Source: Thermomicrobiales bacterium
Lineage (GTDB): Bacteria; Chloroflexota; Limnocylindria; Limnocylindrales; CSP1-4
Direction: 5' to 3'
DNA: 30,926 nucleotides
Assembly (NCBI GenBank): GCA_004525275.1
Contig: SPCO01000001.1
Span: 1-30,926, forward strand
Of this stretch, positions 1 to 30,926 are shown one piece after another. Numbering within the stretch: position 1 is the stretch's first letter; the number at the start of each line of letters is the position of its first letter. A program made the translations under genes and the position numbers. The notes below the pieces were generated by a model. The model was not told where the DNA came from. It did not search any database and saw nothing but the letters and a program-made list of their open reading frames with translations.

Positions 1-24
1 CCTCAGCGGTCTCGGATCGCGACC

Positions 25-1005
25 TCAGTCGAGGGTGAAGTCGTCGGGGTCCTGGTAGCGACCGGTCCGCTGGAACTGGATCTGCATAAGGACGTCGTTG
101 AGCAGCGATGACGCCCCGAATCGGAACCAATACGCCGACATCCATCGCGGTCCGAGGGTCTCGTACAGGATCACCAGGTACTGGATCGCTTCCTTGGCCG
201 TGCGGATCCCACCGGCCGGCTTCATCCCGACCTGGCGGCCCGTGGAGCGCTCGAAGTCGCGGATCGCCTCGAGCATGACCAGGGTCACGGGCATCGTCGC
301 CGCGGGAGTGACCTTGCCGGTCGAAGTCTTGATGAAATCGGCACCGGCCGCCATCGCGAGCACGGAGGCGCGCCGGACGTTGTCGTAGGTCTCCAACTCG
401 CCAGTCTCCAGGATGACTTTGAGGTGGGCCGCGCCGGCGGCCTCCTTGATCTCGACGATCTCCTCGAAGACGGTCAGGTAGTCGCCCGACAGGAAGGCGC
501 CGCGATCGATGACCATGTCGACCTCATCGGCGCCGGCGCCGACGGCAGCCCGCGTCTCGAGCACCTTGACGTCCCGGAACGTCTGGCCGGATGGGAACCC
601 CGTCGCGACGCTGGCGACCTTGACCCGCGAGCCGCGGAGCGCGGCTTTGGCCTCGGCGACGAGAGCCGGGTAAACACAGATGGCGGCGACCGATGGGATG
701 GTCGGATCGCCGGGCTGGGGTCGCATCCCCTTGACGCACAGTGCCCGGATCTTGCCCGGGGTGTCTTTTCCTTCCAGGGTGGTCAGGTCCATCATCGAGA
801 TGGCGAGCTCCAGCGCCCACATCTTCGATGCCTTCTTGATAGAGCGCCGCTTGAGCGAGTCGACCCGCTCCTCGACCCCGACCTGATCGACCGCCGTCAC
901 CCGACCGAGCAGACTGCCGAGCGGCCCTGGTCGTCGGTCCCAAGCACGGATCAACGCATCGGCACGCTCGCGGGTGGCCGTATCAGGTCGTCGAGTGGCG
1001 GTCAT
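25..1005 (-). CDS. deoC: Deoxyribose-phosphate aldolase (long form, ~326 aa)
   Basis: Motifs DLTTL, AAICVYP, GADEVDMVI, LKVILET, FIKTSTGK (Schiff-base Lys), KPAGG. Start moved from GTG 1023 to ATG 1005 because a TATCCT -10 hexamer lies 9 nt upstream of it. Confidence 0.95.
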   Translation of the reverse strand: MTATRRPDTATRERADALIRAWDRRPGPLGSLLGRVTAVDQVGVEERVDSLKRRSIKKASKMWALELAISMMDLTTLEGKDTPGKIRALCVKGMRPQPGDPTIPSVAAICVYPALVAEAKAALRGSRVKVASVATGFPSGQTFRDVKVLETRAAVGAGADEVDMVIDRGAFLSGDYLTVFEEIVEIKEAAGAAHLKVILETGELETYDNVRRASVLAMAAGADFIKTSTGKVTPAATMPVTLVMLEAIRDFERSTGRQVGMKPAGGIRTAKEAIQYLVILYETLGPRWMSAYWFRFGASSLLNDVLMQIQFQRTGRYQDPDDFTLD

Positions 1006-1014
1006 GGGAGGGAG

Positions 1015-1020
1015 AGGATA
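1015..1020 (-). promoter_or_regulatory. Putative -10 element TATCCT of deoC
   Basis: TATCCT on the minus strand, 9 nt before ATG 1005, with no Shine-Dalgarno in between. Confidence 0.55.
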
Positions 1021-1061
1021 CACCTCGATCCGGCCGTGTCGAGCGGACCGGTTTCGCTCCC

Positions 1062-3224
1062 CTATCGCCCGCCGCGAACCCTGGGGAGCGGTGGCAGCCG
1101 GTGGCGGCCGTCGATCAGGAAGTGCCGGAACCAGTCCTCCACGACGTGCAGATTCTCGACCCGCCGGAACGGGGTCCCTGAGCGGGTCAACTCGTGGGTC
1201 TCCTCTGGTACTCGGAGGAGCCTGACCGGCCGGCGCATCGAGCGGAGGACGGTGAAGAGGGCCTCTCCCTGGGCGATAGTCGTACGGATATCCCGCTCGG
1301 AGTGCTGGATGAGCAGCGGCGTCCGGATCCGGTCGGCATAGGTGATCGGCGAGATCTCGCGGAAGTACTCGGGATCTCCCCAGGGCGTCGCGTCGAACTC
1401 AAGCTTGGCCCAGTCGCCACCCGAGATATCGCCGGTCGTGAACAGGACGCCCATATCGCTGACCGAACGGCAGGTCATCGCCGCTCGGAATCGGTCATCG
1501 TGACCGATGATCCAGTTCGTGAGGTAGCCCCCGTATGAGCCTCCGGTGACACCCAATCGATCCGGGTCGGCCAGGCCCTCGGCGACAAGCGAATCCACCC
1601 CGGCCAGCACGTCGCGCATCGGGCCCGGACCCCAGTCACGATGGTTCGCGTCGTTGAAACTCTGTCCATAGCCTTCCGAACCACGTGGGTTGCAGTAGAA
1701 CACCCCGATCCCGGCTGCGGCCAGGATCTGGAACTCCCACATCGGCGCCCAGCCATAGAACGCGTGCGGCCCGCCGTGGATCTGGACGACCAGCGGTCGG
1801 GCCCCGCCGGCGACGGGCAGCAGCCAGCCCTGGATGTCGTGGCCGTCGAGGGTCACGTGCCGCTCCACGGGCTCGACGAGCGCGAGATCGGCCATGACGT
1901 CCGCGTTGAGCGCCGTCAGGCGCAGTGGTTTGGATGCGGTCGTCGCCCTGGCCTTCGACTTTCCCGACGCGCTGTCGAGCAGCCACAGGTCGGGCAGCGC
2001 GGTCGCTGAAGAGCGAAGGTAGGCGAGGCGCATGCCGCTCGAGCCCTCTTCGCTCCCTGGAACCGCGTGCCATCCGGAAATGTAGTGGTGACCCTTGGTC
2101 AGTCGCTCCAACCGGCCATCGGCAACGGCGATCCGCCAGAGCTCGTAGGCGCCGTCGATCGGGGCGCTGAAGTGAAGCCCCCGTCCACCCCTCGAAGGAA
2201 TGAGCGTGGCGCCGGCGCTGGGCGCCACGTCGCTGCTCATCGAAGCTCCGGGCATCAGATCGTACTCGGCCGACAGGTTGCGACCGCCGTCCGGTCGCGC
2301 ATCGGATCCGTCGGCGGCGAACAGCCAGATGTCATTGCGACTGCCCGCACCACCTTCGAGCCGGTGACCAAGGGCCGCGATCGCCTGTCCGTCGGGCAGC
2401 CAGGTCGGTGCCGAGAACACCGACCTCGGACCGCTGGTGATCGCCCTGACGCCGCGCTTCCTGACATCCACGACGTACAGGTCGAGACGCTCGGGTCGGA
2501 GGTCCGCATCGCGTCGACGGTTCGAGGCGAACGCGATCGAACGGCCGTCCGGCGACCAGGCGGGCGCCTTATCGGAGACGCGTCCGTCGGTCAGCCTCGA
2601 TGCGCTGCCCGTCGCCACCTCGACGAGCCAGAGATGGCCGATCCGGTCGTAGGTGAAGCCCTCACCGTTGAGCATGTAGTTGAGTCGGTCGATGAACCGA
2701 AAGTCGGATGGCGGCGGTGCGGCGCGATCACGGCTACGCTCGATCCGCCGCAGCCGATCATCCTCGGTCTGGGTCGCTCCGTGCGAGGTGCTTACGACGA
2801 CGAGCCTTGCTCCATCGGGCGACCACTCGAACCCATCGACGCCGCGGGGCAGATCGGTCAGCCGCCGTGCTTCGCCCCCGTCCAGCGGGAGCAGGTAGAC
2901 CTGAGCGCCGTCCTCCCGGTCCTTCGCCCGCCGGTCGGCGTGGGTCGGACCTGCCTCCACGATGGAGCGCCGATCCGAGATGAAGGCAAGCGACTGGCCG
3001 TCCGGGGCGAAGCGCGGGTGCACGTCGTGGTTTGCGCCGAGTGTCAGCTGGCGAGGTTCGGCCTGCCCTTCCGTGTCGACCAGCCACAGGGCGTGACGGT
3101 AGCCGTTCGAGCCCGGGGCCACGGTCTGGAGGGTGACCACGGCCAGACGGCCATCGGGCGACAGCCGCGGCTCAGTCGCGACCCTGAGGCGGTACAGGTC
3201 GTCTGGTCGGGGGGCGCGTGGCAC
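1062..3224 (-). CDS. S9 family (prolyl oligopeptidase/acylaminoacyl) peptidase with N-terminal beta-propeller, 720 aa
   Basis: Repeated WSPDG/FAPDG (PD40-like) blades; IHGGP; nucleophile elbow GGSYGG; catalytic Asp (ERDIR) and His (ETHEL). GGAGG at 3232-3236 is 7 nt before the GTG. No signal peptide visible. Confidence 0.93.
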   Translation of the reverse strand: MPRAPRPDDLYRLRVATEPRLSPDGRLAVVTLQTVAPGSNGYRHALWLVDTEGQAEPRQLTLGANHDVHPRFAPDGQSLAFISDRRSIVEAGPTHADRRAKDREDGAQVYLLPLDGGEARRLTDLPRGVDGFEWSPDGARLVVVSTSHGATQTEDDRLRRIERSRDRAAPPPSDFRFIDRLNYMLNGEGFTYDRIGHLWLVEVATGSASRLTDGRVSDKAPAWSPDGRSIAFASNRRRDADLRPERLDLYVVDVRKRGVRAITSGPRSVFSAPTWLPDGQAIAALGHRLEGGAGSRNDIWLFAADGSDARPDGGRNLSAEYDLMPGASMSSDVAPSAGATLIPSRGGRGLHFSAPIDGAYELWRIAVADGRLERLTKGHHYISGWHAVPGSEEGSSGMRLAYLRSSATALPDLWLLDSASGKSKARATTASKPLRLTALNADVMADLALVEPVERHVTLDGHDIQGWLLPVAGGARPLVVQIHGGPHAFYGWAPMWEFQILAAAGIGVFYCNPRGSEGYGQSFNDANHRDWGPGPMRDVLAGVDSLVAEGLADPDRLGVTGGSYGGYLTNWIIGHDDRFRAAMTCRSVSDMGVLFTTGDISGGDWAKLEFDATPWGDPEYFREISPITYADRIRTPLLIQHSERDIRTTIAQGEALFTVLRSMRRPVRLLRVPEETHELTRSGTPFRRVENLHVVEDWFRHFLIDGRHRLPPLPRVRGGR

Positions 3225-3254
3225 AGGCGATCCTCCATCGGTCGGGACGCTTCC

Positions 3255-3272
3255 AGTCTAGCGGGCTACCAT
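3255..3272. promoter_or_regulatory. Back-to-back divergent -10 elements: TAGACT (minus, 3255-3260, S9 peptidase) and TACCAT (plus, 3267-3272, ligase-like gene)
   Basis: Both match TAnnnT. TACCAT is 9 nt before ATG 3282; TAGACT precedes a short SD-containing leader. Confidence 0.55.
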
Positions 3273-3281
3273 CGGGGGACG

Positions 3282-4019
3282 ATGGCCGACCAGCTCTCGC
3301 TGCTCCTCGAGGCCGACCGACTGCCCGATCTTCCGGACCTGCGGCCGATGCTTCCGCGGTCGTTGCCGGCGCCGTTCGACTCCGATGCGCACCTGTTCGA
3401 GCCATGGTGGGGCGGCGAACGGGCCGTCGTCTCGATCGGACCGGCCGATACCGAAGGGAGTGGACAGGTCGTCATCCGCGATGCCGCGGGCGTTGATCGA
3501 TCCAGCGTGTTTCCCGAATTGGCCGGTCTGGCGGTCCGAGTGGCGGCTCGGTCGGCCATCCTCGACGGCGAGCTCGTCGTCGTTGATCCCGCGGGTCGGG
3601 CGGACGCCGCTGCGCTCCGGCGACGGCTGGCCGGCGAACCCGGGCGACCGGTGGCCTTCCTTGCCTTCGACCTGCTCCATATCGACGGTCGATCGATGCT
3701 GTCGCAACCCCTGGTCCGCCGACGCGAAGCCCTTCGAAAGGTGCTTCGGCCGGGAGACGAGGTCGTGGCCGTGCCGGCCATCGCCACCGAAGGAGTGGCG
3801 CTCTACGACGCCGTCGTCGCGCAGGGCGTGGCCGGGATCCTGGCCCGACAGCGATCGAGCCCGTACCTGCCCGGAGTCCGGAGTCGGTTGTGGCGGTTCA
3901 TCGGCTCGACGCCGAGCGAGCCTGGGCTGGATGCCGTTGGATCGACAGACGACGAACCCAACGCGGGCGCGGGACCGGTCCTGGCTCTGATCAGCCGCCT
4001 GCCGTTCGACGACATCTGA
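3282..4019 (+). CDS. ATP-dependent DNA ligase adenylation-domain homologue (LigD/LigC-like), predicted catalytically inactive, 245 aa, no OB domain
   Basis: C-terminal part of ORF 2067..4019. Ligase landmarks RPML, ILDGELVV (motif III), FLAFDLL (IIIa), PLxxRRExL and SPYxPGxRS are present; motif I reads EPWWGGER, motif IV AGILAR, motif V WRFIG. Confidence 0.85.
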   Translation: MADQLSLLLEADRLPDLPDLRPMLPRSLPAPFDSDAHLFEPWWGGERAVVSIGPADTEGSGQVVIRDAAGVDRSSVFPELAGLAVRVAARSAILDGELVVVDPAGRADAAALRRRLAGEPGRPVAFLAFDLLHIDGRSMLSQPLVRRREALRKVLRPGDEVVAVPAIATEGVALYDAVVAQGVAGILARQRSSPYLPGVRSRLWRFIGSTPSEPGLDAVGSTDDEPNAGAGPVLALISRLPFDDI

Positions 4020-4026
4020 CCCGCGG

Positions 4027-5342
4027 TCAGGCTCGGCGCGCCGCCGTGACAAAGGCTCGAAGCCCCGGACGCTGGCCGTACAGGAGCACCCCGGCAGCGT
4101 ACATCCGGGTCGCGATGACGGCCACGACGCCGATAGCCGCGATCAGCAACCCGATCGATAGGACGAGCTCCCATGGCTCGACCGCGGACACCATCACCCG
4201 GGCAAGCATGACGAATGGACTGAATGGTGGAAGCAGGGAGGCCAAGGTCACGATCGTCCCACTGCCGCCACCGAGCGCGACGATGGCGATCAGGTAACCG
4301 GCCATGGCCACCAGGCTGAGTGGCAGCGACAACGTCTGCAGATCATCCGGCCGGCTGACGAACGAGCCCATCGCGGCGTAGATCAGGGCAAACAGCGCGA
4401 ACCCGAGGAGGAAGAAGAGGCCATACCCGAGCAGCAATCCAGCTGTCAGTCCACCCAGGGGCGCCCCGGAAATCCAGTCGGGCCCCAGCAGGGCCGAGGC
4501 GATCCGATCCTGGAACGCGAGCAGGATCAGCGCCGGCAGGGCGATCATGGCGTATTGGGTCAGACCTGCCGACCCGATACCGACGACCTTGCCGGCCAGC
4601 ATCTGACGTGGGGAGGCGGCGCTGATCATCAGCTCCATGACCCGGCTGCTCTTCTCCGAGGCGACGCCGGTGGCCACCCACATCCCATAGATGATGATCG
4701 AGATCAGCAGCAGGATGACGAAGACGATCCCGAGCAGATATCGACTGGCGGCCTGGCGGATGTCGAGCGGCGCGCCGCCATCCGTCGCGGTATTGATCGA
4801 CTCGACCGTGTAGGTCGGCGTCACGAATGGAGCGAGTGCCCCGCTCGGCACCCTGGAACTCCAGTCGAGGACACCCACGCCGAACGCGGCCACGCTGAGG
4901 ATCTGGCTGCGCGCGCTGGTCGGTCCCTCGGCGGTTCGCAGCCTGACATCGACGCCCCCGTTGGCCTGGCGCTCGACGAGCATGATCCCCGCGACGAGAC
5001 CCCTGGACAGCAGTGCCTCGGTGGTCTCGGGGTCCGAGCCGATCTCGAGCTGGTAGGGCCGCTGCCAGGTCGCGAGATCGACCCCGGCCGGCGGGCTGTT
5101 GAGCAGTGACTCCGCCACGGCGAGGGCCCGCGTGCCGAGCTCGGCGTCGCTCGAAATGACGACCAGCCGAGAGACACTCTGCCGGTCGATCAGCCTGACC
5201 CCGATGGGTGCGATGGCCACCATCATGGCCAGAACCGCGAGCAGGATGGTCGAGACGATGAACAGCGGGCTACGCGTGCGGTCACGATATTCGCGGCGCG
5301 CGATGATGCCGGCGTTGGGCAGCAGCGGGTCGCGACGGCGCA

Positions 5343-5343
<1 letters not shown>
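4027..5343 (-). CDS. ABC-2 type exporter permease (NatB/YhaP-like), 438 aa
   Basis: IARREY N-terminus, TM1, large extracellular loop, EKSSRVMELMISAASPRQMLAGK motif, multi-TM C-terminus; TGATG overlap with the upstream ATPase. Confidence 0.88.
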
Positions 5344-6311
<968 letters not shown>

Positions 6312-6317
6312 CCTCGG

Positions 6318-6323
6318 AGGATA
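6318..6323 (-). promoter_or_regulatory. Putative -10 element TATCCT of the ABC operon
   Basis: TATCCT 6 nt before GTG 6311. Confidence 0.55.
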
Positions 6324-6332
6324 ACTTGGAAT

Positions 6333-8879
6333 TCAGGCGACCCATGTCCGACCGGTGGCTGTGCGCACCACTTCCGCGACCAGGGCCGGTGCCAGCGCGA
6401 TGGCCGCAACGACCGCCCATTCGGAAAGATCGAGCGGCGAAGCCCTGAACGCATCGGCCAGGATCGGAACGACCGGGATCATGGCCTGGACGAGGATCAC
6501 CACGATGCCGGCCAGCAGGAGGAAGAGGTTCGGCGGCAATCGATGGAAGGGGATCCGGAGGCTTCGGTTGGCGTTGGCCCGGACGGCCTGGGCGACGACG
6601 AGGACCGTGTACGCCAGCCACCGGGTGTGGTCGTCCGAGCCCGGGTCGCTGGCCATCACGACCAGCGCGGCGATCGCGCTGAACCCGCCGGCCACCGCGA
6701 TCCGACCAAGCAGGGGGCTGGTCAGAAGCGGCACACCGCGTCGTCTGGGCGGCCGTTGCATGAGGTCGGGCTCGGCCTTCTCCAGCTCGAACGCGACCGA
6801 GGTCGACACGTCGATGAATAACTCGACCCACAGGATCTGAAGCGGAAACAAGGGCTGGCTGAAGCCATACACGGTGGCGATGAGGATGAAACCCAATAAC
6901 GCGACATGGGTGGAGATGATGAAGACGAGACCCTTCTGCACGTTGTCGACGATCCGCCGGCCCTCGGCCAGGCCGTACATCAGGGTGGCAAAGGAGTCGT
7001 CGCCGAGGACCAGATCGGCGGCCTCCTTGGCGACCCCGGTACCGGAGCCCATCGCGACCGCGACATCCGCCCCGTGGAGCGCGGAGGCGTCATTGATGCC
7101 GTCGCCACTGACCGCGACCGTGCGACCGGCCGCGCGGGCCAGACGAACCAGACGCTCTTTCTGATCCGGTGCCGAGCGGGCGACGATCTGGAGGTCGTCC
7201 AGTTCGCTCGTCAGCCGGGCGTCGTCCCAGGCCGCGATCTCCTCGCCGACGACCACCCGGTCACGATCCAATCCGGCGGCAGCAGCGACCGCCCCGGCGG
7301 TCAGCGGGTGATCGCCGGTCACGATGACGACCTCGATACCCGCCCTTCTCGCGGTCTGGAGCGCCTCGCGGATCCCTTCGCGGAGTGGGTCTGCAAAACC
7401 GATCAGGCCTCGGAGCAGCCAGGGTCCGCCCTCGCGGCGCCTCGCCAGGCCGACGAGTCGTTCCCCGGTGGCCGTGCTCGCCTCGACGAGCGCGACCCAG
7501 GCGTTCGCTTCCCGCGGGTCGGGGGCCGCCATGGCCAGGACCTCCTCGGGCGCACCGATCGCCAATTCGTCGATGCCGTCCGGTCCGCGACCCCGAGTGA
7601 TCGACATCCGCCGCCCATCCTCGACCGGGATCGAGCCCAGGAGGTCGGCCGGATCAAGCGACGGATCGCCACCGGCATCCTCGACTGCCCGGATGAGCGC
7701 AGCCGTGAACGACCCCGGCGCCGTGCCTTCGGCGCGCACCCATGCGTCATCCTCGGCACGAAGCCCCTCACCGAGGATCACCAGCCGGGCCGCACCGGAC
7801 AACGTCCCGCTCAGATCACGAACCGAGGCGACGTCCAGCCGATTGCGGGTCAACGTCCCGGTCTTGTCCGTGATGATCAGATCGACCGCGCCGAGCGTCT
7901 CCTCGGCATTGAGCCGCCGGACGAGAACGTCGCGACGAAGGAGCCGATACGCGCCGAGCCCGAGGATGACGGCCAGAAGGACGAGCGGCTCCTCGGGGAT
8001 CGCGGCGATCGCGACGGAGATCCCGGCGAGCAGATTCGCGCCGGCATCCTCACCTCTCGCGAAGCCGATCCCGACGACGTAGATGATGAGTCCGATGGCC
8101 AGAACGAACAGGATCCGGACCAGGCGGTCGAATTCGGCCTGGATCGGAGAGCGACGTCGCTCGACAGTGCCAAGTCCGGTGGCAATCCGACCCACCTCCG
8201 ATGCCCGGCCGGTCGCGATCACGACGCCTTCACCGCGACCGCCCACGACGCTCGTCCCGCCATAGGCCAGAGCCCGTCGATCGGCCAGTGGTGCTGTGGC
8301 TCGGTCGGGCTCCAGGAGCCCGACCTCGGGGATCGATTCGCCGGTCAAGGCGCTCCGATCGATAAGCAGTCGGTCGGCTCGGAGCAGTCGGAGATCGGCG
8401 GGCACGATGTCGCCGGCCCGGAGGAGCACGATGTCGCCCGGGACCAGACCGATCGACGGTACGTCCTCGACCGCCCCGTCGCGTCGGGCCCGGGCCGTTG
8501 GAGCCGACGCCTCGCGAAGGGCGTCCAGCGCTCGCTCGCTCCGAAAACTGGTCACGACGTCGGCGGCGACGATCGGGATGAGCGCGAGCAGGACAAGCAG
8601 CCCATCGCGAATCTCTCCGATCAGGACCGCCAGTACGCCGGAACCGATGAGCAGGATCAGGAACGGCTCTCTGAGCACCCCCAGGATCAATCGCAGGACC
8701 GAGGTCCGCTGCGCTGCTTCAAGCTCGTTCGGCCCCGCCGCTATCGCCCGCCGCGCGACCTCGGACGACGACAGACCGACGGCGCGCTCAACCCGGAACG
8801 CGCGCTCCACCTCGGCCGCGGGTGTTGCGTGGGCCGTCGCCGCGGTGGAGACCCACGACGCCGACTGGTCGGTCGTCAT
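6333..8879 (-). CDS. Cation-transporting P-type ATPase (P2-like), ~848 aa
   Basis: TGES (A domain), DKTGTLT (phospho-Asp338), DPLR, TGD, SGDGIND and C-terminal TM helices. Start set at ATG 8879; the upstream part of the listed ORF is antisense to the DUF971 gene. Confidence 0.92.
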   Translation of the reverse strand: MTTDQSASWVSTAATAHATPAAEVERAFRVERAVGLSSSEVARRAIAAGPNELEAAQRTSVLRLILGVLREPFLILLIGSGVLAVLIGEIRDGLLVLLALIPIVAADVVTSFRSERALDALREASAPTARARRDGAVEDVPSIGLVPGDIVLLRAGDIVPADLRLLRADRLLIDRSALTGESIPEVGLLEPDRATAPLADRRALAYGGTSVVGGRGEGVVIATGRASEVGRIATGLGTVERRRSPIQAEFDRLVRILFVLAIGLIIYVVGIGFARGEDAGANLLAGISVAIAAIPEEPLVLLAVILGLGAYRLLRRDVLVRRLNAEETLGAVDLIITDKTGTLTRNRLDVASVRDLSGTLSGAARLVILGEGLRAEDDAWVRAEGTAPGSFTAALIRAVEDAGGDPSLDPADLLGSIPVEDGRRMSITRGRGPDGIDELAIGAPEEVLAMAAPDPREANAWVALVEASTATGERLVGLARRREGGPWLLRGLIGFADPLREGIREALQTARRAGIEVVIVTGDHPLTAGAVAAAAGLDRDRVVVGEEIAAWDDARLTSELDDLQIVARSAPDQKERLVRLARAAGRTVAVSGDGINDASALHGADVAVAMGSGTGVAKEAADLVLGDDSFATLMYGLAEGRRIVDNVQKGLVFIISTHVALLGFILIATVYGFSQPLFPLQILWVELFIDVSTSVAFELEKAEPDLMQRPPRRRGVPLLTSPLLGRIAVAGGFSAIAALVVMASDPGSDDHTRWLAYTVLVVAQAVRANANRSLRIPFHRLPPNLFLLLAGIVVILVQAMIPVVPILADAFRASPLDLSEWAVVAAIALAPALVAEVVRTATGRTWVA

Positions 8880-8886
8880 ACCGTCA

Positions 8887-8908
8887 ATGATGGCCGAAGG
8901 GGTACGAT
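8887..8908. promoter_or_regulatory. Divergent -10 pair: CATCAT (minus, 8887-8892) and TACGAT (plus, 8903-8908)
   Basis: Each hexamer is exactly 7 nt before its ATG (8879 and 8916). Confidence 0.5.
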
Positions 8909-8915
8909 CGATGTC

Positions 8916-9293
8916 ATGAACGGTACGACGCCGCTGACGATCCATGCTGATCGCGCCGCGGGCAGCCTGATGATCACCTGGGACGATGGCCATACGACCG
9001 AATACGACGCGGTCGCGCTGCGCTGGCTGTGTCCGTGCGCGTTCTGCCGCGGCGAGGCCGGGATGCCGGGCTGGCTGGATAGTGCTCCGACGCTGACCGA
9101 CGAGCAGACCCGACTCGTGGACGTGGCGATGGTCGGCGGCTACGCGATCGCGCCAAGCTGGGCGGACGGTCATCACACGGGCTACTACACGTTCACGATG
9201 CTCCGCGATCGATGCGGTTGCGAAGCGTGCCTCGCCGACAAGGCCGAGGCTGTCGTGATCCCGGCCCCGGACCGTCATGCGGAGCACGCCTGA
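8916..9293 (+). CDS. DUF971 / gamma-butyrobetaine-hydroxylase N-terminal-like protein, 125 aa
   Basis: C-terminal end of ORF 6906..9293. LxIxWxDGH, LRWLCPCAFC, VGGYAI and WADGHHTGYY match the DUF971 pattern. Confidence 0.85.
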   Translation: MNGTTPLTIHADRAAGSLMITWDDGHTTEYDAVALRWLCPCAFCRGEAGMPGWLDSAPTLTDEQTRLVDVAMVGGYAIAPSWADGHHTGYYTFTMLRDRCGCEACLADKAEAVVIPAPDRHAEHA

Positions 9294-9316
9294 CCGCGGG
9301 TCCTCCGTTCGGGCCA

Positions 9317-9325
9317 TGCTATCCT
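9317..9325 (+). promoter_or_regulatory. Extended -10 (TGcTATCCT) upstream of ppk1
   Basis: TGn-TAnnnT, 63 nt upstream of ATG 9389. Confidence 0.5.
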
Positions 9326-9388
9326 CGCTGGCCGGTCCGAACGCCGCATGACACTGACCTACCCGCCGGAGAAAGACCCACGATCCCG

Positions 9389-11562
9389 ATGGCCGCGACC
9401 GATGCCAGGGCACCCGCCGACCCCATAGCGGCTCCGCACGCTCGGCGAGCCAGCCGCCCCGAGGTCGAATTCCCGTACCTCAATCGAGAGCTGTCCTGGC
9501 TCGAGTTCAATGCCCGAGTCCTGCACGAAGCGAAGGACGAACGCAACCCGCTATTGGAGCGGGTGAAGTTCCTGGCCATCTTCGCGGGCAACCTCGACGA
9601 GTTTTTCCAGGTCCGTATCGCCGGCCTGCGCCAGCAGGTCGAGGCCGGAAAGGTCAAGCGATCGCCCGATGGCCGGACCGCCGAGGAACAGCTGGCTGCC
9701 GCGCGCGAGCGGGTCCTCGAGCTGGTCGGCGACCACTCATCGATCTACGTTTCGGTCCGACGGGCGCTCGCCGGCGAGGGCGTCGAATTGTTGGACTACG
9801 CGGCCATCCCGGAACACCACGATTCGCTCCGGCAGCGCTATCTCGATGAGATCTTCCCGGTCCTGACCCCACTCGCCGTCGATCCCGGGCACCCGTTCCC
9901 GTACATCTCGACCTTGAGCCTGTCGATCGCTGTCGGCCTGCGCGACCGCGAGTCGGGGGAACGTGCATTCGCCCGGGTCAAGGTCCCCCAGATCCTGCCC
10001 CGGCTGCTGGAAGTCGGTCCGTCGCAGTTCGTGCTGCTCGATCAGGTCATCGAGGCCAATCTCGACACGCTCTTCAGCGGGATGGAGGTCGAAGAACACC
10101 ACCTCTTCCGGGTCACCCGAAACGCCGATTTCGAGATCGAGGAAGACGAGGCCGATGATCTCCTCCTGGCCATCGAAGAGGAACTTCGGCGGAGACGCTT
10201 TGGCGCCGCGGTCCGACTCGAAGTCGAGCGGTCGATGCCCGAGGCGACCCGCGCCCTGCTCCTGCGCGGTCTTGGCCTTGGCGAGGACGATCTGTACGAC
10301 ATCAGTGGGATGCTCGACCTCACCGGCCTGTGGGCGATCGCGGAGCTCGATCGGCCGGACCTCAAACCCGCGCCGTGGTCGCCGGTGACGCCACCCAGAC
10401 TCGTGCCACATGACGAAGACGAGCCCGCCGATGTCTTTACCGCCATCCGGGCCGGGGACATTCTCGTCCATCATCCGTACGAGTCATTCGTCGCGTCTGT
10501 GGAGCGGTTCATCGCGCAGGCCGCAGACGATCCAGACGTCCTGACGATCAAGCAGACGCTCTATCGAACTTCGGGCGACTCGGCCATCGTCCAGTCGCTC
10601 ATCCGGGCGGCCGAGCGCGGCAAGCAAGTGGTGGTCCTGGTCGAGATCAAGGCCCGCTTCGACGAGGAGGCGAACATCGTCTGGGCGCGCAAGCTGGAGC
10701 GAGCTGGCGCCCATGTCGTCTACGGGCTGGTCGGTCTCAAGACGCATTCGAAGACCCTGCTCGTCGTGCGCCGCGAGGGAACCGGCCTGCGTCGATACGT
10801 GCACATCGGGACGGGCAACTACAACCCAAAGACCGCCCGCCTGTATGTCGACATCGGACTCCTGACCAGCCGGCCGGAGATCGGCGCGGATGTGACCGAC
10901 TTGTTCAACAACCTGACCGGCCTGTCGCGCCAGCGTACGTTCCGGCGCCTGCTCGTCGCGCCGCACAGCCTGCGCTCGCGGTTCCTCGAACTCGTCGAAC
11001 GCGAGATCGGCCATGCCAAGGCCGGTCGACCGGCGCGGATCGTCTTGAAGCTCAACGCCATCGTCGATATCGCGGTCATCGAAGCGCTCTATCGAGCATC
11101 ACAAGCGGGTGTCGATGTCGAACTCATCATCCGCGGCGCCTGTTCCATCCAGCCCGGGCTGCCCGGTGTCTCCGACCGCATCCGGGTCCGCTCGATCATC
11201 GGCGAGTTCCTCGAGCACTCGCGGATCTGGAGCTTTGACAATGGCGGGCAGCGCGACTGGTACATCGGCTCGGCGGACCTGATGGACCGCAATCTCGATC
11301 GGCGGATCGAGGCCGTCGCCCCGGTGGAGGATCATGATGCGCAGACCCGGCTCGCCGAGATCATCGACGTGATGCTCGCGGATGACCGTCGGTCGTGGCA
11401 GCTCCAACCTGATGCGACCTGGGTCCGAACCGAGACGCTTGAAGGGCGGGATGGCACGATCGACACGTTCGAGGTCCTCAAGGAAGACGCCCTGGAGCAC
11501 GGCAGTGTCGCCGGGTCGCCAGCGCCGGTCGGCGCTCCGGCCGGTTCCCTGGACCCACGAGC

Positions 11563-11566
<4 letters not shown>
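9389..11566 (+). CDS. ppk1: Polyphosphate kinase 1, ~725 aa
   Basis: NRELSWLEFNARVL, NLDEFFQVR, VDPGHPFPYIS, LVHHPYESF (phospho-His), ELKARFDE-like VEIKARFDEE, LKTHSK, HIGTGNYN, FLEHSR, IGSADLMDRNLDRRIE. Start ATG 9389 inferred. Confidence 0.97.
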
Positions 11567-13413
<1,847 letters not shown>

Positions 13414-14376
13414 TCAGGCGTGCCAGCCGATGACCAACTCGGCGAGGCGATCGCGCCAGCCGATCCCGACGTGATCGGCCGCGAGAATGGCGCCTTCCCG
13501 GATCCCCGCCTCGGAAACCCGGACCTCATCGATGCCGTAGCGCTCCATGATCGCGTCCATGATCGCCCCGCCGGCGGCGAGGAGCCGGGCGCGGATGGGT
13601 TTGACCAGGTGGCGCTCGGAGATCGTTGCGGCCGACTCCGATTCAAGGATCGCCTGGACGGCCCGCAGCCGCGCCCGGGTCAGCCGGCCATCGAGCGCGG
13701 CCTCCGGCAGGATCTTGAGCAGGTTCGAGGCCGTCCCGGCTACCGCCACGATCTCGTCCGGGCGCGCCGCCGGGGCGTCCGCGATGATCGCTCGGGCCGC
13801 CGCGTGCATCTCGGCGACCTCGGTCGGCGCCGGCGGGTCGTGGCGGACGAACCGGTCGGTCAGGCGAGCCGACCCAAGTTGCAACCCGGCAGCCAGGGCC
13901 GGCCGGATCGGATCGACCACGCAGAATTCTGAACTGCCACCGCCGACATCGACGACGAGCATCTGGTGGGTCGCGGGCAGGCCCTCGGTGACGCCGATGA
14001 GCATGAGGTAGGCCTCCTCCTCATGCGAGAGCACGTGAAGGGCCGAACCCGACGCCACGCCCACTTCCTGGACGATCGTGGCGGCATCGGCAGCCCGCCG
14101 GATCGGCTCGGTGCCGAGGACCGTGACGCTCTCAGCGCCCAGACTGCGGGCGACCTCGGCGTACTGGACCAGTGTGGCCGTCAGCTCCGCCCGCGAATCT
14201 GGGCCAAGGTAGCCGCGCTCCACGACCGCTGAGCCAAGCCCCAGGAAAACCGATTCATCGAGCAGGGGCAAGAGTCGGTGGCCGGCCAGCCCGGCCACCA
14301 GGAGATGGACCGAGTTCGAGCCGATATCGACGGTCGCCCCGACGTGGCGGGTTTCGGTTGTCAGAGCGTCGGACAC
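13414..14376 (-). CDS. ppx: Ppx/GppA family exopolyphosphatase, short form without HD domain, 320 aa
   Basis: DIGSNS, LSHEEEA, DVGGGSSE, LQLGS, AGTASN and GIREG motifs; CAGACT hexamer 6 nt before the GTG. Confidence 0.9.
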   Translation of the reverse strand: MSDALTTETRHVGATVDIGSNSVHLLVAGLAGHRLLPLLDESVFLGLGSAVVERGYLGPDSRAELTATLVQYAEVARSLGAESVTVLGTEPIRRAADAATIVQEVGVASGSALHVLSHEEEAYLMLIGVTEGLPATHQMLVVDVGGGSSEFCVVDPIRPALAAGLQLGSARLTDRFVRHDPPAPTEVAEMHAAARAIIADAPAARPDEIVAVAGTASNLLKILPEAALDGRLTRARLRAVQAILESESAATISERHLVKPIRARLLAAGGAIMDAIMERYGIDEVRVSEAGIREGAILAADHVGIGWRDRLAELVIGWHA

Positions 14377-14431
14377 CAGCCAAGTCTGACACGCTGAGTG
14401 CCGGGTCCGTACGCGACGCGAGATCCATCGC

Positions 14432-14437
14432 TATCCT
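14432..14437 (+). promoter_or_regulatory. Putative -10 element TATCCT of crcB-DUF190
   Basis: TATCCT 9 nt before ATG 14447. Confidence 0.5.
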
Positions 14438-14446
14438 CCTGAGGAC

Positions 14447-14818
14447 ATGGCCCTTATCCTCATCGGCCTTGGCGGTTTCGCCGGGTCGATCTCTCGCTAC
14501 CTCGTCGACGGCTTCGTCACGGACCGGACGGCGGGCGGGTTCCCATGGGGCACCCTCGTGGTCAACGCGACCGGATCGTTCCTGCTCGGTGTGCTCTTCG
14601 CGATGACCGCCGACCGGGCGATTCTGCCAGCTGAGATCCGCGGTCCGCTGATGATCGGGTTCATCGGGGCCTACACGACGTTTTCGACCTACATGCTCGA
14701 GTCCTGGGGGTTGATCGAGAACGGATCCTGGTCGCTCGCCGTCGCGAACCTCGGAGGTTCCATGCTTGTCGGCCTGATCGCTGTGGCCGCGGGCCTGGTC
14801 GTCGGGCGGGCCGTCTGA
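14447..14818 (+). CDS. crcB: Fluoride efflux channel FluC/CrcB, 123 aa
   Basis: GGFAGSISRY, FPWGTLVVNATGSF and GFIGAYTTFST motifs; four hydrophobic helices. Confidence 0.95.
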   Translation: MALILIGLGGFAGSISRYLVDGFVTDRTAGGFPWGTLVVNATGSFLLGVLFAMTADRAILPAEIRGPLMIGFIGAYTTFSTYMLESWGLIENGSWSLAVANLGGSMLVGLIAVAAGLVVGRAV

Positions 14819-15168
14819 TGCGGATCGACGGTCCTTCCCTGCGCGCCCGTATCTACATCGGGGAGGCCGACCATCACGAGGGCAAGCCGCTCTTCCAGGC
14901 GATCGTCGCCCTGCTTCGGGAGCGCAAGGTTGCCGGGGCAACCGTCCTGCGCGGGATCGAAGGCTTCGGAGCCAGCACACATCTTCACACGACGCGTCTG
15001 CTGCGGCTGGCTGAGGATCTGCCGATCGTCATCGAGGTCGTTGACCAGGAAGACCGGCTTCGCGCGTTGCTCCCTGAACTCGACGCCATGGTCGGCGACG
15101 GTCTGATCACGCTCGAGGAGGTCGAGGTCCACACCTACCGCGCGAGCGGGGCGACGACCCGCCACTGA
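14818..15168 (+). CDS. DUF190 (PII-like) protein, 116 aa
   Basis: RIYIGE, GATVLRGIEGFG, DLPIVIEVVD; TGATG coupling to crcB, its usual partner. Confidence 0.9.
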   Translation: MRIDGPSLRARIYIGEADHHEGKPLFQAIVALLRERKVAGATVLRGIEGFGASTHLHTTRLLRLAEDLPIVIEVVDQEDRLRALLPELDAMVGDGLITLEEVEVHTYRASGATTRH

Positions 15169-15221
15169 CGTCTCGCCGACCAGCGTCCGAGGATGGGCGG
15201 GTCGCCTTCGCCCGGGGTCAT

Positions 15222-15276
15222 GTTAATCATCCATTAACCCGGCGCGAAACGTCCGTTGACGGGGCCGTCCGATGGT
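15222..15276 (+). promoter_or_regulatory. Putative PHO box (11-nt-spaced half-sites) and -10 of the pst operon
   Basis: GTTAAT 15222, ATTAAC 15233, GCGAAA 15244 and GTTGAC 15255 are all 11 nt apart; GATGGT lies 10 nt after the last half-site. Confidence 0.6.
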
Positions 15277-15353
15277 TGGGCTGGCCAGTCCTCGGGGACT
15301 GCCCCATGTCGATCGCGTGTCTTGCACACGGCTATCAGGAGGACCGGACTACC

Positions 15354-16367
15354 GTGACGCTATCCAGAAACCGCTGGCTCGGGGCGGTCGCCCTGATCGC
15401 CCTGATCGTGTTGAGCGCCTGTTCCAGCTCTGCGAACACGACCGCGCCAGATTCGACGCCCGGAAGCATCAATGTCTCCGGTTCCTCGACCGTCGAACCG
15501 ATCTCGACCGGTGTCGCGGAGAGGTACAAGCTGGCCAACAGCGGCTTCAACTACAAGATCACCGGACCCGGAACCGGCGATGGCTTCAAGGTCTTCTGCA
15601 CCGGTGAGACCGACATCAGCGATGCCTCGCGGAAGATCAAGGACGAAGAAGCTGCCACCTGCGCGGCCGCGGGCATCGAGTACACCGAGCTGAAGATCGC
15701 CATCGATGGCATGACCGTGATGACCTCGCCGGAGAACAGCGCGGTGACCTGTCTGTCGTTCCCCGACCTGTACGCATTGACCGGACCCGAGTCGACCGGA
15801 TTCGACAACTGGACCGACGCATCGGCGCTGGCCGCGTCGCTCGGTTCGAACACGGTGTTCCCGAATGCCGATCTGTCGATCACCGGGCCGGGTGAGGAGT
15901 CGGGAACCTACGACAGCTACGTCGAGCTCGTCATCACGCCGATCGCATCCAAGATGGATCCGCCGCAGGAGAGCTTCTCGCGCCCCGACTACGTGGCCAG
16001 CGGCAACGACAACGCGATCATCACCGGGGTGGCTGGCTCGCCGACCTCGCTCGGCTGGGTGGGCTTTGCCTTCGCCCAGGAGAACCAGGACAAGATCAAG
16101 GAGCTCGCGCTGGCCAAGGAACCCAACGGGACCTGTATCGTGCCGACCGAGGCCACGATCTCCGATGGGACGTATCCGCTGTCGCGAAGCCTGTACATTT
16201 ACGTCAACAACGCCAAGGCCGCTGAGAACCCGGCGGTGACGGACTACGTCGACTACTACCTTGCAGAAGGGACGATCTCGACGGTCCTGGAGACGGTCCC
16301 GTACGTCAACCTCGCCGCGGACCAGTTGGCCGAGACCCGGGCGACCTGGGAAGCCGCCAAGCCATAG
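15354..16367 (+). CDS. pstS: Phosphate ABC transporter substrate-binding lipoprotein, ~337 aa
   Basis: AGGAGG at 15337-15342 then GTG; lipobox LSAC; SGSSTV, GTGDGF, DASRKIK, ESGTYD and YPLSRSLYIY motifs. Confidence 0.93.
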   Translation: MTLSRNRWLGAVALIALIVLSACSSSANTTAPDSTPGSINVSGSSTVEPISTGVAERYKLANSGFNYKITGPGTGDGFKVFCTGETDISDASRKIKDEEAATCAAAGIEYTELKIAIDGMTVMTSPENSAVTCLSFPDLYALTGPESTGFDNWTDASALAASLGSNTVFPNADLSITGPGEESGTYDSYVELVITPIASKMDPPQESFSRPDYVASGNDNAIITGVAGSPTSLGWVGFAFAQENQDKIKELALAKEPNGTCIVPTEATISDGTYPLSRSLYIYVNNAKAAENPAVTDYVDYYLAEGTISTVLETVPYVNLAADQLAETRATWEAAKP

Positions 16368-16453
16368 TCCTCAGTCGTGGTTCATCAATCCCCGGGAGCC
16401 ATACACGTCTGTGAGACGCATCGGACGATCACGATCGAGCATCAGGTGAACAG

Positions 16454-17383
16454 GTGACCGCGTCGGCAGCCCCAGGCGGCAGTCTGTTGCGCGGCAGCCG
16501 GCGCCGGCGACGCAATGAAGCAGCGGTGCGCGGCGCGCTCTTTGCGGCCGCGGCACTGTCGATCCTGATCAGCGTCGGGATCGTCCTTTCGCTCGTCTTC
16601 GAGGCTGTTTCGTTCCTCTCCCAGATCGAACTCTCGCAACTCGTCGCCCCAGGCTGGTTCCCACGGCGCGGGATGTTCTCGATCGCGACCGTGGTCGTCG
16701 GGACCCTGATCGTCACCGTCATCGCGATGACCATCGCGGCCCCGGTCGGTCTGGGTAGCGCGATCTACCTGTCCGAATATGCGACGCCGAGGGTCCGCGG
16801 GATCGTCAAACCGATCCTCGAGATCCTCGCCGGCATCCCGAGCGTCGTGCTCGGCTTCTTCGCCTTGACCTGGATCAGCCCCAACATCGTGCAGAACCTG
16901 TTCCCGGAAGCAAAAGGCTTCAGCCTCATGGCCGCCGGCATCGGGGTCGGCGTCCTGACCATCCCGCTGGTGGCGTCGATCTCGGAGGACGCGATGCGGG
17001 CGGTCCCGAACGCTCTGCGCGAGGCGTCGTACGGACTCGGATCGCGCCGGCTCACCACGTCGGTTCGGGTGATCGTGCCGGCGGCGATCTCCGGCATCGT
17101 GGCCGCACTGATCCTGGCAACATCACGGGCCATCGGCGAAACGATGGTCGTGGCGCTCGCCGCCGGGGCCAGTGGCGGCTCATTGTTCACGGTCGACCCG
17201 CTCGGGCCAGGCCAGACCCTGACGGCCGCCATGGCATCGTTGGCCGCAGGCAGCGACCAGGTCGCCGGGGCCAACGCGGCCTTTCAGAGCCTGTTCTTCC
17301 TCGGGCTCCTGTTGTTCCTCATGACGCTCGTGTTGAACGTGATCGCGGACACGTTCGTCCGGCGCACCCGTCAGAAGTATTGA
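16454..17383 (+). CDS. pstC: Phosphate ABC transporter permease, 309 aa
   Basis: GTL, AIYLSEYA, LEILAGIPSVVLG, EDAMRAVP, REASYGLG, RAIGETM. Confidence 0.95.
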   Translation: MTASAAPGGSLLRGSRRRRRNEAAVRGALFAAAALSILISVGIVLSLVFEAVSFLSQIELSQLVAPGWFPRRGMFSIATVVVGTLIVTVIAMTIAAPVGLGSAIYLSEYATPRVRGIVKPILEILAGIPSVVLGFFALTWISPNIVQNLFPEAKGFSLMAAGIGVGVLTIPLVASISEDAMRAVPNALREASYGLGSRRLTTSVRVIVPAAISGIVAALILATSRAIGETMVVALAAGASGGSLFTVDPLGPGQTLTAAMASLAAGSDQVAGANAAFQSLFFLGLLLFLMTLVLNVIADTFVRRTRQKY

Positions 17384-18318
17384 GTGCCGATGTGAACGCC
17401 CCCTCCGCCGTCCTCGGGAGCCGCGACCGATCTGTCCGGCGGGACGGCATCGACATCCGCGGACTCTTGTTTGCCGGGTTCCTGCTTCTCGCCCTGCTCT
17501 TCTCGCTCGCGATCCTGACCGTCCTCGTGGGGTCGCAGGTAGTCCAAGGCTTCCCGGTCTTCGCCGAACGTGGCATAGATTTCCTGACTTCGGACCTGGC
17601 CAGCAACCCGGCCAACGCTGGCGTCGCCCAGGGCATCGTCGGGACGGCCCTGCTTGTCGTCGTCGTGGCCGTCCTTGCATTCCCGGTCGGGATCATGACC
17701 GCGCTGTACCTGGAGGAATACGCGGGCGACACCGCGCTGGCCCGGTTCATCAATATCAACGTCCGGAATCTGGCGGGCGTCCCATCCGTCGTGTACGGGA
17801 TCCTGGGATTGGCCGTCTTCGTGACGCTCCTGGCGGTTCTCGGCGACGGCGACGGCAAGACGATCCTGTCCGGCGGCCTGACCCTCGCCGTGTTGGTCCT
17901 GCCATTGGTCATCATCACCTCGGCCGAGGCGATCCGGGCCGTCCCGGATGCGCTCCGTGAAGCTGGCTTCGGACTCGGAGGATCACGCTGGCAGGTCATC
18001 CGCCAGCTCATCCTGCCCGCGGCGGCGCCTGGGATCCTCACGGGCACGGTCCTGGCTCTGTCGCGAGCCATCGGTGAGACGGCAGTGCTCATCCTGGTCG
18101 GTGCCGTCCTGGGTTCGTTCTCAACGAACGGCAGTCTCGGAGCGCTGCTCACGGGTCCGTATACCGCCCTCCCGGCCATCGTCTTTGATTGGGCTCGTAA
18201 GCCCGGGCCAGCTTTCCAGGCAGACACGTCGGCGGCCATCATCGTGTTGCTCGCGATCACCATCCTCGCCAATGCCATGGCCGTCGTCCTGCGTAACCGG
18301 TACGAGCGGAAGTGGTGA
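17380..18318 (+). CDS. pstA: Phosphate ABC transporter permease, 312 aa
   Basis: [34 protein letters not shown]; TTG start overlaps the pstC stop. Confidence 0.94.
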
Positions 18319-18322
18319 CCTG

Positions 18323-19189
18323 ATGAATGGAGTTCCCGTGACGACGACGTCCAGCGAAGGTCCGGCGCCGGCCGGCCCCGATCCGGTCCTGGAAGCAGAC
18401 ACGGCGGAGCCGGCGGCATCGGTCGCACCGGCGGTCGTGCGCCTCAGGGACGTCGGTCTGTTCTATGGAGAGTTCCGGGCGGTCAAGGGAGTCTCCTTTG
18501 ACGTCCCGACCCATCAGATCACGTCGATCATCGGGCCCTCGGGTAGCGGGAAGTCAACCCTCCTGCGCTCGATCAATCGGATGAACGATCTCATCGCGGG
18601 GACCCGGATGGAAGGCGAGATCCTGTACCACGAGGAGAACCTGTATGCCTCATACGTGGACCCGGTCGAGGTCCGTCGGCGGATCGGGATGGTCTTCCAG
18701 AAGCCCAACCCGTTCCCAAAGTCGATCTACGACAATGTCGCCTTCGGGCCCAGGTTGAATGGCTTCAAGGGCGACCTCGACGGTTTGGTCGAACAGAGCT
18801 TGCGGCGAGCGGCGATCTGGGACGAGGTCAAGGACAAGCTCAAGCAGTCCGGTCTGACGTTGTCCGGCGGCCAGCAGCAGCGACTGTGCATCGCGCGTGC
18901 CATCGCGACGGATCCAGAAGTCATCCTCATGGACGAGCCCTGCTCGGCGCTGGACCCGCGGGCGACGCTCCAGATCGAACAACTGATGGCCGAGATCAAG
19001 GAGCGCTACACGATCGTCATCGTGACCCACAACATGCAGCAGGCAGCGCGGGCGTCGGACCGGACGGTCTTCCTGAACATGGCCGAGGACCGCGCCGGAT
19101 ACATCGTCGAACAGGGCGAGACCGCACAGATCTTCACGAACCCGACGCACCAGATGACCGAGGACTATGTATCGGGCCGGTTCGGTTGA
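18323..19189 (+). CDS. pstB: Phosphate ABC transporter ATP-binding protein, ~288 aa
   Basis: [63 protein letters not shown]. Confidence 0.97.
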
Positions 19190-19238
19190 AACCAACGGGG
19201 GCATGATGCGTGAAGATCCACTCATGGAGGACATCGTG

Positions 19239-19958
19239 ATGGACGGACAGGGCGACGCTCCGCAGGGCGCGACAGTTGCCGAGGCAGGCAGCGTGCCACC
19301 CGCCCCACGCGGGCCACTCGACCGCGACGAAGATCTCATCCGGGATGCAGTCCTCCGAATGGGTGCCCTGGTCGAGGCCGCGATCCGAGCGGCGAGTCGG
19401 GCGCTGGTCGCCCACGACGCCGCGATGGCGCTCGATGTGGTCAAGAGCGACGCTGTCATCAACGACGCCCAGCGCGAGCTATCGCGGCTGATCTCGGTCA
19501 CGATCGCCACCCAGCAACCGGTCGCCCGCGACCTGCGCTACCTGATGACCCTCGACCACGTGACCTATGAGCTCGAGCGGATCGCCGACCATGCCGCGTC
19601 GGTGGCAAAGGCCGTCATCAAGCTCGCGCCCCACCCGCCGCTCCAGCAATACGTCCACCTCCCGGAGATGGCCGAGCGTGCGGCAGTGCTCGTCCATGGC
19701 GTCCTCCTGGCCCTCGTCGACTCGAACGCCGACAAGGCCCGCGAGATCGCGGTGCAGGATGACGAGATCGATCGGCTGTACCACGCCACGTTCGACGAGG
19801 TTGTCGAGCTGATGCGAGCCGATCCGGCCAACGTCGAGCGCGGCACCCGGATCGTCATCGCATCGCACTACCTCGAGCGCATCGGAGATCGGGCGACGAA
19901 CATCGCCGAGGACGTGGTCTACCTCGTGACCGGCGATGTCGAGGATCTCAACCCCTGA
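19239..19958 (+). CDS. phoU: Phosphate signalling/uptake regulator, ~239 aa
   Basis: QQPVARDLR, ELERIADHA, DDEIDRLY, YLERIGDRATNIAE. Start chosen from GGAGG at 19226-19230. Confidence 0.95.
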   Translation: MDGQGDAPQGATVAEAGSVPPAPRGPLDRDEDLIRDAVLRMGALVEAAIRAASRALVAHDAAMALDVVKSDAVINDAQRELSRLISVTIATQQPVARDLRYLMTLDHVTYELERIADHAASVAKAVIKLAPHPPLQQYVHLPEMAERAAVLVHGVLLALVDSNADKAREIAVQDDEIDRLYHATFDEVVELMRADPANVERGTRIVIASHYLERIGDRATNIAEDVVYLVTGDVEDLNP

Positions 19959-19974
19959 TGCGGAGGTTCGCGAA

Positions 19975-20460
19975 GTGACCGAGCTCTATGTCCTGCGCCA
20001 CGCGCACGCCGGCGATCCATCAGGGTGGACCGGCGATGACGACGATCGGCCATTGTCCGACAAGGGCGAGCGCCAGGCCGAGCGTCTGGGTCGGTTCCTC
20101 GAGCGCATCGGCTTCGTGCCGGACGCCATCATCAGCTCGCCAAAGACTCGCGCGGCGCAGACCGCCGAGATCCTAGCCGCCCAGCTCGGAGTCGAATACA
20201 GCCTCGACCCCCGGCTCGCCGGGGAAGTCGAGGTGGCAACCGTCGATGACATCCTGCGCGACGCCAGAGATCCCGCGAGGCTGGTCATCGTCGGACACGA
20301 CCCGGACTTCTCAGACCTCGTCGGCCAACTGTCCGGGGCAACCGGGATCACCATGCGCAAGGGTTCGATGGCCCGGATCGATGTCGTGCGACCGCTGGCC
20401 GCTGGTCGGGCGGCGTTTCGGTGGCTGCTACCGCCTGATCTGCTCAAGCCGGACCACTGA
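19975..20460 (+). CDS. sixA: Phosphohistidine phosphatase SixA-like, ~161 aa
   Basis: LRHAHA, DRPLSDKG, SSPKTRAAQTA, VGHDP; GGAGG at 19962-19966 precedes GTG 19975. Confidence 0.88.
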   Translation: MTELYVLRHAHAGDPSGWTGDDDDRPLSDKGERQAERLGRFLERIGFVPDAIISSPKTRAAQTAEILAAQLGVEYSLDPRLAGEVEVATVDDILRDARDPARLVIVGHDPDFSDLVGQLSGATGITMRKGSMARIDVVRPLAAGRAAFRWLLPPDLLKPDH

Positions 20461-20490
20461 TCGACCAGGCCCCGGCCGATCAGCGCTGGT

Positions 20491-21159
20491 TCAGGCAGCG
20501 ACCGCAGCGCCTGTGACACAGACGGCCGAGACGCCAATGCGGGCGAGACGATCGTACGTCGGTCGCTGACGGACCGGCCAGGCTACAACCTCGAGATCCG
20601 CGGCCTTGGCCACCCGGACGGCTCCCGGGTCGATCGACTGCCAGTGGATCGCGACCGCCGTACAGCGCAGGTCCTTGGCCACTGCCGCGACGACGCTGTC
20701 GAGCTGGTTGGCGACAAGCCAGCGTGGCCAGCGCGGAGCGAGGCGAGCGATCGCCTCCAGCGCCTCCGGCTCGAACGACGAGACAGCCGAACGATCGAGA
20801 TCCGGCCCGCGCCCGGCCACCATGACCTCGACGACCGCGGACCCAAGATCCGCCTTCAGCTCCACGTCCAGAAAGGCCCGCCGGCCTGCCGCCGCCAATA
20901 CCTCCTGCAGCGAGGGCACGCCGATCTCTTGGAGCGCGGCCGCCGTCAGCTCATCGACACGCTCCGGACGGCCGTGAATCCGGAGCAAGTCCGGATCGTG
21001 ATAGACGACCGGCACGCCATCGCTCGAAAGGCGAACGTCGAATTCGATCCCGTCGCAGGCCGGGTTCGCGATGGCCGCATCGAAGGCGGCGATCGTGTTC
21101 TCGGGAGCGCGACGGTGGTCGCCCCGATGGGCCAGGCGGAGCGGTCGTGCCTCCGTCAC
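20491..21159 (-). CDS. Glycerophosphodiester phosphodiesterase (GlpQ/UgpQ family), 222 aa
   Basis: AHRG, PENT, IEFDVR, VVYHD, DVELK and SSF motifs. Confidence 0.9.
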   Translation of the reverse strand: MTEARPLRLAHRGDHRRAPENTIAAFDAAIANPACDGIEFDVRLSSDGVPVVYHDPDLLRIHGRPERVDELTAAALQEIGVPSLQEVLAAAGRRAFLDVELKADLGSAVVEVMVAGRGPDLDRSAVSSFEPEALEAIARLAPRWPRWLVANQLDSVVAAVAKDLRCTAVAIHWQSIDPGAVRVAKAADLEVVAWPVRQRPTYDRLARIGVSAVCVTGAAVAA

Positions 21160-21167
21160 GTGACGGA
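21152..21167. repeat. Perfect 16-bp palindrome TCCGTCACGTGACGGA spanning the phosphodiesterase start codon
   Basis: Sequence equals its own reverse complement. Confidence 0.9.
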
Positions 21168-21236
21168 CGGCTCCCGACCGCTGGTATCCAGCTTCGCGAC
21201 GGGAAGTCGATTCATCGGGCTCCTCGGTCTTCGGTG

Positions 21237-28746: not shown

Positions 28747-29136
28747 TCAATGGTCGGCGTGAAGACGCTCCGGCAGCTCCATGAAGTAGTCGACGAATTC
28801 GACGCACTGACCATGGCCGTCGAAACGCAACGCCCACAGGTTGTAGTACAGCGCTTTGAAGGCACCATCGGGATTCGTGTAGCGGCTCTCACCGATGGCC
28901 GTTGCCCGCTCCCCATCCAGCGCCCAGACGTCGTAATGAGCCGCCCATGACCCGGGTTCATCCTTGGACTCCAGCCAGCTCGCCACGATCGCAGCCCGGC
29001 CGACCAGCGGCTCGGCATACGGCACATGGCGATAGGAAGCGTCCTCACTGAACAACGCACCGATCGTGTCGGGGTCGTAGGTCGTCCAGGCCTCGACGTA
29101 GCGATCGAGCCAGAGCTGGACATCGGCGTGGATCAT
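28747..29136 (-). CDS. NTF2/SnoaL-like fold protein, 129 aa
   Basis: WLDRYVEAW..D...IGALFSEDASY, PLVGRAAI...W, NLWALRFD..G.C.EF; GGAGG SD; ATGA overlap with the gltX stop. Confidence 0.85.
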   Translation of the reverse strand: MIHADVQLWLDRYVEAWTTYDPDTIGALFSEDASYRHVPYAEPLVGRAAIVASWLESKDEPGSWAAHYDVWALDGERATAIGESRYTNPDGAFKALYYNLWALRFDGHGQCVEFVDYFMELPERLHADH

Positions 29137-30632
29137 CGTTCGACTCCTCCTTCAAGGGCGGCGATCGCCCGATCCAGACGCTCAAGGGTTCGCTCGAGGC
29201 CGAGCGCCACGAGCGTGTCGAATAGCGGCGGTGTCGCGGTCCGGCCGGTGACCGCCACCCGGATGGCCATGAACAGGTCACCGACCTTCCAGGCGTGTTC
29301 CTCGGCCAGCGCCCGCAGGGGCGGTTCGAGTTCCTCGGCCTCGAACGAGACCGGACCCGTCTCGGCGATCACGAGCCGGGCGGAGGCAAGGCCCTGCTTC
29401 GTCGTGACCGCATCCCAACGCTTGGGCACGAGCAGCGCCGGCTCGATGACCAGGTCGCGGACCCACAGGAACCCAACGAGGTCGCCGATGGCGCCCAGGG
29501 TCGGCAGACGCTCACCGATGACCGGCAGCAATGAGCGCAGCTCGTCGTCGGGTGGCATCCAGTCGATCCGTCCAGCAGCGAGCTCAGCTGCCACGAACGG
29601 GCGCAGCCGATCTACCAGGTCGTCCGGATCGAGACGCCGGATCCATTGACCGTTGAGCCATTCGAGGCGCCCCCGGTCGAAGACGGCGCCTCCCTTGTGG
29701 ACTTGATCGAGTTCGAAGCGTTCCACGATCTCGTCGATCGACAGCACCTCCTCCTCGGTTCCGGTGGCCCAACCGAGCAGGGCGAGGTAGTTGACCAGCG
29801 CCTCCCGGACGAAGCCCTCCTCGATGTAGTCCGAGACCGCCGTCTGGCTCTTGCGCTTGCTCATCTTGGTCCGGTCGGGGTTCAGGATGAGCGGCAGATG
29901 GGCGAACCGCGGCTCGGGGTGACCGAGCGCTCGGAAGAGCAGGATGTGCTTCGGCGTATTCGAGAGGTGGTCCTCACCGCGGATCACGTCGGTGATCTCC
30001 ATCGCGGCGTCGTCCACGACCACGGTGAAGTGGTAGAGCGGAGAGCCGTCGCCCCGAACGATCACGAAATCGCCGCCCAGATTGGCGACGTCGAACTCGA
30101 CTCGACCGCGCACGACATCATCGAAGGCGACAACGCCCTTGCCGACCCGGAATCGCAGTGCGCCGGCGCGACCATCCGCGGATCGAGCAGCCCGCTCCTC
30201 AGTCGTCAGGCCGGCGCAGCGCCCGACATACCGTGGCGGCAATCGAGCTGCTTCCTGGGCTGCTCGATCGGCGCTCAATTCCTCGGGCGTGCAGTAACAG
30301 GGATAGGCGGCGTCGGCCGCGAGAAGGCGCTCGGCCGCCTCGGCATACAGCGGGAGGCGGAGCATCTGTCGGTAGGGCGCGAATGGGCCACGCGCCGCCT
30401 CGCCGGCGACCTCCGGGCCCTCGTCCCAACCAAGACCGAGCCAGTGCAGCCCGTCCAGGATGTCTCTTTCGAACTCGATCGAGCTGCGAGCCTGGTCCGT
30501 GTCCTCCAGCCGGAGAACGTACGTGCCGCCGGTGTGGCGGGCATACAGGTAGTTGAACAAGGCCGTCCTGGCCGTCCCGATATGGAGAGGCCCGGTCGGA
30601 CTGGGGGCGATCCGGACGCGATGGTGGGTCAT
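29133..30632 (-). CDS. gltX: Glutamyl-tRNA synthetase, 499 aa
   Basis: RIAPSPTGPLHIG (HIGH), LRLEDTD, VIRGEDH, KMSKR, anticodon domain with R.AVTG...TPPLF. Confidence 0.97.
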   Translation of the reverse strand: MTHHRVRIAPSPTGPLHIGTARTALFNYLYARHTGGTYVLRLEDTDQARSSIEFERDILDGLHWLGLGWDEGPEVAGEAARGPFAPYRQMLRLPLYAEAAERLLAADAAYPCYCTPEELSADRAAQEAARLPPRYVGRCAGLTTEERAARSADGRAGALRFRVGKGVVAFDDVVRGRVEFDVANLGGDFVIVRGDGSPLYHFTVVVDDAAMEITDVIRGEDHLSNTPKHILLFRALGHPEPRFAHLPLILNPDRTKMSKRKSQTAVSDYIEEGFVREALVNYLALLGWATGTEEEVLSIDEIVERFELDQVHKGGAVFDRGRLEWLNGQWIRRLDPDDLVDRLRPFVAAELAAGRIDWMPPDDELRSLLPVIGERLPTLGAIGDLVGFLWVRDLVIEPALLVPKRWDAVTTKQGLASARLVIAETGPVSFEAEELEPPLRALAEEHAWKVGDLFMAIRVAVTGRTATPPLFDTLVALGLERTLERLDRAIAALEGGVER

Positions 30633-30638
30633 GTTCGA

Positions 30639-30926
30639 TCAGCGCTCCGGTACGTGATGGAAGAGCGCCGGATCCGCCTCGCCGGGCAGTACGCGCACGA
30701 GCGACGCAGGCCGAAGACCCAGGGTGGCTCGACCGCGGGGTCCATCGAGTGTGAGCGAATCGAGCGACTCGCTCCGTGCGAGGATCGTGATCTGGGCCCC
30801 CGGCGTGAGCGCTCGAGCCTCGAGATAGGACAGAAGCCCTGCGTCTTCCTCGGCCTCCTCGGTGATCCGGTAGATCGTCGCCGGGGAACCAGCCTCCATC
30901 TCGCTGAGTCGGATGCCAGCCGGACG
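30639..30926 (-). CDS. C-terminal FeoA/SH3-like domain, probably of a DtxR/MntR metal-dependent regulator (5' end outside window)
   Basis: Frame is open to the window edge: RLSEMEAGSPATIYRI..EAEED..LLSYL....LTPG..I, typical of DtxR C-terminal FeoA domains. N-terminal HTH not visible. Confidence 0.7.
   Translation of the reverse strand, partial: RPAGIRLSEMEAGSPATIYRITEEAEEDAGLLSYLEARALTPGAQITILARSESLDSLTLDGPRGRATLGLRPASLVRVLPGEADPALFHHVPER

Follow-up and report, generated by a model that had tools for sequence, protein, structure and literature searches.

Eukaryotic DNA ligase IV (LigIV), an active enzyme with BRCT/XRCC4 interactions, has a structural role in NHEJ synapsis that is independent of catalysis. 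Dedicated, catalytically dead DNA ligase paralogues were not found in the reviews and full texts that we searched. The closest described relative of the protein reported here is the LIG domain of LigD (M. tuberculosis Rv0938, residues ~449-759; PDB 1VS0, 6NHX, 6NHZ; TIGR02779 NHEJ_ligase_lig), which is its best match (E 2e-16, 28% identity). Nick sealing by LigD is abolished by the substitution E613A and also by K637A (PMC8656161). A second described system is the sliding clamp, for which the consensus of the binding motif is QLxLF or QLxLxL (PMC4564189, PMC3836487) and whose cleft is a shared, competitive binding site (PMC4564189). Here, we describe a protein that combines a LigD-type fold with degenerate catalytic motifs and a candidate clamp-binding peptide. 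It is encoded in a 30,926-nucleotide stretch of DNA (henceforth termed the window) from a soil/sediment Chloroflexota bacterium of the class Limnocylindria.

Gene and fold

The features of the locus, in window coordinates, are:

3244-3272, forward strand: promoter-like element GGGACG-17 nt-TACCAT, conserved upstream of orthologues, a putative promoter
3282-4019, forward strand: pseudo-ligase gene, ATG start, 245 codons plus TGA
3291-3308, forward strand: hexapeptide QLSLLL, residues 4-9, candidate beta-clamp-binding motif of the QLxLxL type
3399-3422, forward strand: EPWWGGER, a degenerate motif I with Trp for the Lys nucleophile, Gly for Asp and the Arg kept
3564-3581, forward strand: motif III, DGELVV; ribose-contacting Glu kept (E97, equivalent to LigD E530)
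3666-3677, forward strand: motif IIIa, FDLL; D130 invariant
3831-3848, forward strand: AGILAR, a degenerate motif IV with Ala (A184) for the metal-binding Glu and Arg (R189) for the adenine-contacting Lys
3891-3905, forward strand: degenerate motif V, WRFIG; both Lys gone (F206 for K635, G208 for K637)
3906-3971, forward strand: variable acidic linker, residues 209-230, in place of the lost OB domain
3975-4007, forward strand: C-terminal peptide PVLALISRLPF, residues 232-242, candidate second docking-type motif

The reading frame is unbroken from ATG to TGA and encodes a product of 245 amino acids; the initial annotation, which had been made from the sequence of the window, had likewise called the frame intact. 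That annotation had also proposed a stand-alone ATP-dependent ligase fold without an OB domain and an HMM search as a check. The search returned a Pfam match to PF01068 (DNA_ligase_A_M) over residues 36-204 (E 2.6e-16) and no match to the DNA_ligase_A_C/OB domain (PF04679) in the 245-residue protein; just 39 residues follow motif V, mostly disordered in the AF2 model. This model has a mean pLDDT of 88.2 and a pTM of 0.84. Its Foldseek matches are nucleotidyltransferase (NTase) domains of ATP-dependent DNA ligases (TMq 0.63-0.68), and M. tuberculosis LigD (6nhx) superposes on it with an rmsd of 2.1 A over 196 columns. Profile match, model confidence and superposition bear out the proposed fold: the product is a stand-alone LigD-type nucleotidyltransferase domain from which the OB domain is absent. 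It scores 99.9 bits against TIGR02779, below the curated cut-off of 227.75, and falls likewise far under the cut-offs of the remaining NCBIfam ligase models. With a pI of about 4.9, the protein is acidic, and its core is roughly neutral; such a charge distribution makes strong binding of DNA by the domain on its own less likely.

Catalytic motifs and nucleotide pocket

Residue equivalences were established by a residue-by-residue alignment to M. tuberculosis LigD (1vs0/6nhx), with the roles of the LigD residues taken from PMC8656161. The lysine nucleophile K481 is replaced by W42 (TGG, 3405-3407) and D483 by G44, E613 by A184, K618 by R189, K635 by F206 and K637 by G208, and the motif Ia Arg is also lost. 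Retained are R486 (R47) and E530 (E97); the latter belongs to the stretch D95, G96 and E97, which is kept in at least 79 of the 81 orthologues analyzed below. Across these orthologues, motif V reads LWR[FY][VI]xx. The alignment thus confirms the degenerate motifs I, IV and V that had been read from the sequence, along with the preservation of motifs III and IIIa. What remains of the pocket is the side that contacts adenosine, i.e., E40, R47, E97, R189 (Lys to Arg) and R200, which correspond to LigD E479, R486, E530, K618 and R629; the part that has been lost consists of the phosphate and metal ligands. Lacking the Lys nucleophile and the Asp of motif I, the Arg of motif Ia, the Glu of motif IV, the two Lys of motif V and the whole OB domain, the protein, as judged from its sequence, can neither be converted to ligase-AMP nor seal DNA through the known mechanism.

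The initial annotation had further pointed to the presence of a single Lys. K153 is indeed the only one, but a single Lys is ordinary for a Lys-poor proteome, and the low count is partly compositional: neighbouring proteins in this 67% GC genome contain 0.5-2% Lys. We therefore discounted the presence of just one Lys as evidence in itself. Of the 81 orthologues, 29 have no Lys whatsoever. As to the position of the nucleophile, in the clade to which the protein belongs (32 rows in the alignment), it is never Lys, and in relatives at 40-65% identity it is occupied by W, A, S, R, V, I, G, T, L or C. Trp as a specific functional stand-in for Lys was rejected, since the position varies freely in distant members.

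Conservation and selection

The orthologue set comprises 81 sequences from distinct Limnocylindria species. All 81 have intact frames (243-280 amino acids), and 76 carry FEPWWGG. Protein identity between species is 67-79%, similar to that of neighbouring housekeeping genes. For the closest pairs, omega (dN/dS) is 0.05-0.17; by region, it amounts to 0.21 for the N-terminal peptide, 0.18 for the core and 0.15 for the C-terminal peptide, versus 0.61 for the fast-evolving linker. The gene is under purifying selection across Limnocylindria. The earlier suggestion of a repurposed pseudoenzyme in place of decay is upheld by the 81 intact frames and the low omega of close pairs; KxDG, whose retention had been named as a sign of a recent pseudogene or an assembly error, is absent from the close relatives. 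Conservation of the altered motif I under dN/dS below 1, a further expectation of that suggestion, was found among the species-level orthologues, but it does not extend to W42 deep in the family. At the nucleotide level, contigs from independent DNA runs (metagenomes) cover positions 2900-3516 and 2900-3448 with 0 differences.

Terminal peptides and the sliding clamp

The hexapeptide QLSLLL lies in a segment (residues 1-10) that is disordered in the AF2 model (pLDDT 58). At the same place, 80 of the 81 orthologues match the pattern Q[LF]x[LF]x[LF], several of them with QLSLPL, and the N-terminal motif persists in relatives at 40-50% identity. In Y-family polymerases of the same genus, the motifs are QLSLF and QLPLF; the lineage therefore uses canonical clamp motifs. 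For a complex prediction, the protein was combined with DnaN in two copies. This DnaN comes from a genome of the same genus and is 90-91% identical to that of the window genome, whose dnaN is fragmented. The prediction yielded an ipSAE of 0.66 versus 0.02 for the best control, a value to be read with the caveat that the model may recall solved clamp-peptide complexes; in a calibration on single-chain pairs, 51 of 78 solved complexes attained this mark, as did 2 of 108 mismatched pairs. The predicted interface involves partner residues 1-18 and DnaN residues 150-155, 172-177, 239-249, 322-324, 348-350 and 364-371, which on DnaN correspond to the canonical peptide cleft between domains II/III including the C-terminal tail. 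We infer from this model that the disordered N-terminus, through QLSLLL, inserts into the hydrophobic cleft of DnaN.

At the other end of the protein, the linker that stands in place of the OB domain differs in length among orthologues, and its residues 214-227 have a pLDDT below 50. It leads to a C-terminal peptide that is conserved to about 40% identity, with a helix predicted at residues 231-238. Similar LxxLP[FL] ends are present on OB-bearing relatives that adjoin Ku/LigD. In the predicted DnaN complex, the C-terminal peptide showed no confident docking to the second clamp protomer.

Ku/LigD context and ancestry

In agreement with the initial annotation, the window holds neither Ku nor LigD, and none was found in the orthologous loci. 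The genome-wide check suggested there located Ku on another contig (C8) and returned no LigD from the assembly, which is 66% complete. Adjacency to Ku and/or LigD is confined to relatives (loci L110, L112, L123 and L126). The pseudo-ligase clade is monophyletic (SH-aLRT 98), and its basal member, P0168, has Ser in place of the motif I Lys, a degenerate OB domain and the same N- and C-terminal peptides. P0168 is encoded 5 nt upstream of a full PE-Lig-Pol LigD and adjoins the same DeoC neighbour as the window's gene. Ku and LigD flank two further Lys-less relatives, P0196 and P0198, and an active relative with a similar N-terminus, P0190, comes after Ku. Among LigD-like paralogues, the motif I Lys has been lost repeatedly, and several of the paralogues concerned lie within Ku-LigD operons. 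Lys-less paralogues of the P0196, P0198 and P0168 type were not described in the literature that we searched. The arrangement in these relatives suggests an origin of the lineage among the ligase paralogues of Ku/LigD operons.

Co-occurrence with Ku says little either way, since Ku is nearly universal in the class: it is present in 141 of 151 genomes overall (class tallies, including this total, take in the three unpublished genomes G122, G156 and G165, on which no other result depends) and in 34 of 34 family genomes that have the gene. Ten family genomes lack the gene and 3 of these also lack Ku. Kin do not count as independent in these tallies.

Upstream element and neighbouring genes

An alignment of the 70 nt upstream of the 81 orthologues revealed the near-invariant sequence GCGG(G/T)CTACCATCG. 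The distance from the end of TACCAT to the ATG is 9 nt in nearly all orthologues, a spacing at which the mRNA may lack a leader or carry only a very short one. A generic sigma-70 promoter scan found nothing, nor did a terminator scan; the claim that the gene has its own promoter is therefore carried by the conserved GGGACG-17 nt-TACCAT element and its putative function. A shared regulatory box or regulon is not indicated: in four genomes, the conserved upstream 14-mer was as frequent as its reversed-pattern control, and both the Ku contig C8 and the surroundings of the Ku-LigD region of genome G010 were without a copy.

The conserved neighbours in the window genome and its family are a divergent S9 peptidase gene, which a TAGACT on the opposite strand (3260-3255) faces, and a convergent ABC-2 exporter gene. 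RNA was represented by two low-depth metatranscriptome contigs at the 3' end of the pseudo-ligase gene, one possibly from the convergent ABC-2 transcript, which is no proof of expression.

Proposed function and alternatives

The best reading of these data, to which we assign a probability of roughly 0.5, is that the protein assists end joining or nick repair as a non-catalytic accessory tethered to the clamp. A descendant of a stand-alone LigD-type ligase would have kept the NTase fold while doing no chemistry. QLSLLL in the DnaN cleft would tether the globular domain to clamp-loaded DNA, and the C-terminal peptide on its flexible linker could recruit, or compete for, a second partner, for which Ku and LigD come to mind first. 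In such a role, the protein would connect end joining or nick repair with the clamp as an adaptor or regulator; alternatively, it might gate the access of true ligases. The initial annotation had left the choice between a nick/end binder, a nucleotide sensor and an NHEJ modulator, which the present analysis narrows, given the clamp-type hexapeptide and the conserved C-terminal peptide, to this clamp-tethered NHEJ/repair accessory, favoured by the nearest longer relatives, which adjoin Ku and/or LigD. Counting against it are the observation that the gene adjoins neither Ku nor LigD in the window genome and its family and the acidic charge noted above.

A dead domain at the clamp might also restrain rather than recruit. 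As a decoy or competitive inhibitor, it would occupy ancestral recruitment sites and hold back ligation or end joining, for example during growth. The predicted occupancy of a competitively shared cleft (PMC4564189) fits this idea, as does the finding that the N- and C-terminal peptide types are common to active and Lys-less ligases of Ku/LigD operons. Nothing in the data separates inhibition from recruitment; however, the globular core, including its adenosine-contacting residues, is conserved beyond what a mere peptide carrier would need, and we regard pure inhibition as unlikely, though a serious contender.

Those same residues raise the possibility of a nucleotide or adenylate sensor, in which the retained half-pocket would bind non-covalently to ATP, AMP, an NAD-derived ligand or the 5'-adenylated end of a DNA and report energy state or abortive ligation intermediates at the clamp. 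Such a role would account for the conservation of E40, R47, E97, R189 and R200 with losses limited to phosphate and metal ligands. Yet E40, E97 and R200 vary in distant family members, and Trp, or whichever residue replaces the Lys, may occupy the phosphate site, which makes sensing a decidedly unlikely primary function.

A role tied to the neighbours, as partner, substrate or regulator of the S9 peptidase or the ABC-2 exporter and with no link to DNA, is suggested by gene order: the divergent S9 peptidase gene, at an intergenic distance of 50-100 nt, is kept even beside a member of 42% identity, and the back-to-back -10-like boxes between the two genes are conserved. This coupling is weakened by 11 of 80 orthologous loci in which S9 was undetected upstream. 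Some of these lie on short contigs; in at least six (L039, L061, L076, L078, L094 and L099), ample DNA precedes the gene and DeoC is its immediate upstream neighbour. In the S9-less loci, the pseudo-ligase and its upstream box persist. The basal P0168 is likewise without S9 and adjoins LigD, and both fold and clamp motif point to DNA. We consider a purely neighbour-related role improbable.

Non-canonical chemistry, with a non-Lys nucleophile or non-covalent transfer, could be imagined from the preserved fold and the remaining parts of the nucleotide pocket. It would have to operate in orthologues with no Lys at all (29 of 81), with the metal-binding Glu/Asp and the transition-state Lys all replaced by Ala, Gly or Phe, and without the OB domain and its motif VI, which is needed for step 1; nor does the wider family offer an alternative invariant His, Cys or Ser at the site. 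An enzyme of this kind is very improbable. Lastly, a recent pseudogene or a sequencing or assembly error, which has nothing in its favour besides the lost catalytic residues, was rejected as having next to no chance given intact frames in 81 of 81 species, omega well below 1, conserved altered motifs and identical codons in independent metagenomes.

If the reading as a clamp-tethered accessory is correct, a selected dead ligase domain with a clamp-docking peptide would represent a new kind of clamp client and a candidate for an accessory factor in bacterial end joining or in the repair of nicks. The repeated loss of the motif I Lys, with several of the affected paralogues inside Ku-LigD operons, suggests that repair may be regulated or scaffolded in a general way that has been overlooked. 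Tentatively, and with more doubt than for the protein itself, one may speculate that bacterial NHEJ, which is regarded as a system of two proteins, has in Chloroflexota and other soil bacteria a third, non-enzymatic component besides Ku and LigD: dead-ligase paralogues would have arisen repeatedly, and the one in Limnocylindria would have shed the OB domain and linked repair to the clamp through an Hda-like hexapeptide. A warning also follows for annotation pipelines, which call such proteins "LigD" or "ATP-dependent DNA ligase".

Comparison with known systems

In its N-terminus, the pseudo-ligase resembles Hda. E. coli Hda (QLSLPL) and C. crescentus HdaA (4-QFKLPL-9) carry a hexapeptide of the same type, likewise at residues 4-9 of a disordered N-terminus, and some pseudo-ligase orthologues have the exact QLSLPL of Hda. 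Hda and translesion polymerases dock on the clamp in the way predicted for QLSLLL, in the case of Hda in the same cleft. The globular domain of Hda and HdaA, in contrast, is AAA+ and unrelated to the NTase fold, and clamp binding of the pseudo-ligase is a prediction.

In its globular part, the pseudo-ligase has its motifs (I, III, IIIa, IV, V) arranged as in the LigD LIG domain, with which it also shares an SPY.PG.RS..W block. Unlike LigD, it stands apart from any Pol or PE domain and carries the N-terminal clamp-type hexapeptide and the C-terminal peptide. The Lys-less, OB-bearing paralogues P0196, P0198 and P0168 show a motif I loss of the same kind and similar terminal peptides; they retain the OB domain, sometimes in degenerate form, and adjoin Ku and/or LigD, whereas the window's protein has a disordered linker in place of the OB domain and is encoded away from both. 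With LigIV, homology is limited to the NTase fold, and LigIV is an active enzyme, whereas the protein described here is a dedicated dead paralogue. The likeness lies in the principle of a ligase body that aids end joining without ligating.

Fold and active site

The pseudo-ligase is a conserved, selected and catalytically incompetent LigD-type nucleotidyltransferase (NTase) domain without an OB domain. Its gene lies between two genes of opposite orientation:

window:1062-3224, minus strand, S9 peptidase gene, divergent neighbour
window:3282-4019, plus strand, pseudo-ligase ORF, intact, 245 codons
window:4027-5343, minus strand, ABC-2 permease gene, convergent neighbour

The only Pfam match was the ATP-dependent ligase adenylation domain (PF01068, E 2.6e-16, residues 36-204). 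No OB domain was found by this search, as the initial annotation had held, and its coordinates and motif readings were borne out by the ORF, Pfam and an alignment to LigD. All NCBIfam ligase models matched far under their cut-offs, the best being LigD types (TIGR02779, 99.9 bits, cut-off 227.75), and the sequence-closest solved structure is the LIG domain of M. tuberculosis LigD. A confident AF2 model (pLDDT 88.2, pTM 0.84), in which the N-terminus and residues 214-227 are disordered and the C-terminal helix is short (231-238), confirmed the ligase NTase fold in Foldseek (6nhx, rmsd 2.1 A, 196 columns).

Active-site residues of M. tuberculosis LigD and their aligned pseudo-ligase equivalents
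K481: W42, lost
D483: G44, lost
R486: R47, kept
R501: A68, lost
E530: E97, kept
E613: A184, lost
K618: R189, Lys to Arg
R629: R200, kept
K635: F206, lost
K637: G208, lost

In LigD, K481 serves as nucleophile, E613 as ligand of the catalytic metal, and K635 and K637 as stabilisers of the transition state, while the ribose is held by R486 and E530 and the adenine by E479 and K618; sealing is abolished in E613A and K637A (PMC8656161). Given these equivalences and roles, the aligned residues indicate that the half of the site responsible for phosphoryl transfer is dismantled and the adenosine half (E40, R47, E97, R189, R200) kept. The retained adenosine contacts could still allow a nucleotide or a 5'-adenylated end to bind non-covalently.

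Unlike the pseudo-ligase, which has no motif I Lys, the true ligases of the lineage retain their motif lysines (KYDGIR in the Lig1-like gene of the own genome; KWDGYR and KWDGFR in the LigD and LigC genes, respectively, of a same-genus genome). The latter genome encodes a canonical LigD near Ku, LigC-like and Lig1-like ligases, and a second, different Lys-less ligase-like gene. The own assembly (66% complete) contains Ku on contig C8, a Lig1-like ligase and both pseudo-ligases; no LigD was found in it. Its second Lys-less protein (P0121, 229 aa; contig C152, L003:1474-2163, minus strand) has EPLWVGVR as motif I and DGYL as motif III, and matches PF01068 only at E 2e-5. The P0121 gene is followed after 19 nt by a GT2-like gene (455 aa), and an orthologue in the same-genus genome (L120) is 62% identical.

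Conservation and distribution

The pseudo-ligase has more than 2,000 matches in the protein database, the best 120 being 71-81% identical, and relatives are encoded in 277 GTDB species representatives, the best 80 of which are labelled Limnocylindria/Limnocylindrales or generically Chloroflexota. In these 80 loci together with the window gene (81 orthologues), every coding sequence is intact and encodes 243-280 aa. The closest pairs give Nei-Gojobori omega values of 0.05-0.17, and the median of all pairs is 0.23; by region omega is 0.21 for residues 1-22, 0.18 for the core, 0.61 for the linker and 0.15 for the C-terminal peptide. Down to about 40% identity, cluster representatives carry motif I as FEPxWGGxR, with the Asp-to-Gly change fixed and x being W, A, S, R, V, I, G, T, L or C but never Lys, which rules out that close relatives keep KxDG. 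Motif conservation and dN/dS thus uphold the initial annotation's reading of repurposing rather than decay. Its count of a single lysine is also right, although this is ordinary here, as neighbouring genes encode 0.5-2% Lys; 29 of the 81 orthologues lack lysine altogether.

The region is present in independent soil and sediment DNA runs, whose contigs show 0 differences over motif I. In a sample of genomes from the class that are at least 80% complete, the gene (E <= 1e-30) was found in 34/44 genomes of the window's family and in 0/105 of other families; these tallies, like the class-wide Ku total, take in three unpublished genomes (G122, G156, G165). In public records these catalytically dead proteins are labelled 'bifunctional non-homologous end joining protein LigD' or 'ATP-dependent DNA ligase', a systematic over-annotation.

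Probable origin near Ku and LigD

In a tree of 96 NTase domains, all pseudo-ligases fall into one clade (SH-aLRT 98) with no Lys-bearing member; elsewhere among LigD-like cluster representatives, the tree shows at least five further losses of the motif I Lys. The basal member of the clade, P0168 (362 aa), has motif I FEPSWDGLR and a degenerate OB domain (PF04679, E 1.2e-3). Its N-terminus (QLTLQL) and its C-terminal peptide, LLALLQRLPL, are of the same kind as those of the pseudo-ligases, the C-terminal one being placed here after the OB domain. Its gene adjoins DeoC, a neighbour found in the window too, and only 5 nt separate its end from a full PE-Lig-OB-PrimPol LigD gene. Two relatives that lack the Lys but bear an OB domain, P0196 and P0198, are encoded between Ku and LigD, and the gene of an active relative, P0190 (N-terminal DQLQIEL), directly follows Ku. 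Operons of Ku, a Lys-less OB-bearing LigD-like gene and full LigD, or of the Lys-less gene and LigD, occur at L110:2980-6252, L126:6137-10763 and L123:1585-5476.

In the family to which the window belongs, the gene no longer sits in this context: the synteny is DeoC, divergent S9 peptidase, pseudo-ligase, and convergent ABC-2 and ATPase genes, with no upstream S9 gene detected in 11/80 loci, some of them short contigs. From the phylogeny and the relatives' context, we infer that the pseudo-ligase arose from ligase paralogues encoded in Ku/LigD operons and has retained their terminal peptides. The C-terminal one, PVLALI-x-RLP[LF][DE], comes after a variable, acidic linker, and its conservation extends to relatives of about 40% identity.

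Expression signals and neighbouring genes

The initial annotation had proposed an own promoter. A generic scan found no sigma-70 promoter or terminator for the gene, but the 30 nt upstream are nearly invariant between species (GGGACG, 17 nt, TACCAT), and the divergent pair shares conserved elements:

window:3244-3272, conserved -10-like boxes arranged back to back, with TACCAT on the plus strand and, facing the S9 gene, TAGACT on the minus strand

Because TACCAT ends 9 nt ahead of the ATG, the sequence suggests a leaderless or near-leaderless mRNA. In four genomes, the conserved upstream 14-mer showed no enrichment at other sites. Two metatranscriptome runs yielded contigs of low depth across the 3' end of the gene, which hint faintly at transcription. 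Further downstream lie a cation ATPase gene and a polyphosphate/phosphate cluster (window:9212-17383):

window:6333-9413, minus strand, P-type cation ATPase
window:9212-11566, ppk1
window:11563-13413, CYTH-CHAD
window:13414-14376, minus strand, Ppx/GppA
window:15276-17383, PstS-like and PstC-like genes

Proposed role and predicted clamp docking

The likely descent from Ku/LigD operons, together with the kept terminal peptides, makes the pseudo-ligase probably a non-catalytic accessory, acting on clamp-loaded DNA as adaptor or competitor in nick repair or end joining. The protein's acidic pI (about 4.9) and a core close to neutral speak against the NTase domain binding DNA strongly by itself. 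Ligase reviews and full-text literature searches yielded no dead ligase paralogue and no ATP-dependent bacterial ligase that binds the clamp.

As the own dnaN is split across two contig ends (C167:51-404 and C83; L102, L103), which encode residues 1-135 and 90-372, a same-genus DnaN (372 aa, 90-91% identical to the fragments) was used for complex prediction, in two copies with the pseudo-ligase. The ipSAE values were 0.65, 0.67 and 0.66 (best control 0.02), the mark being one reached by 51/78 solved complexes and 2/108 mismatched pairs in a calibration on pairs of single chains. The confidently predicted interface joins pseudo-ligase residues 1-10, 12-13, 15-16 and 18 to DnaN residues 150-155, 172-177, 239-249, 322-324, 348-350 and 364-371, which form the canonical cleft and C-terminal tail. 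The model thus supports the sliding clamp as the predicted docking site of the N-terminal peptide; the C-terminal peptide was not placed confidently on the second protomer.

The family N-terminus reads M-x-D-Q-L-S-L-x-L-[ED], with residues 4-9 forming a Q[LF]x[LF]x[LF] hexapeptide in 80/81 orthologues. To the model this peptide looks like a clamp-binding motif, a likeness rather than proof of binding, and Y-family polymerases of the same-genus genome carry QLSLF and QLPLF. The hexapeptide matches the hexameric clamp-binding consensus QLxLxL (PMC4564189) and resembles the N-terminal clamp-type peptides of E. coli Hda (QLSLPL, the exact form in several orthologues) and Caulobacter HdaA (4-QFKLPL-9) (PMC3836487).
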